Source: a bacterium
GTDB lineage: Bacteria; Patescibacteriota; CPR2; UBA1875; JAJYID01
Assembly: GCA_021790235.1 (NCBI GenBank)
Contig: JAJYID010000001.1
Location: 107,228-171,227, forward strand
Length of the DNA: 64,000 nt
Reading direction: 5' to 3'
The position numbers were made by a program, and so were the translations under genes. Below are positions 1-64,000 of this stretch, piece by piece (the stretch's first letter is position 1; the number at the start of each line of letters is the position of its first letter). Below the pieces are notes generated by a model. The model was not told where the DNA came from and made no database searches. It saw nothing but the letters and a program-made list of their open reading frames with translations.

Positions 1-316
1 CCTTCCGGAAATTAATTCCAATAATTTTGTCGTGCGGGGCCAAGCCGAGAGAATGGCGCTCAATATGCCTATTCAAGGCACAGCCGCCGATCTCATAAAG
101 CTTGCCATGATTGAAATTGCCGAGGTTTTGTCGCAGATTTCATCCGAAACCAAGATGCTGCTTCAAGTGCATGACGAGCTGGTTTTTGAAGTGCCGGAAG
201 CTGATCTTGAGAAGGTTACAGATTTCATTTGCAATAAAATGGATAATGTCATCAAGCTGTCTGTGCCGATTCAGGCAGTTGCCGAAACGGGCGTAAGCTG
301 GGCCGAGTGCAAATAA
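1..316 (+). CDS. polA: DNA polymerase I, C-terminal fragment (5' end lies outside the window)
   Basis: The frame is open from the window edge. Family-A polymerase motifs NMPIQGTAADLIK and QVHDELVFE are present near the C-terminus. Confidence 0.9.
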   Translation, partial: LPEINSNNFVVRGQAERMALNMPIQGTAADLIKLAMIEIAEVLSQISSETKMLLQVHDELVFEVPEADLEKVTDFICNKMDNVIKLSVPIQAVAETGVSWAECK

Positions 317-332
317 TACTTATCAAAAAAGA

Positions 333-972
333 ATGGAAAATCTAAACCAAAAACAAAAAATATTATTGAATGCCATACAGTCTTGGAAAAAACCGGGTGG
401 GAAGATTATTGTTGGCGTTGATGGTTACAGTGGTGCGGGAAAAACTACTTTAGTTCAAGGAATCGAAAGGGAAGATGCAGATATTTTGCCTGTTAACCGC
501 GATGATTTTGCTATTCCTCGCAAAGAATTTTGGGATAAATTTGGTAAAGCAAAAACCGAGCAGGAAAAGATCGATGTGGTTGTTGATGAGACAATTGATA
601 TAAATGAACTGAGTTCTTTCTTAAAAAAATTTCAAGAAGAAGACGGAATAATTGAATGGACTCTTCGTAACGATAAATCAGGGTTTAAAGATAACCTTAG
701 AAAGTTTAGCTTTTCAAAAAGCGTGTTAGTGGTAGAGGGAATCTTTCTGTTTCGGCATAATGGAGTGAAAAGCCTCTTTGACAAAAAAGTGTTTTTAGAG
801 ATTGATCAGGAAATGGCAGACGACAAGACGTAAAAGAGAAATGGATAAATGGGGAGATAATTATTTGCCAGATACACATCCCGATTCTGCGTTTAGACTT
901 ACCAAAATTGGTTTTAATCAATACTTAGAAAAATTTCATCCGGAAAAGCAAGCAGACTTGCTTATAAAATGA
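333..972 (+). pseudogene. P-loop uridine-kinase-like nucleoside/nucleotide kinase, apparently frameshifted (333..833 continues in the +1 frame to 972)
   Basis: Walker A motif GVDGYSGAGKTTL. The ORF stops at TAA 831-833 inside 'acgtaaaagag'. The next frame is open from 799 and reads ...KREMDKWGDNYLPDTHPDSAFRLTKIGFNQYLEKFHPEKQADLLIK* to 972, a plausible kinase C-terminus. Confidence 0.55.
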
Positions 973-1014
973 TTGATATTTGAACTAAAATTCGCTATAA
1001 TCACTTTTGCATTT

Positions 1015-1443
1015 ATGAGTAAAAAGACTTTATATAGAGCAGGCGAAAATAGAATCATTGGAGGGGTTTGCGCCGGAATAGCCGACTATTTTGATATTGA
1101 TCCGGCAGTTGTTAGGGTGATCTGGGTACTTTCCGCTTTTGCAGCGGGAGCGGGCATCTGGGCATATCTTGTCGCTTGGGCGGTAGTGCCGGAAAACCCT
1201 GAGTTAAAAAGAAAGGATCTAAAATTGAGCAGTAAAATCAAAATAAAAAAAGAAACAGAAAAAGTTACTGAGGATTTTAGGATCCATGGTCGGAACCCGA
1301 TTTTTGGTCTTTTACTTTTAATTATTGGTGCTATATTTCTGGCTAATAATTTTTTTCCTGAGCTTCGTCTAGATAAGTATTGGCCTATTATTCCTATTGC
1401 TCTTGGTTTTATTTTAATTTTTTCGAGCTATCAAAAGAAATGA
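1015..1443 (+). CDS. PspC domain-containing membrane protein
   Basis: The N-terminus LYRAGENRIIGGVCAGIADYFDIDPAVVRVIWVL is a classic PspC domain, followed by transmembrane segments. Start chosen at MSKKTLYR. Confidence 0.8.
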   Translation: MSKKTLYRAGENRIIGGVCAGIADYFDIDPAVVRVIWVLSAFAAGAGIWAYLVAWAVVPENPELKRKDLKLSSKIKIKKETEKVTEDFRIHGRNPIFGLLLLIIGAIFLANNFFPELRLDKYWPIIPIALGFILIFSSYQKK

Positions 1444-2375
1444 AAATAAAACCCTTCAAAGCGGCCCTCGGATTTTTAATACTTTTTCTAAGTATAGTTT
1501 TACTCTTTACCACTTCAGGCTTTGTTTCATGGAGCATATGGCTTTTTGTCTGGCAGTTTTGGCCGGTACTTTTTGTGGTGTTCGGTGCTGCTTTCATAAT
1601 GTATCGCTGGAAATTGAATATTTTTTTGGGTTCACTCATTTTTATAATAATTTTTGTGGCTTTAAGTACTAGTCTATGGATTACTTGGCAAGATCAGTAC
1701 TTTAATACTCAGAAGTTTGCCGAGAGAAACGGCAAAGATATAACAACGACTCGGATTTCAAACGAAATACCAAAGAATATGAACTTTACAGATGTAAAAA
1801 TTCGTTTTGGTGAATCGCGTCTAAATATTTTCTCGCTGCCGGACAGTGAAAGCGGATTTTTGTATGATGGGACTCATGTTTCTAACTTTTTCATCTTAGA
1901 CCAACATCTGGAAACCGTCGGAGAAAAAGCAAAACTAGATCTTAAAACGTCTCCTTTTATTAACAAGCTTTTTGGGCCTAAAAATATTAACGAAATGAAT
2001 ATTGGCTTTTCGCCTAAAATCGAGTATTCGTTTGATATCAGTACCGGTTCATCAAATATTAACCTAGACTTTTCTAAACTTAAGGTCAGAAACCTTAATA
2101 TGGATGCTGCCGCTTCTGATGTGGATATTCACTTTGGACCAAATGCAAACTCCAAGGTTGATATAAAGTCGGGTGCAAGTTCTATCAAACTGTTTTTGCC
2201 GCAAGATTTAGGTATAAAAATAGATTCAAAAACAGCCCTAACCTCAAAAAATTTTGCTGATTTTGATATGGTAAAAACCAATTCCGGTTGGCAAAGCCCC
2301 AATTGGAATAAATCGAAGAACAGAGTTGATATAAAGTTTGAATCAGGGATATCGAAAGTCGAGTTAGTAAAGTAA
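1440..2375 (+). CDS. Membrane protein with a beta-rich C-terminal domain (LiaF/DUF2154-like, putative)
   Basis: ATGA start/stop overlap with the PspC gene. There are three N-terminal hydrophobic helices, then a repetitive beta-strand-like region (NINLDFSKLKVRNLNMDAAASDVDIHFG...). Confidence 0.6.
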   Translation: MKIKPFKAALGFLILFLSIVLLFTTSGFVSWSIWLFVWQFWPVLFVVFGAAFIMYRWKLNIFLGSLIFIIIFVALSTSLWITWQDQYFNTQKFAERNGKDITTTRISNEIPKNMNFTDVKIRFGESRLNIFSLPDSESGFLYDGTHVSNFFILDQHLETVGEKAKLDLKTSPFINKLFGPKNINEMNIGFSPKIEYSFDISTGSSNINLDFSKLKVRNLNMDAAASDVDIHFGPNANSKVDIKSGASSIKLFLPQDLGIKIDSKTALTSKNFADFDMVKTNSGWQSPNWNKSKNRVDIKFESGISKVELVK

Positions 2376-2398
2376 GTTGACTCTGGTATAATAAGAAT

Positions 2399-3199
2399 AT
2401 GCGGAAAAATACGAAATCAAAAACGCTTAAATCATCTTTTTTATCTAAAGCAGATCTTCATATTCATTCTTTAAATGACGGTAAAGCTAATCCTGAGGAA
2501 ATTGTAGATTGGGTTCATGAGAATACTGACTTTGCAGTTATTGCCATTACAGATCATGATGATGTGGCGTCTGCTTATGAAGCAAAAAAAATCTCAAAGA
2601 AAAAGGGCTATAAATTTGATGTAGTAATCGGCGAAGAAGTTACAGCGCAAGAAGGTCATATTGTAGCTCTTTTTATCAAAAAAAGAGTCAAGCCCGGCAT
2701 GAGCGCACATGAAACTATCAACGAAATACACCGCCAGAGTGGATTGGCGATCGCTGCCCACCCATTATTTCAGACTAAAATGAGAAATCCCAAATATGGG
2801 CCAATGGATGGTGTTGGTTCTATCACCCTAATTAAAGAAGCTTTTGATGGAGTTGAAATATTAAATGGAACACCAACTTTTAGGAATATTAATTTAAAAG
2901 CCAAATATGTGAATGATACCTTATTGAAAAAAGCTGAAACCGGCTCAAGCGATGCTCATATAAAAGAAGCAATAGGCACTGCTTATACTTTATTTGGAGG
3001 GAAAACAGCTGAAGATTTAAAAAAGGCGATTATTAGAGGTGAGACACAAGCTTATCGCGAACGGTGGGAAATGGGATGGATTATAAGATATATGGTTTAC
3101 TATGTTCCGACAGTCTTTAGAAATATTTTTTGGGGGCTTAAACATGGTTTCTCTGCCAAAGAACCGAATATTGTTAAAGTACCAAAGGATTTTAAATAA
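2399..3199 (+). CDS. PHP domain metal-dependent phosphoesterase
   Basis: PHP motifs DLHIHS, ITDHD, AAHP and SDAH. An extended -10 (tggtataat) lies 6 nt upstream of the ATG. Confidence 0.8.
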   Translation: MRKNTKSKTLKSSFLSKADLHIHSLNDGKANPEEIVDWVHENTDFAVIAITDHDDVASAYEAKKISKKKGYKFDVVIGEEVTAQEGHIVALFIKKRVKPGMSAHETINEIHRQSGLAIAAHPLFQTKMRNPKYGPMDGVGSITLIKEAFDGVEILNGTPTFRNINLKAKYVNDTLLKKAETGSSDAHIKEAIGTAYTLFGGKTAEDLKKAIIRGETQAYRERWEMGWIIRYMVYYVPTVFRNIFWGLKHGFSAKEPNIVKVPKDFK

Positions 3200-3741
3200 T
3201 GAAAGTGCTTTTTATCCTTCCTCATTACGACTTTGATGATGATGAATACTTTGTGATCAAAGGTTTTTTGGAAGGTAAAGGCTTAAAAACCGAAACCGCT
3301 TCTACTCATATTTCAGAAGCGGAAGGGAGGTTTAGAAAGATTGTTAAACCGGATTTTGTGGTAGACGATGTACGGGCCAGGGATTATGACGCTTTTGTCT
3401 TTGTTGGAGGACCCGGCGCCAGTGAACTCTATCACAACGTCACTGTTACTAATCTCGTAAGCGATACTCTGGTCAGCAGAAAAGTTACGGCCTTGATTGG
3501 TGAAGCGGTACCCATACTGTATTATGCGAATGTTTTGAAAGGCCGGCAGGTCACAACTCTTGAGAATCTGAAAGAAGAGATTGAAGACGGCGGCGGATAT
3601 TATACCGGTACAAACATGGAGCAGGACGGAGATCTTATAACCGGCTTTGATGATCGGTCTACTGAAGCCGTGGCTGATGCCATTGTCCGCAGTCTGGCTT
3701 GGCAGAGGGATCGGATAGAACGCGAACATCTGGATAAGTGA
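3199..3741 (+). CDS. DJ-1/PfpI family (class I glutamine amidotransferase-like) protein
   Basis: DYDAFVFVGGPGA motif and matching length. The start overlaps the stop of the PHP gene. Confidence 0.7.
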   Translation: MKVLFILPHYDFDDDEYFVIKGFLEGKGLKTETASTHISEAEGRFRKIVKPDFVVDDVRARDYDAFVFVGGPGASELYHNVTVTNLVSDTLVSRKVTALIGEAVPILYYANVLKGRQVTTLENLKEEIEDGGGYYTGTNMEQDGDLITGFDDRSTEAVADAIVRSLAWQRDRIEREHLDK

Positions 3742-3817
3742 TATTGATTTATATATTCTTCTATACAAGAGTTTTTTAATTTTGCTACAATGGTAAGCCA
3801 ATAAGCAGGAGATATCT

Positions 3818-3946
3818 ATGCCTGAACTTCCCGAAGTTGGTACTCCTCACTGTCATTTCGTGCCCCGACACGGAAACCATAACAATAAGATTCCCGATCG
3901 GGTCGGGAATGACATAAAAGAAAATGCCAGAATTGCCAGAAGTTGA
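3818..3946 (+). other. 42-codon upstream ORF beginning with a second copy of the mutM start (MPELPEV), preceded by a strong SD (aggag)
   Basis: 'atgcctgaacttcccgaagttg' at 3818 versus 'atgccagaattgccagaagttg' at 3924. The uORF reads through the inserted repeat and stops at TGA 3944-3946, out of frame with mutM. Confidence 0.35.
3851..3914. repeat. Full-length miniature hairpin repeat element (64 bp) with TIR tgtcatt/aatgaca and two internal hairpins
   Basis: Sequence is tgtcatttcgtgccccgacacggaaacc...attcccgatcgggtcgggaatgaca. The stems are ttcgtg/cacggaa and attcccga/tcgggaat. Confidence 0.7.
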
Positions 3947-4808
3947 GACTGTCAAAAATGATTTAAAATCAAAAATTACCGGAACGAAAATAGTGTCGGT
4001 TAACGCTCTATGGCCTGGCATTGTCAAAGACACCCCATACAAGGTTTTTGTAAAACAGGTAGAGGGAGCTGAAATTATAAAGGTTAAAAGACGGGCTAAA
4101 AATCTGATTATTTCTCTTTCGAATGGCCTAAATTTGCTGGTTCATCTCAAGATGACCGGACACTTTTTGATTGCTGAATCCTCGGCTGAAATTTCTAAGG
4201 AAGGTAAATGGTTAAAAGCCAAGAATACAGATCTACTAAATGACCGGCAAAACCAATTTATTCGTATTATCTTTTATTTGGACAACGGCATGATTTTAGC
4301 GATGAGCGATATGAGAAAGTTCGCTTACATTAAACTTGTTGGTGATAAGGAGTTACAAACATTCCTTTCTTCTTATGGGCCAGAGCCGTTCAGTCCGGAG
4401 TTTACAGAGGAGAGACTAAAGAAAATTTTACGAGCAAAAAACATCGTTGTAAAAAAAGTTCTGATGGATCAGTCGAAAATTGCCGGTATTGGCAATATTT
4501 ATGCCGATGAAATTCTCTGGGCAGCGCGGGTTCATCCGCTATCAGTCTCTTATAAATTATCTGATCAAGATGTCAAAGCAATTTATCAAAATATCAAGAA
4601 AATATTAAAATTGGCCATAGAAAAACGCGGTACGTCAACCTCAGACTTTCGCGATACGAGCGGACGAAAGGGCACATTTGGTGATCTAAGAAATGTTTAT
4701 AGAAGGACTGATCTTCCTTGCCCTGAATGCGGTGGGTCGGTTAAAAAAATAACGGTAGGCGGTCGAGGCACTCATTTCTGTCCTGTTTGCCAAAAAGAGG
4801 TGAAATGA
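3924..4808 (+). CDS. mutM: Formamidopyrimidine-DNA glycosylase
   Basis: N-terminal MPELPEVETV (catalytic Pro2) and a C-terminal zinc finger CPECGG...HFCPVCQ. Confidence 0.9.
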   Translation: MPELPEVETVKNDLKSKITGTKIVSVNALWPGIVKDTPYKVFVKQVEGAEIIKVKRRAKNLIISLSNGLNLLVHLKMTGHFLIAESSAEISKEGKWLKAKNTDLLNDRQNQFIRIIFYLDNGMILAMSDMRKFAYIKLVGDKELQTFLSSYGPEPFSPEFTEERLKKILRAKNIVVKKVLMDQSKIAGIGNIYADEILWAARVHPLSVSYKLSDQDVKAIYQNIKKILKLAIEKRGTSTSDFRDTSGRKGTFGDLRNVYRRTDLPCPECGGSVKKITVGGRGTHFCPVCQKEVK

Positions 4809-5725
4809 TTTACTTTTTCTTCGGAGAAGACACTTACCGACTCAAGAAAACTATTGAAGCCTTTGCTGGCAAGTTCGGAGATGATTCGCTCATGAATGTT
4901 TCGGTTTTTGAGGATGATTATGATCTCAAAAAAATAAGTTCGGCTATGCTTTCACTGCCATTTCTAAGTAAGAAAAGGCTGGTGATAATGAAAAACATAT
5001 TCTCGGCGAAAAACTTAGATGCGAAGAAATTGGCTGAAATTTTAGATAGTGCACCGGATTCTACAGTTATGCTTTTTATCCAGGAGGGGCAGCCAGACAA
5101 GCGTTCTGTTCTCTTTAAGCGATTGATAAAAGAAAAATCCAAAGAACTCGGGTTTTTAAGCGGTGCTGAACTGGCTAAATGGATCAAGGCGGAAGTGCAA
5201 AAGGCGGGCGGTGAGATTGGGCCTAAAGAAGCGCTTCTTTTGGCCGAGTATTTTGGCGGAAATCTCTGGCAGCTGAAAAATGAGGTTTCCAAGCTAGTCG
5301 CTTATGACAAAAATATCAAGCTTGAAAATATCGAAAAGCTTTCAGTTTCTAATGTAAATGTCAAAATATTTGATCTCACTGATACGATTACGGCTGGTAA
5401 TAAAGAAAAATCGTTTAAAATCTTAAAGGACCTTCTCGACTCCGGAGAAAATGAGCTTTATATTCTTTCAATGATTCAGTGGCAGGTTCGCAATCTGGCT
5501 CTTGTTTATGGTTTTAAAAATGCAAGCGAGACGGAAATTGCAAAAAAAACAAAATTGAACCCGTTTATAGTCAGAAAATCACTGGTTGCAGCCAAAAAAA
5601 TCAGTTCAGATGGTACCATAAAAAATTATTATAGCCAAATCATTGAAGCTGAAAACGACATTAAAACCGGCGCCAAAGAGCCGGATGTGGCTCTGGAGCT
5701 TTTAGTAAATCAGTTAACAGATTAA
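4805..5725 (+). CDS. holA: DNA polymerase III subunit delta
   Basis: ATGA overlap with the mutM stop and an SD (aaagagg). The N-terminus MIYFFFGEDTYRLKK and the length are typical of HolA. Confidence 0.75.
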   Translation: MIYFFFGEDTYRLKKTIEAFAGKFGDDSLMNVSVFEDDYDLKKISSAMLSLPFLSKKRLVIMKNIFSAKNLDAKKLAEILDSAPDSTVMLFIQEGQPDKRSVLFKRLIKEKSKELGFLSGAELAKWIKAEVQKAGGEIGPKEALLLAEYFGGNLWQLKNEVSKLVAYDKNIKLENIEKLSVSNVNVKIFDLTDTITAGNKEKSFKILKDLLDSGENELYILSMIQWQVRNLALVYGFKNASETEIAKKTKLNPFIVRKSLVAAKKISSDGTIKNYYSQIIEAENDIKTGAKEPDVALELLVNQLTD

Positions 5726-5830
5726 ATAGGTTTGTGATATAATTTAATTAGATCGAGGAGGACGATCTTTTTTGTTCCCTAAGTTTTCTTTTAATCCATT
5801 TAACCAGACCCGGAAAGGAAGGGAAGGCAC

Positions 5831-6781
5831 ATGAACAGAGTATGTGAACTGCTTGGCATTGAGCACCCAATTCTTCAAGGCGGGATGACATGGGTAAGCG
5901 ATGCTCCGCTTGTCTCGGCAGTTTCAAATGCAGGAGGGCTTGGTATTATCGGAGCGGGAGCTATGCCGGTGGATCTTTTACGTTATGAAATCCGCAAAAC
6001 CAAGGGGCTGACGGATAAACCTTTCGGGGTTAATCTTGTTATGATCAATCCAGAGTTTGAGCCTCAGCTTGAAGTGATTCTCGAAGAGTTACCTGATGTT
6101 TTGACTCTTGGAGCCGTGACAAAAATAGATATCATTACTAAAATCAAGGCAAAGGGCATTAAGGTGATTCCAGTGTTATCGGCGGTGGCTATGGCAAAGC
6201 GCGCTGAGCAAGCAGGTGCTGCAGCTATTATTGCTGAAGGAAGTGAAGCTGGCGGTCATATCGGTGAGACTACCACTATGGTTTTAACCCCACTAGTTGC
6301 TGATGCTGTTGCAGTTCCGGTTATTGCGGCGGGAGGTATTGCTGATGGCCGTGGTATGGCGGCTGCTTTTATGCTGGGAGCTGAAGGTGTCCAGATGGGT
6401 ACGCGCTTTGTCTGCGCTGAGGAATGTACGGTGCATGAGGATGTCAAGGCGAAATTTGTGAGAGTTGGTGACAGAGCCACTAAAGTAACTTCACGAGCAA
6501 CCGGCTTCCCTGTCAGAGCCATCAAAAACAAGCTTGCTGTAACATACGAAGAACTTGAGAAAAAGTACCATCAAGGAGAGTGTTCTATCGAAGATATTGA
6601 GAATCTCGGTCTTGGCAAACTTCGGGAAGCCATGAGAGAAGGCAATGTTCGTGACGGTTCGCTTATGGCCGGCCAATGTGTTGCCATGGTATGTGAGATT
6701 CAGCCGGTTGAGGAGATTATTCGTGAAATACAAAAAGAATGTGAACAAGTGATCGATAACATGAACGGTTATCGGACTTAA
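5831..6781 (+). CDS. FabK/nitronate monooxygenase family FMN oxidoreductase (enoyl-ACP reductase II-like)
   Basis: IEHPILQGGMTWVSDAPLVSAVSNAGGLGIIGAG and a later GGIADGRG are typical of the NMO/FabK TIM barrel. Confidence 0.8.
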   Translation: MNRVCELLGIEHPILQGGMTWVSDAPLVSAVSNAGGLGIIGAGAMPVDLLRYEIRKTKGLTDKPFGVNLVMINPEFEPQLEVILEELPDVLTLGAVTKIDIITKIKAKGIKVIPVLSAVAMAKRAEQAGAAAIIAEGSEAGGHIGETTTMVLTPLVADAVAVPVIAAGGIADGRGMAAAFMLGAEGVQMGTRFVCAEECTVHEDVKAKFVRVGDRATKVTSRATGFPVRAIKNKLAVTYEELEKKYHQGECSIEDIENLGLGKLREAMREGNVRDGSLMAGQCVAMVCEIQPVEEIIREIQKECEQVIDNMNGYRT

Positions 6782-6804
6782 GCAGTAAATTCAACATAAA
6801 TAAA

Positions 6805-6846
6805 CAGGGCGGGAAGCCAGATGCTTCCCGCCCTGAAAATTTTTTA
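6805..6846. terminator. Bidirectional intrinsic terminator between the fabK-like gene and rpsT
   Basis: 13-bp perfect stem cagggcgggaagc/gcttcccgccctg (6805-6817 and 6823-6835), flanked by an A-run and a T-run. Confidence 0.85.
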
Positions 6847-6853
6847 AAACAAA

Positions 6854-7174
6854 TTATTTTTTCTTTGCTACAGGTTTTTTCTTAGCAGTTACTTTCTTTA
6901 CTGCTTTTACTTTTTTACCCCCTTTAACTAGTTTCACAAGCCGGGACTTTTTTCTGGTGGCGGTATTTTTATGAATAACATTCTTCTTTGCTGCTTTATC
7001 CAGTGACTTATAAACGGCAGAGATTTTTTCCTGCATTTCTTTCTCGCTTAAAACACCGATGCCTTTTTTAACCTCTTTAATCTTAGATTTGTAAGCATCT
7101 TTAATAGCCCGATTTCGGGCTGTTCTGATTCTGGTTTGGCGCATCTGTTTCTGCGCTGATTTAATGACTGGCAT
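6854..7174 (-). CDS. rpsT: 30S ribosomal protein S20
   Basis: MPVIKSAQKQMRQTRIRTARNRAIK is a typical S20 N-terminus. Confidence 0.92.
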   Translation of the reverse strand: MPVIKSAQKQMRQTRIRTARNRAIKDAYKSKIKEVKKGIGVLSEKEMQEKISAVYKSLDKAAKKNVIHKNTATRKKSRLVKLVKGGKKVKAVKKVTAKKKPVAKKK

Positions 7175-7277
7175 AATTCGTTCCGCTTAAATTAAAAATT
7201 GTTCGAACTTGCTTATTTTAGCAAAAATCTAATGGGTTGTAAAGGAAAACTTTAGTACAAACTTTAATACGAAAACA

Positions 7278-7306
7278 TTGACATTTACCTTTATATGAGG
7301 TACAAT
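7278..7306 (+). promoter_or_regulatory. Sigma70-like promoter (TTGACA-17-TACAAT) upstream of the DHH phosphoesterase gene
   Basis: ttgaca at 7278-7283, a 17-nt spacer, then tacaat at 7301-7306. Confidence 0.6.
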
Positions 7307-7350
7307 TTTCTATTACCGTTTAAAACGGAGGGCGGAGAGATTTAGATTAG

Positions 7351-8952
7351 ATGGAGCTTTCACCAAAGCAGCAAATAGTTGAACTAATCAAAAAGTCGCA
7401 GGATATATTGCTTCTTGGGCATGCAGGTCCGAGCGGAGATAGCATAGGTTCGCTTTTGGCATTATGGCGAGTTTTAAAAGATATTGGCAAAAATCCAAGT
7501 GTGGTTGTGAGTGATAAAATTCCAAGTGCTCTTGCATTTTTGCCTGAAATCTCGGAAATTAAGACGGAGCCGGAGGGTGCTAAAGACATTGTTCTTAAAG
7601 TCAAAATTAAAGATGCGGGTATAGAAAAGATTTCAACCCGAAGCGATGAAGAAACTCTAGACATTATTATCACACCGCAAAACGGCAAATTTGAAACGGA
7701 TGATGTGATAGTTGAGGCCGGCAAACCACAATATGACTGCATTATAGTTCTGGATACACCGGATGTAGAGAAAATTGATAAGGTTTATGATAAGCACACC
7801 GAGCTTTTCTTTGAAACTCCAGTTGTAAACATAGACCATCATGCCGGCAATGAGTATTTCGGTACGGTTAACTTGGTGGATCTCACAGCAGCTTCCACTG
7901 CGGAGATCTTGGTGGCTATTTTTGAAGCGCTGGGAAGGCCGAAACCGGATGAAGATACGGCTACTTTGCTTTTGGCCGGTATTACAGCTGATACTTCCAG
8001 TTTTAAAAATAATAATACTACTCCGAAAACCATGACTGTAGCTGCCCAGCTTCTGGCTGCAGGTGCGCGTCAACAGGACATTATTCAGAATTTCTATAAG
8101 ATGAAGAGTTTGAAAGCCCTAAAACTTTGGGGCAAAATTCTTTCAAATGTTGAAAAAGATACGGATTTTCGTATTGTCTGGTCAAAAATCAGTTATCAGG
8201 ATTTTTCCGGTGCGGACTCAACTCTGGACGAAGCGAAGGAAGTAATGGATAAAATGCTTATCAATACCCCAAATGTCGATGTGGTCACATTACTCATTGA
8301 AGCAGATAAAAATACAACAAATGTTTTTCTAAAGGGTGTAAAAGGAACAGATGTCTTGGAGGTTGCAGAGATTTTTCATGGACGGGGTACGGCTCGTGAT
8401 GTATCTTTTGAAATCAAAAACATGAGTTTGGCGCAGGCTGAAGAGAAAATACTAGGTGAAATAAGAAAAATCAGATCAAAAAAATTGGGACGGTCGATTA
8501 AAGAAACTGAAAAACCGGATAACCGAAAAACAAAAGAACAAGACGCTGAAAGGGTTGGAATAGAAAATGAAAGTATTGGAGGGAGAGGAAAAGAGCTGGA
8601 GAATATTTCAGAAATGCAAGGACCAATGCCAAGAACCTCCAAGGATAAACCGATGGTTGAAGAAAAGGCAGCCAAAGAATATCAGGAAGATCAGAGTGAT
8701 GCGATATCAAAGGCGATAGAATCACTTGAAGCGGCCGGCGAAAAAATTAGTGGTGAAGAAGAAAACCCAGAAAATACAGGGAGTTCGGTACCGGCTCAAA
8801 AAAAGCAGATCCAAAAGGATCCGGGTTCTCTCACACATGTATCTGAGGTTCTGAAAAAGTTTAATCTAAATGACAAAAAGAAACTTGAGGAGTTTAAAGC
8901 TAAGAACGAAAGCACCAGAGAGAATCTAAAGAGAGGAAACGGAGAAAGTTAA
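7351..8952 (+). CDS. DHH/DHHA1 phosphoesterase (NrnA-like nanoRNase/pAp phosphatase) with a long K/E-rich C-terminal tail
   Basis: GHAGPSGDSIGS, NIDHHAGN and GITADT motifs. Residues from about 345 to 533 are low-complexity and charged. Confidence 0.8.
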   Translation: MELSPKQQIVELIKKSQDILLLGHAGPSGDSIGSLLALWRVLKDIGKNPSVVVSDKIPSALAFLPEISEIKTEPEGAKDIVLKVKIKDAGIEKISTRSDEETLDIIITPQNGKFETDDVIVEAGKPQYDCIIVLDTPDVEKIDKVYDKHTELFFETPVVNIDHHAGNEYFGTVNLVDLTAASTAEILVAIFEALGRPKPDEDTATLLLAGITADTSSFKNNNTTPKTMTVAAQLLAAGARQQDIIQNFYKMKSLKALKLWGKILSNVEKDTDFRIVWSKISYQDFSGADSTLDEAKEVMDKMLINTPNVDVVTLLIEADKNTTNVFLKGVKGTDVLEVAEIFHGRGTARDVSFEIKNMSLAQAEEKILGEIRKIRSKKLGRSIKETEKPDNRKTKEQDAERVGIENESIGGRGKELENISEMQGPMPRTSKDKPMVEEKAAKEYQEDQSDAISKAIESLEAAGEKISGEEENPENTGSSVPAQKKQIQKDPGSLTHVSEVLKKFNLNDKKKLEEFKAKNESTRENLKRGNGES

Positions 8953-8958
8953 GTAATT

Positions 8959-9003
8959 TGTCATCCTGAGCCCGCCAGAGGTGGATAGACTCCTTGAAGG
9001 ATC
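8959..9003 (+). repeat. Hairpin repeat family unit
   Basis: Sequence tgtcatcctgagcccgccagaggtggatagactccttgaaggatc lies directly after the DHH gene stop. Confidence 0.55.
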
Positions 9004-9166
9004 TTTATCGTTGTGTTGCTCCGAGTTATTATCATTGATTTACTTTTTGAAAAAAGTAAAACAGAAACATCCGACTAGGGCGGCGACAAAGTGTCGAATT
9101 TTAATTCATTCAGGTTTGAAAAACCACAACTCCTTTAAGTCGGATCTAAAGAGGTATAATTAAATC

Positions 9167-9832
9167 ATGCAAAAAGAGGGGATTTATTTAATAGACAAGC
9201 CGGCCGAGTGGACGAGTTTCGATGTGGTGGCAAAAATGCGCAGGATTACAGGTGTAAAATCTGTCGGCCATGCCGGAACTCTTGACCCTTTTGCAACAGG
9301 GCTTCTAATCGTATTGGTTGGCAAAGAGTTTACAAAGCGACAGAATGAGTTCATGAAACTGGATAAAGAGTATAATGCAACCCTTAAGCTAGGTTTTGAG
9401 AGTACGACCGGTGACCCGGAAGGCGAAATTACGACAGTTGCCAAGGGACTGTCCCTTGGCAAGCCAGAAGTGGAGGAAGTGTTAAAGAGTTTTGTTGGTG
9501 GAATTGAACAAATACCCCCAGCGCACAGCGCGATTAAAATTAATGGAGAGCGCGCATACAAAAAAGCGCGGAAAGGCCAGGATTTTGAGATGCCGAAAAG
9601 AAGAATCACGATTTACTCCTTAGATTTAATTAGCTACAAGTATCCATTGGTAAAATTTCTTGTCAAATGCTCGAGTGGTACGTATATCCGAACCCTTGGG
9701 GAAGATATTGCGGGAAGTCTGGGGACGAAAGGCTATCTTACAGAACTTAGACGGGAGAAGATTGGCAAATATGATATTGTAAATTCGCGTAAAATTGATG
9801 AAATAGATAAAGCTAAATTAACTTTGCCTTGA
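9167..9832 (+). CDS. truB: tRNA pseudouridine(55) synthase
   Basis: GHAGTLDPFATGLLIVLVG catalytic motif. A tataat box lies 6 nt upstream of the ATG. Confidence 0.9.
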   Translation: MQKEGIYLIDKPAEWTSFDVVAKMRRITGVKSVGHAGTLDPFATGLLIVLVGKEFTKRQNEFMKLDKEYNATLKLGFESTTGDPEGEITTVAKGLSLGKPEVEEVLKSFVGGIEQIPPAHSAIKINGERAYKKARKGQDFEMPKRRITIYSLDLISYKYPLVKFLVKCSSGTYIRTLGEDIAGSLGTKGYLTELRREKIGKYDIVNSRKIDEIDKAKLTLP

Positions 9833-9886
9833 AATGAAAGCTGCTTTCGTGATAGAATAGGATAAATTAAGCAGCGAAAGGAACAT

Positions 9887-10156
9887 ATGGCTTTAAAGAA
9901 AAAAGAAAAGGAAGAGATTATTAAAGGCAGCGAAACTCATGAAGGCGATACCGGTTCTCCGGAAGTTCAGATTGCTATTTTTACCGAAAAGATTAAAAAA
10001 CTTACCGATCATTTGAAGGATCACAAGAAAGATAACCACTCTAGACGAGGACTTCTAAAGATGGTTTCCAAAAGACGAAAACTGCTTGATTATTTGATGA
10101 ATACGAACAAGAAGCGATATAATGAAGTGGTAAAAAAATTAGGATTAAGGAAATAA
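9887..10156 (+). CDS. rpsO: 30S ribosomal protein S15
   Basis: [51 protein letters not shown]. Confidence 0.95.
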
Positions 10157-10181
10157 TCCTAATTCAGTATTGAGCGTTGAA

Positions 10182-10208
10182 TGTCATTCTGAATTTGACC
10201 GAAGAATC
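10182..10208 (+). repeat. Hairpin repeat family unit in the rpsO-pnp intergenic region
   Basis: tgtcattctgaatttgaccgaagaatc. Confidence 0.6.
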
Positions 10209-10369
10209 TATATTCAATAAATCTGGCTTCCGAATCTAGCCCAAGTGACAAAAGAAGAACATTAATAAATTAAATTTTGAGAAACCGGAAATTTTAGCCG
10301 GGTAAGAAGAGTGGATTAACATCGGCTCCTTGAACTCGTTTGAAATCTCCATTTCTCAGAAAGGAAAAA

Positions 10370-12469
10370 ATGGAGAAAAAATCTCTAGGAAAAGTGTCTC
10401 ATGAGGTAAAATCAGGAGACAAAAGTTTTAAATTTGAAACAGGTAAATTGAACAAGTTTGCATCAGGCTCGTGTGTGGTTTCATCGGGCGATTCTATCGT
10501 AATGGCGACGGTTGTGGTCTCGGAAGGAGTTAAGGAAGGTATCGACTACTTCCCTCTTTCCGTGGACTTCCAGGATAAATGGTACGCTACCGGTAAAATC
10601 TCCGGTTCCAGATTTGTCAAGCGTGAAGGGCGAGGCTCTGAACTTGGTATTTTGCGTTCACGCATGATTGATCGGCCGATACGGCCGATGTTCCCGAAGG
10701 GCTACATGAATGAGGTACAGGTTATCGTTACTCCCCTTTCGCTTGATTTGGAAATAGATCCGGTTGTCTTGGGTATGAATGCAGCCTCAGTTTCTCTAAT
10801 GCTTACAGGCGCGCCTTTTGAAGGTCCAATAAGTGCGGCAAGGGTTGGCCGGATTGACGGAAAACTCAAATTAAACCCAAGCTACGAAGAAATGGAAAAA
10901 TCAGATTTTGATATCTTGGTCGCCGGTACGAAAGAAGCCATCACTATGATAGAGGGCGGTGGAGATCAAGTTTCTGAAGACATTGTGGCCGAAGCACTTG
11001 AGTTTGCCCACAAAGGTATGCAGCCATTGATCGAAGCGCAGGAGAAACTCATCAAAGAAATGAAAGTCGAAGAGCAAAAGTATGAACTGAATAAGCCTCA
11101 GGAAGGCGCCTATTTAGCCATCACTAAATATTTAGAAGACAAGCTTGGAGAAGCTATCCGTCATCAGGATAAAATGGCTCGAAACTTAATTATCAACGAA
11201 CTTGAGGATGTGGTCCATGAGCAGTTTAAGGAAGAGTTTGAAGAAGAGGAAATCTCTCTGGTGTTTGACAAGGTTATCAAGGAAGAAGTGAGAAAAGTTA
11301 TACTCGAAGAAGGCATTCGCCCGGATCATCGCAAAATGGATGAGGTTAGGGCGCTGTTTGCTGAAGTTGGGCTCTTGCCGAGAACTCACGGTTCAGGCCT
11401 TTTCACTCGTGGCGAAACTCAGATTCTTTCCATTACCACTCTCGCCTCTCCGTCTAAAGCGCAAATGATAGATTCGATGGATCAGGATTTCAACAAGCGT
11501 TATATTCACCATTATGTTGATACCGGCGCTTCATACGGTGATATCAAGCGTCTCGGGCCCGGCAGACGGGCCATCGGTCACGGCTTTTTGGCTGAAAAGG
11601 CTCTTGAACCGGTGCTGCCTAAAGAAACAGATTTTCCCTACACTATTCGCGTCGTTTCTGAAATTTTGTCCGAAAACGGTTCCTCATCAATGGGTTCAGT
11701 CTGCGGATCATCACTCGCTTTAATGGATGCCGGTGTGCCGATCAAAGCAGCCGTTGCCGGTGTTGCCATGGGTCTTATGACCGAGGGTGGCGATCTAAGC
11801 AAAAAATACGTTATCTTGACCGACATTCAAGGCGCGGAGGACTTTGCCGGCGATATGGACTTCAAGCTTGCCGGAACAAGAAGCGGTATGACCGCCATTC
11901 AAATGGATATCAAGGTCAAAGGCCTCACCCATGCGTTTTTGGTTGAGGTTATAAAGCGCGCCAAAGACGCCAGGCTTCAGATTTTAGACGCCATGGATAA
12001 AGCCATTTCCGAACCAAGGGGCGAACTCTCTGGTTACGCGCCGAGGCTGACCACATTGCATATCAACCCTGAAAAAATCCGCGATGTTATCGGAAAAGGC
12101 GGTGAAATGATTAATAAGATTATTGCCGAGTGCAATGTCGAGATTGATATCGATGACGACGGAAATGTGGTCATTGCTGCCGTAAACGGTGAAAACGCCC
12201 AGAAAGCGATCGATTGGATCAAGTCTATCACAGCCGAGCCGGAAATCGGCAAGGGTTACAAAGGCAAAGTGGTCAAAATCATGGATTTTGGCGCCTTTGT
12301 TGAGTTCATGCCGGGCAAAGAAGGCCTGGTTCACATTTCGCAGATTTCTGAGGAGAGAGTGAATAAAGTGACGGATGTTTTGAAAGAAGGTCAGGAAGTA
12401 GACGTCAAGCTCGTCGAAATCGATTCACAAGGACGCAACAACCTCTCCATGAAAGCAGTAAAAAAATAA
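10370..12469 (+). CDS. pnp: Polyribonucleotide nucleotidyltransferase (PNPase)
   Basis: Two RNase PH domains plus KH (IGKGGEMINKI) and S1 (GKVVKIMDFGAFVEF). Start chosen at MEKKSLGK after the SD (aaagga). Confidence 0.95.
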   Translation: MEKKSLGKVSHEVKSGDKSFKFETGKLNKFASGSCVVSSGDSIVMATVVVSEGVKEGIDYFPLSVDFQDKWYATGKISGSRFVKREGRGSELGILRSRMIDRPIRPMFPKGYMNEVQVIVTPLSLDLEIDPVVLGMNAASVSLMLTGAPFEGPISAARVGRIDGKLKLNPSYEEMEKSDFDILVAGTKEAITMIEGGGDQVSEDIVAEALEFAHKGMQPLIEAQEKLIKEMKVEEQKYELNKPQEGAYLAITKYLEDKLGEAIRHQDKMARNLIINELEDVVHEQFKEEFEEEEISLVFDKVIKEEVRKVILEEGIRPDHRKMDEVRALFAEVGLLPRTHGSGLFTRGETQILSITTLASPSKAQMIDSMDQDFNKRYIHHYVDTGASYGDIKRLGPGRRAIGHGFLAEKALEPVLPKETDFPYTIRVVSEILSENGSSSMGSVCGSSLALMDAGVPIKAAVAGVAMGLMTEGGDLSKKYVILTDIQGAEDFAGDMDFKLAGTRSGMTAIQMDIKVKGLTHAFLVEVIKRAKDARLQILDAMDKAISEPRGELSGYAPRLTTLHINPEKIRDVIGKGGEMINKIIAECNVEIDIDDDGNVVIAAVNGENAQKAIDWIKSITAEPEIGKGYKGKVVKIMDFGAFVEFMPGKEGLVHISQISEERVNKVTDVLKEGQEVDVKLVEIDSQGRNNLSMKAVKK

Positions 12470-12484
12470 AGTTCTAAATAAAAA

Positions 12485-12507
12485 AGGCCTCGAAAGAGGT
12501 CTTTTTT
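12485..12507 (+). terminator. Intrinsic terminator after pnp
   Basis: aggcctc-gaaa-gaggtct followed by tttttt. Confidence 0.75.
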
Positions 12508-12521
12508 GATATAATAGGTTT

Positions 12522-12989
12522 ATGGAGATAAGAAAAGCCAAACTTGAAGATCTGGATAACCTTAAAAAACTGACTTATGATTTTTTAAACAATGAAAAAG
12601 AAAACTTTGAAGATTCTTATGACCCTAGCTATGCTTTAACAGAGGCCTCGTCGAATTTTATAAAAGGCAGGATTGAGGCAGAAAAGGGCTTGGTTCTTGT
12701 TGCCGAAGATGAGGGCAAGCTCATAGGTTTTTTGATAGGATTTATAGGTAAAATACCTGATGCGCGCAAAACTATGAAACCGGCTGTTTTAGATGAGATT
12801 TTTATTGAAAAAGAATATCGTCGCCAAAAAATAGGGAGGGAAATGCTAGCTGAGTTTCAAAAGTGGGCCAAAAGGCAAGGAGCAAATAAACTGCGAGTTT
12901 CTGCATCCACTAAGAATAATGCAGCGCTCCAAGCCTATAAAAACTTTGGATTTTCTGATTTCACCCTAAAACTAGAGAAGGATATATGA
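12522..12989 (+). CDS. GNAT family N-acetyltransferase
   Basis: RRQKIGREMLAEFQKWAKRQGANKLRV is an acetyl-CoA-binding motif region. A tataat box lies 6 nt upstream of the ATG. Confidence 0.8.
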   Translation: MEIRKAKLEDLDNLKKLTYDFLNNEKENFEDSYDPSYALTEASSNFIKGRIEAEKGLVLVAEDEGKLIGFLIGFIGKIPDARKTMKPAVLDEIFIEKEYRRQKIGREMLAEFQKWAKRQGANKLRVSASTKNNAALQAYKNFGFSDFTLKLEKDI

Positions 12990-13471
12990 AGGTAGCAGTA
13001 TTTAGTGATGTGCATGACAACTTAGCGCGCTGGCGAGAAGCGGCGAAAATTATTGCCGAGGAAAACATCAAAATCGGATTTTGCTGCGGAGATATCGGTG
13101 ATTTAAACACAGTCGAGGAAATTGCCAAATCATTTGAAACACTTTATTTGGCTCTCGGAAACCTGGATTTTAAGATCAAGAACTCAACCGGCCTTTTCCC
13201 AAAAAATGTGGTTTTCGCTCCGGATTTCGGTGAAGTTGTGCTTGATGAGCGTAAAATTGCTTATGTTCACAACAATCGCACGGTGAAGCAACTGGCTGAA
13301 AGCGGCAGATATGACATTGTATTCTACGGCCACACCCATACGCCCTGGGAAGAAAAAACCGGAAATACTCTCATGATTAACCCCGGCGAAGTTGCCGGCC
13401 AGTTCGGCCGCGCCAGTTTCGCACTTTTTGATCTAAAAACAATGAAGCCTGAACTAAAAATCTTAAAATAA
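12986..13471 (+). CDS. YfcE/MJ0936-type metallophosphoesterase
   Basis: MKVAVFSDVHDN, GDIGD and YGHTHTPW motifs. Confidence 0.8.
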   Translation: MKVAVFSDVHDNLARWREAAKIIAEENIKIGFCCGDIGDLNTVEEIAKSFETLYLALGNLDFKIKNSTGLFPKNVVFAPDFGEVVLDERKIAYVHNNRTVKQLAESGRYDIVFYGHTHTPWEEKTGNTLMINPGEVAGQFGRASFALFDLKTMKPELKILK

Positions 13472-13593
13472 TCTCTAAGGATTCGTTGAAAAACTATCTC
13501 AAACTTTTGCTGTCGCACAAGTTTGAGAATTTGTGTGTGCTGATCTCTAACTACCCAGTCATATAATTATCTAACTTATGCTAAAATAAGTTT

Positions 13594-13914
13594 ATGGGAA
13601 ACACAGAACAATCTATGCAAATGAACCAAGAGGATGGATCATTTTTTCAAAGACCTCAACTAAGAGCTGTTGAAGGAAATATGGCTAGTCTGACCGAACA
13701 AGAAGAAAGAATTTCTAACATACTAGATGAACTCAAGGAGATTAATCCGGAGTATGCTGAAATAATGCGTAAATGCTATTTGGGCATCGCTGACTTAGTT
13801 CCAGAGTGTATAAAGGGTTATGCAGATGAGCTAAATCAAGAAGAGCAACAACATCTCAAGGAAGGAATACTGAAAAAAGCAGAAGAGATTTTGGCTGGAT
13901 CGAGGTATATTTAG
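13594..13914 (+). CDS. Hypothetical acidic protein (106 aa)
   Basis: ORF only, supported by an extended -10 (tgctaaaat) 6 nt upstream of the ATG. No recognisable domain. Confidence 0.4.
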   Translation: MGNTEQSMQMNQEDGSFFQRPQLRAVEGNMASLTEQEERISNILDELKEINPEYAEIMRKCYLGIADLVPECIKGYADELNQEEQQHLKEGILKKAEEILAGSRYI

Positions 13915-13958
13915 AATCATCTTGTGAGGGTCCAGTAGCATATCCCGACGCATCTTCA

Positions 13959-14087
13959 TCAATCTTTTATGGCTTTCTTTTTCCGGTGTTTATAAGCACG
14001 AACGGATTTGCTGGCGTGGCCGCTTTCAAACTGAGTTTTGAGTTCATCAACGTATTTAATAATAAACTCTTCACTTTTTGCTGTCAT
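13959..14087 (-). CDS. Hypothetical small basic protein (42 aa, MTAKSEEFIIKYVDELKTQFESGHASKSVRAYKHRKKKAIKD)
   Basis: My own translation of the minus strand. It is convergent with 13594..13914 and lies downstream of the left inverted-repeat unit. Confidence 0.25.
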   Translation of the reverse strand: MTAKSEEFIIKYVDELKTQFESGHASKSVRAYKHRKKKAIKD

Positions 14088-14203
14088 ATTAAGCATATTT
14101 TACTTCTATTTGGTGTTAAAGACAAGGTGGGCAGTTGTTGGTGGTTTTCTTTTTCTAGGGCTTTATAGATTGAATCTGAGACTAAGAGTATGAACGTATT
14201 AAC

Positions 14204-14279
14204 ATATAAATATTAGCGTAGTGATTTTTTAAAAATTAAGCACAAATTTAACAAAAAGTAGTGTCAGTAGGCTGACACT
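14204..14279 (-). repeat. Left copy of an approximately 78-bp inverted repeat (hairpin agtgtcag-tagg-ctgacact plus conserved 27-mer)
   Basis: The reverse complement of 14204-14230 (aaaaaatcactacgctaatatttatat) matches 20355-20381 at 25 of 27 positions. The hairpin at 14260-14279 matches 20302-20329. Confidence 0.65.
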
Positions 14280-14351
14280 CAATAATACCTTTTTATAATC
14301 TTAAGTTTCAGTACTTTGGTGTGTCAAATATATAATCACCAGAAATAATTA

Positions 14352-14380
14352 TTGACATTTGTCCTCTTATTTGCTATACT
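14352..14380 (+). promoter_or_regulatory. Sigma70-like promoter (TTGACA-17-TATACT) upstream of udg
   Basis: ttgaca at 14352-14357, a 17-nt spacer, then tatact at 14375-14380. Confidence 0.65.
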
Positions 14381-14414
14381 TGTGCCAACGTTTAGAAGTT
14401 CTCTAACCTAAAAG

Positions 14415-15104
14415 ATGCAAATAACTGAGGAAAATATTGCAAATGCTGAGGATTTGTCAGCGATCAATGAGCTCGTTTCAAAGTGTGAGTGTTGTGTCCT
14501 GCATGAGACAAAGACCAAGGATGTGCCGGGTGTCGGAAATGAGCATGCCGAGGTGATGTTTATCGGTGAAGCGCCCGGAAAAGATGAGGACTTGCAAGGC
14601 GAACCGTTTGTCGGTCGAGCTGGGCAGCTTCTAACGGGATTAATTCAAGGATTAGGTTGGGAGCGAAAAGATGCTTATATTGCAAATATTTTAAAACATC
14701 GGCCGCCGAACAACCGTGATCCCAAGCCGGAAGAGGCTGAAGCTTGCTGGCCGTATTTAAAGAGACAGATTCAACTAATCGATCCCAAACTAATCGTATT
14801 TTTAGGCCGACATGCCATGAACCGATTTTTTCCGACATTACAGATATCAAAGGTTCACGGAAATGCATTTCGAAAGGAGTTACATTTTGAAGGACTGGAT
14901 TCCCGCCTCCGCGGGAATGGCAAAGGAGGCCGAAAACAAGTATTTTTAGCCTTGTATCATCCGGCAGTAGCGCTGTATAACGGCTCAATGAAAGAAACAT
15001 TGCAAACCGATTTCAATAAAATTCCCAAGATACTCGCGAAAATTGACGAAGAAAATGACCTTCAAAATGACAAGAGGGAAAATAAGCAGACAAAATTATT
15101 TTGA
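14415..15104 (+). CDS. Uracil-DNA glycosylase, family 4, carrying an in-frame repeat-derived insertion
   Basis: [23 protein letters not shown] and YHPAVALYN motifs, with a Cys cluster CECCVLH near the N-terminus. Confidence 0.85.
14864..14922. repeat. Hairpin repeat family element inside the udg coding sequence
   Basis: tgcatttcgaaagg...ggattcccgcctccgcgggaatggca, with the perfect palindrome attcccgc/gcgggaat at 14899-14918. It encodes [19 protein letters not shown]. Confidence 0.55.
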
Positions 15105-15269
15105 TAATCATAGAGACTGGTTGTTGCTTGTCGTGGCTAATAGGTGCTAATTGTTTTAATGCAATTAGCAACCATAAGCTCCAATAAGTCACTTATAATT
15201 TAATACCAAATATTACTAACGAACTCTAATATCCGTATTTACGGAAGAAAAAGGAGGAAAATTAACAAA

Positions 15270-17072
15270 ATGAACGTGCAAACTAAACTTAAAAAACCGA
15301 AAAGAAAGATGCCGACAGCTCATGATATTGCCATAAAACAAAAAAATATCAAGACGACAAACGAGAGTGTCATACAAAGTTCTCACCAGACAACAACAGG
15401 AAAGGGAGTTTTGAAGATTATCCCTCTCGGCGGTGTTGGTGAGATTGGTAAAAACTTGACCGTCTATGAATACGATAATGACATTATCATCATCGATATG
15501 GGTTTTATATTCCCTGATAGCGATATGCTAGGAGTGGATTACCTTATTCCCGATGTTTCCTATTTACAAGATAAAAAGGATAAAATAAGAGGTGTTTTAA
15601 TCACTCATGGTCATGAAGACCATATTGGAGGTATTCCTTATATTATGCCTCAAATCAGCGCTCCGATTTATGCTCCAAAGCTGACTTGCGGACTGATTGA
15701 AGCAAAACTGGAAGAACACCCTCAGGCAAGAGGAGTAAAACTTAATGTAATTGATCCGGACAAGGACAAGATCAAGCTTGGCGCCTTTGAAATCGAATGG
15801 TTTCGCGTAGCGCACTCGATACCGGATGCTGTCGGAATTGTGCTAAAAACTCCGACCACGGGTCGAGTTATCTATACCGGAGATTTTCGTTTCGACCATT
15901 CCCCAGTGGATGGGCGGAAAACTGATATTGCCAAACTCTCCAAACTTGGTGATGAAGGTGTACTTGCCCTTCTTTCGGATAGTACAAATGCTGAGGTGCC
16001 GGGTTTCTCTATAAGTGAGAAAACCATTGCCGGCACATTTGACAGTATTTTTGAAAAAGCTGAAGGGCGTATTATTATCGCCTCATTTGCTTCTCAAATT
16101 AACAGAATCCAAATGGTAATAAATGCCACTCAGAAACATAATCGAAGAATTGCTTTTTCTGGTAGGAGCTTGCTTCGCAATATTGAAGTGGCTGTTCGTC
16201 TCGGATATCTCAAAATTCCGCAAGGCCTTGCTGTCAAAATTCAGGATATTGGCAACCTTCCGGCGAATCGGGTGGTAGTTATGAGTACCGGTTCACAAGG
16301 TGAAGCGATGTCGGCCTTGTCGAGAATGGCTAGAGGTGAACATAAACAGGTGAAGATTGGTAAAGGCGATACAGTGGTGTATTCATCCTCGCCCATTCCG
16401 GGTAATGAATCTGCAATCACTGCTGTCGTCGATGACCTTTTCAGGCGGGGTGCGGAAGTAGTCTTTGATGAGAAAAACGGTTCACGTACTCATGTGTCGG
16501 GTCATCCGGGGCAAGAGGAGTTAAAGCTGATGATGGAGCTGGTGCGTCCGAAATATCTGGTTCCTTGGCATGGTGAAGTTCATCATCTAGTTCATCACGC
16601 TCAGTTGGCGCAAGAGGTTGGTATTCCTAAAGAAAATACACCGATCCTTGATATTGGTGATGTTATGGAAGTGACGAATGACAGAGTGGTGAAAACTGAC
16701 AGGCGAGTCCAGAACGGGGTAGTGCTTGTCGATGGTCTCGGCATCGGCGATGTCGGTGAAATAGTCCTTCGTGATCGTAAAGTGATGGCAACTGAAGGTA
16801 TGTTTGTGGTCATATGTACGGTTGATAAAAAAACGGGCCGACTCTTAACTTCACCGGATATCATTTCCCGCGGATTCATTTACATGCGGGAAAACGAACA
16901 GTTGGTTAATAACGCTCGGAATGAAGTGAAGAAGATGATGGCTAGGCATGATGGCGAATCGCTGCCTGACTGGATGAAAATGAAACTAAAAATCCGCGAT
17001 CATGTCAGCAACTATCTCTATAGCCATACCAAAAGAAGCCCGATGGTTATCTCAGTGATAATAGAGGTGTAA
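15270..17072 (+). CDS. rnj: Ribonuclease J
   Basis: Metallo-beta-lactamase/beta-CASP enzyme with HGHEDHIGG. SD aaaggagg. Confidence 0.9.
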   Translation: MNVQTKLKKPKRKMPTAHDIAIKQKNIKTTNESVIQSSHQTTTGKGVLKIIPLGGVGEIGKNLTVYEYDNDIIIIDMGFIFPDSDMLGVDYLIPDVSYLQDKKDKIRGVLITHGHEDHIGGIPYIMPQISAPIYAPKLTCGLIEAKLEEHPQARGVKLNVIDPDKDKIKLGAFEIEWFRVAHSIPDAVGIVLKTPTTGRVIYTGDFRFDHSPVDGRKTDIAKLSKLGDEGVLALLSDSTNAEVPGFSISEKTIAGTFDSIFEKAEGRIIIASFASQINRIQMVINATQKHNRRIAFSGRSLLRNIEVAVRLGYLKIPQGLAVKIQDIGNLPANRVVVMSTGSQGEAMSALSRMARGEHKQVKIGKGDTVVYSSSPIPGNESAITAVVDDLFRRGAEVVFDEKNGSRTHVSGHPGQEELKLMMELVRPKYLVPWHGEVHHLVHHAQLAQEVGIPKENTPILDIGDVMEVTNDRVVKTDRRVQNGVVLVDGLGIGDVGEIVLRDRKVMATEGMFVVICTVDKKTGRLLTSPDIISRGFIYMRENEQLVNNARNEVKKMMARHDGESLPDWMKMKLKIRDHVSNYLYSHTKRSPMVISVIIEV

Positions 17073-17251
17073 ATTATTTTGTCGTTTTGATTTAATCAGA
17101 ACCCCCGATACAGCTGTTACGGTGATAATATCTTAGTTTTATTCATCTTGTTTTCGCTTTGTCTTCGATAGTCAGTAATATTCAAATGAAGACCAGAAGA
17201 TATAGGATTAAAGGGCTACAAAAGTTAATTTAAATCGGGTATAATGCGTCC

Positions 17252-19345
17252 ATGGCCAGGAAAAGAAAACCGGGTCGGCCCAAAGGATCGACCAGCAAGA
17301 AAAAGAAACAGATCGACACTCCGGAAATAAATCCCAAACTAGTCGGAGAAATAGTTGCTGTAGGACTTTTTATTTTAGCGGTAATCATTCTGGCGGGAGC
17401 TTTTAATTTTGGTGGTGCTTGGGCGATCAAAATTTTTTCTAATTTCAAAGTTGTTTTTGGTTTTGTTACTTATTTGGCACCTTTTATTTTGGTAGGAATA
17501 GGCTACTGCCTTTTCTTTCCGGAGAAGTTTCCGGTAACAAAAATTTCTCTCTCAGGTTTAGCTGCCATGATATTTTCTCTTTCCGGAATGTCTCAAATTC
17601 TTTTTAATACTTGGGGCCAGGCGGAAGGCGGCGGAATGCTCGGATCACTACTTGCTACACAGATTTTAAAAATATTTAACGCCCCTGTATCCTTCCTGAT
17701 TTTCATAGCAATTCTGATTATTGGATTTATGATGGCTACCGGTATAACTATTATGGATATTTTAGGATTGTTTAAAACAAGAAATGATGAAGAAGGTGGT
17801 AAAAAACCGAAGGAAAATATCAAAATTCATGAAGGTGTCGTTGTAAGTAAAGATGTCTTAAGCAAGATCAGAAAGCCAGAACCGCAAAAGGAGCCGGAAA
17901 TGATCATGACGGTAGGAGAAGATGAGGGATGGAAATTACCATCAATAGAACTCCTTGAAGATTCGGTAACTAAGGCCGATAGCGGAAATGTGAAACAAAA
18001 TGCTGCTGTAATCCAGGAAACTCTGAGTAAATTTAATATTGATGTGGTGATGCGCGACGTCAACGTCGGGCCTACAGTAACCCAATATACTTTAAAGCCA
18101 TCTGATGGTATTAAACTTTCAAAAATTACAAATCTTGATCGCGATCTTGCCTTAGCGCTGGCTGCTCATCCTATCAGAATTGAAGCGCCTATTCCCGGTA
18201 AATCTCTCGTCGGAGTAGAAATACCCAATAAAAAAACGGCGACAGTCCGGCTTAAAAATATTTTAACTAGCGAGACATTTAAAAACCGCAGATCAAAACT
18301 TTCTGCGGTACTCGGTCTGGATGTTTCTGGACATCCTCAGATCGCTGATATTACTAAAATGCCTCATTTGCTTATTGCCGGATCAACTGGTTCCGGAAAG
18401 TCGGTTTGTATCAATTCTCTTCTTTTAAGTCTTTTATACCAAAACTCTCCAAATCAGTTGAAGCTTATTTTGGTCGATCCGAAAAGAGTTGAACTCTCTC
18501 TATATAACGATTTACCTCATCTGCTCGCGCCGGTGATTGTGGATCCTGAAAAAACTGTATCTGCCCTTAAGTGGTCGGTAGTCGAAATGGAAAGGCGATA
18601 TCAATTGCTTCAAGCTGCCGGCAAAAGAAATATTTCTGATTACAATGCCATTAAGGGTAAAGAAGGTATGCCATTTATTGTGATTGTGATCGATGAATTA
18701 GCCGATATTATGGCGGTTGCTTCGAAAGAAGTGGAAGGTCTTATCTGTCGTTTAGCTCAAATGGCTAGAGCAGTTGGCATCCATCTGGTTTTGGCAACAC
18801 AAAGGCCGAGTGTCAATGTTATTACCGGACTTATTAAGGCAAATATTACGACTCGAATCGCTTTTTCAGTGGCATCGCTTGTTGACTCTAGAACTATTTT
18901 AGATCAGGCAGGAGCCGAGAAACTGCTCGGAAACGGCGATATGCTTTTTGTCAGCGCAGAGTTTTCAAAGCCTAAGAGAATTCAAGGAACATTTATTTCA
19001 GAGAAAGAAGTAAAAGCAGTTACTGACTTTGTTAAAAGTGAGGCATCTCCGGAATATAATAAGGAAGTGCTTGAACAGAAGGTCGGGGGAACAAAAAGCA
19101 GTGACTTTGACATTCCTGATGATGACCTTTTCCTTGACGCCGTTGACTGTGTAATTCGCTCAAACAAAGCATCGTCGTCGCTGCTTCAACGACGACTTCG
19201 CATTGGTTATGCCAGAGCGGCAAGACTTCTTGATCTGCTTGAAGAAAAAGGTGTAGTCGGACCGCCGGATGGCTCAAGGCCCAGGGATGTGCTAATAAGC
19301 GACATTTCTGAAATTATTGATGAGAAAGAGGAAGTTGAAAACTAA
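17252..19345 (+). CDS. ftsK: DNA translocase FtsK
   Basis: N-terminal transmembrane helices, Walker A LLIAGSTGSGKSV, and a C-terminal gamma domain (LLQRRLRIGYARAARLLDLLEEKGVVG). Confidence 0.92.
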   Translation: MARKRKPGRPKGSTSKKKKQIDTPEINPKLVGEIVAVGLFILAVIILAGAFNFGGAWAIKIFSNFKVVFGFVTYLAPFILVGIGYCLFFPEKFPVTKISLSGLAAMIFSLSGMSQILFNTWGQAEGGGMLGSLLATQILKIFNAPVSFLIFIAILIIGFMMATGITIMDILGLFKTRNDEEGGKKPKENIKIHEGVVVSKDVLSKIRKPEPQKEPEMIMTVGEDEGWKLPSIELLEDSVTKADSGNVKQNAAVIQETLSKFNIDVVMRDVNVGPTVTQYTLKPSDGIKLSKITNLDRDLALALAAHPIRIEAPIPGKSLVGVEIPNKKTATVRLKNILTSETFKNRRSKLSAVLGLDVSGHPQIADITKMPHLLIAGSTGSGKSVCINSLLLSLLYQNSPNQLKLILVDPKRVELSLYNDLPHLLAPVIVDPEKTVSALKWSVVEMERRYQLLQAAGKRNISDYNAIKGKEGMPFIVIVIDELADIMAVASKEVEGLICRLAQMARAVGIHLVLATQRPSVNVITGLIKANITTRIAFSVASLVDSRTILDQAGAEKLLGNGDMLFVSAEFSKPKRIQGTFISEKEVKAVTDFVKSEASPEYNKEVLEQKVGGTKSSDFDIPDDDLFLDAVDCVIRSNKASSSLLQRRLRIGYARAARLLDLLEEKGVVGPPDGSRPRDVLISDISEIIDEKEEVEN

Positions 19346-20307
19346 TGACACCGGCAAAATTTATTAGAACTACAATCTCAGAACGAGAGGTATTAGGAGA
19401 GAAACTAGCCAAAAAGAGAAATTCTCTTCATTTGGATCTCAAAGATGTCGAAAAGGCTACGAAAATTCCAGCCCGCCATGTCAAAAATATCGAGGAAGGC
19501 AACTTTACTAAACTGCCGCCAGACGTTTATACCAGAGGATTCGTAAGGACTTATGCTGCCTTTTTAGGCCTGAACGTCAAAAAAATTATCAACTCTTATG
19601 ATAAGGAAAGGGGACTTGAAAAAAAGCTGAAGATGAAGGATAAACCATCTCCTCAGCCAAAAACAACACTGAAAACTCCGCGAATGGTTCTAACCCCTAA
19701 AAAATTAATTGCTCTAGGGTCGTCTCTGGCGGTTTTGGCAATTCTTTTTTTCATTGGCTGGCAAATTAAAATCTTGTCGGCACCGCCGGTTCTAAATGTG
19801 ACTAGTCCGGCTGACAACTCAAATGTCAGTGAAGACTATATTTATGTGGCGGGTCAAACTGACCGGGATGCTGATCTCTACATTAATGATGTTAAAGTTG
19901 GTACTGACGATACCGGAACCTTCAAAGAAAGAGTGAGTTTACAAGATGGAGTGAATATTATTGAAATTAAGGCAAAGAATAAAATGGACAAGCAAACTGT
20001 TGTGGAACGTAAGATCTCAGCGACGTTGCCGCTTACGACTGCTACGGTTGATAGAACTATTTATCCTTTGGAAGTTAAGGTCGTTATCGGCCCTCATCCA
20101 GCAAATGTCGAAATAGTGCGCGATGGCGAAAAGCTTAATGTGTCCGGAGTGATGTTGGCCGGATCAACTCAAATCTTTTATGCTCAAAACAATATTGTGC
20201 TATCAACGAACAACGCCGGTAGTACGAAGGTGATTTTGAATGGCAAAGATTTAGGGCCGCTCGGTCAAGAAGGACAAACTATAAAGGACAAAAAGTTTTC
20301 GAAATAG
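19345..20307 (+). CDS. RodZ-like HTH/DUF4115 membrane protein
   Basis: An N-terminal HTH (...RGFVRTYAAFLGL), one transmembrane segment and a C-terminal beta domain. Confidence 0.7.
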   Translation: MTPAKFIRTTISEREVLGEKLAKKRNSLHLDLKDVEKATKIPARHVKNIEEGNFTKLPPDVYTRGFVRTYAAFLGLNVKKIINSYDKERGLEKKLKMKDKPSPQPKTTLKTPRMVLTPKKLIALGSSLAVLAILFFIGWQIKILSAPPVLNVTSPADNSNVSEDYIYVAGQTDRDADLYINDVKVGTDDTGTFKERVSLQDGVNIIEIKAKNKMDKQTVVERKISATLPLTTATVDRTIYPLEVKVVIGPHPANVEIVRDGEKLNVSGVMLAGSTQIFYAQNNIVLSTNNAGSTKVILNGKDLGPLGQEGQTIKDKKFSK

Positions 20308-20381
20308 TGTCAGCTTACTGACACTATTTTCGCCAATTTTAAACTTAAACCTTCAAAAAATCACTTCACTAATATTTATAT
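20302..20381 (+). repeat. Right copy of the inverted repeat; its hairpin doubles as the intrinsic terminator of the rodZ-like gene
   Basis: 12-bp stem aaatagtgtcag/ctgacactattt with loop ctta, overlapping stop codon 20305-20307. The conserved 27-mer lies at 20355-20381. Confidence 0.65.
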
Positions 20382-20623
20382 ATGAAAAGTAATTGTTTTT
20401 AACTACCACGATTATTGAATTAAACAAAAAAACTAATTCTTCCCTCTATTCTAATCCCACAAATCAGATATCCACGATATTCCCTAAACCCATCAGACTA
20501 TTTAAAAACAAAACTTTGCAGAACTTACCTCACCTTGAAGGTTCTATGGTATAATTTGATCATTCAAAACCTCTGGTTCTTGGTTCCTATTCAAAATTAA
20601 AATACTAAATTCAAGGAGACAAT

Positions 20624-21127
20624 ATGGCCAAAGATTTTTCATTTGATATTGAAAGCGACTTCGACATGATGGAGATGACAAATGCGCTCGACCAGACAAA
20701 AAGAGAGATTTCACAGCGTTATGATTTCAAAGGTACAGATTCTACCATTGATTTTGACGAAGAGAAAAAAGGATTGGTTCTCACAGGTGACTCGGATTAC
20801 AAGGTCGATGCCATGATGGATATTATCGAGTCCAAAATGGTAAAACGCGCTCTTTCGCTAAAAATTTTAGACAAATCAAGTCCGAAAGAATATGCCTCAG
20901 GCGATAGAATTCGCCAGAAAATTACCTTCAAAAAGGGTATGGATTCTGATAAGGCCAAAAGAATTTCCAAGATTATTAGAGACACTTACCCGCAAGCCAA
21001 AGCCCAGGTTCAGGGAGATACGATTCGCGTTTTCTCAGGTTCCAAGGACGACTTACAGGGGGTCATGCAACTACTGCGAAGCGACGAGTCGATAGACATC
21101 CCGCTTCAGTTTACAAATTACAGATAA
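20624..21127 (+). CDS. yajQ: YajQ family nucleotide-binding protein (UPF0234)
   Basis: SFDIESDFDMMEMTNALDQTKREISQRYDFKGT. SD aaggag, with an extended -10 (tggtataat) upstream. Confidence 0.85.
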   Translation: MAKDFSFDIESDFDMMEMTNALDQTKREISQRYDFKGTDSTIDFDEEKKGLVLTGDSDYKVDAMMDIIESKMVKRALSLKILDKSSPKEYASGDRIRQKITFKKGMDSDKAKRISKIIRDTYPQAKAQVQGDTIRVFSGSKDDLQGVMQLLRSDESIDIPLQFTNYR

Positions 21128-21136
21128 ATAAGAAAG

Positions 21137-21157
21137 CCCCCGAATGCGGGGGTTTTC
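21137..21157. terminator. Intrinsic terminator (cccccg-aatg-cggggg followed by tttt)
   Basis: A GC-rich stem followed by a T-run, lying between convergent genes. Confidence 0.75.
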
Positions 21158-21177
21158 TGTCGTTGGAGAAACGCCAT

Positions 21178-21588
21178 TTATTTAACTTTTAAGTGTACCT
21201 TGATCAGCTGGCCGGTTTGAATGGATCTGTTCAGAGCAAACTCAACCTCTTCTTTGGATACTTGTATATCGATAATGATATCTTTATCTGCAGTCTCGAC
21301 CTTTTTCTCGTAACACTCATCGATGGGCCGATTGAGTTTGGGGGTATATGTTTTTAAAGTTCTTAAAACAACTATTCCCCTCTTTTCCAGGTATCCTGCG
21401 TTAATACTGGAGTAAATCCGAGCTTTTACTTTGTCTTTTTCTACCTCATAGGGAGCAAGAGATAGAATCTCTTCGAGGTAATCAACCTCAGCTTTACCGC
21501 CATTTGTTTCGATTGCATGAATGACTTTGCCGGCGTCCGAAACCAGACATACAGGATTTATCTCCGCAATGTTTATTGCATCGGCCAT
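21178..21588 (-). CDS. Hypothetical protein (136 aa)
   Basis: ORF with SD ggaggg before MADAINIAE. No recognisable motif. Confidence 0.5.
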   Translation of the reverse strand: MADAINIAEINPVCLVSDAGKVIHAIETNGGKAEVDYLEEILSLAPYEVEKDKVKARIYSSINAGYLEKRGIVVLRTLKTYTPKLNRPIDECYEKKVETADKDIIIDIQVSKEEVEFALNRSIQTGQLIKVHLKVK

Positions 21589-21796
21589 TTTTACCCTCCG
21601 TTTTTTGGCTTCTCCAACATTGGTACGTCCTCCTTGGGAATAAAATCTTAGCACAACAATATTAGAGAGTCTTTAGGCAAGCGTACAAATAATGATCGGC
21701 TACTTACACATTGAAAAATTTTCTAACTTAGCATATAATCAAATATTCCGTTTGGAATGTTTTCTAAAATCCATTCAACAAAAAGAAGGGATAAAG

Positions 21797-22771
21797 ATGC
21801 ACCAGATAATAAAAGTAGGAGTTGATGCAGATGGAGGAGATAATGGCCCAAAGGTTGTCATTGAGGGAATAGAAATGACTATGGACCAGCTTCCTAATGT
21901 CAAAATAGTCGTCTTTTCAAAAGACGATCTTTCTGAGCTTACAGAGGAGTATCCAGGACGAGTCAATCAAGTTATGGCGAGAGATATAGTGACAATGTCA
22001 GATTCTCCGGTAACTGTTAGGAGCAAGCCAAGTTCATCGATCGTGATGGCATGTAAGAGCCAAGAAGTTGATGCAGTGCTTTCTATTGGAAACACCGGTG
22101 CGGCAATGTTTGCCGCCAGTACCATTATTAAGCGAATTAGGGGAGTTGATAGAGCAGCTTTGGCTACAGTTGTTCCAGGACTTAAACATTCAGTGCTTTT
22201 AGATGTTGGGGCAAACGTGGAATGTAAACCGTCTTATTTCCCGCAGTTTGCCGCGATGGGTGCCGCTTATGCCGAGATAGTACTCGGACGAAAGAACCCA
22301 ACCATTGGTCTTCTAAATATCGGTGAGGAAGAAGCTAAGGGTAATGAGTTTGTTAAAGAAGTATACAAACTCATGGAAAATATACCCTGTTTTGTTGGCA
22401 ATGTCCAAGGCGGGGATGTTCCAAGAGGGGCTACTGATGTAACAATCGCTGATGGTTTTCTTGGGAACGTAGAGTTGAAGGCGATGGAAGGTTCATCGGA
22501 AGCAGTTATAGAAATGATCCGTCGTGATACCGCATCCTCGCTCTTTGCTAAATTTTGTTATCTGCCGGTTGCTTGGCGGCTGAGAAGGCTTGGAAAAAGT
22601 ATCAGTCGTCAGCTCTATGGTGGGGCTCCGCTCCTTGGAGTTCGAAAGCCGTTCTTGATCGGCCATGGCAGTTCTACTTCTCTTGCCGTAGCGAATGGTA
22701 TCCGCATCGCTGCTGAATGTGTGCGGTATGATCTTCCCCGACAGATCGAAAAGAGGCTGCCTTCTTCCTGA
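21797..22771 (+). CDS. plsX: Phosphate acyltransferase PlsX
   Basis: KVGVDADGGDNGP N-terminus with PlsX-like length and conservation. Confidence 0.9.
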   Translation: MHQIIKVGVDADGGDNGPKVVIEGIEMTMDQLPNVKIVVFSKDDLSELTEEYPGRVNQVMARDIVTMSDSPVTVRSKPSSSIVMACKSQEVDAVLSIGNTGAAMFAASTIIKRIRGVDRAALATVVPGLKHSVLLDVGANVECKPSYFPQFAAMGAAYAEIVLGRKNPTIGLLNIGEEEAKGNEFVKEVYKLMENIPCFVGNVQGGDVPRGATDVTIADGFLGNVELKAMEGSSEAVIEMIRRDTASSLFAKFCYLPVAWRLRRLGKSISRQLYGGAPLLGVRKPFLIGHGSSTSLAVANGIRIAAECVRYDLPRQIEKRLPSS

Positions 22772-22790
22772 AGGCAGCCTCTTCCTTTTA
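22751..22790 (+). terminator. Intrinsic terminator overlapping the plsX stop
   Basis: 13-bp stem aagaggctgcctt/aaggcagcctctt followed by ccttttа-like T-rich sequence. Confidence 0.75.
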
Positions 22791-22842
22791 GCAATTTACT
22801 TTTAAATAAAAAACTCCCTTTTAGGGAAATTTTTTATTTCAG

Positions 22843-22911
22843 TTATCTTGCGATAATGCTGTAGGTAAAACCGAAAGCGAGTACCCACAAAACTATTGTG
22901 ATCATCAACAT
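22843..22911 (-). CDS. Possible 22-aa hydrophobic peptide (MLMITIVLWVLAFGFTYSIIAR)
   Basis: My own translation, with SD-like agagagg upstream. It lies downstream of the CDF transporter gene and before a bidirectional hairpin at 22808-22838. Confidence 0.2.
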   Translation of the reverse strand: MLMITIVLWVLAFGFTYSIIAR

Positions 22912-22961
22912 CCTCTCTTTTATGACGATGTGTTTAAGGGTACTCCTTAAGCTATTCAATG

Positions 22962-23951
22962 TCAAGGACTTTTTACACCCGGAAACTTAGCAATTTTTTC
23001 TTGTTCAACCTCAAGGTAAATTTCTTTCACGCCCGGGCAGATATTTCTAATTTCTGATTCCAGCTGATCAGTGAGCGCGCCTATCTTTTGCACGACTTGT
23101 TCTGTATAACTTTTGCGATCGGTTGACGGATTATTCTCTATATTTTCATAAATAAACTCTTCCTTGAACTCGACATCAGATACAACTACGATATGTTTAG
23201 GACCGAAAATAATAGTCCGAAGATCATGATATTTCTCAACTGCCGGATGATTTTGAAAAATTTCTTCTATTTTTTTATTGGTTGCAAGGTGTGACTGATC
23301 AGTCAAAAGATCTTTGTTTTTATGAGCCAAGAAAATTGCTACAAATCCAAGTAATATACCAATGGCAATAGATGCGAGACCGTCAAAAATCGAGGTATGC
23401 AAAAAATACGATAGCAGTATACCGATGGCAGCTATGGCAAGACCTGTCACTGCGGCAGAATCTTCGAAAAAAACAGTAATAATGGCGGTCTCAGAAGAAT
23501 TATCGAGGAATTTTATAAGTTTTGCTTTTCCTTTAGTTTTATGAAGAAACCGGTATGTTACTAGTAAAGTGTAACCTTCTATTAAAATCGATATCCCTAT
23601 CACAAGCAGCGGCCATTTAATGTCAACTATCGCTTCCGGGTTCAAGATAGCATGCATTCCCTTCTGAACGGATAACACACAGCCGACTATTAAAATACCG
23701 AATGCAGCGATCAGACTCCAAAAAAATCTTTCCTTGCCAAAACCAAACTGATGTTCTTTATCAGCCGGACGACCGGCTCTTTTGATGCCAAAAAGTAAAA
23801 AGAGCTGGTTGGCTGTATCGGCAATAGAGTGTAATCCTTCAGAAAACATCACTGCTGAACCGGATATTCCAGCCACAATAAATTTCAGAAGAGCCACCAA
23901 AAGATTACCCAAGAAAGCAAAGATTATTTGTTTTATGCTATGTTCTTCCAT
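22962..23951 (-). CDS. Cation diffusion facilitator family transporter
   Basis: SGSAVMFSEGLHSIADTANQ motif, six transmembrane helices and a cytoplasmic C-terminal domain. A tataat box lies 6 nt upstream of the ATG. Confidence 0.85.
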   Translation of the reverse strand: MEEHSIKQIIFAFLGNLLVALLKFIVAGISGSAVMFSEGLHSIADTANQLFLLFGIKRAGRPADKEHQFGFGKERFFWSLIAAFGILIVGCVLSVQKGMHAILNPEAIVDIKWPLLVIGISILIEGYTLLVTYRFLHKTKGKAKLIKFLDNSSETAIITVFFEDSAAVTGLAIAAIGILLSYFLHTSIFDGLASIAIGILLGFVAIFLAHKNKDLLTDQSHLATNKKIEEIFQNHPAVEKYHDLRTIIFGPKHIVVVSDVEFKEEFIYENIENNPSTDRKSYTEQVVQKIGALTDQLESEIRNICPGVKEIYLEVEQEKIAKFPGVKSP

Positions 23952-23988
23952 TTGTTTATTATAAATTTCTTTTGTGAGAAAAGGAATT

Positions 23989-24513
23989 TTATTTCAGTGA
24001 AACCGTCGCTTTGCTTCCGGATTTTACTCTACCGCCTTTTACTATTATTATATTTTTCTCAATTTTTATAATATCGCTTTCTGTGATCATAAGATCGCGC
24101 GATAGGATTTTTAAGAAAATATAGGAGGTTAAGTAGAGTCTTTCGAGCCGCATTGTTTTTAAGTTGATACTGTAGTCTCTGACACGTCCTAATCTTCTGC
24201 CGTCTTCATCAATAACATCTGCGCTTATTATATGAATATCTTTATCCAGTATTTCTTTCAACCTGATAATTTCATCTTTCTCTCCCAGGCTATTAATACT
24301 TTCAATCATTAAAAAAATTGTTCCTACACCCGAGACACTTGAAGAATTTACAAACATCTCCTCTTTTTTGCCGGGTATTTTAACAGAAATGCCGGCAACC
24401 TTACCAGTATCAGGGTCTATGATAAAATCATCTGCATGTCCAAGGACGGTTTGTTCTTTTTTAGTGATAACTAAAGATTTTTTTAGTTCTGAAACTAGTT
24501 TTTGCATGACCAA
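23989..24513 (-). CDS. PRC-barrel domain protein (two tandem domains, putative)
   Basis: The pattern GxxxDxxIDxxxGKV / DVIDEDGRRLGRVRD is repeated, resembling YlmC/PRC barrels. Confidence 0.5.
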   Translation of the reverse strand: MVMQKLVSELKKSLVITKKEQTVLGHADDFIIDPDTGKVAGISVKIPGKKEEMFVNSSSVSGVGTIFLMIESINSLGEKDEIIRLKEILDKDIHIISADVIDEDGRRLGRVRDYSINLKTMRLERLYLTSYIFLKILSRDLMITESDIIKIEKNIIIVKGGRVKSGSKATVSLK

Positions 24514-24515
24514 AG

Positions 24516-24544
24516 TTGACTTTTCATCCTTTTTTTAATATAAT
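24516..24544 (+). promoter_or_regulatory. Sigma70-like promoter (TTGACT-17-TATAAT) of the rpsF-ssb-rpsR operon
   Basis: ttgact at 24516-24521, a 17-nt spacer, then tataat at 24539-24544. Confidence 0.65.
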
Positions 24545-24635
24545 ATTTGTATATTAATATTAGTTTAAGTATTCTCTTTTTGCTTCGTTTATAAACGAAG
24601 CCCCTAGAATGGGTCCGAGGAAAGGAATTTTTTTA

Positions 24636-25106
24636 ATGAAAAAATACGAAATTACCTACATTATACACCCTGACTTAGAAGGAAGTACGTCAAAAGTTAT
24701 AGAAAAAATTAAAGGTACTATTGAAAAATCCGGTGGGAAAGTATTAAATGAGGAAAACTGGGGTAAAAAGCGGCTTGCTTACCCGATAAGCAAAAATCAG
24801 TTTGGTATTTATACCTTTTTAGTTATTGAGATAGAACCGGATAAGATTCGAGAGTTGAGCCGGCTTCTTAAACTATCTGAAGAAATCATTAGATCATTAG
24901 TTGTAAAGGTTGAAGAAAAAGAAAGTGTAGCAAAAACTGATATAAAAAAGGCTAAATTAGTAGAAAAATCTCAAAAAGAAACAAAAGAAAAGAAAACAAA
25001 AGAGACGAACAAAACAAAAGCCGAGAATGAAAAAGAAATCAAAGAAAGACAGAAAGAGCTCGACGCAAAATTACAAGAAATAATAGGACCGGATAAAGAG
25101 TCCTAA
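24636..25106 (+). CDS. rpsF: 30S ribosomal protein S6 with a K/E-rich C-terminal extension
   Basis: MKKYEITYIIHPDLEG...ENWGKKRLAYPI. Confidence 0.9.
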   Translation: MKKYEITYIIHPDLEGSTSKVIEKIKGTIEKSGGKVLNEENWGKKRLAYPISKNQFGIYTFLVIEIEPDKIRELSRLLKLSEEIIRSLVVKVEEKESVAKTDIKKAKLVEKSQKETKEKKTKETNKTKAENEKEIKERQKELDAKLQEIIGPDKES

Positions 25107-25120
25107 AAAGGAGAAAAGTC

Positions 25121-25603
25121 ATGCAAAATGTAAACTTGGCAATCATAATGGGTAACTTAACACGAGATCCGGAACTAAGGTATACGCCGAACGGTCAGCC
25201 GGTAACATCCTTTGGTGTAGCTACAAATCGTTCTTGGAAAGATGCCAATGGAGAGAAAAAAGATGAAGTAGAGTTTCATGAAGTAGTTGTCTGGGGAAAG
25301 TTGGCTGAACTTTGCAATCAGTATCTTACAAAAGGACGAAAAGTTCATGTAATGGGGCGATTGCAAACCAGGAGTTGGGAAGGCCAGGATGGCGCTAAAA
25401 GGCAGAAAACTGAAATTGTTGCCCAAGATATAGCATTTGTAGATTCCAGAAAAGATAGTGCTGATTTTACTACGGGAGAGCCGCAAGGAACAGCCGCAAA
25501 AAGTTCGCCAAAGAAATCAAAGCAGGATAAAGATACTGAATCCGTCTCTGATAAAGCTTCGACGGATGAAGAGGAGATAAATATCGATGACATACCATTC
25601 TAG
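25121..25603 (+). CDS. ssb: Single-stranded DNA-binding protein
   Basis: OB fold ([21 protein letters not shown]) and an acidic tail ending DDIPF. Confidence 0.92.
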
Positions 25604-25823
25604 AGACAATCAAATAAACTATGCTGGTAGAAAAGGATGCAGGTTTTGTATAGATAAAGATTTGAAGATTGATTATAAGGATACTAAAGGTCTTCAGAAA
25701 TTTATTTCAAGCTATGGCAAAATAGAATCCAGAAAAAGAACCGGCAATTGTGTGAAGCATCAGAGGAAAATAGCACTGGCAGTCAAACGGGCTAGGATTC
25801 TAGCTTTGCTTCCTTATAAATAA
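25587..25823 (+). CDS. rpsR: 30S ribosomal protein S18
   Basis: CRFC...IDYKD...[34 protein letters not shown]. Confidence 0.9.
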
Positions 25824-25832
25824 ATCTACGAA

Positions 25833-26393
25833 ATGTATGATATCAGCGATCTAAAAGTAGGCAGTGTTTTTGAACTTGAAGGAGAACCGTATATTATTTT
25901 AGAATCCCAGCATTCTAAAATGGGACGCGCCGGAGCGGTTCTCAGAACTAGGATCAAAGGTTTGGTTTCAGGTGTGACCGTAAGCAAGACTTTTCGTTCA
26001 AGCGATAAGTTTACGCCGGTAATCATTGAAAGAAAAAAATTTCAGTTTCTCTATTTTGAAGGCGAGGATTTCTTATTTATGGACCTCTCTACATATGAAC
26101 AGGTTACACTGGGTAAAACATTTGTCGGTTCAGCTAAGAACTATCTTCAGGAAGGTGAGAGTTATCAGTTAGAGATGTTTCAAGGAAAGCCTATTGCGAT
26201 AGACTTGCCTGTCAAAATGAATTTTGAAGTTATACAAGCTGAAAAAGGATTAAAAGGTGACACGGCCTCAAAGACCACCAAACCGGTTACTATTGAAACC
26301 GGGCTCAAGGTCAATGTGCCTCTTTTTATCAGCCAAGGTGACAGAATTGTAGTTGACACTCGAGATGGATCATACGTAGAAAGGGAAAAGTAA
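25833..26393 (+). CDS. efp: Elongation factor P
   Basis: DLKVGSVFELEGEPYIILESQHSKMGRAGAVLRTRIKGL. Confidence 0.92.
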   Translation: MYDISDLKVGSVFELEGEPYIILESQHSKMGRAGAVLRTRIKGLVSGVTVSKTFRSSDKFTPVIIERKKFQFLYFEGEDFLFMDLSTYEQVTLGKTFVGSAKNYLQEGESYQLEMFQGKPIAIDLPVKMNFEVIQAEKGLKGDTASKTTKPVTIETGLKVNVPLFISQGDRIVVDTRDGSYVEREK

Positions 26394-26398
26394 GAATA

Positions 26399-27211
26399 GT
26401 GAAGAAGAGAATCGATGTGCTTTTAACTGAAAAAGGGTTCGCTGAAAGCCGTGCTAAGGCGCAGGCTTTTTTGCTGTTAGGGCAAGTCTATGTTGATGCC
26501 AAAAAAGTTGATAAAGCTGGAACTTTGATTGAGGATAACGCTAGTCTTGAATTGAGGGAAAGATTTCCCTATGTTTCCAGAGGCGCTTTAAAAATTCAGA
26601 AGGCTTACGAGGAATTTGGACTGGATTTTAATGAAAAAGTTATTTGTGACATCGGTGCGTCAACCGGAGGATTTACGGACTTTGTGCTGCAACATGGTGC
26701 AAAGAAAGTGTATGCGATTGATGTTGGTTATGGGCAACTTGAGCAGAAATTACGTGAGAACAGTAGGGTGCATGTTATGGAAAGAACTAATTTCCGTGAG
26801 ATAGATTCATGGGACGATTTTTCTAAACGCGTCATCCTGGCCCGTCCAGGATCAAAAAAGTATAAAAACGAGTCAAATTTTGGTCAAACCAGAATGACAG
26901 TTGAGCGAATTAATTTCTTCGTTTGTGACGTTTCGTTTATTTCCCTCAAAAAAATAATTCCTCAGATTAAAAAAATTGTAGATTACCCGATTGAGTGTGT
27001 TTTGCTCATTAAACCGCAATTCGAAGTTGGCAAGGAAATCGCTGACAAAACCAAAGGCGTGATTAAAAACGAGGAAATTCAGAGGTCAGTGGTCGAAGAT
27101 ATTGCGGAGTTCAGCGAGGAGCAAAGGTTTCATGTTGAAGGCATTACCGATTCGCCGATTACTGGTGCCAAAGGGAATAAAGAATTTTTAATCTACTTAA
27201 GTTATAATTAA
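26399..27211 (+). CDS. tlyA: TlyA family rRNA 2'-O-methyltransferase, carrying an in-frame repeat-derived insertion
   Basis: An S4 domain followed by the SAM motif DIGASTGGFTD and then DVSFISL. Confidence 0.85.
   Translation: MKKRIDVLLTEKGFAESRAKAQAFLLLGQVYVDAKKVDKAGTLIEDNASLELRERFPYVSRGALKIQKAYEEFGLDFNEKVICDIGASTGGFTDFVLQHGAKKVYAIDVGYGQLEQKLRENSRVHVMERTNFREIDSWDDFSKRVILARPGSKKYKNESNFGQTRMTVERINFFVCDVSFISLKKIIPQIKKIVDYPIECVLLIKPQFEVGKEIADKTKGVIKNEEIQRSVVEDIAEFSEEQRFHVEGITDSPITGAKGNKEFLIYLSYN
26830..26900. repeat. Full-length hairpin repeat element inside the tlyA coding sequence
   Basis: cgtcatcctggcccgtccaggatc...ggtcaaaccagaatgacag. The TIR is gtcatcctgg/ccagaatgac (9 of 10). It encodes approximately SKRVILARPGSKKYKNESNFGQTRMTV. 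Confidence 0.6.
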
Positions 27212-27214
27212 TAA

Positions 27215-27564
27215 ATGGACTACGCAAAGAAAAACCAGAGGAACCAATATTTGCTCTAAAAGGAGTAGAAGGCTTTCAATTTGATCTAATAAATAAAGAT
27301 ATTGAGATTTACTACGAGGATTCAACGCTGGGTCACGATGACTTTGTGAAGGCAAAAAACTTCACACATTTCTATTATATATTGGAAGGCAGCGGTTTCT
27401 TTACGATTGATGGTAAAGAAGTTAATGTGGGAAAAGGAATGATTGTAGAAATTCCTGCAGGGATAGGTTTTGCCTTTAATGGGAAGATGAAATTGATTCT
27501 AATAGTTGATAAACCTTTTGATCCAGAGAATCTGGAAGTGACCCGAAAAAACTTAGATGTCTAG
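27215..27564 (+). pseudogene. Cupin domain protein, apparently frameshifted in the A-rich sequence aaagaaaaacc near its 5' end
   Basis: ATG 27215 opens MDYAKKNQRNQYLL*. The adjacent frame, open from 27208 with no start codon, reads ...KPEEPIFALKGVEGFQFDL...ILEGSGFFTIDGKEVNVGKGMIVEIPAG (cupin). Confidence 0.5.
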
Positions 27565-28649
27565 ACATTAAACTTAAAGACCATGACGTCGCCGTCTTGG
27601 ACGGTGTAATCTTTGCCTTCGAGTCTCACTTTACCGGCAGATTTGGCCCCGGTCCAACCCTTAAACTCAACTAGATCTTTCCAATTTATAGTTTCGGCTT
27701 TAATGAATCCCTTTTCAAAATCGGTATGAATGACGCCGGCGGCTTGTGGTGCTTTGTCACCTTTATGAATGGTCCAAGCTTTGATTTCCTTCTCGCCGGC
27801 GGTGAAGTAAGTTTCTAGACCAAGCAAGTCATAACCACTCTTAATTAACCGGTTCAGCCCGGCTTCAGTTTGGCCGAGTTCAGACAAATATTCCTTTTTT
27901 TCACTTAGCGAAAGTTCATTCAATTCAGATTCAATTTTCGCTGAAATGAGAACATAGTCGGAAGTTTTCACGACATATCCTTCAATTGTCTTTTCGAGTT
28001 CTGATTTATTCTGCAAATGTTCCTCGTCGATATTGAAAATATAAATGTGCGGCTTCAAAGTCAGGAGATTTAGGTCTTTAATTTTCTCCAGCTCTTTTTC
28101 GGTTAAGTTCAGCTCGCGCGCGGCTTTTCCTGTTTCTAGATCGGCCTGAATTTTCTGAACTAAGACAAGAGTGTCTTTCAGTTTCGGATCGCCTTTGATA
28201 TCCTTGGTTAGCTTAGCGGTTCTTTTGCCAATGGTTTCAAGATCTGCCAGAACTAGCTCCATTCTAATAGTTTCGATGTCGGAGGCCGGATCAACCTTGC
28301 CGGCAACGTGAGTGACATTTGTGTCGTCAAAAACCCGGACCACTTCAGCTATAGCATCGCACTCACGAATATTTGCCAGAAATTTATTCCCCAGGCCTTC
28401 TCCTTCTGCCGCTCCCTTCACAATGCCGGCAATATCGATAAATTCCATAATTGCGGGGACTATTTTCTGGGTTGGGATAACTTCGGCTAATTTTTGTAAC
28501 CTTTCATCAGGTACTTCCACAATTCCTATATTTGGATCGATAGTGCAAAATGGGTAATTCGAAGCCTCCGCCTGAACGCGAGTTAAGGCGTTAAAAAGAG
28601 TGCTTTTGCCGACATTTGGCAGGCCGACTATGCCGATAGATAAGCTCAT
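27561..28649 (-). CDS. ychF: Redox-regulated ATPase YchF
   Basis: MSLSIGIVGLPNVGKSTLFNALT with a C-terminal TGS-like domain. Confidence 0.95.
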   Translation of the reverse strand: MSLSIGIVGLPNVGKSTLFNALTRVQAEASNYPFCTIDPNIGIVEVPDERLQKLAEVIPTQKIVPAIMEFIDIAGIVKGAAEGEGLGNKFLANIRECDAIAEVVRVFDDTNVTHVAGKVDPASDIETIRMELVLADLETIGKRTAKLTKDIKGDPKLKDTLVLVQKIQADLETGKAARELNLTEKELEKIKDLNLLTLKPHIYIFNIDEEHLQNKSELEKTIEGYVVKTSDYVLISAKIESELNELSLSEKKEYLSELGQTEAGLNRLIKSGYDLLGLETYFTAGEKEIKAWTIHKGDKAPQAAGVIHTDFEKGFIKAETINWKDLVEFKGWTGAKSAGKVRLEGKDYTVQDGDVMVFKFNV

Positions 28650-28934
28650 AGTTTCCTTACATTAACTAATTAATTTTAGCACAAAAGCCGCGTTCTAGTA
28701 AGGCAAAACTAAAAAAAACTAAAAAAACTCTTGCTAAATTAATTCTTATGTGATATGATAACAAATCAACTTAGGGAAAAAGCTTATTGAACATCAAATA
28801 TAAAGAAAGAGGGGCAACTTAAGTTGATTCGTTCCTTATTATAAGAATAATCAAGAAGAGATCGGAGGAGACTTTTCTTGTAGTAGAGATATAGCTTTAT
28901 TCAGAGCCAGAAAACAAATCAAGAGAATGAAAGG

Positions 28935-30617
28935 GTGATAGCAGTGAAGAAACTATTCATAATAGTCATTGTCGCACTTGTTGTGGTGATGACACTGGCT
29001 GTCTTTGTCTCGCCGGCAATGGCGGCTTGTGACCTAAATGTCACAAGCTTCGGAATGTCAAGCAATTCAGGACAGGCGGGTGCGGCCTTCGATGTGTACG
29101 GAACATACACGGGAACGGCTGCCCCAACCGGCGACATCCTGTATGTGTTGCCGTCTGATCAGACGGATGTAATTGGGACGTTCAGTGCGACTGGAGGAAA
29201 TATCTCTGGCACAGCGACGATTCCATTAGATGCGACTGAGGGGGGACACCTAATTGACTATGTTCTACCCTTTAGTGATGCAACGTGTGGTGTGTATGGA
29301 CCAATACCTATTAGTACTTACACAGTTGTTGGCGGACCAGTGGCCAGAGATTATTACTGGACGTGGTATGACCAGCAGTCGCGGAATATGACTGACTGGG
29401 TTCTTATGGGCAATCCATCTACCACTAGTACCCTTAGTTTTAGTCTTAATATCGCTGGTAACGCTCAGATTGTTGGTGACCTTGGATATGGAGAAGGTAA
29501 GGTAGGACCACAAGAGACCTTAACTTCGACATATCCGGGAGTTATGGGCGGTCCGGTGAAAGTATCTTCATTAACTGGTGAGAAAGGTTTCGTAAGCCAA
29601 CGAGTACTGTTTGGTAACTCCTTTGAGGAGATACCAGGTATCGAAGAATCCCAGCTTTCTGGGCATTACTATTGGGCCTGGTACGACCAGCAATCTCCCG
29701 GCATGCTTAATTGGGTCCTAGTAGCCAACCCCAGTACCTCAGACGATGTCTACTATCAGATCAAGATTGCCGGCGACGTCAAGGATACCGGCAAGCTTGT
29801 CCCTGGGGATAAAGTTACACCAACCTTCCCGGGCGTCCTAGGCGGACCTGTCGAGGTTACTAGCTGTTCGGCAGCTTTTGACCAGTACGGGAATTGTTCG
29901 GGGACTAATCCCAAAGTCATCGCTTCCCAGCGGGTGCTGTCTAACTATGGTACTGCCTTCAATGAAGTACCTGGCATTCCGGCGAATGAACTTTCCGGAG
30001 ATTATCTCTGGACATGGTATGACAACCAAAGCCCAGGCGCTACTGATTGGGTCCTAGTAGCCAACCCCAGTACCTCAGACGATGTCTACTATCAGATCAA
30101 GATTGCCGGCGACGTCAAGGATACCGGCAAGCTTGTCCCTGGGGATAAAGTTACACCAACCTTCCCGGGCGTCCTAGGCGGACCTGTCGAGGTTACTAGC
30201 TGTTCGGCAGCTTTTGACCAGTACGGGAATTGTTCGGGGACTAATCCCAAAGTCATCGCTTCCCAGCGTAGTATCTGGGGTCCATCCTTTGAGGAGGTGC
30301 CGGGTATGTCGATCGGAAGCCTGTCTTGGGATTATGGTTGGACTTGGTATGACCAAAAGAGTCCTGGTTCTACTAACTGGATTTTGGTGGCCAATCCTGG
30401 TGATACACCTGTAGATTACCAGATTATAATTGGTGGTCAAGTCATGCCGACCAGTCTGGTGAATCCTGGGACGATCTCTGCTCATGGCAGGGTGACCCCC
30501 ACATTTCCAGGCGTGATGGGTGGCCCAGTTGAGATCGTAGCTGATGGTAAGGTGATTGCATCTCAACGAGTGCTCTGGAATGGATACTTTAATGAGGTAT
30601 TAGGGAGACAGTATTAA
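28935..30617 (+). CDS. Secreted protein with four ~105-112-aa modules of an unassigned repeat (W-x-W-Y-D...NPS...PGVxGGPV...ASQR)
   Basis: The signal peptide ends AMA. There is an N-terminal Ig-like region, then four modules starting YYWTWYDQQS, YYWAWYDQQS, YLWTWYDNQS and YGWTWYDQKS. Confidence 0.7.
   Translation: MIAVKKLFIIVIVALVVVMTLAVFVSPAMAACDLNVTSFGMSSNSGQAGAAFDVYGTYTGTAAPTGDILYVLPSDQTDVIGTFSATGGNISGTATIPLDATEGGHLIDYVLPFSDATCGVYGPIPISTYTVVGGPVARDYYWTWYDQQSRNMTDWVLMGNPSTTSTLSFSLNIAGNAQIVGDLGYGEGKVGPQETLTSTYPGVMGGPVKVSSLTGEKGFVSQRVLFGNSFEEIPGIEESQLSGHYYWAWYDQQSPGMLNWVLVANPSTSDDVYYQIKIAGDVKDTGKLVPGDKVTPTFPGVLGGPVEVTSCSAAFDQYGNCSGTNPKVIASQRVLSNYGTAFNEVPGIPANELSGDYLWTWYDNQSPGATDWVLVANPSTSDDVYYQIKIAGDVKDTGKLVPGDKVTPTFPGVLGGPVEVTSCSAAFDQYGNCSGTNPKVIASQRSIWGPSFEEVPGMSIGSLSWDYGWTWYDQKSPGSTNWILVANPGDTPVDYQIIIGGQVMPTSLVNPGTISAHGRVTPTFPGVMGGPVEIVADGKVIASQRVLWNGYFNEVLGRQY
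29710..30268 (+). repeat. Perfect 223-bp direct repeat (29710-29932 = 30046-30268, 336-bp period) inside the secreted-protein gene
   Basis: Base-by-base comparison of the two segments shows no mismatch. Confidence 0.9.
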
Positions 30618-30643
30618 ACTGACCTTAATACCTCTTCTCCTCC

Positions 30644-30685
30644 AACGGCCGCTTACCCGAAGGTAAGCGGCCGTTCGCTTTTTAT
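30644..30685 (+). terminator. Strong intrinsic terminator
   Basis: 14-bp stem aacggccgcttacc/ggtaagcggccgtt with loop cgaa, followed by cgcttttt. Confidence 0.85.
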
Positions 30686-30756
30686 CGAAAAAAAGCTTGA
30701 CACGATTTATTTAGAGAATGTTATACTTATGTTGATATAAATTTTTCGGAGGGTTT

Positions 30757-33144
30757 GTGTCCGAAACATATAACCAAGAAGATAGTAAAAAAGTACATAA
30801 AGCAAACAAGAAAAAACTTGTCACCATAGTTTTAGGTGTGGTTGTTTTGGCAGTTTTAACTTTTGGAGGAATGTATCTTGCCGGCACTTTTCGGGATCCT
30901 AACGTTTTGGCGACGGTAGGCGGCCAAAAGATTACAAAAGCCGACCTTAATGCGAGAATTTATGCAACCGATTTCGGCGGCACACCTCAAAATCCAACTG
31001 CTAAAATTGATCAAAAAAAGAAGAAGGATCTTTTAAATGAGCTTATCAATGACAAAATCGTTGCAATCGAAGCACCCAAGCTGGGAATAAGTGTTTCTGA
31101 TGCAGAAGTAAACAGCGAGGTTGTAAAAAGGGCGTCAAGTTATAGTAAACAAACCCAAGCTGAGCAAGCAATATCTAGAGAGATGGTCCGCGAGGCATTG
31201 TTTGATGAAAAATTAAAGGAAAAAGTACTTGGTGATAAAGAGGGATCCTATATACTTGTAAATTATAGTAAAAACTTTGAATCGAATATGTCGATCACTC
31301 CAGAACAAAAAGCAAAAGAAGATATCGGACGAGCTCAAAGGATACAAGATGATACTTCTTATGCCAAAAATCTCATAGATTCTATTTACGCAGATGTGAA
31401 ATCCGGCAAGATGACCTTTGAGCAAGGTATGAATAAAGCTAAAAATGATCCTCGTTTTGGAGTAGAAGGATATCAACCGAATACAGTTCTACAGAGTGAT
31501 AATTTTGATAAAAATGATTATTATCAGGGAACAAAAATTTTTTCCTTAGGTCAAAACGATGAGGTTAAATCTTATCTTGACAACATGAAACCTGGAGAAG
31601 TGAGTCAACCGATAGCTGTAAAAGTTGAAGTTATACAAGCTGGTGATACTGGAAAATCAGAAGCAAAAGATGGTATATGGCTTATAGTAAAGCTAAAAAA
31701 GAATGAAAATCAACTCGCTGATTCGTATGATGAGTGGTTGCAGGCTAAAAGAAAAGAATTAGATACTACCATTTTGGATAAAACGTTTGCCTCACTCAAA
31801 ACAGTATTAAGAGGGAAAACGGCAGATGCTCATTCTGGGGTAGGTATTACTCATGGATGTGCTAATACTGACCATTGGGGGATTAACACGGGTTCTTCCG
31901 GTAGTGATGCTGGATTAGTTGTTCATACAGTGTATTATGATGCAAGCGGGGGTGGTCCCTATGATTTTAATAAATCTGTGAATGTTTTCGGCAACAATGG
32001 TGGTGTAGTACATTACAACAGCTCTACATATACCAATGATCAAAATTTATCTGGTAAAGCATTTAATACCGGAGACCCATGGTTTTATACTGGCGGATCA
32101 TGCTCTAATACCGGTTATCTAGTTTTAGGTTGGGGGACTACTAGTGGGACAGGAGAAAATGGTCACTTTGGGAATACATGGGCACTAAATTGCCAATATA
32201 ATAATTTTGTAGTTAACTTTCAGTCCACTGACCAAGGACCGGGAAATTACGGTGGTTATTGGGATTCTACAAGTCAGGGTTTTGCTGCCACTAATGGATC
32301 GACAACAAGGCTGACATTTACTTGGCATGAAAATCCTGCTCCATATCATTCGCCAATTGGTTACCTTGACTCGGCAAGTTGTGACGCTAGTGGTAACCTA
32401 ACTGTTAAGGGCTGGACATGTGATCCAGACGATTATAGTGACCCAAATAGAGTTAGGCTGCATTATGATATTGGCTCTGGCCCTTACCCTGCGGATGATA
32501 ACAATTTGCCAAACACCATTACTTTTTCTCCGAGTGATGATACAACCTACCCTAACCTTATAATGCCAAATGTTTATCGACCAGATGTAGCAGCTTCGTG
32601 CGGTGGAAATGCGAATCATGGTTTTAATAAAACTATCCCTGCGCCAAGTGCTATAAGAGACGGTAATCCTCATTATATAACCGCCTTTGGTCTCGATTGG
32701 TTTCCTTGGTCGATAAACGGAACCGGTTTCATACAGCACACACCTTTACCACTATCAGTAATACAAAACTCAGTTTCATATCAGTATCAGGTAACATGTC
32801 CTTCTCTTGCAAGTACAATTTCTAACTCTTGTCCAACTCTTAAAGTTAATGGTGGGGATAGTGCCACGGTCCAGCAGGGTACACCGGTGACCCTAAGCTG
32901 GGGGGGTGGAAACAATGTTTCTAAGATTAATATTGAACAGCATCCTAATACAGGTACTCTTGCCAATATAAATGGTGTCACAGTTTCAGGCGGCAGTCTT
33001 CAGGTTATACCATCAGTGACCACTACTTATGATCTAGCTGTGACTTATAGCGATAATACTTCGGCTATTTGTCCGGGTAGTGGAATACCAGTAACAGTCA
33101 ATTCAAACCAGACAGGTTCTGAGTCGCCGGCGCCGCCTCATTAG
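30757..33144 (+). CDS. Membrane-anchored SurA/PpiD-like chaperone domain fused to a ~450-aa G/N/T/Y-rich extracellular domain
   Basis: GTG start after the SD ggaggg, then an N-terminal transmembrane segment. SurA_N-like LINDKIVAIEAPKLGISVSDAEVNSEV. The C-terminal region contains GWTCDPDD...RPDVAASCGG..HGF and an Ig-like end. Confidence 0.6.
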   Translation: MSETYNQEDSKKVHKANKKKLVTIVLGVVVLAVLTFGGMYLAGTFRDPNVLATVGGQKITKADLNARIYATDFGGTPQNPTAKIDQKKKKDLLNELINDKIVAIEAPKLGISVSDAEVNSEVVKRASSYSKQTQAEQAISREMVREALFDEKLKEKVLGDKEGSYILVNYSKNFESNMSITPEQKAKEDIGRAQRIQDDTSYAKNLIDSIYADVKSGKMTFEQGMNKAKNDPRFGVEGYQPNTVLQSDNFDKNDYYQGTKIFSLGQNDEVKSYLDNMKPGEVSQPIAVKVEVIQAGDTGKSEAKDGIWLIVKLKKNENQLADSYDEWLQAKRKELDTTILDKTFASLKTVLRGKTADAHSGVGITHGCANTDHWGINTGSSGSDAGLVVHTVYYDASGGGPYDFNKSVNVFGNNGGVVHYNSSTYTNDQNLSGKAFNTGDPWFYTGGSCSNTGYLVLGWGTTSGTGENGHFGNTWALNCQYNNFVVNFQSTDQGPGNYGGYWDSTSQGFAATNGSTTRLTFTWHENPAPYHSPIGYLDSASCDASGNLTVKGWTCDPDDYSDPNRVRLHYDIGSGPYPADDNNLPNTITFSPSDDTTYPNLIMPNVYRPDVAASCGGNANHGFNKTIPAPSAIRDGNPHYITAFGLDWFPWSINGTGFIQHTPLPLSVIQNSVSYQYQVTCPSLASTISNSCPTLKVNGGDSATVQQGTPVTLSWGGGNNVSKINIEQHPNTGTLANINGVTVSGGSLQVIPSVTTTYDLAVTYSDNTSAICPGSGIPVTVNSNQTGSESPAPPH

Positions 33145-33161
33145 AATAACTTCGAAATTCA

Positions 33162-33186
33162 ACAGCCCTTTGTAGGGCTGTTTTTA
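33162..33186 (+). terminator. Intrinsic terminator
   Basis: acagccct-ttgt-agggctgt followed by ttttt. Confidence 0.75.
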
Positions 33187-33214
33187 TTTGAAAGAATTTA
33201 CAAGACAAAAAATG

Positions 33215-33244
33215 TTGACACTTATAGTACTTATCCTGTTTAAT
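33215..33244 (+). promoter_or_regulatory. Candidate promoter of the pilus operon (TTGACA-18-TTTAAT)
   Basis: ttgaca at 33215-33220 and a weak -10 (tttaat) at 33239-33244. Confidence 0.4.
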
Positions 33245-33273
33245 GGGTTTAAGAATTATTACTTGGAGGGTTA

Positions 33274-34314
33274 ATGACATTTAGCCTAGACATTTTAAAA
33301 GAAAATACTGAATACTTTGGTTTGGATATTGGGACAACCGCTGTGAAAGCTGTACAGCTAAAGAAATCTTTTGGCAAAGAAGAACTAATCTCTTTTGGAA
33401 GTGCGCCTATTCCGGCAGGTATGAGCCAAAGCGACAGTGATCTAGATAAAAAGAAAATTGCAGAAATTATTAAAAAACTTGTTCATTCTATGCATTTAGT
33501 AACAAAAAATGTGATAGTGTCATTGCCGGGCAGCACCGTTTTTACAACAGTAATCAATATTCCTAAAATGCCAATTGGAGAACTGAAAAAAGCGATTATG
33601 TATCAAGCAGAACAGAATATTCCGCTTAAAATGGATGAGATAAAGATAGATTGGCAAATTATAGGTGATGTACCATCTAAAAATGAGCTGATGGTTATGA
33701 TTATAGCCGCCCCGAAAGCAAAGACACAGAAATTAGTAGATATTACAGAAGCAGCCGGCCTCGAGCTTTGCGCCGTAGAAACTAATTCTATCGCAGCAGC
33801 CAGATCGCTTCAAACAAATGAAAAAAATTATATGATCGTGGATGTCGGCACCTATATCACTGAAATCACAGTTGTGCAAAATGGAGTAGTAACTTTGACT
33901 CGCACAGTGCCGGTAGGCGGACAAGTCATTACAAGAGCGATAGCTCAAGGTTTGAGTATGGAAGAGGAACAGGCAGAGCAGTTTAAAATGAAGTTTGGTG
34001 TTTTGAAAGACAAAATGGAAGGGCAGATTTACAAAACTTCTAAGTCAATCTTAAATACTTTGCAAGAAGAGATTGGAAGGTCGATAAAATATTTTAACAA
34101 TCAGACTCATGAGAATATTCAGCTACTCAAATTGACTGGAGGCGGTTCTAGGACTTTGGGTATTCAGGACTTTCTAGCCGGAGCATTAGGTTTAAATGTT
34201 GTGTACGGAAATCCTTGGGCTCTCGTGGTTCATAAACCTGATGTCAATAATCAATTAGCCGGTAATGCTTTGGATTTTGCTGTAGCTACCGGACTTGCAA
34301 TGAGGGGGTTATAA
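33274..34314 (+). CDS. pilM: Type IV pilus assembly protein PilM (actin-like ATPase fold)
   Basis: GLDIGTTAVKAVQL N-terminus, later LTGGGS, consistent operon context, and SD ggaggg. Confidence 0.85.
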   Translation: MTFSLDILKENTEYFGLDIGTTAVKAVQLKKSFGKEELISFGSAPIPAGMSQSDSDLDKKKIAEIIKKLVHSMHLVTKNVIVSLPGSTVFTTVINIPKMPIGELKKAIMYQAEQNIPLKMDEIKIDWQIIGDVPSKNELMVMIIAAPKAKTQKLVDITEAAGLELCAVETNSIAAARSLQTNEKNYMIVDVGTYITEITVVQNGVVTLTRTVPVGGQVITRAIAQGLSMEEEQAEQFKMKFGVLKDKMEGQIYKTSKSILNTLQEEIGRSIKYFNNQTHENIQLLKLTGGGSRTLGIQDFLAGALGLNVVYGNPWALVVHKPDVNNQLAGNALDFAVATGLAMRGL

Positions 34315-34316
34315 AA

Positions 34317-34892
34317 ATGTCAAAGATTAACTTAGCACCGGATGTACGGCTCGAAAAACTGAAAACGAAAAGAATGAATTTTTATGTTACTATTGGCGCA
34401 ATTGTTGCAGTAGGTATTTTAGTTTTATTTATTTTGATTATTCAAGGTTATAGGTGGTCGCAAAGCTATAGTCTGAGTCAGACAAAGGAAAAAATAGCTA
34501 ATACCAAAGATGAACTCAAAAATTATAAGGATATTGAAGATATGGTGATAAATATTGAACAAGGTACAGCAGCGATAAATTCAATAGAAAAAAACCAGCC
34601 TAGGTGGTCTCGATTTATGCCTGTTTTAGAACAGGTTACCCCGAATGATGTGCGTTTTAGTGAACTTACTCAGAGCGGGAATAAATTCACGGCAAAGGCA
34701 GAGGGTAAATATGTGTATTCAATTGCCAGGCTGATCAACTCTTTGAATAGTTATCAATATAAAAATGATCAAAATGCTCAGACTGGCGTAAAACTTTTTA
34801 AAAATGTCAACGTTGATGGCTATTCCATAAATGATAAGAACCTGGTAGATTTTGACGTAACATTCGAAATAACAAATGGAGTTTTGTGGTGA
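34317..34892 (+). CDS. pilN: PilN-like pilus assembly protein
   Basis: INLAPD start, a single transmembrane segment and a coiled-coil, positioned after pilM. Confidence 0.7.
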   Translation: MSKINLAPDVRLEKLKTKRMNFYVTIGAIVAVGILVLFILIIQGYRWSQSYSLSQTKEKIANTKDELKNYKDIEDMVINIEQGTAAINSIEKNQPRWSRFMPVLEQVTPNDVRFSELTQSGNKFTAKAEGKYVYSIARLINSLNSYQYKNDQNAQTGVKLFKNVNVDGYSINDKNLVDFDVTFEITNGVLW

Positions 34893-35518
34893 ATAAAAAG
34901 TTCGAAAAATATTATTGGATAGCCGGTACTGTAGGCGTGACTTTGGTGGTATTTATTTTGGTTATTGTTTTCATCATTGTTCCTTCTTTTGAAAATATCA
35001 GTCAGGTTAGCAGTGATCTCAAGAATCAGAAAGCGAATTTAAATGTTTTAGAAAAAAAGCTTGCAACTCTTAAAGATCTTAAAGTCAAAGAAGATGAACT
35101 AAAGAAGCAATCTGGTATTGTATACAGAGCTATACCTACTAAACAAGAGGTTGGTGATAGTTTTATTCAACTTGATGGCTTGATTCATGAAGCAGGCGGC
35201 AGCAATCAAAAAGTTGCAGGTTCTAATGGCACTAATAATGCTTCAACATCATCCTCCACCTCATCGAGTTCTGAACAGATATCCTTGCCTCCCGGGGTTA
35301 AGACTCTCGTATATACTACAGATATTACTTTCCCCGCTTATCAAAATTTTAAAGATCTTCTTGTCAATTCGGAAGATGCGCTTAGATTTGTGCATCTTAG
35401 TGATTTTAAAATTACTGACGATCAGGGCTTTAAGGTTAGTTTATCTTATACTGCATATTATAGAGAGGAGAGTGATAATACTAATCAAGCAGGACAAGGG
35501 GAGGGTTTGCTTAAATGA
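34886..35518 (+). CDS. pilO: PilO-like pilus assembly protein
   Basis: A single transmembrane segment, a coiled-coil and a Ser-rich linker, positioned after pilN. Confidence 0.6.
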   Translation: MVNKKFEKYYWIAGTVGVTLVVFILVIVFIIVPSFENISQVSSDLKNQKANLNVLEKKLATLKDLKVKEDELKKQSGIVYRAIPTKQEVGDSFIQLDGLIHEAGGSNQKVAGSNGTNNASTSSSTSSSSEQISLPPGVKTLVYTTDITFPAYQNFKDLLVNSEDALRFVHLSDFKITDDQGFKVSLSYTAYYREESDNTNQAGQGEGLLK

Positions 35519-35754
35519 AAAAAACAGACATTGTCATTTTAGCAGTTTGCAGTCTTGTGATAGCCGGTGCAGTGTTTTTTATTGTAAAAAACTATTTGCC
35601 GAAATCTGCTACTAAATCTGTCCAAACAAAAGAAACTATGAACTTTAATGGTAATATAGACCAAAACACGATCAACCAAATAGAACAAAGGAAAAACTAT
35701 GGTGCTCCTCCTATGGATAACATAGGCAGAGACAATCCTTTTGGAGGACTTTAA
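35515..35754 (+). CDS. Small single-TM protein ending GRDNPFGGL (PilP-like RDPF-type motif, no beta domain)
   Basis: Translationally coupled to pilO (ATGA overlap). It has an N-terminal transmembrane segment and a C-terminal R-D-N-P-F motif. Confidence 0.45.
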   Translation: MKKTDIVILAVCSLVIAGAVFFIVKNYLPKSATKSVQTKETMNFNGNIDQNTINQIEQRKNYGAPPMDNIGRDNPFGGL

Positions 35755-35866
35755 AAAAAGGTTTGGGATTTGGAATATTGAATAGCTAAATAAGGCAATG
35801 GCAATAAGAATTGTAATCATTTGTCTAAATATCAATCTTAAGGTCCGATAGTATTACTCTAAAATT

Positions 35867-37642
35867 ATGGCAGTTGGTAACGATAATAAATTAGAAGATC
35901 TACTAGTCAAGCTGGGTTTGATTACACAAAAACAGCTTGATCTTGTTAAGGTTGAAAGCGCAGAATCAGGAAAACCGATTACAGAGATTCTAGGTAACAT
36001 GCCTGATATCTCAAAAGAAGCTTTGACAAAGGCGATAGCTGTGACTTTGGAGCTTCCTTATGTTGACCTTTCTGCAAAAAAAATTGATAAAAATATTCTT
36101 GATATCATCAATGGAGATCTAGCCGGAAAGTACAAACTTATTCCCTTTGGTAAGGTTGGCGATTTTCTAAATGTAGCTATGGTTGATCCTAACAATATCA
36201 TGGCCATCGAATATATTGAGAAAAAAACAGGTCTTAAGCTGAAGCCCTACCTTGCATCTCAAGAAAGCATTGAAAAAGCTTTAAAACAATATGACGATGA
36301 TTACTCAGTAGAAGTTCAGAATGTGATTGGAACCCTTGAAAAACCGCCAGAAATTAATCTTAAGGAAGATAAGGGAAAGCAAGGAGAAGCTGCCGTTATT
36401 ACCCAAGATGCTCCGATTACCAGAGCTTTAAACACTATCCTAGAATATGCAGCCAAATCCAGGGCTTCCGATGTTCATATTGAGCCAAGAGAGAAATTGA
36501 TAAAAGTTAGATATCGTATAGATGGTATTTTGTATAATACCATGACTCTGCCGAAACATATCCATCCTGCTCTCGTGTCCAGGATTAAGATACTCTCAAA
36601 CCTTAAAATCGATGAACATCGTATTCCTCAGGATGGGCGTTTTCAGCTAAATCAGGATGGACGAGAAATAGATCTTCGTATTTCTATTACCCCGATAGTT
36701 TATGGTGAAAAAGTGGTAATACGTCTTTTAGATAAATCTACAGGTATTATTACGCTTGATAATCTCGGGATAAAGGGACGAGCTTTTAGAATTATAGAGG
36801 AAGGGACTAAAAAACCTCATGGTATGATTTTGGCAACCGGTCCGACCGGGTCCGGTAAGTCCACCTCGCTGTATGCGATTTTGTCAGAGATTAATAAACC
36901 TAGTGTCAATATTATCACAGTTGAAGATCCAGTAGAATATAACATCGACGGTATTAACCAGATCCAGGTAAATAATGCCGTCGGACTGACTTTTTCTTCA
37001 GGTTTACGTTCAATCTTGCGTCAAGACCCCGATGTAATTATGGTTGGAGAGATACGCGACAAGGAAACAGCTGAACTAGCCGTTCAGTCGGCTCTGACGG
37101 GGCATACCGTCCTTTCTACCCTTCATACGAACTCTGCCGCCGGTGCTTTACCTCGTCTCTTAGAGATGGAAATCGAACCATTTTTAATCGCTTCCACCGT
37201 CAATACTGTTATAGCGCAGCGTCTGGTTCGTAAAATATGTGATCATTGCAAAGAAGAATATCAGGCGAGTCCAGCTTTAACTCAGGCAATTAAAAAGTCA
37301 CTAAAAGATGTCTTGCCGTCGAAGAAAGATCCCTCTTCAAAAACTAGAGAACTTGGTTTCGATAAATTACCGAATACTGAAAATGAGGTATTTACACTTT
37401 ATAAAGGTAAAGGTTGTGATCAGTGTAAAAATACAGGTTACTGGGGTAGGACAGGAGTTTATGAGATTTTTAGCATTAATGAAAAGATGGAGAATCTTAT
37501 CACGACAGAAGCTACTTCGAGCGATATTCAAGATCAGGCGATAAAAGATGGAATGATCACTATGCGTCAAGACGGTTTTTTAAAAGCTCTGGCAGGTATT
37601 ACCACATTGGAGGAGGTGGTAAGAACTACGACTGAAGACTAG
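35867..37642 (+). CDS. pilB: Type IV pilus assembly ATPase PilB (GspE family)
   Basis: T2SSE N-domain, Walker A GPTGSGKST, and a tetracysteine motif CDHC...CDQC. Confidence 0.92.
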   Translation: MAVGNDNKLEDLLVKLGLITQKQLDLVKVESAESGKPITEILGNMPDISKEALTKAIAVTLELPYVDLSAKKIDKNILDIINGDLAGKYKLIPFGKVGDFLNVAMVDPNNIMAIEYIEKKTGLKLKPYLASQESIEKALKQYDDDYSVEVQNVIGTLEKPPEINLKEDKGKQGEAAVITQDAPITRALNTILEYAAKSRASDVHIEPREKLIKVRYRIDGILYNTMTLPKHIHPALVSRIKILSNLKIDEHRIPQDGRFQLNQDGREIDLRISITPIVYGEKVVIRLLDKSTGIITLDNLGIKGRAFRIIEEGTKKPHGMILATGPTGSGKSTSLYAILSEINKPSVNIITVEDPVEYNIDGINQIQVNNAVGLTFSSGLRSILRQDPDVIMVGEIRDKETAELAVQSALTGHTVLSTLHTNSAAGALPRLLEMEIEPFLIASTVNTVIAQRLVRKICDHCKEEYQASPALTQAIKKSLKDVLPSKKDPSSKTRELGFDKLPNTENEVFTLYKGKGCDQCKNTGYWGRTGVYEIFSINEKMENLITTEATSSDIQDQAIKDGMITMRQDGFLKALAGITTLEEVVRTTTED

Positions 37643-37723
37643 AAATATTACTTTTTAATTATAAGTCTTTAAATTTTAAACTGATAGTATTAGAATAAGA
37701 ATTATAGAAGGAGGGCTGGGAAG

Positions 37724-38797
37724 ATGCCGGAAACAACTAAACTAAAAATTGAAAATTTTCTAGAAGAGGTTATAAAACGTGATGCCAGTGATCTTCATTT
37801 AACGGTTGGTGTACCTCCTATGCTCCGAGTAGATGGTTCGCTGCAACCTATTGAAGATGCCAAAGGGCTTACTGACAAAGATGTTAAAGAATTGACTTAT
37901 TCCATTTTAGATGATGTTCAAAAAGATATTTTAGAAAGGGATAAAGAAGTAGACTTTTCGTTCACATATGGGGATCTCGCCAGATTTAGGGCAAATGCTT
38001 ATCACCAAAAAGGTAACGTCGGTTTAGCACTTCGTCTCATTCCGGTTAATATCAGAAGTCTATCACAGCTAGGTATGCCTCAGATAGTTGAAAAATTTAC
38101 AGATTTTTCTCGCGGCTTGGTACTTGTAACCGGTCCGACCGGGTCCGGTAAATCCACTACCTTAGCAGCCATGATTGATAAAATCAACTCAGAACGCGCA
38201 TGCCATATCATTACAGTTGAGGATCCGATCGAATATACTCATTCGCATAAAAAATCTCTAGTTGAACAGCGAGAAGTGCATTATGATACTCGTTCATTTG
38301 CGGCTGCACTCCGCAGTGTTCTCCGTGAAGATCCGGATGTTGTTTTAATCGGTGAAATGAGAGATTTGGAGACTATTGCCGCGGCTATTACTATTGCCGA
38401 AACAGGTCATCTGGTCTTGGCTACTTTGCATACAAACAGCGCTGCCCAGTCAGTTGACAGGATTATTGACGTCTTTCCACCCCATCAGCAACAACAGATC
38501 AGAGTGCAGCTTTCTAATATTTTACAAAGTATAGTTTCTCAAAGATTAATTCCTGCTATCGGAGGTGGAAGATTGGCGGCTGCGGAGATTTTGGTAGTGA
38601 ATGCTGCGGTTAGAAATATCATTAGAGAACAGAAGACACATCAGATAGAAGCAGTGATTCAGACCGGTTCTTCAGAAGGTATGCAATCTATGGATAGAAC
38701 TCTGGCAAACTTGATTAAAACTGGACGTATTACTCTGGAAGAGGCAAAGGGCTATGCAATCGATATCAAAGAGCTTGAACGTCTCTTACATGGATAA
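37724..38797 (+). CDS. pilT: Type IV pilus retraction ATPase PilT
   Basis: ASDLHLTVG, GPTGSGKSTT, and HLVLATLHTNSA. Confidence 0.92.
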   Translation: MPETTKLKIENFLEEVIKRDASDLHLTVGVPPMLRVDGSLQPIEDAKGLTDKDVKELTYSILDDVQKDILERDKEVDFSFTYGDLARFRANAYHQKGNVGLALRLIPVNIRSLSQLGMPQIVEKFTDFSRGLVLVTGPTGSGKSTTLAAMIDKINSERACHIITVEDPIEYTHSHKKSLVEQREVHYDTRSFAAALRSVLREDPDVVLIGEMRDLETIAAAITIAETGHLVLATLHTNSAAQSVDRIIDVFPPHQQQQIRVQLSNILQSIVSQRLIPAIGGGRLAAAEILVVNAAVRNIIREQKTHQIEAVIQTGSSEGMQSMDRTLANLIKTGRITLEEAKGYAIDIKELERLLHG

Positions 38798-38842
38798 AAA
38801 TTAGCCGTAAAAACAATCCCTACAAACACTTAACGGAGTAAA

Positions 38843-40051
38843 ATGAAAGAATTTACATATAAAGCGAGAAATAAAGACGGGACGGCCACTCAAGGCATAG
38901 TAGAAGCGGAAACCGAGGTGGCAGCTTCAAATCTTCTGATTTCCAAAAACATTTTTCCGGTTGATATAAAAGAAGGTACCAAAACCTCCTTTGAAATACC
39001 TTTTTTAAAAAAGGTATCCAGAAAAGATAAAGTCTTCTTTCTGAGACAGTTGGCAACCATGACGGGTGCCGGTCTGCCTATAGCTCAAGCCCTTTCAACA
39101 CTATTGGCTCAAACCTCAAAGAAAAATGTTAAGAAAATGATTGAGCAAATGAGCCGTGACATTGAAGCCGGCGGTACGCTTTCTGCTGCTTTCGCCGCTT
39201 TTCCTGATGTGTTTAATAAAACCGATACCAATATGATAGCTTCGGGTGAAGCTAGTGGTAAAGTAGATGAGGTACTCTTGCACATGGCAAATCAGACAGA
39301 AAAGAGCTATCAAACTTTGAAAAAAATTAGAACCGTTTTTATTTACCCGGCCTTCCTAGCAGTCGTTGTGTCGGGTGTGGTGGGAATCTTAATAACATTT
39401 GTTTTGCCGCAAATGAAAAATCTCTACTCAGGGTTTGGAGCCAATCTGCCTTTGCCGACTAGAATTTTAATCGGGACTAGCGACTTTCTTGCCAAATATT
39501 TCATATTAGTGGTTATACTTGTCATTGCTATTTATATCTCACTTAGGATATATATTAAGACAAATGAAACAGGCAAGTATTTCTGGCACAGACTAAAGAC
39601 AAGTATACCGATAATCTCTAGCTTTATCCGTCTTTCTTATCTTTCTATTATTACGAGAACCTTGGCCAGCTTGGTGGCTTCAGGCGTACCTATTCTTGAT
39701 TCGCTGGATATAGTGTCAGAGGCTATGCAAAATGTCATATATCGCGATAGCTTAAAAACGGTTCGAGACAAGGTCAAACAAGGTAAGTCTTTATCTGCAG
39801 CTTTTAAGGAAGATGAGGTATTCCCAATATTGGTTTCCCAAATGATGGGAGTTGGTGAGCAAACGGGAGAGCTTGATAATATGCTTTCAAATATGGCAGA
39901 GTATTATGACAACGAGCTAGATAGCATGACCAAAAATCTGCAGTCTCTTCTGGAACCGGTTATGATAGTGATAATGGGAGGGATAGTCGGGACTATTATT
40001 ATTTGTATCTTGCTTCCGGTATATAGTCTTCAGAATTTTGTAGTCCACTAA
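38843..40051 (+). CDS. pilC: Type IV pilus platform protein PilC (GspF family)
   Basis: Two T2SSF repeats and three transmembrane regions. Confidence 0.9.
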   Translation: MKEFTYKARNKDGTATQGIVEAETEVAASNLLISKNIFPVDIKEGTKTSFEIPFLKKVSRKDKVFFLRQLATMTGAGLPIAQALSTLLAQTSKKNVKKMIEQMSRDIEAGGTLSAAFAAFPDVFNKTDTNMIASGEASGKVDEVLLHMANQTEKSYQTLKKIRTVFIYPAFLAVVVSGVVGILITFVLPQMKNLYSGFGANLPLPTRILIGTSDFLAKYFILVVILVIAIYISLRIYIKTNETGKYFWHRLKTSIPIISSFIRLSYLSIITRTLASLVASGVPILDSLDIVSEAMQNVIYRDSLKTVRDKVKQGKSLSAAFKEDEVFPILVSQMMGVGEQTGELDNMLSNMAEYYDNELDSMTKNLQSLLEPVMIVIMGGIVGTIIICILLPVYSLQNFVVH

Positions 40052-40150
40052 TTTGTTCATGCGATAGGCATAAATGAAATAATATAGTTGACACATCATA
40101 AGGACATTGGTTCAATATCAACATAAAAGAAAAAAGAAAGGAGGTGGAAT

Positions 40151-40591
40151 ATGAGAAATCTAAGAAAAAAGTTTACTCTGGGAGAAGCGAAGGGTTTTAC
40201 ACTTATTGAGTTAGTCGTAGTTATGGCTATTATCGCTGTTTTAGCGGTGCTGGTTATAGGTGCTATCACCATAGCCCGTCAAACTGCAATGGAGACTGCA
40301 GACAGATCAAACGTCAGAACATTGCAAACCTGTCTCGAAGCAGATTACACGAAATTTAAGGCTTATTGTGGTGCGACGGGTCAAACTGCATGTCCTACTT
40401 TGCCTACTACTGGTAGTGTAATGTTTACTGCTATGGCTGCTGATATAGGAAGTTGTAAACCAGCTACTGGGACTTCAGGTGATGGTGCCTCTGATGGAGT
40501 AACAGTGACTGCCTGGTCTAAGAATAGTTATACTATTCAAGCACTATCTCATGATAACTCAACTACTATAGATAGTCCTGTTTCTCCTTAG
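40151..40591 (+). CDS. Type IV pilin (paralog 1)
   Basis: Class III signal KG/FTLIELVVVMAIIAVLA. SD aaaggagg. Confidence 0.85.
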   Translation: MRNLRKKFTLGEAKGFTLIELVVVMAIIAVLAVLVIGAITIARQTAMETADRSNVRTLQTCLEADYTKFKAYCGATGQTACPTLPTTGSVMFTAMAADIGSCKPATGTSGDGASDGVTVTAWSKNSYTIQALSHDNSTTIDSPVSP

Positions 40592-40669
40592 ATAATTTGA
40601 TCGGGATATCTTTCATAACTAGCCATGGCGAGACGGCTCCTCATGGCTGTTATGGGAAATATTAAACAA

Positions 40670-41113
40670 ATGGAAGAGGGAGTGAAAAAGCTAAAAAAAA
40701 ATCAAGGTTTTACACTCATTGAGTTAGTCGTAGTTATGGCTATTATCGCTGTTTTAGCGGTGCTGGTTATAGGTGCTATCACGGTTGCTAGAAACACTGC
40801 TGCAGAAACTACAAATCGATCGAATGCTCGGACATTTCAAGCAGGTTTGGAAAAATATTTTTCTAATAATAAAAGTTATCCTGCCTACGTTGTTACCGGT
40901 GGTTTAGCCTCATTTGATACTTTGTACAACGATAATCTTAGAGATTTAGGCATTACGCATGCGGATTATCCCAGTGGCTGTGACACTACTGGTCAAGCAC
41001 ACGGTGGAGGCCAATATAGTTATAATTCTTCTACTGGTCAGTATACTCTTACGGTTTGGAACTATGATTGTACAAAAGTTTTATCCGGATCAAGCAATCA
41101 GTTTACCAACTAA
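40670..41113 (+). CDS. Type IV pilin (paralog 2)
   Basis: QG/FTLIELVVVMAIIAVLA. The ORF is open from 40625, but the start is chosen nearer the signal (MEEGVKKLKKNQG). Confidence 0.8.
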   Translation: MEEGVKKLKKNQGFTLIELVVVMAIIAVLAVLVIGAITVARNTAAETTNRSNARTFQAGLEKYFSNNKSYPAYVVTGGLASFDTLYNDNLRDLGITHADYPSGCDTTGQAHGGGQYSYNSSTGQYTLTVWNYDCTKVLSGSSNQFTN

Positions 41114-41127
41114 GATGATTAACAGTA

Positions 41128-41706
41128 ATGTTTTTGTATAAGAGAAAAAATATTTTCGGAAAATTAGAAGGTTTTACACTTATTGAGTTAGTCGTAGTTA
41201 TGGCTATTATTGCTCTTCTTGCCGCTTTAATCATAGGAGCCATCGCTATAACGCGCCAACAAGCCGATGTTACGAGGCTACGATCTGATGCTCATAATAT
41301 TCAGACAGCTTTAGAGGGATACTTTGCAAAGAACAGACATTTCCCTCCTGATTATCGAGTAGATGCCTACTCGCTTTATGCAGATACTTCTGCTTATTAT
41401 ACTGATGGCAAAACTTATGCAAACCAAGATGGAGCGCATCCTTTAAGTACTATGGGGGCATCATCTTGGCCCACTCCCCCGGCAAACAACGGCAGCAAGG
41501 GGCTGATATGTTACTCAGCCGGTCTCAACGCACAGGATTATTGGTTTTGGATCTTGACTCCGGGCGAGGTGCAAGCCGGTAAAGTGTGTATTGCCCCGAG
41601 TTGCACGAACTCTACTTGTGGATTTATAGCTGCAGATCCTGGCAGTAAGATTCATTGTCCGAATGGCACGACCTCGAGCGGTTGTTCATCTCAGTATTGG
41701 TATTAG
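41128..41706 (+). CDS. Type IV pilin (paralog 3, larger C-terminal domain with several Cys)
   Basis: EG/FTLIELVVVMAIIALLA. Confidence 0.8.
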   Translation: MFLYKRKNIFGKLEGFTLIELVVVMAIIALLAALIIGAIAITRQQADVTRLRSDAHNIQTALEGYFAKNRHFPPDYRVDAYSLYADTSAYYTDGKTYANQDGAHPLSTMGASSWPTPPANNGSKGLICYSAGLNAQDYWFWILTPGEVQAGKVCIAPSCTNSTCGFIAADPGSKIHCPNGTTSSGCSSQYWY

Positions 41707-41770
41707 AAAATTTGTTCTCTGTGTAAGACTGGAGGATAAGGCTGGGGACGGTTCTCTTTTTAAAGCAGAT

Positions 41771-41799
41771 TTGACGGAAACTTTCAAATTTTCTATAAT
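41771..41799 (+). promoter_or_regulatory. Sigma70-like promoter (TTGACG-17-TATAAT) of the transposase gene, 6 nt before the ATG (leaderless)
   Basis: ttgacg at 41771-41776, a 17-nt spacer, tataat at 41794-41799, and the ATG at 41806. Confidence 0.7.
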
Positions 41800-41805
41800 T
41801 TGTTT

Positions 41806-42489
41806 ATGCCCAGACAAGCTAGAATATTGCCACCGAACGGTTTTTATCATATCGTCTGCCGCGGAAACAACAAACAGAATATATTTCGGGATGATTCAGA
41901 TAAGGACAAATATCTTGAGTTGGCTTTAAGATACAAGGGAGAGCATCCCATGTCTCTATTCCATTATTGTTTAATGACTAATCATGTTCATTTGCTTCTT
42001 GAAACGAATGAACAAACTGATCTTTCAAACTTTATGAAAAGGCTTAATCTTGCCTATTTTCATCATTTTAAAAATAAATATGGTTATGTTGGCCATTTCT
42101 GGCAGGACAGATTCAAAAGCTTCTTAATCGAGCGGGATAACTATCTTTTGGTTTGTGGAAAGTATATCGAGCTGAACCCGGTAAGGGCTAAAATGGTGGC
42201 GAGACCTGAAGACTTTGAATACTCGAGTTATGGGTTTTATACTGATAACAAGAAGAGTGATATTTTAGAACACAACCCTCTGTTTTTTGAACTGAGCTCC
42301 AAGTCCAAGGATTGTTCTAGTCTGTACCGTGACTTTGTTGTGCCTCAAGAAGAGATAGAACAGAGGTTTAAGGGTCCCTTCTGGGGTAGTGAGAAATTTG
42401 TTACTAGAATGAGAAAGAGGCTTGACTATAAAAAGGCCGCTGTTCAAGCAGGTAGAAAGGTTAATTTTCGGAAAATCAAAGCGCAATAG
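41806..42489 (+). CDS. REP-associated tyrosine transposase-like / IS200-family Y1 (HUH) transposase
   Basis: FYHIVCRGNN, HUH motif TNHVHLLL, and the catalytic Tyr region YIELNPVRAKM. Confidence 0.8.
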   Translation: MPRQARILPPNGFYHIVCRGNNKQNIFRDDSDKDKYLELALRYKGEHPMSLFHYCLMTNHVHLLLETNEQTDLSNFMKRLNLAYFHHFKNKYGYVGHFWQDRFKSFLIERDNYLLVCGKYIELNPVRAKMVARPEDFEYSSYGFYTDNKKSDILEHNPLFFELSSKSKDCSSLYRDFVVPQEEIEQRFKGPFWGSEKFVTRMRKRLDYKKAAVQAGRKVNFRKIKAQ

Positions 42490-42555
42490 AGAACCGTCCC
42501 CTAAGTGGGGGATAATGTTCTTTTGTATTACTAGGTTGCTGAGTATAATATATTT

Positions 42556-43362
42556 ATGTTTATTTTCTTGATTTTGTTTTTTGTTTTTGGTCTGATCATT
42601 GGCAGTTTTTTGAATGTTCTGATATATAGATTAGAAAACAAAAAACGTAAAACTCTGTGGGGCAGGTCTTTTTGTCCTCATTGTGAGAAGCGAATTGAAT
42701 GGTATGATAATATTCCGGTTGTGTCCTTTCTGTTTTTGGGCGGCAAGTGCCGGCATTGCAAAAAGAAAATTTCCATTCAATACCCGCTGGTGGAGCTGAC
42801 AACAGGATTTTTGTTCGCACTGCTTTTTGTAATCCCGAACGGGGCAATGGCGGAGTTGGGGAATCCCTTTGCTTACATTAATTTAATCTTCTGGTTTTTC
42901 TTTGCCTCGTGTTTGATGGTTGTTTTTGTTTACGACTTAAAACATCAAATCATTCCGGACCAGGTAATTTATACTGCACTTATTACCGGCTTCCTCTATG
43001 TGTCAATGCAATTTGCTTTACTAGGAGACTTTAAATATTTAGCTGATCATCTGTCATCTGCATTGATTGCCGGAGGTTTTTTCTATATTTTAGCAGCCAT
43101 ATCAAACGGCAAATGGATGGGAGGAGGTGATATTAAACTGGTATCCTTCATGGGCTTAGTACTTGGATGGCAGGGTACTGTTATTTCTCTATATGTTGCT
43201 TTTGTTTTAGGTGCTATCATGGGCGTGATTTTGCTGATATCAAAGAAAAAAAAATTTGGTTCAAAGATCCCCTTTGGCCCTTTTCTAATCATAGGAAATT
43301 TTATAGGCCTTTTTTTTGGGGAGCAACTCATTAACTTTTATGTTAAAATGTTTTTAAGTTAA
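42556..43362 (+). CDS. pilD: Prepilin peptidase (A24 family) PilD
   Basis: Zinc-binding CPHC...CRHC, multiple transmembrane segments, and the catalytic region GGGDIKL. Confidence 0.9.
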   Translation: MFIFLILFFVFGLIIGSFLNVLIYRLENKKRKTLWGRSFCPHCEKRIEWYDNIPVVSFLFLGGKCRHCKKKISIQYPLVELTTGFLFALLFVIPNGAMAELGNPFAYINLIFWFFFASCLMVVFVYDLKHQIIPDQVIYTALITGFLYVSMQFALLGDFKYLADHLSSALIAGGFFYILAAISNGKWMGGGDIKLVSFMGLVLGWQGTVISLYVAFVLGAIMGVILLISKKKKFGSKIPFGPFLIIGNFIGLFFGEQLINFYVKMFLS

Positions 43363-43374
43363 CTGGATATTCTT

Positions 43375-44058
43375 ATGATGTGGAGGGTTAAAAATAATAA
43401 AGGATTTACACTGGTTGAGCTCATAGTGGTTATGTCAATAACCGGTATTTTGCTTGCGCTTATTTATGGCGGATATTCCAGTACCAGAAAAGGCCAGTAT
43501 GTTCAGTATATGGCGAATCTTACCCAGACTAATATCCGAAGCTCCTTTATAGATATTATCTCTACAAAAGTGGAAACAGCAGGTAACTGTAATGGTTTAT
43601 CGCCTGTGATAAAAGTTGTGGCAATAAAGTTAGGTTCATCTTCCACACCTATCACTGAGGTTCCTATTTGTAATGATAATAGTGGCGTACTGCAGGATCC
43701 GACTACGAATATTGAAACTATTGATCCGTCAGAGAGCTTAAATTTTCAGGAGAATTTAAGTATGGACTTTTGTACTCCTTATGCGACCAACTACTCTTGC
43801 ACTAATCCGACTAAAACAGGTTATCTTTATCTAATTTTTACAAGTCCATACGGAAAATATTACAGTTACTATAGTGGTTCAGATCAAATAACAGATTTAT
43901 GGACCTATCAAATTAGTAACTGGCAGCATAACGCAGATATGATTTATACGCCATCTAGTGACCCAAGTATAGGTTATATAACTCTTCATTTAACTGATGA
44001 TACCGGTAATACGTCAGAACTTAATATTACAGGTGTTGGTAATGTCGAAAAGCCATGA
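43375..44058 (+). CDS. Minor pilin / pseudopilin
   Basis: KG/FTLVELIVVMSITGILLA prepilin signal. Confidence 0.75.
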   Translation: MMWRVKNNKGFTLVELIVVMSITGILLALIYGGYSSTRKGQYVQYMANLTQTNIRSSFIDIISTKVETAGNCNGLSPVIKVVAIKLGSSSTPITEVPICNDNSGVLQDPTTNIETIDPSESLNFQENLSMDFCTPYATNYSCTNPTKTGYLYLIFTSPYGKYYSYYSGSDQITDLWTYQISNWQHNADMIYTPSSDPSIGYITLHLTDDTGNTSELNITGVGNVEKP

Positions 44059-44630
44059 GGATTTTAGATATGAGTTTCAAAATGATTAATAAAAAAGGAC
44101 AGAGTCTCGTTGAGGTCGTGGTAGCATGCGCTATTTTAGGTATTACTATGGCAGCGATTATGAGTATGGTAATCTCTTCAAAAAATCTTTTATATCAGTC
44201 CGAAGCACAGACTGAGGCTACAACTCTGGCTCAGGAAGGCATAGGTATAGTCCAGCATCAGCGTGATATCGGGTGCAGTTTTTCTAATATCACTACAAAT
44301 GGTGTGTTAAATGGTGCTAACGGTGGTTCAGACTTTGTGGTAAAAGGAGATCTGCTAAACGAGACCGGTGAGGATTTGGTTGCGGGTTCTATAACTTCTG
44401 CCACAAATATTGATGGTAATGGCAAAACCACTCAATTTGTCGGTTTTGAAAGGGGAATTGAAATCCAAGAATTAAGTGCCCTTGCGAGTAATCAAGTTGT
44501 GACAGGCTCGGGTTTTCAAGCGTCGGGTATCAATTATGACATCATAGATGATTATTACTACATTACTGTTACTGTGAATGGGCCGAATAATGCGAAATCG
44601 GAAATATCAACTATTATTTCAAAAAAGTAA
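44055..44630 (+). CDS. Minor pilin (PilV-like)
   Basis: KG/QSLVEVVVACAILGI prepilin-like signal. Confidence 0.6.
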   Translation: MRILDMSFKMINKKGQSLVEVVVACAILGITMAAIMSMVISSKNLLYQSEAQTEATTLAQEGIGIVQHQRDIGCSFSNITTNGVLNGANGGSDFVVKGDLLNETGEDLVAGSITSATNIDGNGKTTQFVGFERGIEIQELSALASNQVVTGSGFQASGINYDIIDDYYYITVTVNGPNNAKSEISTIISKK

Positions 44631-44633
44631 GAA

Positions 44634-45260
44634 ATGAAAAAGATTTTAAAAAATAAAAAAGGATTTACTTTGGTTGAACTTTTGGTAAGCATGGGGATTT
44701 TCGCTGTTGTTATAACAATGTGCGTCAGTTTCTTTATAGCAATGCAAAAGATGCAATCTGTCTATCGCGATCAAGCAAATTTGCAGCAGGAAGGAAGAAT
44801 TACTTCAAATATTTTTTCTATGCAGGTGAGTGATGCCGCAGTAGTTTATATTAATGATAAAAACAGTGATGGTAGTATTTGCAGTGATGCTGATGTGAAT
44901 AATAGGACTCAAAATAATGATTTTGAAGATTATATAGCGATAAAGAAAAATGTCAGTGACACAGAAGCGCTTGTCTTTGCCTGCCACGAGGACAATAGTA
45001 GTAATACACGATATTTAATGATGGGAACGCTCTCAGTTCCCGTCGGAACAGATCTCTCCCCGTTCACTATTAGTTCAGGTAATTTCGGGCAGCTTTCTTG
45101 GCTGTCTTCCAACCAAGTTACTATAGATGATTTTCAAGTGGCCAATAGTTCGACGACATATCCAAGAACTTTAAAATTCAATCTCAAAGTTAAAGGGTCT
45201 AGCGGGATTGCGCCGGAAATGCAGTTTCCCGGTTATCTGGTAATGAATAATGAACAATAA
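44634..45260 (+). CDS. Minor pilin (PilW-like)
   Basis: KG/FTLVELLVSMGIFAVV prepilin signal. Confidence 0.7.
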   Translation: MKKILKNKKGFTLVELLVSMGIFAVVITMCVSFFIAMQKMQSVYRDQANLQQEGRITSNIFSMQVSDAAVVYINDKNSDGSICSDADVNNRTQNNDFEDYIAIKKNVSDTEALVFACHEDNSSNTRYLMMGTLSVPVGTDLSPFTISSGNFGQLSWLSSNQVTIDDFQVANSSTTYPRTLKFNLKVKGSSGIAPEMQFPGYLVMNNEQ

Positions 45261-46206
45261 AAGGATCATAATGGAAAAGATACAAAACAAAAAAGGTAAT
45301 GCTCTCATCTGGACTGTGATGTTTATGGCGCTTTTTTTTCTCATAGCTAGCACAGTGGCAGTGATTACACTTGCAGACATCAGACAGGCTACTAATATAG
45401 ACAGCTCTACTGAGGCTTATTTAGTGGCTGAGGCAGGGATTGAGAGAGCTCGAAATTATGTATTAGCAGATCAATCCACAATCGGTTCCGGTTATATAGA
45501 TAGCAATACATATAAATTTGAGGTTGTGAAAGCAGTTGTGGGCAGCCAGTCTCCTTTTCTTACAGATCAAAATCGCATATGTGACAATACTACAGGTTCA
45601 ACAGATAAATATTGCTATTACAGTCAAGCCGTTGTAGGTAATGTTAAAAGAAAAATTATTGGTGAGCATAATAATATACCTCTAAGTCAAGGACAGTCCA
45701 CTAATTTTGATAGTAGCCTTATTCTCAATAATGATATAGGTATCCCAAGCATCGATTTTCAAAACTTAGGTTCGAGTTATCAAACATTTACTTATGTAAC
45801 AAATCTTGCAGATAATGATAGCGGTAATTCATATAATTTTGGTTTAGCTTCATCATCTACAAATGGGGTGGACATAGTTGTAGGTCCTGATCCGAACAAT
45901 ACTGGTAAACTGGAATTTTATTTAGCTGATATGCACTACAGTCATCTCGGCTCTAATATGATTAATAATATCACAGCCGGCAGTCTCCAAGTTACACTGG
46001 TTTACAGGAAAAGCGGTATAGCAACTCTTAAATTACAAAGTGATACTTCGTGTTTGGGTATCATCTCAGCGAGTGTGGCGCCAAACCTGAATCCGTACGA
46101 CGCCTTCTTTGTTCAGGGAACATATAATGCATCTTTTCCTTATGCTATATGGTTAAATGGAAAACAAGATATGCAGTTTAATACTGCTTTTTTGAGAGTA
46201 GAGTAA
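45250..46206 (+). CDS. PilX-like pilus tip/assembly protein
   Basis: KGNALIWTVMFMALFFLIASTVAVITLADIRQA is a PilX_N-type hydrophobic N-terminus. It is the last gene of the minor pilin set. Confidence 0.55.
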   Translation: MNNKRIIMEKIQNKKGNALIWTVMFMALFFLIASTVAVITLADIRQATNIDSSTEAYLVAEAGIERARNYVLADQSTIGSGYIDSNTYKFEVVKAVVGSQSPFLTDQNRICDNTTGSTDKYCYYSQAVVGNVKRKIIGEHNNIPLSQGQSTNFDSSLILNNDIGIPSIDFQNLGSSYQTFTYVTNLADNDSGNSYNFGLASSSTNGVDIVVGPDPNNTGKLEFYLADMHYSHLGSNMINNITAGSLQVTLVYRKSGIATLKLQSDTSCLGIISASVAPNLNPYDAFFVQGTYNASFPYAIWLNGKQDMQFNTAFLRVE

Positions 46207-46224
46207 ACTTAGGTCTTAACTAGT

Positions 46225-47169
46225 TCAGTTTTTCTTTCCGTGGAATTTTTTATGGATATCTTTTAGATGCTGGTTTGTAATATGGGTATAGATCTGGGTA
46301 GTTGTTATAGAAGAATGGCCGAGCATGGCCTGAACGCTGCGGATATCGGCACCGTTTATCAAAAGGTCGGTAGCAAAAGAATGCCTTAAAGAGTGAGGCG
46401 TCACTTCCTTTGTGATACCGGCTAGCCGAGCATATTTTGAAACAATCCTTTGAATACTTCTTGGAGTTAAGCGCATATATTCACCATCATCCAGGCCGTC
46501 TTTTGCGCCTGAAAAATGAATAAAAAGTGGTTTGGCATTATCGGTTCTTTTGGCAAGGTAGTTTTTTATTTTTCTTATGGCCGGATCCGAAAGAAAAACT
46601 ATCCTATCCTTGTCACCTTTACCGCGAACATTAAACTCTCCCCTTTCCAGGTTAATTTGTTCGCGGTTTAAGCCGGTGAGTTCACTTACTCTGAGCCCCG
46701 TAGAAAAAAGCGTTTCTAAAATCGCCGCATCCCTCAGAGTGGCTGCTTCTTTTTTTGAAGGGAATTTTTCTGGTGCCTTAAGGAGAGACTCGACCTCTTC
46801 AATACCTAAAAAATTTATTTGTTTTCGCTTCATTTCTCCGAGTTCTACTTTTTCTGCGGCCAAAGATTTGATGTCTCTTTTAGCCAGATATTTTAGGAAG
46901 GCACGAAGAGCAATAATATGATAAGTTTGGGTGATTTTAGCCAGATTGTCTCCGAGACCGGTAGTGAATCGGTTGAGATAGAGCCGATATTTTCTGACCA
47001 GATCACTTGTAATTTGTTCAGGTTTAAGTTCGCGGCTGCGCCCTTTTTCGGCAAAGTCAAGAAAACGTCCCAGATAGTGTTCGTAGTTTCTGATAGTCAG
47101 TTCTGAATGATTTTTTTCTATTTCTGAATACTCGAGGAAATCGCGGATAAGATCATTTACGCTAGCCAT
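46225..47169 (-). CDS. xerC: Tyrosine recombinase XerC/XerD family
   Basis: Catalytic motifs HSLRHSFAT and LGHSSITTTQIYTH. ATG 47169 is preferred over GTG 47187 because tacaat lies 6 nt upstream of it. Confidence 0.85.
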   Translation of the reverse strand: MASVNDLIRDFLEYSEIEKNHSELTIRNYEHYLGRFLDFAEKGRSRELKPEQITSDLVRKYRLYLNRFTTGLGDNLAKITQTYHIIALRAFLKYLAKRDIKSLAAEKVELGEMKRKQINFLGIEEVESLLKAPEKFPSKKEAATLRDAAILETLFSTGLRVSELTGLNREQINLERGEFNVRGKGDKDRIVFLSDPAIRKIKNYLAKRTDNAKPLFIHFSGAKDGLDDGEYMRLTPRSIQRIVSKYARLAGITKEVTPHSLRHSFATDLLINGADIRSVQAMLGHSSITTTQIYTHITNQHLKDIHKKFHGKKN

Positions 47170-47298
47170 ATTGGTATTGTACGACACAAAATTTTAAATT
47201 CAAAATGCAAACATTTTTTATTTCTGAGACCGGATTTTTTGTTAAGTATGTATTGCTAACATCTTGAACATTTTCAAAGATTCAAACATAATTTAATA

Positions 47299-48738
47299 AT
47301 GAAAGCTGTTTTTGCGGCGATAATCCTACTGTCTGTCGTACTTGGTATTTTGGTAGCTCCATATTTTAGCCTCTCGATGCTGAGTCTTTTTGCCCTTTTT
47401 AGTATTTTCTTTATACTAAGTTTGTCAGTTATCCCCAAAAGATGGCTTTGGCTCGCTATGATAGCGACCAGTTTTCTTTTCTTAGGTATATTTCGTTATA
47501 TCCAAGTGCAAAATGATATATATAACATTTCTTATCCCACAGGGCAGGATTTAGTAGTCAAGGGACAAGTGATGGAACCGCCGGAAGAAACTGATAAAGC
47601 GGTGAAAGCTGTACTCCAAGACGAGGCTAAGGGTGGGAAAATTCTACTGATCTTGAAACCTTTTACTAAAGTCAAATATGGAGAACGTTTATCAGTGAAC
47701 GGAAAAATTAGTGTGCCGGTTAAACAATATCAAAACTCTCTTTTAGTCAAAGGTATTGCATATGAGATGGCTTTTCCTCAGGTAAAACACATCGGTTCTG
47801 ACAGAATGAACATAACAATGAGGATCCAAAATAGCTTATATGCTTTAAGAGATAGTTTTGAAGACAGTATCAATAGGATTTTCCCGGAACCGGAAGCTTC
47901 ATTTTTAGCCGGACTGCTTTTGGGAGTTAAGAGGAACCTTCCTAGCTGGCTTATGCAAGACTTACAGGCGAGCGGCACTACCCACTTGATTGCTCTTTCG
48001 GGGTTTAATATTACTGTGATTATTGAGGCATTGAGGTTAATCTTCAGGCGCCGCAGCGCCAAGTTCGGTTTCTATATCCCCCTTCTTGCTATTTTTGCTT
48101 TTGTGGTTATGACCGGTTCATCGTCATCAGTAGTCAGGGCCGGGATTATGGGGTCAATGATGCTTCTCGCTTATCGGGTAGGGCGGCAATCTTCGGCTAC
48201 TATGGCAATAATTATTACAGCGGCCCTTATGGTTTTCGCTAATCCTTTTATCCTGCGTTACGATGCCGGTTTTCAGCTCTCATTTGTCGCATTTATCGGG
48301 ATTATCTACATTGCGCCTTTGGTAAGGGGAATTTTGCCGCTGAAACATCAGTTCATTAAAGAAATGCTGGCTATGACTTTGGGCGCGCAGATTATGGCCT
48401 ATCCTCTTATACTGCATTATTTTGGCACTTTATCGATAGTATCTTTTGCTGCAAATCTAGTAGTGCTGCCTTTTATACCTTTCGTTATGCTACTGGGTTT
48501 TTTAGCTGCACTTTTTGGCATGGTTTGGCAGAATTTAGGTTTTATCTTTTCCTTTACCGCCCTTTTTGCTTTAAAAGCAGTGATCAGCGTCATTCATTGC
48601 TTTGCAGTACTGCCTTATGCATCCTTTAGTGGCGTCGGATTTTCGGTTCTAAGTGTATTTATTTATTACATAATAGTTTTGGAACTGATTTTTATCTGCA
48701 AAAGATTGAAAACGAGGTGTCTTCATGCCGGATCGTAA
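47299..48738 (+). CDS. comEC: ComEC/Rec2 DNA internalisation channel (DUF4131 plus competence domain, no MBL domain)
   Basis: A polytopic membrane protein with an OB-like region (VVKGQVMEPPEE...) and the competence domain SGTTHLIALSGFNITV. Confidence 0.85.
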   Translation: MKAVFAAIILLSVVLGILVAPYFSLSMLSLFALFSIFFILSLSVIPKRWLWLAMIATSFLFLGIFRYIQVQNDIYNISYPTGQDLVVKGQVMEPPEETDKAVKAVLQDEAKGGKILLILKPFTKVKYGERLSVNGKISVPVKQYQNSLLVKGIAYEMAFPQVKHIGSDRMNITMRIQNSLYALRDSFEDSINRIFPEPEASFLAGLLLGVKRNLPSWLMQDLQASGTTHLIALSGFNITVIIEALRLIFRRRSAKFGFYIPLLAIFAFVVMTGSSSSVVRAGIMGSMMLLAYRVGRQSSATMAIIITAALMVFANPFILRYDAGFQLSFVAFIGIIYIAPLVRGILPLKHQFIKEMLAMTLGAQIMAYPLILHYFGTLSIVSFAANLVVLPFIPFVMLLGFLAALFGMVWQNLGFIFSFTALFALKAVISVIHCFAVLPYASFSGVGFSVLSVFIYYIIVLELIFICKRLKTRCLHAGS

Positions 48739-49591
48739 AGTAAAAAAAATTTTTCCGTTTATATCACTCCCGGTGCTTTTAATTTCCTTTTTGGCAATAT
48801 GGTATTTTGTATTTCTTCCTCCTGTTAGAGATTTAAAAATTGTTTTTTGTGATGTCGGTCAAGGAGACGGGACACTTTTAGAGTTTCCAGATGGAAAAAC
48901 CGCTCTTGTTGACAGTGGGCCAGATATAAAAATTCTAGAATGCTTAGGCAAGAATCTGCCCTTTTACAGAAGAAAGATTGATCTGGTTTTCTTGTCTCAT
49001 CCTGATGCCGATCACGTTGGAGGTTTGAATTACGTTCTAAACCATTACAAAGTGGGACGTATAATCGAAAGCGGGATTGGTAAGAATACTAAGGCATATC
49101 AATCTTTTGCAGATACGGTTAAGGCTCAGCAAATTCCCGAGATTATAGCTCTCCAAGGGACAGAGTTTGATATTACTTCTAAAACAAAGGCAAAGGTGCT
49201 GTTACCTGCCAGCGTCTCGGGAAGCACAAGTTTAAACAATATGTCTGAGATCTTACTTTTGACTTATATAAAAGAAGAGATACTTTTTACCGGTGATATG
49301 GAGAAGGAGGAAGCTACTCAGATGGCCAGTTTTTATCCCAAACTGCAAGCCAATCTAATCAAAATTCCTCATCATGGGTCAAAGTATTCTTTGGATGAGC
49401 GTTTTTATTATCAGTTAGCGCCCAAGTATGCCATTATTTCAGTCGGTGTAAAAAACAGATACGGCCACCCGCACAAAGAAGTACTGGACTTTCTAGGGAA
49501 AAGAGGCATAGAGATTTTCAGAACAGATCAGCTAGGCGATATCACTTTTGAAACAAATGGTGCAACGATGAAGTGGATAAAATCAAATTAA
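48725..49591 (+). CDS. ComEC C-terminal-type metallo-beta-lactamase domain protein (separate ORF with its own TM and SD)
   Basis: FCDVGQGDGTLLEFPDGKTALVDSGPD, LSHPDADHVGG and IPHHGS motifs. SD gaggtg lies 7 nt upstream. The ORF overlaps comEC by 14 nt. Confidence 0.8.
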   Translation: MPDRKVKKIFPFISLPVLLISFLAIWYFVFLPPVRDLKIVFCDVGQGDGTLLEFPDGKTALVDSGPDIKILECLGKNLPFYRRKIDLVFLSHPDADHVGGLNYVLNHYKVGRIIESGIGKNTKAYQSFADTVKAQQIPEIIALQGTEFDITSKTKAKVLLPASVSGSTSLNNMSEILLLTYIKEEILFTGDMEKEEATQMASFYPKLQANLIKIPHHGSKYSLDERFYYQLAPKYAIISVGVKNRYGHPHKEVLDFLGKRGIEIFRTDQLGDITFETNGATMKWIKSN

Positions 49592-49634
49592 GCAACTTGA
49601 GTAATATAAAACCGTGAATCTGAAAACCCTGCTT

Positions 49635-49687
49635 TGTCATCCTAAATCCGCTTTGTAAGGCTACTGAACGAGTAAACTCCGCGGATA
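49635..49687 (+). repeat. Hairpin repeat family unit (divergent)
   Basis: Sequence tgtcatcctaaatccgc...gcggata, with arms atccgc/gcggat. Confidence 0.45.
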
Positions 49688-49899
49688 GTGAAGTTATATT
49701 TCTTAAAAAGTTTAATTTAAGTATAAGGGAAAAGGACCTTTCTGTTTGCTTAGTACCGAAAGTCTTAGTCTTAAACACTGGATGTCAGTTGGAATGAAAA
49801 CACGAATAAATTGATGATTGTTTTCGGATTTACTGAAATAAAAGATTTTACTTTATTGAATACCTTGATTATAATTATAATGTTTAAAGGAGTTGTAAA

Positions 49900-50268
49900 A
49901 TGTCAAAAATTCTTATAGTTGATGATGACCCGGCAATAAGAGAACTCTATGAGGCTGGATTTAAACAAATAGGTTATGATGTACAGACTGCAATAAATGG
50001 TGAAGACGCTCTAACTAAGACTTTATCTTTCAAACCGGATCTTTTACTGCTCGATATTATGATGCCGGAAATTCATGGACTTCATGTTCTTGACATCATT
50101 AAAGCTACACCGGAAGCGAAAGATCTGAAAGTAATAGTATTTACGGCTTTATCAGATGATGAAGCTCAGAAAAAAGCTGAGGAATTTGGGGCAGATGGAT
50201 ACATCGTTAAATCACAAAAGACGATGGCAGAGGTAATCAACTACGTTCAGGAAGTGCTGAAGCGGTAA
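49900..50268 (+). CDS. Single-domain response regulator (CheY-like receiver)
   Basis: ILIVDDD, LLLLDIMMP, and a T/K pocket residue pattern. SD aaaggag. Confidence 0.85.
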   Translation: MSKILIVDDDPAIRELYEAGFKQIGYDVQTAINGEDALTKTLSFKPDLLLLDIMMPEIHGLHVLDIIKATPEAKDLKVIVFTALSDDEAQKKAEEFGADGYIVKSQKTMAEVINYVQEVLKR

Positions 50269-50411
50269 GACTTGTATTTTTAGAAAATTTAAGGTAAAAT
50301 AAACTTAATATGGTAACTGAAAGAACAGTATTCTTTGTTGGGCTAGGACTTCGGCCGAAAACGGTGAGAAGAGGTTGATTTTATTATAAAAGCAGTTTGA
50401 AAATGAGTCAG

Positions 50412-50439
50412 CCTTTCTGAAATCTCGGAAAGGTTTTTT
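50412..50439 (+). terminator. Candidate intrinsic terminator
   Basis: cctttc-(10 nt)-gaaagg followed by tttttt. Confidence 0.5.
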
Positions 50440-50446
50440 AGTCTAA

Positions 50447-50523
50447 CGGCCTATAGCGTAGTCTGGAATCGCACTTAGTCTCTGACTAAGAGATCGGAGG
50501 TTCAAATCCTTCTAGGCCGACCA
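50447..50523 (+). tRNA. tRNA-Arg (anticodon TCT), CCA encoded
   Basis: Manual cloverleaf fold: acceptor cggccta/taggccg, anticodon stem cttag/ctaag with loop tctctga, and T arm ggagg-ttcaaat-ccttc. Position 33 reads C rather than the usual U. Confidence 0.75.
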
Positions 50524-50662
50524 TGATATCATGGCGAAAAGCCTGGTATATAAAAGTCCCAGATTCTCCCTTTGATTGGTGTTACCGTGCTAACTCATCG
50601 AGATACTTATGGTGATCCTAAAGTATATCATGAAGTGTTAAGTTCAAAGGGAAAATCCAGGC

Positions 50663-50860
50663 ATGAACCTTGAAAACCAGACGGTGAAAAGAAACAGAAA
50701 GGAGCAATATCGTATGTCCGATGCGAATGAGCAGGTGCAGAGGATGAAAGCATCCGAGGAAGAAACGGGAATAGTTAAGAATCAACCCACAAAAAAGAAG
50801 CGGCATCCGATCAAGAGGAACCGCAAAAAATGTCCTTCCAGAAACTGTATCTGTTACTAG
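50663..50860 (+). CDS. Hypothetical highly basic small protein (65 aa)
   Basis: ORF only, with no clear SD. Confidence 0.25.
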   Translation: MNLENQTVKRNRKEQYRMSDANEQVQRMKASEEETGIVKNQPTKKKRHPIKRNRKKCPSRNCICY

Positions 50861-50875
50861 GTACGGAGGGTTGGT

Positions 50876-51058
50876 ATGGTAGAATGTTATGTGTATGACA
50901 TTGATCCGGAAGACGCAGAGCCTATTCTTTTTGAACTAGCTGACAAGATGGGAATATCGCCTGATGAGATATCGATTAATCGGGCCAAAAATACTCTACA
51001 CCTTCCTGACGTACTTTTGAGTCACGCACAAGAACATATGAATATCGTTCCTATGTAA
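50876..51058 (+). CDS. Hypothetical acidic small protein (60 aa)
   Basis: ORF with SD ggaggg 7 nt upstream. Confidence 0.4.
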   Translation: MVECYVYDIDPEDAEPILFELADKMGISPDEISINRAKNTLHLPDVLLSHAQEHMNIVPM

Positions 51059-51076
51059 GTTCTTTTCTATAAATCC

Positions 51077-51111
51077 GCCGGAGTACAGCCAAAGCACGGC
51101 TGTACTCCGGC
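51077..51111. terminator. Strong 14-bp hairpin (gccggagtacagcc/ggctgtactccggc)
   Basis: Perfect stem with a 7-nt loop. An A-run follows on the + strand, which is a T-run on the - strand. Confidence 0.5.
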
Positions 51112-51537
51112 AAAACTTTATAATAGTAGTGATTAATGAATCCGATTAAAAAAGTAAAAAAGACTATCGTTGTTCTTTTGGGTGTTAGTCTAGCTCTTTT
51201 AATAGCTATGGCTCTTGACCAAGATTTAGGGGAAAAGGTGTTTCTTCACCCGAGGTGACTATTACCGATAAAGGCGACGGATGTTTTGATTTTGAATATA
51301 TGAATGAAAATCTCTAAATATTTTGGCCGCAAGGGCTAAAAGGTACCAAACACTAAATAAGGCGCTAGATAATCGTTAGAGTTATGAGTCAAGAGCGCTT
51401 TTCCCTTTTCACTTTAAAAAACAGGCACCTTGTGCTAAAATTGAGAATAATTAATAAATTATTAGTTAATAGATTTGCTAAGTTCCATAGATTTTTCTGT
51501 TTTTTATTTCTGCGCTTCTTAGTACCGAAGGTGAATT

Positions 51538-52278
51538 ATGTCAGGTCATTCCAAGTGGGCTTCCATAAAACATAAAAAAGCGGCCACAGACGCCAAACGC
51601 GGTAAAGCTTTTACTGTGGCAGCGAACATGGTTACCATCGCCGCCAAAGAAGGTGGTGGCGATCCGACCATGAACTTTAAGCTTAGGCTTGCCATCGATA
51701 AGGCAAAGGCCGTAAATATGCCGTCAACTAATATTAATAGGGCCATAAAAAGAGGTACGGGCGAGGGTGGAGCCGGGCAGGTCGAGGAGCTAAAATACGA
51801 AGGTTACGGGCCGGAAGGGGTTGCTATTTTAGTTAGTACTGTAACTGATAATAAAAACAGAACTTCCTCCGACGTCCGTAGTACTTTGACTAAAAACGGC
51901 GGGAGAATGGCCGACGCCGGAAGCGTATCATGGGTTTTTGATCAGCAAGGACAGATAGTTGTTACAACTGATTCTGAGGAGGCGCAGCTTGTTGCTATAG
52001 ATGCAGGTGCAACTGATGTTGAGGTAGAGGATGGTAAACTGTTTATCTATAGTGATACTAGTACTATCAGCAATATTAAATCTGCTTTGGAAAGCGAGGG
52101 GATAAAGATTGAATCAACGGAAATTATTTATAAACCAAAAAATTATATCAAAGTTGAAGATGAGGGAAAAGCCACAAAGATTTTGAAATTAATTGATGCG
52201 CTTGAGAGTTTGGATGATGTGACGGAGGTTAATGCCAACTTTGATATATCGGAAGAAATTTTAGAAAAAATTAGTTAA
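51538..52278 (+). CDS. yebC: YebC/PmpR family transcriptional regulator
   Basis: MSGHSKWASIKHKKAATDAKRGKAF. Confidence 0.92.
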   Translation: MSGHSKWASIKHKKAATDAKRGKAFTVAANMVTIAAKEGGGDPTMNFKLRLAIDKAKAVNMPSTNINRAIKRGTGEGGAGQVEELKYEGYGPEGVAILVSTVTDNKNRTSSDVRSTLTKNGGRMADAGSVSWVFDQQGQIVVTTDSEEAQLVAIDAGATDVEVEDGKLFIYSDTSTISNIKSALESEGIKIESTEIIYKPKNYIKVEDEGKATKILKLIDALESLDDVTEVNANFDISEEILEKIS

Positions 52279-52316
52279 AGCTGATGTTATAATATTTCTT
52301 GTAACAGAAACCAGAA

Positions 52317-52730
52317 ATGTTAACTTCAACCCATAGTTTAGTCGGTGCTAGTGCCGGCAAGTATATCCCAAATCCGTTCTTAGCTTTTTTAGCCGGCGTG
52401 TTTTTGCACTTTGTTTTTGATAAAATACCTCATTTTTGGTCTCTCAATAAAAAGTTTGAGGGCTTAATGCTTGCACTTGATACAGTTGGCACAATTCTAA
52501 TTATTATTGTCCTGTTTTTTTCACATTTACCGAACAAATCCGGAATTGTTGGAGGAGCTTTGGGTGGGGCGGGTGTAGATTTATTTTTAGTTCTTGTTCC
52601 GGTTACCAACAAAAACAAGACTGCCAGGTGGCACTCTGCCAGGCAGACACACTTAAGGCAAGCTAGGTTCATCCTGAATGATTTGGTTATAGCTGTGGCA
52701 GCGATAATAATATTAATATTTTTTCCATGA
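52317..52730 (+). CDS. Hypothetical polytopic membrane protein (possibly YdjM/DUF457-like)
   Basis: Four hydrophobic segments and N-terminal THSLVG...H..FDKIPH. The family assignment is tentative. Confidence 0.45.
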   Translation: MLTSTHSLVGASAGKYIPNPFLAFLAGVFLHFVFDKIPHFWSLNKKFEGLMLALDTVGTILIIIVLFFSHLPNKSGIVGGALGGAGVDLFLVLVPVTNKNKTARWHSARQTHLRQARFILNDLVIAVAAIIILIFFP

Positions 52731-53206
52731 TTATTTTAGGTATAGATCCGGGTACGGCTACGACAGGCTATGGTGTCATAGAGAACAAAAATGGCAAAAT
52801 TACAGCTATTGGTTATGGCTGTATTTTAACCAAAGCCGGCCGAGGTTTGGGAGACAGGCTGGATGTTATCTTTAATGAATTAACTGAAATTATTAAGAAA
52901 TTTAAGCCGGAAATGGCGGCTGTCGAGGAGCTTTTCTTTGCTTCAAACGCTAAAACGGCTATTTCGGTCGGCCACGCCCGCGGTGTTATTTTACTCGCCT
53001 GTAAAAAGGCAAAAGTGCCGGTTTATGAGTACACGCCCCTGCAAGTCAAGCAGGCGGTTTGCGGTTATGGTCGAGGCGAAAAGCAACAGATTCAGAAAAT
53101 GGTTAAGACTCTCTTGAATTTAAAGGAAATCCCCAAACCGGATGATGCGGCAGACGGTCTGGCTATAGCTATTTGTCATGCAAACTCTCACAGAAACTTT
53201 GTTTAA
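52727..53206 (+). CDS. ruvC: Holliday junction resolvase RuvC
   Basis: ILGIDPGTATTGYGVIE and DAADGLAIAICH. Confidence 0.92.
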   Translation: MIILGIDPGTATTGYGVIENKNGKITAIGYGCILTKAGRGLGDRLDVIFNELTEIIKKFKPEMAAVEELFFASNAKTAISVGHARGVILLACKKAKVPVYEYTPLQVKQAVCGYGRGEKQQIQKMVKTLLNLKEIPKPDDAADGLAIAICHANSHRNFV

Positions 53207-53264
53207 AAAGAATTTCATTTAGCTTAAAAAAGCTCTAAAATTATATTAAATAATAGGAGGGTCT

Positions 53265-54245
53265 TTGAGCGAATATTCTCTAAAATCTGATATTAAATTT
53301 GACTCTGTTTGCAAAAAGGCAGGAGAGATGCTTTCATCTGCTTATCATAACGGTAAGATCTTTGCTTCACTGCCGAAGCCAGACGGATCTCTTTCAGAGT
53401 TTGAAATCTTAAGTGTTCTTGCTCTCGCTAAATCCTGCAGAAAAAAAATAATCAATCAATATATTGAGAGCGGTAAAATTTTCAATGTTACAACCTCCGG
53501 TATCTTGGCGTGGGTGATTATTAATATTTTTAACGATTTAAGTGATAATGAGAAAGGGAGGATTGAGAGGTATTTTACTAATGTGGAAGAATATTTTGAT
53601 AAGCGAACCGGTACTGATGGACTTTTGTCAGCAGGGCAGGCTGACAATTGGATAAAAAGTGTTAAAAGAAAGGGTTTTTTAATAGAGTTTCAAGCGTACT
53701 ATGCAAAAATCATTGATCTTCTGTTTTTGCTTACTGAGGATGATATGTACGAATTTAAGAAGAAGAGGCTGCTTAGAGCAGTTCGAAAAAACCTTGATGT
53801 AGCATTTGTGCTAGACAGAGAAGATTCACTTGAGGTTCGTTCTAATATCTTTATTGCAGCTTTCTTTGCTCCGGAACTTTTTAAGCGCGATGTATGGCAA
53901 GTAACCTTTGATACTTCGTTAAAAAAAGAGGAGCTGTGGCTTAGCTGGGGAGGACTTCGTATTTTAGGGCGATCGGACATTAACTACAATGATGCAAAAG
54001 ACGGTGAAAGTTGGTTCTTTGTAAATAATATGTCCGCGCTGGCTCTAGCCAGATCAGACAGAGTGAAATATCAAAAGTATATTGATATGGTTTTAAAGTC
54101 TTCCACTTGTAATATTATGTGGCAGGAACACTCTGGACGTCCATGTGAAGTTACACTTACTTCAAGCGGTCAAATCAAGGTTCAAGGTCTGTACGGTTTG
54201 TCGCTTGCGACATTTATTTACCTTTATATGTTTTTAAATAACTGA
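53265..54245 (+). CDS. Six-hairpin glycosidase-like protein (amylo-alpha-1,6-glucosidase/GDE C-terminal-like, tentative)
   Basis: TTG start after the SD aggaggg. The pattern NWIKSVKRKGFLIEFQAYYAKIIDLL ... RSNIFIAAFF ... GGLRILGRSD ... SWFFVNNM resembles the GDE_C signature order. Confidence 0.45.
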   Translation: MSEYSLKSDIKFDSVCKKAGEMLSSAYHNGKIFASLPKPDGSLSEFEILSVLALAKSCRKKIINQYIESGKIFNVTTSGILAWVIINIFNDLSDNEKGRIERYFTNVEEYFDKRTGTDGLLSAGQADNWIKSVKRKGFLIEFQAYYAKIIDLLFLLTEDDMYEFKKKRLLRAVRKNLDVAFVLDREDSLEVRSNIFIAAFFAPELFKRDVWQVTFDTSLKKEELWLSWGGLRILGRSDINYNDAKDGESWFFVNNMSALALARSDRVKYQKYIDMVLKSSTCNIMWQEHSGRPCEVTLTSSGQIKVQGLYGLSLATFIYLYMFLNN

Positions 54246-54320
54246 CTTGTATACTGGAATTTAACTTTGTCCATGTTGTATACTTTATACTGATTACACA
54301 ATACTAATGCGAAGAATTTT

Positions 54321-54887
54321 ATGATTGCGAGTTTGCGTGGAAAGGTAGTTCAAAAAAGAGCGGACAGCTTGGTGGTCGAAATGAACGGTATTGGCTATAA
54401 GGTTATTTGTCCTGTCTTGGTTTTAGACTCTGCCAGGGTTGGTGAGGAAATTTTTTTAAATACCTATACCCATGTACGGGAAGATATTCTGGCTTTATAC
54501 GGGTTTTTGACGGTCGATGACTTGGCTCTTTTCGAACTTTTAATAAGTGTGTCCGGAGTGGGGCCGAAAGCAGCCGTGAATATTTTATCGGCCGCGGATA
54601 GTGAAAAAATCAAAAGTGCTATTCGCAAACAAGATCCGGGTATTTTGTATTCAGTATCGGGAATCGGCAAAAAAACTGCCGAGAAAATCGTGGTTGAACT
54701 GAAAAATAAGCTTGGAGCCACGAATGATTTGTATGCGCCCTCATCTGAAACGGAGGATCTATACCAGGCACTCAGCGAGCTTGGTTTTAAACCGAGTGAA
54801 ATCAATGCGGCTATTTCCAGTTTGTCGGACGATCTTGATACCACGGAGGAAAAGCTCAAGTTTGCTTTGAAAGAAATACGAAAATGA
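54321..54887 (+). CDS. ruvA: Holliday junction DNA helicase RuvA
   Basis: MIASLRGKV..., and the HhH motifs [16 protein letters not shown] and [12 protein letters not shown]. Confidence 0.92.
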
Positions 54888-55957
54888 AGCTCCAGAATGA
54901 TAAAATACTAAATTCTAACAATATGAAAGAAGATAAAAATCACATTTTAGACTCCGAGGAGTTCGAAGGCGAGGAAACTTTTGAGGAAACGCTCAGACCG
55001 AATAAATTTAGCGAATATGTCGGCCAAAATCAGGTTAAAAGTAATCTGAAAATTACCATTGAAGCGGCCAAAAAGAGGAAAGAACCGATTGATCATGTCC
55101 TTCTTTATGGTCCGCCGGGGCTCGGCAAGACTACTCTTTCGGCTGTCATTGCAAATGAGATGGGTGTTTCAGTAAAAGCGACCAGTGGGCCGGCCATCGA
55201 ACGAGCCGGCGATCTGGCCTCCATTCTTACCAATTTGCAAGAAAATGATATCTTATTTATCGACGAGATTCACCGATTAAATACGGTAGTAGAGGAAATT
55301 CTTTATCCTGCCATGGAGGACTTTGTACTTGACATTATCATCGGCAAAGGCCCTTCGGCAAGATCTGTGCGCCTTGATTTACCGAGATTCACCATAATCG
55401 GTGCCACTACCAAGATGGGATCGCTTTCTTCGCCGCTCCGCGACCGCTTTGGCCTAGTTCACAGATTAGAATTTTATGAGCCGGCGGATATCGAGAAAAT
55501 CTTGAACCGATCTGCCAAAATATTAAAAATCAAAATTGACAAAAAGGGTGCCGAGGAAATTGCCAAAAGGTCGCGCAAAACGCCGCGCATTGCCAATCGA
55601 CTGCTAAAAAGAGTGAGAGATTTTGCCGAAGTGAAAGGAAAAGGTGAAATTACCAATGACATCGCCAAGCAGTCCTTGGAAATGCTGGAAGTTGACGAGT
55701 TGGGACTTGATAATACCGACCGGCATCTGCTCGAAACCATTATTCACAAGTTTGGGGGCGGTCCGGTGGGCTTAAATACTTTGGCAGCGGCTACGAATGA
55801 AGAAGTTGATACGATTGAGGAGGTTTACGAGCCATACTTGATCCAGCTCGGCTTTCTCGAACGCACTCCCCGAGGACGAAAAGCCACTTCACATGCCTAT
55901 AATCATCTTGGCGTGGTAAAGAAAGATAAGAAAAAAAACCAACAGAAGCTATTATAG
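54884..55957 (+). CDS. ruvB: Holliday junction DNA helicase RuvB
   Basis: [21 protein letters not shown], and FIDEIHRL. Confidence 0.95.
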
Positions 55958-56047
55958 TTGTGTTTGAAACCCAAGAATATTTACGTTAATTAAATTTAAA
56001 GCCTATTAGTTCACTAAACCAGTTTAGTGAACTGAAGAATAAAACCC

Positions 56048-56075
56048 TTTACAATGGGTAAATTTTTCTTATAAT
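56048..56075 (+). promoter_or_regulatory. Sigma70-like promoter (TTTACA-16-TATAAT)
   Basis: tttaca at 56048-56053 and tataat at 56070-56075, 11 nt before the ATG at 56087. Confidence 0.55.
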
Positions 56076-56086
56076 TTAAAGTACTT

Positions 56087-57355
56087 ATGCTTAGGAGGGT
56101 TGGGACAGTTTTGTTGTTATTTTGGGTATTTTTGATGCCGGTTTTTGCCGTTGCCCAAAATGGTCCGGACATCAAAACGACGGCTGTGACCGATTGCAGC
56201 GGTGTAGTAATTTCCGAATTTATTCCTAATCCTGTCGGGGTGGATTCTGATGGCGAATGGATTGAGCTTTACAATCAAACAAATAGCGAGGTAAATCTCA
56301 ATGGTTATTCTATTACCGACACAGAAGGCACAACTCATAAATATTCGATTTCAAATGCGACGATTGCTGCCGGTGGTTTTGCCGTCTTTGATCGTGAAAC
56401 TACCGGTATCACCCTAAATAATGACAAAGAGAGCCTGATTTTAACTAAACCGGAAGGCGCCAGCTGCCAGACGGATTTTGCCAAGGATACGGTCAATCCA
56501 AAAGAAGGCAACAGCTTTGCCTACGACTTTAATTCAAAATCTTGGAAATGGACCACCACGCCGACACCCGGTAGCACCAATGTCTTTACGGTGGACAATA
56601 TTGCTGTAAACCCAACAAATAGTGGCAATGATTCTGCTATGCCGTTACCGCAGAACAGCTGCGCCGGAATCATGATAACCGAGTTGATGCCGGCGCCGGC
56701 AGGTTCAGATAGCGAAAACGAATGGATAGAAATCTACAATTCAAACAGCGATACGATCGATCTAGGCGGGTGCGCGCTAACCGATAAGCTTAAGGTTGGC
56801 AGCACTACAAAATACACTTTTCCGGTCGGCACAATCATCAATTCAGGAGAATACAAGGTGCTGACAAGACCTGTAACCAAGATTTCCTTAAATAATGACA
56901 GCGATGGGGTGATGCTGCTTGCTTCTGACGGCACGGTGGTTTTTGATACCGGACTTTATAAAAATGCCAAGGAAAATATAGCTTACGCGTATAGCGATGG
57001 TCAATGGTTCTGGACTTCAACTCCGACGCCGGGTGTGCCAAACATTATCACTGAGCCAACACCGAAGGCAGCAAAGAAGCCAAAGAGTACAAAGGCTGCA
57101 TCAAAAAAGGCTGCTAAGTCAACGAGCAAAACTCAAGGTAATAGCGGTCAGGTTTTGGGCGATAGTACAGGTCCAAGTGGCAGCGATTCAAAGAAAATCA
57201 GCGACAAGGTGTTGGGCTATATTCTGGTTATTCTCGCCTGTCTCGCACCGCTTGGCTATCTTGTCTACCTAAAGAAAGATTGGATCCTCAAACAGTCAAT
57301 TGTCCAAAAAATTCTAAAAAAGCTTGAAAATATAAAGGAACTTTTTGTCCGCTAA
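56087..57355 (+). CDS. Surface-anchored protein with two lamin-tail (LTD) domains, a K-rich linker and a C-terminal TM anchor
   Basis: Signal peptide. The LTD signature occurs twice: VVISEFIPNPVGVDSDGEWIELYN and IMITELMPAPAGSDSENEWIEIYN. C-terminal hydrophobic helix ILVILACLAPLGYLVYL. Confidence 0.8.
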   Translation: MLRRVGTVLLLFWVFLMPVFAVAQNGPDIKTTAVTDCSGVVISEFIPNPVGVDSDGEWIELYNQTNSEVNLNGYSITDTEGTTHKYSISNATIAAGGFAVFDRETTGITLNNDKESLILTKPEGASCQTDFAKDTVNPKEGNSFAYDFNSKSWKWTTTPTPGSTNVFTVDNIAVNPTNSGNDSAMPLPQNSCAGIMITELMPAPAGSDSENEWIEIYNSNSDTIDLGGCALTDKLKVGSTTKYTFPVGTIINSGEYKVLTRPVTKISLNNDSDGVMLLASDGTVVFDTGLYKNAKENIAYAYSDGQWFWTSTPTPGVPNIITEPTPKAAKKPKSTKAASKKAAKSTSKTQGNSGQVLGDSTGPSGSDSKKISDKVLGYILVILACLAPLGYLVYLKKDWILKQSIVQKILKKLENIKELFVR

Positions 57356-57393
57356 ATACTCAATTGGAACGGAATTGTGATAAAATATTGAGT

Positions 57394-58500
57394 ATGAATG
57401 AACTAACGGAGTTTGATTTTTCTAAAGAAATCGACCAGAAAGCATTTCTTGGGATAAAAGAGGAATTTCCAGTAAAGGCAGGCGATATGGTTAAGAGTGC
57501 TGAGGCGCAAGCTTGGAAAGAACATCTTCTTAAATATGCCTTGGAAAATTATCAGGAGTATCTTTACCCAGATCCTAAAATTTCACCTAAGACTCAAGAA
57601 TCTCGTGATAATTTTGTTTTTGCAATGAAAAATTTTACAGAAAAGCAAAATCAGTTAATTTCTGACCATTATGAGCATGGTGTTAGCTCAGAAATGATAG
57701 ACGAAATTATGGAAAAACTAAATGTTAGAGACGATCAAGTACCTACAGATGAAGAAGAGCTTAATAAATTTATTACACGAATTGTGCTTAAAGATCTAAG
57801 CTATCAGGTTGCGTTTAATGAGAGAGAACACAAGAAAACAGCCTTTGAAGGTTTTGAGGATGATAAGGACTTCCGAGATGTAGAAGGAATTATAAAAAAA
57901 GCATTTTCCGGAAAACTTTTGTCTCGTTGTCTCACGTCGAGGGTTTCCTATAATCCCAATGAAGTGAATGTGGAGATTTCTGGAAATGACTTTTATCTTC
58001 CATTGGAAAAATACAAAGATTGGAAAGCTAAAATGCCTTCAGTCGCAGATTATAAATATAGGGGCGAATCCTTTAGTTCTTGGAACGCGGATCTTGATCA
58101 TAGAGTTTCTGATATTTATGCGTCTTATCCGATTTATATTTATAGTTTTGAAGGAGAAGATTTAGCTCACTATGAATATTTGAAGGGTTTGCCAGGAAAA
58201 GAGAAGATGAGGATTTATAAAATTGGCACGGTGTGCCATGAATTGGGGCATTCAATTTATGATTATTTAATGGGCAGAGAAAAAAGGAGTAAATGGGAAG
58301 AGTTAATAAATATGGTAGGATATTTAACTCATTACTCCAAAAATTATGCTTCTGGCGTGTGCAGTGAGAAACTGAACTATAAGGAGGAATTTGCTGAGGC
58401 GGTAAGATTAAAAACAACCAGACCTGATTATTTGAAGAAAAGCTTTCCAGATATCTTTGAATATTTGGACTCAGAATTTCCGGAGCTTAAAGCTATTTAA
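57394..58500 (+). CDS. Hypothetical HExxH zinc-metallopeptidase-like protein
   Basis: VCHELGHSIYD with a downstream EEFAEAVR (possible third ligand). taaaat lies 7 nt upstream of the ATG. Confidence 0.55.
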   Translation: MNELTEFDFSKEIDQKAFLGIKEEFPVKAGDMVKSAEAQAWKEHLLKYALENYQEYLYPDPKISPKTQESRDNFVFAMKNFTEKQNQLISDHYEHGVSSEMIDEIMEKLNVRDDQVPTDEEELNKFITRIVLKDLSYQVAFNEREHKKTAFEGFEDDKDFRDVEGIIKKAFSGKLLSRCLTSRVSYNPNEVNVEISGNDFYLPLEKYKDWKAKMPSVADYKYRGESFSSWNADLDHRVSDIYASYPIYIYSFEGEDLAHYEYLKGLPGKEKMRIYKIGTVCHELGHSIYDYLMGREKRSKWEELINMVGYLTHYSKNYASGVCSEKLNYKEEFAEAVRLKTTRPDYLKKSFPDIFEYLDSEFPELKAI

Positions 58501-58501
58501 C

Positions 58502-58954
58502 ATGAAAATATTATCTAAAAGCTCTAATGAAACGATTAAACTAGGTGAAGAAGTTGGCAAAAAGCTCTCCGGTGGAGAGATCTTTGCGCTTTACGGCGAT
58601 CTTGGCGGCGGGAAAACCCAGTTTACCAAAGGCATTGCTCTAGGCCTTGGCATCTCCGATCATATTCTTTCCCCGACATTCACCATTCGCCGCGAATATG
58701 AAGGTAAGAGACTGCATTTGCTGCATTACGATTTCTACCGATTTGAAGCTCCAGATCGGGAGCTAATTGAAAGTATGAAAGAAGGTATTGATCTTGATAA
58801 TGTGACGGCGATAGAATGGGCGGAGCGAGTGGAGAAACATTTGCCGAAAGACACGATTCAAGTCAGTTTTAAATACATTTCGGAAAACGAACGGGAAATA
58901 GAGATAGAAAATTATAATCCAGAACGTCATTCTGAGGAACGACGAATCTTATGA
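58502..58954 (+). CDS. tsaE: tRNA t6A biosynthesis ATPase TsaE
   Basis: GDLGGGKTQFTKG P-loop. The last approximately 10 codons (ERHSEERRIL) are encoded by a repeat unit. Confidence 0.85.
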   Translation: MKILSKSSNETIKLGEEVGKKLSGGEIFALYGDLGGGKTQFTKGIALGLGISDHILSPTFTIRREYEGKRLHLLHYDFYRFEAPDRELIESMKEGIDLDNVTAIEWAERVEKHLPKDTIQVSFKYISENEREIEIENYNPERHSEERRIL

Positions 58955-58993
58955 GATCTTTCCTTGTCCTTTCGGGAAGTCGTTCAAGATGAT
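58925..58993. repeat. Two inverted hairpin repeat units (58925-58948 on +, 58955-58993 on -)
   Basis: cgtcattctgaggaacgacgaatc on the + strand, and the reverse complement atcatcttgaacgacttcccgaaaggacaaggaaagatc. Confidence 0.65.
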
Positions 58994-59007
58994 AGAAAGA
59001 AAAGATT

Positions 59008-59289
59008 GTGTCATATTACGTCTACATTTTAGCAAATAGAAATAACAAAGTGCTTTATACGGGTATGACTAATAATCTCGAAAGAAGAATTTTCGAACAC
59101 AAAAATAAATTGATTAGGGGTTTTACCGAAAAATATAATTTGAATAAATTAGTATATTTTGAGGAATTTCCTACACCAAAAGAGGCCATAGAAAGTGAAA
59201 AAATGATTAAGGGATGGATTAGAAAAAAGAAAATTAAACTGATAGAATCAAAAAATATAAACTGGGATGATTTATCATTGTCATTCTGA
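59008..59289 (+). CDS. GIY-YIG nuclease family protein (UPF0213/YhbQ-like)
   Basis: YYVYILANRNNKVLYTGMTNNLERRIFEHK (GIY...YTG...R..EH), with a GTG start. Confidence 0.85.
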   Translation: MSYYVYILANRNNKVLYTGMTNNLERRIFEHKNKLIRGFTEKYNLNKLVYFEEFPTPKEAIESEKMIKGWIRKKKIKLIESKNINWDDLSLSF

Positions 59290-59411
59290 CGAAGGAAGAA
59301 TCTTTTTTGAGATCCTTCGTCGTTCCTCCTCAGGATGACAACTAAAGTATTAAGGATGACAATAATCAAAGACAATGTAACTAAGCCGGTCATTCTGAGG
59401 AACGAATAATC
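59279..59411. repeat. Cluster of hairpin repeat units (59279-59302 on +, 59311-59340 on -, 59388-59411 on +)
   Basis: tgtcattctgacgaaggaagaatc; the reverse complement tgtcatcctgaggaggaacgacgaaggatc; and ggtcattctgaggaacgaataatc. Confidence 0.7.
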
Positions 59412-59425
59412 TCATAAGAAAAATT

Positions 59426-59842
59426 ATGCAAAATACATTAGTCATAGACACATCGGATAAAGTTGCCAGATTTGGTTTGTTTTGTGATAACGAATTGGCA
59501 GACAGGCTGAGGTGGGAAGCGCATCGGGAGCTTTCCAAGACATTCTATACAAAACTCGATGAACTATTGGGCCACAACGGATTAAATTACCAGGATTTAA
59601 ATTCGATTATCGTTGTTTGCGGTCCCGGATCTTTCACTGGTCTGCGAATTAGCATCGTCATTGTAAATGCCTTTTCTTATGCTCTAAATATTGAAACAGC
59701 TGGTGTGGTTCAGGAAGAAAAAATGACTCTAAAAGAAATTTTTAACGCCGGTCAAAAAAAACTAAAAAAGAACCAAATTCTCGAACCTTTTTACGGCCGA
59801 AAACCAAATATTACCCAGAGAAAGAAGAAATTTCCGTCTTGA
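59426..59842 (+). CDS. tsaB: tRNA t6A biosynthesis protein TsaB (short form)
   Basis: LVIDTS... and VVCGPGSFTGLRISIVIVNAFSYAL. Confidence 0.8.
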   Translation: MQNTLVIDTSDKVARFGLFCDNELADRLRWEAHRELSKTFYTKLDELLGHNGLNYQDLNSIIVVCGPGSFTGLRISIVIVNAFSYALNIETAGVVQEEKMTLKEIFNAGQKKLKKNQILEPFYGRKPNITQRKKKFPS

Positions 59843-59954
59843 AAAATGGCTAAAATAGGAGTATAGTTGTGGCAGTAAATTAAAAAATTAAATTTACCGA
59901 TATAACTAAAAACTTTTATTTTCACCTAATTTGAAGAGAATGTTTAAGTAAAAA

Positions 59955-60202
59955 GATTCTCGTGGGATGTTTATCCGACCCTTGGCGGGCAGGAATGACA
60001 GGCTGGGTGGATATAAGCAAAAAACAAGGATTTCTAAATAAAGTATGACAGAAAATTGCTAGAAAATTTGGCTTTGGACAGGTATTTTTAGTTATTTCTC
60101 GGTACTCACATTGAGTCATCTTGAACGAAGTCGAGGGATCCCTTAAAATCAGGGAAAGGGGTTTCTCCGTTTGCCACTAGCATGGTGTTGGTCGAAATGA
60201 CA
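59955..60202. repeat. Nest of hairpin repeat units upstream of rny (59955-60000 on -, 60114-60140 on +, 60160-60202 on -)
   Basis: Reverse complement tgtcattcctgcccgccaagggtcggataaacatcccacgagaatc; agtcatcttgaacgaagtcgagggatc; and reverse complement tgtcatttcgaccaacaccatgctagtggcaaacggagaaacc. Confidence 0.65.
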
Positions 60203-60228
60203 AAGTGGGAAGAAAAAAGAGGTAGAAG

Positions 60229-61755
60229 ATGGAACCTATCACATTGGTTCTGATTTTAGCTGGGCTGGCAGCCGGCGGAGCCGGAGGATATTATGGCCGG
60301 AAAATGAAGTCTCAAGATGCGCTTGAGAAATCCCAGAAAGAAGCAGACAAAATAAAAAGTGAGGCGGCAAAAGAGGCCAAGGAAGAAGTTTTAAAGGCCA
60401 AAGAAGAAGCGCTGAAAATCAAAGAAGAGGCTAAAAAAGAAGAGAAGGAAAGGCGCGACCAGATCGTCGTAAGCGAAAAGAGAAACATTGATAAGGAAAA
60501 AGTTCTTGATGAACGTACGAAGAAGCTTGATGAGACTCGTGACAAAGTAGAAAAAGACAAAGAAGAAGTTGAAGGCATAAAAAATAATCTCCGCGACATC
60601 AGAAAGAAGCAAATGGCGGCGCTTGAAAAGATTTCCAAGCTTTCAACAGATAAGGCAAAAGAAAAACTGCTTGAAATTGTAGAGAGGGATTATAAACGGG
60701 ATGTGCTTGATCTTATTAAAAAAGTTGAGGCGGAGACAAAGGAAGAAGCAGACAAAAAAGCCCGGGAAATTCTCTCAACTGCCATTCAGCGTCTAGCAGG
60801 TGATATGACATCTGAGACGACTGTGACGGCAGTTCAACTGCCAAACGATGAAATGAAAGGCCGCATTATTGGTCGTGAAGGCCGAAACATTCAGGCTATC
60901 GAACGTGCTACCGGATGCGATATCATCGTTGATGACACGCCTGAGACGATCGTTATTTCCGGCTTTGATCCGGTGCGGCGCCACGTGGCCAAAAGAGCGC
61001 TTGAATCAATAATGAAGGATGGCAGAATTCATCCGACAAAAATTGAGGAAGCGGTGGCAAAGGCTCAAAAAGAAATTGATAAAGAAATCAAGGAAGCCGG
61101 CGAGCAAGCGGTGTACAAAACCGGTGTTGCAGGGCTACCATCTGATTTAGTGAAAGTCTTGGGACGGCTAAAATTTCGAACCTCTTATGGCCAGAATGTC
61201 TTGCAGCATTCCATGGAATGCTCATACTTGGCTGGTGCTCTTGCCAGTGAGCTTGGCGCAGATGTGAACTTAGCTAAAAAAGCTGCTTTGCTTCATGATA
61301 TTGGTAAAGCGGTTGATCAGGAGATAGAGGGTTCGCATGCAGCTATCGGTCGGGATATTGCCAAGAAGTTTGGGCTCGATGAGAAGATTATCAATGCTAT
61401 CGAAGCTCACCACGAGGAAACGGAATTTAAATCAGTCGAAGCGATTGTGGTTCAAGTTGCCGATATGATTTCCGGCGGAAGGCCGGGTGCACGGCGTGAC
61501 ACTATGGAAGCCTATATCAAAAGGCTTACCGAGCTTGAAAATATCGCCAATTCCTTTGATGGTGTTGAGAAATCATTTGCTATTCAGGCCGGACGCGAGG
61601 TTAGAGTATTGGTTTCGCCGGAGCAACTCGATGATCTAAAAAGCGAGAAATTAGCCAAAGAAATTGCCACAAAAATAGAAAAAGATCTAAAGTATCCCGG
61701 ACAGATAAAGGTTAATGTTATACGGGAAAAGAGAATTACGGAATATGCGAAATAA
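60229..61755 (+). CDS. rny: Ribonuclease Y
   Basis: N-terminal transmembrane segment, K/E coiled-coil, KH domain ([15 protein letters not shown]) and HD domain (LLHDIGKA). Confidence 0.95.
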
Positions 61756-61922
61756 CGTTGGAATCTGGAATTTTGAAACTAGAACAGGAATTGTGAATAT
61801 TAAATATGTGTACTGTCACGGATTGAAACAGCAATTATAACTCCTCCATTCTATATTCTTACTCTAAATACAAAATACTCAATTATTCTGCCTAGAATAT
61901 ATGAAATTAAGTTAAACTTTTT

Positions 61923-62729
61923 ATGGCAACTAAAGCAAAAAAAACAATTAGGATCCTTTTTATTGCTGATATTGTTGGGTGTGCTGGCCGTAAGACCGTT
62001 AATGAAATCCTTCCAAATCTCAAAAAAGGAGAAGGAATAGATTTCGTTGTGGCAAACGGCGAGAATATGACGACTGGTAATGGGATGACAAAAGGTACGA
62101 TGGAAGCAATACTTGAATCAGGGGTGAATTTTTTCACCGCTGGTAATCATATTTGGAAAAAACCTGAGTTTTTGGATGAACTTGAAAAAAAAGAAACGCC
62201 TGTTGTACGTCCGGCAAACTATCCCGAGGATTCACCCGGCAAAGGGTATAAAATATTGAAAACTGATTTTGGCCGGCTTTTGATAGTTAGTTTGCTAGGA
62301 CGAGAAGGTATAAACGCGCAAGTTGAGTCACCCTTTAAATCTATTGATGATATTTTAGAAGCGACAAAAGGGAAATATGATATTTCATTAGTTGATTTTC
62401 ATGCCGAGGTGACCAGTGAAAAAGTGGCTATGGGGTACTACCTTGATGGTAGGGTTAATGTTGTTGTGGGTACTCATACTCACGTTCCTACTGCAGATGC
62501 CAGAATTCTGCCAAAGGGTACCGCTTATATTAGCGATGCCGGAATGACGGGTATACAGGAGTCAGTTTTGGGTGTAAAAACTGACATAATTATTCGACTT
62601 TTTACAACCGGTATGCCTCAAAAGTTTGAGCAGGAGACAGAAGGGCCGAAAGTTTTCAATTCAGTTATGGTTGACATAAGTACTGATAGAAAAGTAAAAT
62701 CCATTGTTAGACTTGATAGATATATTTGA
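61923..62729 (+). CDS. ymdB: YmdB-type (TIGR00282) metallophosphoesterase
   Basis: ILFIADIVGCAGR, ANGENMTTGNG, and VDFHAEVTSEK. The rny-ymdB gene order is conserved. Confidence 0.85.
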   Translation: MATKAKKTIRILFIADIVGCAGRKTVNEILPNLKKGEGIDFVVANGENMTTGNGMTKGTMEAILESGVNFFTAGNHIWKKPEFLDELEKKETPVVRPANYPEDSPGKGYKILKTDFGRLLIVSLLGREGINAQVESPFKSIDDILEATKGKYDISLVDFHAEVTSEKVAMGYYLDGRVNVVVGTHTHVPTADARILPKGTAYISDAGMTGIQESVLGVKTDIIIRLFTTGMPQKFEQETEGPKVFNSVMVDISTDRKVKSIVRLDRYI

Positions 62730-62846
62730 AAGCTGTTGTAAGAACAAAGAATCTGTGCTATAAATCGTATTACTTTGATTAAAGATTATTAAAATAAATA
62801 ATTTAAATTTCCGGCGGAAACACCGCGGATAAAAATAGGAGAAAAA

Positions 62847-63119
62847 ATGACAAAACATGATTTAGTAGAAACTCTATCAAAGGAAACGGGATATTCTAAA
62901 AAGGAAGTTGAATCTTTTTTAAAAATTCTAACTACAACAATCACAAATAAGGTAAAAAACGGCGAGAAAGTGGCAGTTACAGGATTTGGGACATTTGATC
63001 TGGGTAAACGCGCTTCAAGAAGAGGCAGAAATCCTCAAACGGGTGATTACATCACCATCCCTGAGATGAAAATGCCAAGGTTTAGAGCCGGCAAAAACTT
63101 GAAAGAATCTGTTCGATAA
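62847..63119 (+). CDS. hup: HU family DNA-binding protein
   Basis: MTKHDLVETLSKETG...FGTFDLGKRASRRGRNPQTGDYITIPEMKMPRFRAGK. Confidence 0.92.
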   Translation: MTKHDLVETLSKETGYSKKEVESFLKILTTTITNKVKNGEKVAVTGFGTFDLGKRASRRGRNPQTGDYITIPEMKMPRFRAGKNLKESVR

Positions 63120-63137
63120 CATATTTATTTCAATGTA

Positions 63138-63161
63138 AGAGGCACTTTCAAAGTGTCTTTT
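63138..63161 (+). terminator. Intrinsic terminator after hup
   Basis: 10-bp stem agaggcactt/aagtgtcttt (two G-U pairs) running into a T-run. Confidence 0.6.
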
Positions 63162-63284
63162 ATATTGGGAGAAAAAGGTTTTTAGGGTATAATATCTGAG
63201 TAAATGACCAATGTCCAATTTTCAATGCTAATCAATGACTAATTTATTAATTTTCAAATTTAGAAATTGGGATTTGACTAGTCA

Positions 63285-64000
63285 TTAGATATTGTAAATT
63301 ATAAATTTCCGCGGGGTGTGGCGCAGTTGGCTAGCGCGCCTGCTTTGGGAGCAGGAGGCCGGAGGTTCGAGTCCTCTCACCCCGACCAGGTTTGACTTAT
63401 TCAAACCATCGCCTGAAAAGATTTCGTGGAAGAGATCGGTGTATTCCGGCTCTTTCATTTTCCTGCCCTTTTCACCAATGAATATTTTCTTGAAGAAAGA
63501 CTGGTTCATTAATCGCCGGTTGTCGCCTTCAGCCTTTAGATAAGCCTTGTGGCAATTTCCGGCAAGCTTGATTGCCATTTCCAGTAGCTCCTGGACGTTC
63601 TCGTGTTTTCCGTCGATCACTTTGAGCTGATCCTCGGCTAGTCCGATTTCATTGACAAGTCTTTCCTGTTCGCCTTTTAAGATATCGATTAGGATAGCTC
63701 CTGCCATATATGCTTCAACCAGTTTGTATCGCTTGTCATTCAGCTCCTCGATTTTTTTGATAAGCCGCTTTCTTTGGAGGATTGACGATGCCTGCTGATT
63801 GACGATTTCCTTTTCCATGATCTTCTTGAGTTTCGCAACGGTCTCAGGCGGCAGTTGAATATCCTTGTAGAGGTCCTCGATTTTCTTTTCCACCCAGTCG
63901 GCGTCCACATATTTCTGAGAGCAGCCGTTATGCTTTTTCTGCCCCAGGCAGTAGAAGTAGGGATATTTGCCCTTGGCCAGCAGGAAGGAGAGGCGGGAGC
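63285..64000 (-). CDS. Large serine recombinase, C-terminal part (5' end beyond the window); the ORF tail runs antisense through tRNA-Pro
   Basis: The frame is open to the window edge: ...GKYPYFYCLGQKKHNGCSQKYVDADWVEKKIEDLY (zinc-ribbon region) followed by a long coiled-coil. The last approximately 35 codons (VGVRGLEPP...) are the antisense of the tRNA. Confidence 0.75.
   Translation of the reverse strand, partial: SRLSFLLAKGKYPYFYCLGQKKHNGCSQKYVDADWVEKKIEDLYKDIQLPPETVAKLKKIMEKEIVNQQASSILQRKRLIKKIEELNDKRYKLVEAYMAGAILIDILKGEQERLVNEIGLAEDQLKVIDGKHENVQELLEMAIKLAGNCHKAYLKAEGDNRRLMNQSFFKKIFIGEKGRKMKEPEYTDLFHEIFSGDGLNKSNLVGVRGLEPPASCSQSRRASQLRHTPRKFIIYNI
63312..63388 (+). tRNA. tRNA-Pro (anticodon TGG), CCA encoded
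   Basis: Manual fold: acceptor cggggtg/caccccg, anticodon stem cctgc/gcagg with loop tttggga, and T arm ggagg-ttcgagt-cctct. Confidence 0.9.

What the first reader, a model, noticed from the sequence alone, without database searches (positions are those of the whole stretch)
58925..59411. GIY-YIG nuclease gene wedged between tsaE and tsaB and bracketed by direct and inverted repeat units
tsaE (ends 58954) and tsaB (starts 59426) are functional partners and are commonly adjacent. Here they are separated by a 93-aa GIY-YIG nuclease gene. The insert is bracketed by near-identical direct units, cgtcattctgaggaacgacgaatc (58925-58948) and ggtcattctgaggaacgaataatc (59388-59411). Additional inverted units lie at 58955-58993, 59279-59302 and 59311-59340. 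The left unit provides the last codons of tsaE and another unit provides the stop of the GIY-YIG gene. This looks like a selfish nuclease cassette travelling with, or targeting, the hairpin repeats. It gives a testable link between the repeat family and a specific enzyme.
Basis: partly seen in the sequence, partly recalled or inferred. Interest (0 to 1): 0.58.

Follow-up and report, generated by a model that had tools for sequence, protein, structure and literature searches.

The report
Ssn hairpin-cutting nuclease with its repeats

Summary
A 93-aa single-domain GIY-YIG gene (59008-59289) lies between tsaE (58502-58954) and tsaB (59426-59842). It is surrounded by five full repeat units and one half unit of the form TGTCAT-stem-loop-stem-ATC.

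The protein is 46% identical, without gaps, to the Neisseria gonorrhoeae SsnA ortholog. It keeps Y6, Y17 and E64. Chenal et al. 2025 (PMC11893778) showed that Ssn enzymes bind such hairpins (NTS/SRM) in single-stranded DNA and cut just upstream of them.

Among 80 metagenomic homolog loci, 57 carry units on both sides of the gene. The usual arrangement is unit(+)-gene-unit(-). Stem covariation supports pairing.

Closest relatives L003 and L009 share the tsaE-ssn-tsaB order. L005, L010 and L012 have tsaE and tsaB directly adjacent, so the gene looks like an old insertion. It has since been under purifying selection (dN/dS 0.04-0.16).

Two points go slightly beyond the paper. These units have a 5-bp stem closed by GA...GA, and the published SRM search pattern misses them. 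Near-identical unit-ssn-unit blocks also occur in unrelated genomic contexts, and units sit in frame inside tlyA and tsaE.

Verdict: a new member of a known kind, of modest interest.

The parts
58502..58954 (+). tsaE (150 aa). Its last 9 codons and stop (RHSEERRIL*) come from repeat unit 58926-58948 plus TTATGA.
   Evidence: Pfam TsaE E 1e-32 and TIGR00150; translation. The C-terminus varies among relatives after the conserved EREIEI and runs into a unit in 5 of 6.
58926..58948 (+). Left flanking SRM-like unit, GTCATTCTGAGGAACGACGAATC. It is the canonical upstream (+) unit but has one stem-breaking substitution relative to L003 and L009 (GAAGAATC changed to GACGAATC).
   Evidence: covariance model R1 hit E 0.2.
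58955..58993 (-). Reverse unit (variant ATCATCTTGA...GGAAAGATC). With 58926-58948 it forms a tail-to-tail doublet across the palindrome TCATGA. It is present in L009 and absent in L003.
   Evidence: R1 hit E 1.1.
59008..59289 (+). ssn: a 93-aa single-domain GIY-YIG nuclease of the Ssn family, with a GTG start. Public gene calls start at the internal Met20 and cut off the GIY motif.
   Evidence: PF01541 E 4e-18. 46% identical with no gaps to the N. gonorrhoeae SsnA ortholog, E 2e-29. Y6, Y17 and E64 conserved. The start codon aligns with the ATG in L003. P0001 is 74 aa.
59280..59302 (+). Perfect unit GTCATTCT-GA-CGAAG-GA-AGAATC. It supplies the last codons and stop of ssn and is absent in L003 and L009.
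   Evidence: Best covariance-model hit in the window, E 2.5e-5.
59311..59339 (-). Canonical downstream (-) unit, GTCATCCTGAGGAGGAACGACGAAGGATC. It is conserved in L003 and L009.
   Evidence: Covariance-model hit E 2.5e-4.
59351..59362 (-). Half unit (TTGTCATCCTTA), 21 nt upstream of unit 59339(-) on the minus strand.
   Evidence: Direct repeat D7. The same half-unit arrangement lies upstream of 29 of 277 units in other loci.
59389..59411 (+). Right flanking direct unit, GTCATTCTGAGGAACGAATAATC, with one stem-breaking substitution relative to L003 and L009. It sits 14 nt before the tsaB start.
   Evidence: R1 hit E 0.23.
59426..59842 (+). tsaB, a short form (138 aa) that matches only positions 2-93 of the 212-position TsaB profile.
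   Evidence: TIGR03725 E 2e-22; PF00814.
59955..60201 (.). Three further units of the same superfamily in the tsaB-rny spacer: 59955-59999(-), 60115-60140(+) and 60160-60201(-). They have long loops or ...ACC/ATCCC ends.
   Evidence: R1 hit at 60113-60142, E 3.9. The 59999(-) type recurs as an in-frame insert in L009 tsaE.
3852..3913 (.). Dispersed doublet between the DJ-1/PfpI gene and fpg: 3852-3878(+) and 3889-3913(-). The latter, GTCATTCCCGACCCGATCGGGAATC, resembles the Neisseria NTS.
   Evidence: R1 hit E 0.018. DNA fold -7.6 kcal/mol, z -3.3. Neighbouring genes.
8960..9003 (+). Dispersed unit 8 nt after the stop of a DHH-family gene.
10183..10208 (+). Dispersed unit between truB and pnp.
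   Evidence: R1 hit E 0.001.
26831..26898 (.). Unit doublet (26831-26853(+) and 26872-26898(-)) lying in frame inside the tlyA-like methyltransferase gene.
   Evidence: The alignment to TlyA structures breaks exactly here: query residues 139-171 face 7 residues in 3hp7.

Best explanation
This is a resident Ssn/SRM system.

Shown here:
- The 93-aa protein is an Ssn-family GIY-YIG enzyme.
- The TGTCAT-stem-loop-stem-ATC units are its cognate Ssn-related motifs.
- The gene with its flanking units entered between the translationally coupled tsaE and tsaB genes in an ancestor of this lineage. It has been kept since under purifying selection, while individual units around it were gained, lost and mutated.

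Inferred from experiments on Neisseria and Wolbachia homologs:
- When DNA is single-stranded, the strand carrying GTCAT...ATC folds into a short hairpin.
- The enzyme binds the stem and the C that follows it, then nicks that strand a few bases 5' of the GTC. It does not act on duplex DNA or RNA.

Inferred, and weaker:
- In the cell this would fragment or process unit-bearing ssDNA, such as incoming transforming strands or replication and repair intermediates. That would modulate recombination near the repeats.
- The same activity may account for the spread of the units.
For: Protein identity:
- GIY-YIG domain, E 4e-18.
- 46% identical over 89 aa with no gaps to the 94-aa N. gonorrhoeae SsnA ortholog, which is itself flanked by NTS repeats.
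- Y6, Y17 and E64, the residues whose mutation abolished SsnA cleavage, are at the same positions.
- Only distant similarity to the UPF0213 structures 1zg2 and 1ywl.

Repeat identity:
- The units keep the NTS features that matter experimentally: GTC before the palindrome and C after it.
- A model built from units flanking foreign homologs finds the window units.

Association:
- 57 of 80 homolog loci are flanked on both sides. The nearest upstream unit is '+' in 54 of 63 loci. The nearest downstream unit is '-' in 55 of 68.
- Unit density is 4 per kb within 250 nt of the gene, against about 0.3 per kb beyond 1.25 kb.

Pairing:
- 45 of 52 signature matches have perfectly complementary arms, drawn from 9 different arm sequences.
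- The inner mini-hairpin covaries.

History:
- L003 and L009 share tsaE-ssn-tsaB.
- L005 has tsaE and tsaB overlapping, with no units. L010 and L012 have them adjacent.
- dN/dS is 0.04-0.16.
Against: - No biochemistry exists for this protein or for this class of unit.
- Nearest-neighbour DNA folding gives weak energies for the window units (-1 to -4 kcal/mol), no better than shuffles. The predicted minimum-energy structure is often a different fold. Pairing therefore rests on covariation, not on thermodynamics.
- The published SRM search pattern finds none of these units.
- The two flanking direct units each carry a stem-breaking substitution in this genome.
- The L009 copy has an in-frame stop, so the system may be dispensable.
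- The cellular role in Patescibacteria is unknown. The transformation role was shown only in N. meningitidis.
Confidence: 0.78

Rival explanations
1. This is an active selfish transposon. The unit-ssn-unit block would be an autonomous mobile element, with the GIY-YIG protein as its transposase. Lone units and doublets would be non-autonomous derivatives that it mobilises, as RAYT does for REP/REPIN elements or IS200/IS605 TnpA does for its hairpin ends.
For: - ssn is present or absent at the tsaE|tsaB junction among related species.
- In other lineages, ssn genes 85-98% identical in nucleotide sequence sit in contexts with no detectable flank similarity.
- The shared block in L106/L131 is 405 nt, from the left unit to about 48 nt beyond the right unit. 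In L096/L106 it starts one base before the left unit.
- Units occur in frame inside tlyA (window) and tsaE (L009).
- Homologs are 65-77% identical across phyla.
- The published paper raises the same idea.
Against: - At this locus the gene is single-copy in 64 kb.
- It is syntenic in the three closest genomes, with synonymous sites near saturation and dN/dS 0.04-0.16. That is the pattern of a long-resident host gene.
- Its flanking units are partly decayed.
- No target-site duplication or strand-transfer chemistry is known for GIY-YIG enzymes.
- The units flanking the gene are inverted, so each strand carries only one cleavable site per block.
- Only one weak homolog was found in viral contigs.
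Confidence: 0.12
2. This is a decaying remnant. The nuclease and its repeats arrived once and no longer function in this genome.
For: - Both bracketing units have stem-breaking substitutions relative to L003 and L009.
- L009 carries an in-frame TAA at codon 53.
- The start codon here is GTG, after a unit inserted between the old unit and the start.
Against: - The window ORF is intact, with all catalytic residues.
- dN/dS is 0.04-0.09 against L003 and L009.
- Two perfect units abut the gene's 3' end.
Confidence: 0.06
3. The units act as RNA elements (terminators, stabilisers or a riboregulator), and their position next to a GIY-YIG gene is incidental.
For: - The units are short hairpins, mostly between genes or at gene 3' ends.
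- One unit has G-T pairs in its stem (60115-60140).
Against: - No Rfam family matches.
- There is no T-tract and no terminator call.
- Units flank the gene in opposite orientations, so a transcript would carry different strands of the motif.
- Units also lie inside coding regions.
- SsnA does not bind RNA.
- The association with ssn across 80 loci is far too strong to be incidental.
Confidence: 0.02
4. This is a classical GIY-YIG homing endonuclease that cut the duplex tsaE-tsaB junction and copied itself in.
For: - The gene is free-standing and small, and sits between two conserved genes.
- A weak NCBIfam hit to group I intron endonucleases, far below the cut-off (E 3e-4, 20.7 bits against a 56-bit cut-off).
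Against: - The protein is only 93 aa and has no DNA-binding domain.
- It is not in an intron, intein or phage.
- Homologs sit in many unrelated contexts, always with hairpin units rather than a conserved target gene.
- Family members do not cut dsDNA.
Confidence: 0.02

Closest known systems
Ssn nucleases (SsnA, cd10448) with NTS/SRM hairpin repeats (Chenal et al., Nat Commun 2025, PMC11893778)
   Same: - A single-domain GIY-YIG protein of about 94 aa.
- 46% identical and colinear with the N. gonorrhoeae ortholog, with the same Y6, Y17 and E64.
- The gene is flanked on both sides by oriented hairpin repeats that begin GTCAT and end ATC.
- The repeats are dispersed through the genome, mostly outside genes.
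   Different: - The host is a Patescibacteria (CPR) genome.
- The units have a 5-bp stem closed by GA...GA around a small or variable loop, instead of the 8-9-bp GC-rich NTS stem.
- The published SRM search pattern finds none of them in the window and hits only 2 of the 80 homolog loci.
- No biochemistry has been done for this enzyme-repeat pair.
RAYT transposases with REP/REPIN elements, and IS200/IS605 TnpA
   Same: - A single small gene is flanked by, and associated with, short hairpin repeats that also occur dispersed as singlets and inverted doublets.
- The enzyme recognises hairpins on single-stranded DNA.
   Different: - The enzyme fold and chemistry differ entirely: GIY-YIG hydrolytic nicking, not a HUH/Y1 covalent intermediate.
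- No strand transfer is known for Ssn.
Rickettsia palindromic elements (RPE; from my own knowledge: Ogata et al. 2000)
   Same: Short palindromic repeats are inserted in frame into protein-coding genes without destroying them. Here the cases are tlyA in the window and tsaE in L009.
   Different: - The sequences are different.
- RPEs were not linked to a nuclease when described.
- The Ssn paper lists Rickettsia among SRM-rich genera, so the two may be connected. I did not test this.
UPF0213 / YhbQ-type GIY-YIG proteins (PDB 1zg2, 1ywl)
   Same: A stand-alone GIY-YIG domain of about 95-105 aa.
   Different: - The similarity is only distant (E 2e-6 and 4e-4).
- It is a different subfamily.
- I know of no repeat association for it (from my own knowledge).
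GIY-YIG homing endonucleases (I-TevI type)
   Same: The same catalytic domain, and a gene that can appear as an insertion.
   Different: - Those enzymes have a linker and a DNA-binding domain and cut duplex DNA at a long target.
- They live in introns or phages.
- None of this applies here.

Membership tests
Ssn nuclease family (Chenal et al. 2025) | Single-domain GIY-YIG protein of about 94 aa (under 150 aa) | tested here: met
   93 aa. PF01541 covers residues 3-76, and there is no other domain.
Ssn nuclease family (Chenal et al. 2025) | BLAST similarity to Neisseria SsnA at E < 1e-10 over at least 75% of the protein (the paper's criterion) | tested here: met
   Tested against the N. gonorrhoeae ortholog (L163:1501-1785, 94 aa, NTS-flanked). 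46% identity, 89 aa, no gaps, E 2e-29 pairwise. tblastn gave E 2e-19 with 96% coverage in a 7.3-Gb database. The N. meningitidis sequence CAX49033.1 itself was not available.
Ssn nuclease family (Chenal et al. 2025) | Catalytic residues Y6, Y17 and E64 (mutants lose cleavage) | tested here: met
   Y6, Y17 and E64 are present at identical positions in the window protein and the gonococcal ortholog.
Ssn nuclease family (Chenal et al. 2025) | Best CDD model is cd10448 (GIY-YIG_unchar_3) | not testable with these tools
   No CDD search was available. The indirect evidence is only a distant match to UPF0213 structures.
Ssn nuclease family (Chenal et al. 2025) | SRM in both 500-bp flanks, as defined by the published pattern HGTCWYN(0-2)YYVSBRHN(0-5)WNVSBRGN(0-2)RNCYNB | tested here: not met
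   0 matches in the whole window. The same code does find the NTS consensus. Only 2 of 80 homolog loci match. The pattern requires a GC-rich stem that these units lack.
Ssn nuclease family (Chenal et al. 2025) | Site-specific cleavage of ssDNA only, next to the hairpin | not testable with these tools
   This needs purified protein and oligonucleotides.
NTS/SRM hairpin repeats | Oriented motif: GTC immediately 5' of a palindrome that starts AT, and C immediately 3' of it | tested here: met
   Nearly all full units in the window have GTC-AT...AT-C. The exceptions are 58955-58993, which starts ATC, and the ...ACC-ended variants 3852-3878 and 60160-60201. In 101 units (with flanks) from foreign loci, the T before GTC (95 of 101) and the T after ATC (91 of 101) are conserved without having been selected for.
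NTS/SRM hairpin repeats | The palindrome forms a hairpin | tested here: inconclusive
   Covariation is strong: 45 of 52 matches are perfectly paired using 9 arm types, and the inner stem is 94.5% paired with 0 of 500 shuffles reaching that. Predicted DNA folding energies of the window units are no better than shuffles, except for 3889-3913.
NTS/SRM hairpin repeats | Multi-copy, dispersed, enriched next to ssn | tested here: met
   About 15 units in 64 kb, nine of them within 1.3 kb around ssn. The density gradient around 80 homologs is.
RAYT/REP (REPIN) systems | HUH/Y1 tyrosine transposase | tested here: not met
   The protein is GIY-YIG. The resemblance is only in organisation.
GIY-YIG homing endonucleases | C-terminal DNA-binding domain and residence in an intron, intein or phage | tested here: not met
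   93 aa with a single domain. TIGR01453 scores 20.7 bits against a 56-bit cut-off. One weak viral hit.

The most novel reading that the evidence does not exclude
Ssn blocks (unit-ssn-unit) may be autonomous mobile elements, with lone units and doublets as their non-autonomous derivatives. That would make Ssn the first GIY-YIG enzyme to drive spread of REPIN-like hairpin repeats, including in-frame insertion into essential genes of streamlined CPR genomes.

The evidence is compatible but does not prove it:
- Shared blocks break at the outer edge of the units.
- Near-identical genes sit in unrelated contexts.
- Units sit in frame inside tlyA and tsaE.
- Recurrent half-unit duplications lie upstream of full units and could be footprints of the process.
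Probability: 0.2. Interest if true: 0.7.

Novelty: new member of a known kind. Interest (0 to 1): 0.3.

Why it matters
The main point, a small GIY-YIG nuclease tied to a family of hairpin repeats, was published in 2025. This locus therefore adds an example rather than a discovery. It still has three uses.

- It extends the Ssn/SRM system to Patescibacteria.
- It shows that the commonest repeats around this branch of the family (5-bp stem, GA...GA clamp, GNA-type mini-hairpin) escape the published search pattern. Repeat counts and the 71% association figure in that paper are therefore probably underestimates.
- The relatives provide a clean occupied-versus-empty site. Together with block-boundary comparisons in other lineages, this bears on the open question of whether Ssn blocks are mobile.

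New enzyme-hairpin pairs are also of practical interest as ssDNA-cutting tools.

Tried and rejected
- **Rfam.** The whole window at gathering threshold and the locus at E up to 10 gave only tRNAs and chance hits. Nothing was found in the tsaE-tsaB spacer of L036 and L007.
- **Hammerhead-like reading.** I considered reading GTC...CTGA..GA...GAA as a hammerhead-like core. I dropped it because there is no stem II and no Rfam hit.
- **Published SRM pattern.** 0 hits in the window.
- **Generic hairpin detector.** GTCA plus a stem of at least 4 bp was too noisy: 28 hits against about 19 in simulations. I replaced it with the GA-clamped detector and the covariance model.
- **DNA folding energies.** Not informative for these short AT-rich stems.
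- **Other library scans.** NCBIfam and PADLOC gave no meaningful family for the nuclease. PDB holds no Ssn structure, only UPF0213.
- **Viral contigs.** One weak hit.
- **Promoter and terminator scan.** Nothing notable.
- **Literature by sequence string.** Searching for the unit strings found only unrelated primers.
- **Unreadable preprint.** A 2026 preprint that mentions Ssn (10.64898/2026.09.22.753630) could be found by search but not opened.
- **Paper supplements.** The supplements of the Ssn paper are not held. The SsnA sequence was instead recovered from a gonococcal chromosome filed as a plasmid in PLSDB.
Full report

Yes. On the + strand the region reads as follows:
- tsaE, 58502-58954 (150 aa; Pfam TsaE E 1e-32).
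- A 93-aa GIY-YIG ORF, 59008-59289, with a GTG start (PF01541 E 4e-18).
- A short tsaB, 59426-59842 (TIGR03725 E 2e-22).
- rny, from 60229.

The unit GTCATTCTGAGGAACGACGAATC (58926-58948) recurs at 59389-59411 with 2 mismatches and at 59280-59302 with 3 mismatches. No such match occurs in 100 shuffles. Reverse-strand units lie at 58955-58993 and 59311-59339. A half unit lies at 59351-59362(-).

The left unit encodes the end of tsaE, and unit 59280 supplies the stop of the nuclease gene.

One correction is needed.

**2. What the repeats are.**

All units share the plan T-GTC-AT(Y)(Y)(Y)-loop-(R)(R)(R)AT-C-T. Similar units lie elsewhere in the window:
- 3852 and 3913, before fpg.
- 8960, after a DHH-family gene.
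- 10183, before pnp.
- 26831 and 26898, inside tlyA.
- 59955-60201, before rny.

A strict detector finds 7 units against 0.19 expected. Four of them lie in the 486 bp of the finding.

**3. The same repeats flank homologs everywhere.**

The protein has more than 1,600 relatives, 65-77% identical among the top hits, across very different phyla. I fetched 80 metagenomic loci and found:
- 63 of 78 have a unit within 300 nt upstream.
- 68 of 75 have one downstream, and 57 have both.
- The nearest upstream unit is on the gene's strand in 54 of 63 loci. The nearest downstream unit is on the opposite strand in 55 of 68.
- Unit density falls from 4 per kb near the gene to about 0.3 per kb beyond 1.25 kb.

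The commonest form is TGTCAT-TTC-GA-(N-C-GNA-G-N)-GA-GAA-ATC-TT.

Pairing is supported by covariation. Among sequences chosen only by their unpaired signature, 45 of 52 have perfectly complementary arms, using nine different arm sequences. The inner two pairs are 94.5% paired with compensatory changes, and 0 of 500 shuffles reach that.

A covariance model built solely from these foreign units places its two best window hits at the 3' end of the nuclease gene (E 2.5e-5 and 2.5e-4). It also recovers 10181, 3887, 58924, 59387, 58953 and 60113.

Protein similarity tracks the stem type of the neighbouring units: 74% identity within a type against 59% between types, with 0 of 2000 permutations as extreme. 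This test is not corrected for phylogeny.

**4. What is known.**

A literature search led to Chenal et al., Nat Commun 2025 (PMC11893778). They describe Ssn, a family of single-domain GIY-YIG proteins of about 94 aa (CDD cd10448). The genes are flanked by oriented hairpin repeats. In Neisseria the repeat is the NTS, CGTCATTCCCGCGMAVGCGGGAATCYRG. More generally they are called Ssn-related motifs (SRM).

Their findings for purified SsnA from N. meningitidis (with homologs from two other Neisseria species and from Wolbachia also shown to cut ssDNA beside their own repeats):
- It binds the hairpin only in single-stranded DNA.
- It cuts a few bases upstream of it.
- It does not act on duplex DNA, RNA or the complementary strand.
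- The C after the palindrome matters most for binding. The three bases before the palindrome (GTC) matter most for cutting.
- Y6A, Y17A and E64A abolish cutting.
- In N. meningitidis the enzyme lowers transformation by NTS-bearing DNA.
- The authors note that NTS-ssnA-NTS looks like an insertion sequence and compare it with RAYT/REP.

**5. Membership.**

PLSDB happens to hold gonococcal chromosomes labelled as plasmids. One of them gave the N. gonorrhoeae ssnA locus: a 94-aa ORF embedded in NTS repeats.

- The window protein aligns to it from residue 1 with 46% identity and no gaps, E 2e-29.
- It has Y6, Y17 and E64 at the same positions.
- A metagenomic homolog 66% identical to the window protein (L097) sits within about 450 bp downstream of two copies that match the NTS consensus exactly.
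- The UPF0213 structures are only distant relatives.

One criterion fails. The published degenerate SRM pattern finds nothing in the window and hits only 2 of the 80 homolog loci. It demands a GC-rich stem. The units here are a different structural class: a 5-bp stem closed by GA...GA around a small or variable loop. They keep the experimentally important GTC and trailing C.

I could not run CDD.

**6. Insertion or not?**

A scan of species-representative genomes with tsaE, followed by tblastn and inspection of the junctions, gave this picture:

| Locus | rny identity | Arrangement |
|---|---|---|
| L003 | 96% | tsaE-ssn-tsaB, ssn 83% identical, with units |
| L009 | 94% | tsaE-ssn-tsaB, ssn 82% identical, with units |
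| L005 | 92% | tsaE and tsaB overlap at ATGA; no nuclease, no units |
| L010, L012 | 66-67% | tsaE and tsaB adjacent |
| L036 (rny 92%), L007 | – | No nuclease; units directly after tsaE, then an unrelated conserved spacer |

The simplest history is one insertion in the common ancestor of the window, L003 and L009.

The gene has since been under purifying selection. dN/dS is 0.04-0.16, with synonymous sites near saturation. It is as well conserved as its neighbours.

The units turn over faster than the gene:
- L003 shows the canonical unit(+)-ssn-unit(-) arrangement plus a further direct unit. A 30-nt perfect direct repeat brackets the cassette there.
- The window and L009 have an extra reverse unit between the left unit and the start codon. 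This changes the start from ATG to GTG.
- Only the window has the unit that now provides the stop codon.
- The window's two bracketing units each carry a stem-breaking substitution.
- L009's gene has an in-frame TAA at codon 53.

**7. Evidence on mobility elsewhere.**

- Many pairs among the 80 loci have nuclease genes 85-98% identical in nucleotide sequence, while sequence 300-1500 nt away on either side shows no similarity.
- L106 and L131 share only a 405-nt block, running from just before the left unit to about 48 nt beyond the right unit.
- In L096/L106 the block begins one base before the left unit.
- Units also occur in frame inside genes. A doublet in the window's tlyA creates a 26-residue insertion relative to solved TlyA structures. 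A 75-nt insert sits in L009's tsaE.

These facts fit a mobile or horizontally exchanged block and mobile units. They do not show the mechanism, and they do not show that the nuclease is responsible.

**8. Mechanism and rivals.**

The best-supported reading is a resident Ssn/SRM pair. The enzyme recognises the hairpin form of the GTCAT strand in single-stranded DNA and nicks 5' of it. That step is inferred from homologs, not shown here.

The cellular role here is unknown. The window encodes type IV pilus ATPases and a platform protein (35867-40051), so DNA uptake is plausible. That is only context.

Rivals:
- An active selfish transposon is not excluded, but it fits this particular locus poorly.
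- A decaying remnant is unlikely, given the intact ORF and the low dN/dS.
- An RNA element and a homing endonuclease are both contradicted. The evidence is unit orientation, the lack of Rfam or terminator signals, the protein's single domain, and the family's inactivity on RNA and duplex DNA.

A weak point is that DNA folding energies of the window units are no better than shuffles. Nearest-neighbour models do not credit tandem G.A pairs or GNA loops (from my own knowledge), so I rely on covariation instead.

**9. Verdict.**

This is a new member of a known kind, in a new phylum-level host. Its repeat class is one the published search pattern misses. The locus offers useful comparative material on the open mobility question. 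Interest is modest.

Noticed in passing
window 26831-26898 (inside ORF 26399-27211): A repeat doublet lies in frame inside the tlyA-like rRNA methyltransferase gene. It adds about 26 residues between the conserved NFR and DVSFISL motifs. Alignment to TlyA structures (3hp7, 3opn) splits exactly there. This resembles in-frame palindromic elements in Rickettsia genes.
   Followed up: partly
L009 4160-4240: The tsaE of relative L009 carries a 75-nt in-frame insert containing a reverse unit (GTCATTCCCACCCGCCAAAGGTCGGGTAAACATCCGGCGGGAATC). It is of the same subtype as window unit 59955-59999. The flanks VIRREY and VIRRSS look like a diverged duplication of about 18 nt.
   Followed up: partly
L009 4592-4870: The ssn gene of L009 has an in-frame TAA at codon 53 (E53). 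It is either a recent inactivation or an assembly error.
   Followed up: no
window 59351-59362(-); L084-L160, various loci: Half units (the 5' arm plus the start of the loop) lie 18-40 nt upstream of 29 of 277 full units, sometimes in tandem. In L101 and L112 there are two half units before the full unit. A loose downstream control gave 14. They could be a footprint of slippage or processing at the hairpin. They also allow an alternative hairpin with the same 3' arm.
   Followed up: partly
L036 4460-4700; L007 1120-1370; L006 4485-4543: A conserved non-coding block of about 230 nt (79% identical between L036 and L007) sits between tsaE and tsaB in relatives that lack ssn. It has no Rfam match and is absent from the window.
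   Followed up: partly
window 59426-59842: TsaB is half-length here (138 aa, matching positions 2-93 of a 212-position profile). Where the locus extends that far, the close relatives match it over about the same length (L003, L005, L007, L009, L036).
   Followed up: no
window 59008-59289; P0001: Public gene calls for this nuclease start at the internal Met20 (74 aa) and remove the GIY motif. The GTG at 59008 aligns with the ATG start in L003.
   Followed up: yes
L082-L161 and window: The published SRM search pattern matches only 2 of 80 loci encoding close homologs and nothing in the window. A structure-based definition finds units beside most of those loci (57 of 80 on both sides). Published SRM counts are therefore probably underestimates for this branch of the family.
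   Followed up: yes
window 35867-40051: Type IV pilus or competence-type genes lie here: a PilB-like ATPase with an MshEN domain, a PilT-like ATPase and a PilC-like platform protein. This is relevant context only, because SsnA affects transformation in Neisseria.
   Followed up: no
window 29778-29828 and 30114-30164: An identical 51-nt stretch occurs twice, 336 nt apart, inside ORF 28935-30617. It indicates an internal repeat in that protein.
   Followed up: no
L163 (NZ_CP119140.1): PLSDB lists 2.17-Mb Neisseria gonorrhoeae chromosomes as plasmids. This is what allowed the ssnA locus to be retrieved.
   Followed up: yes
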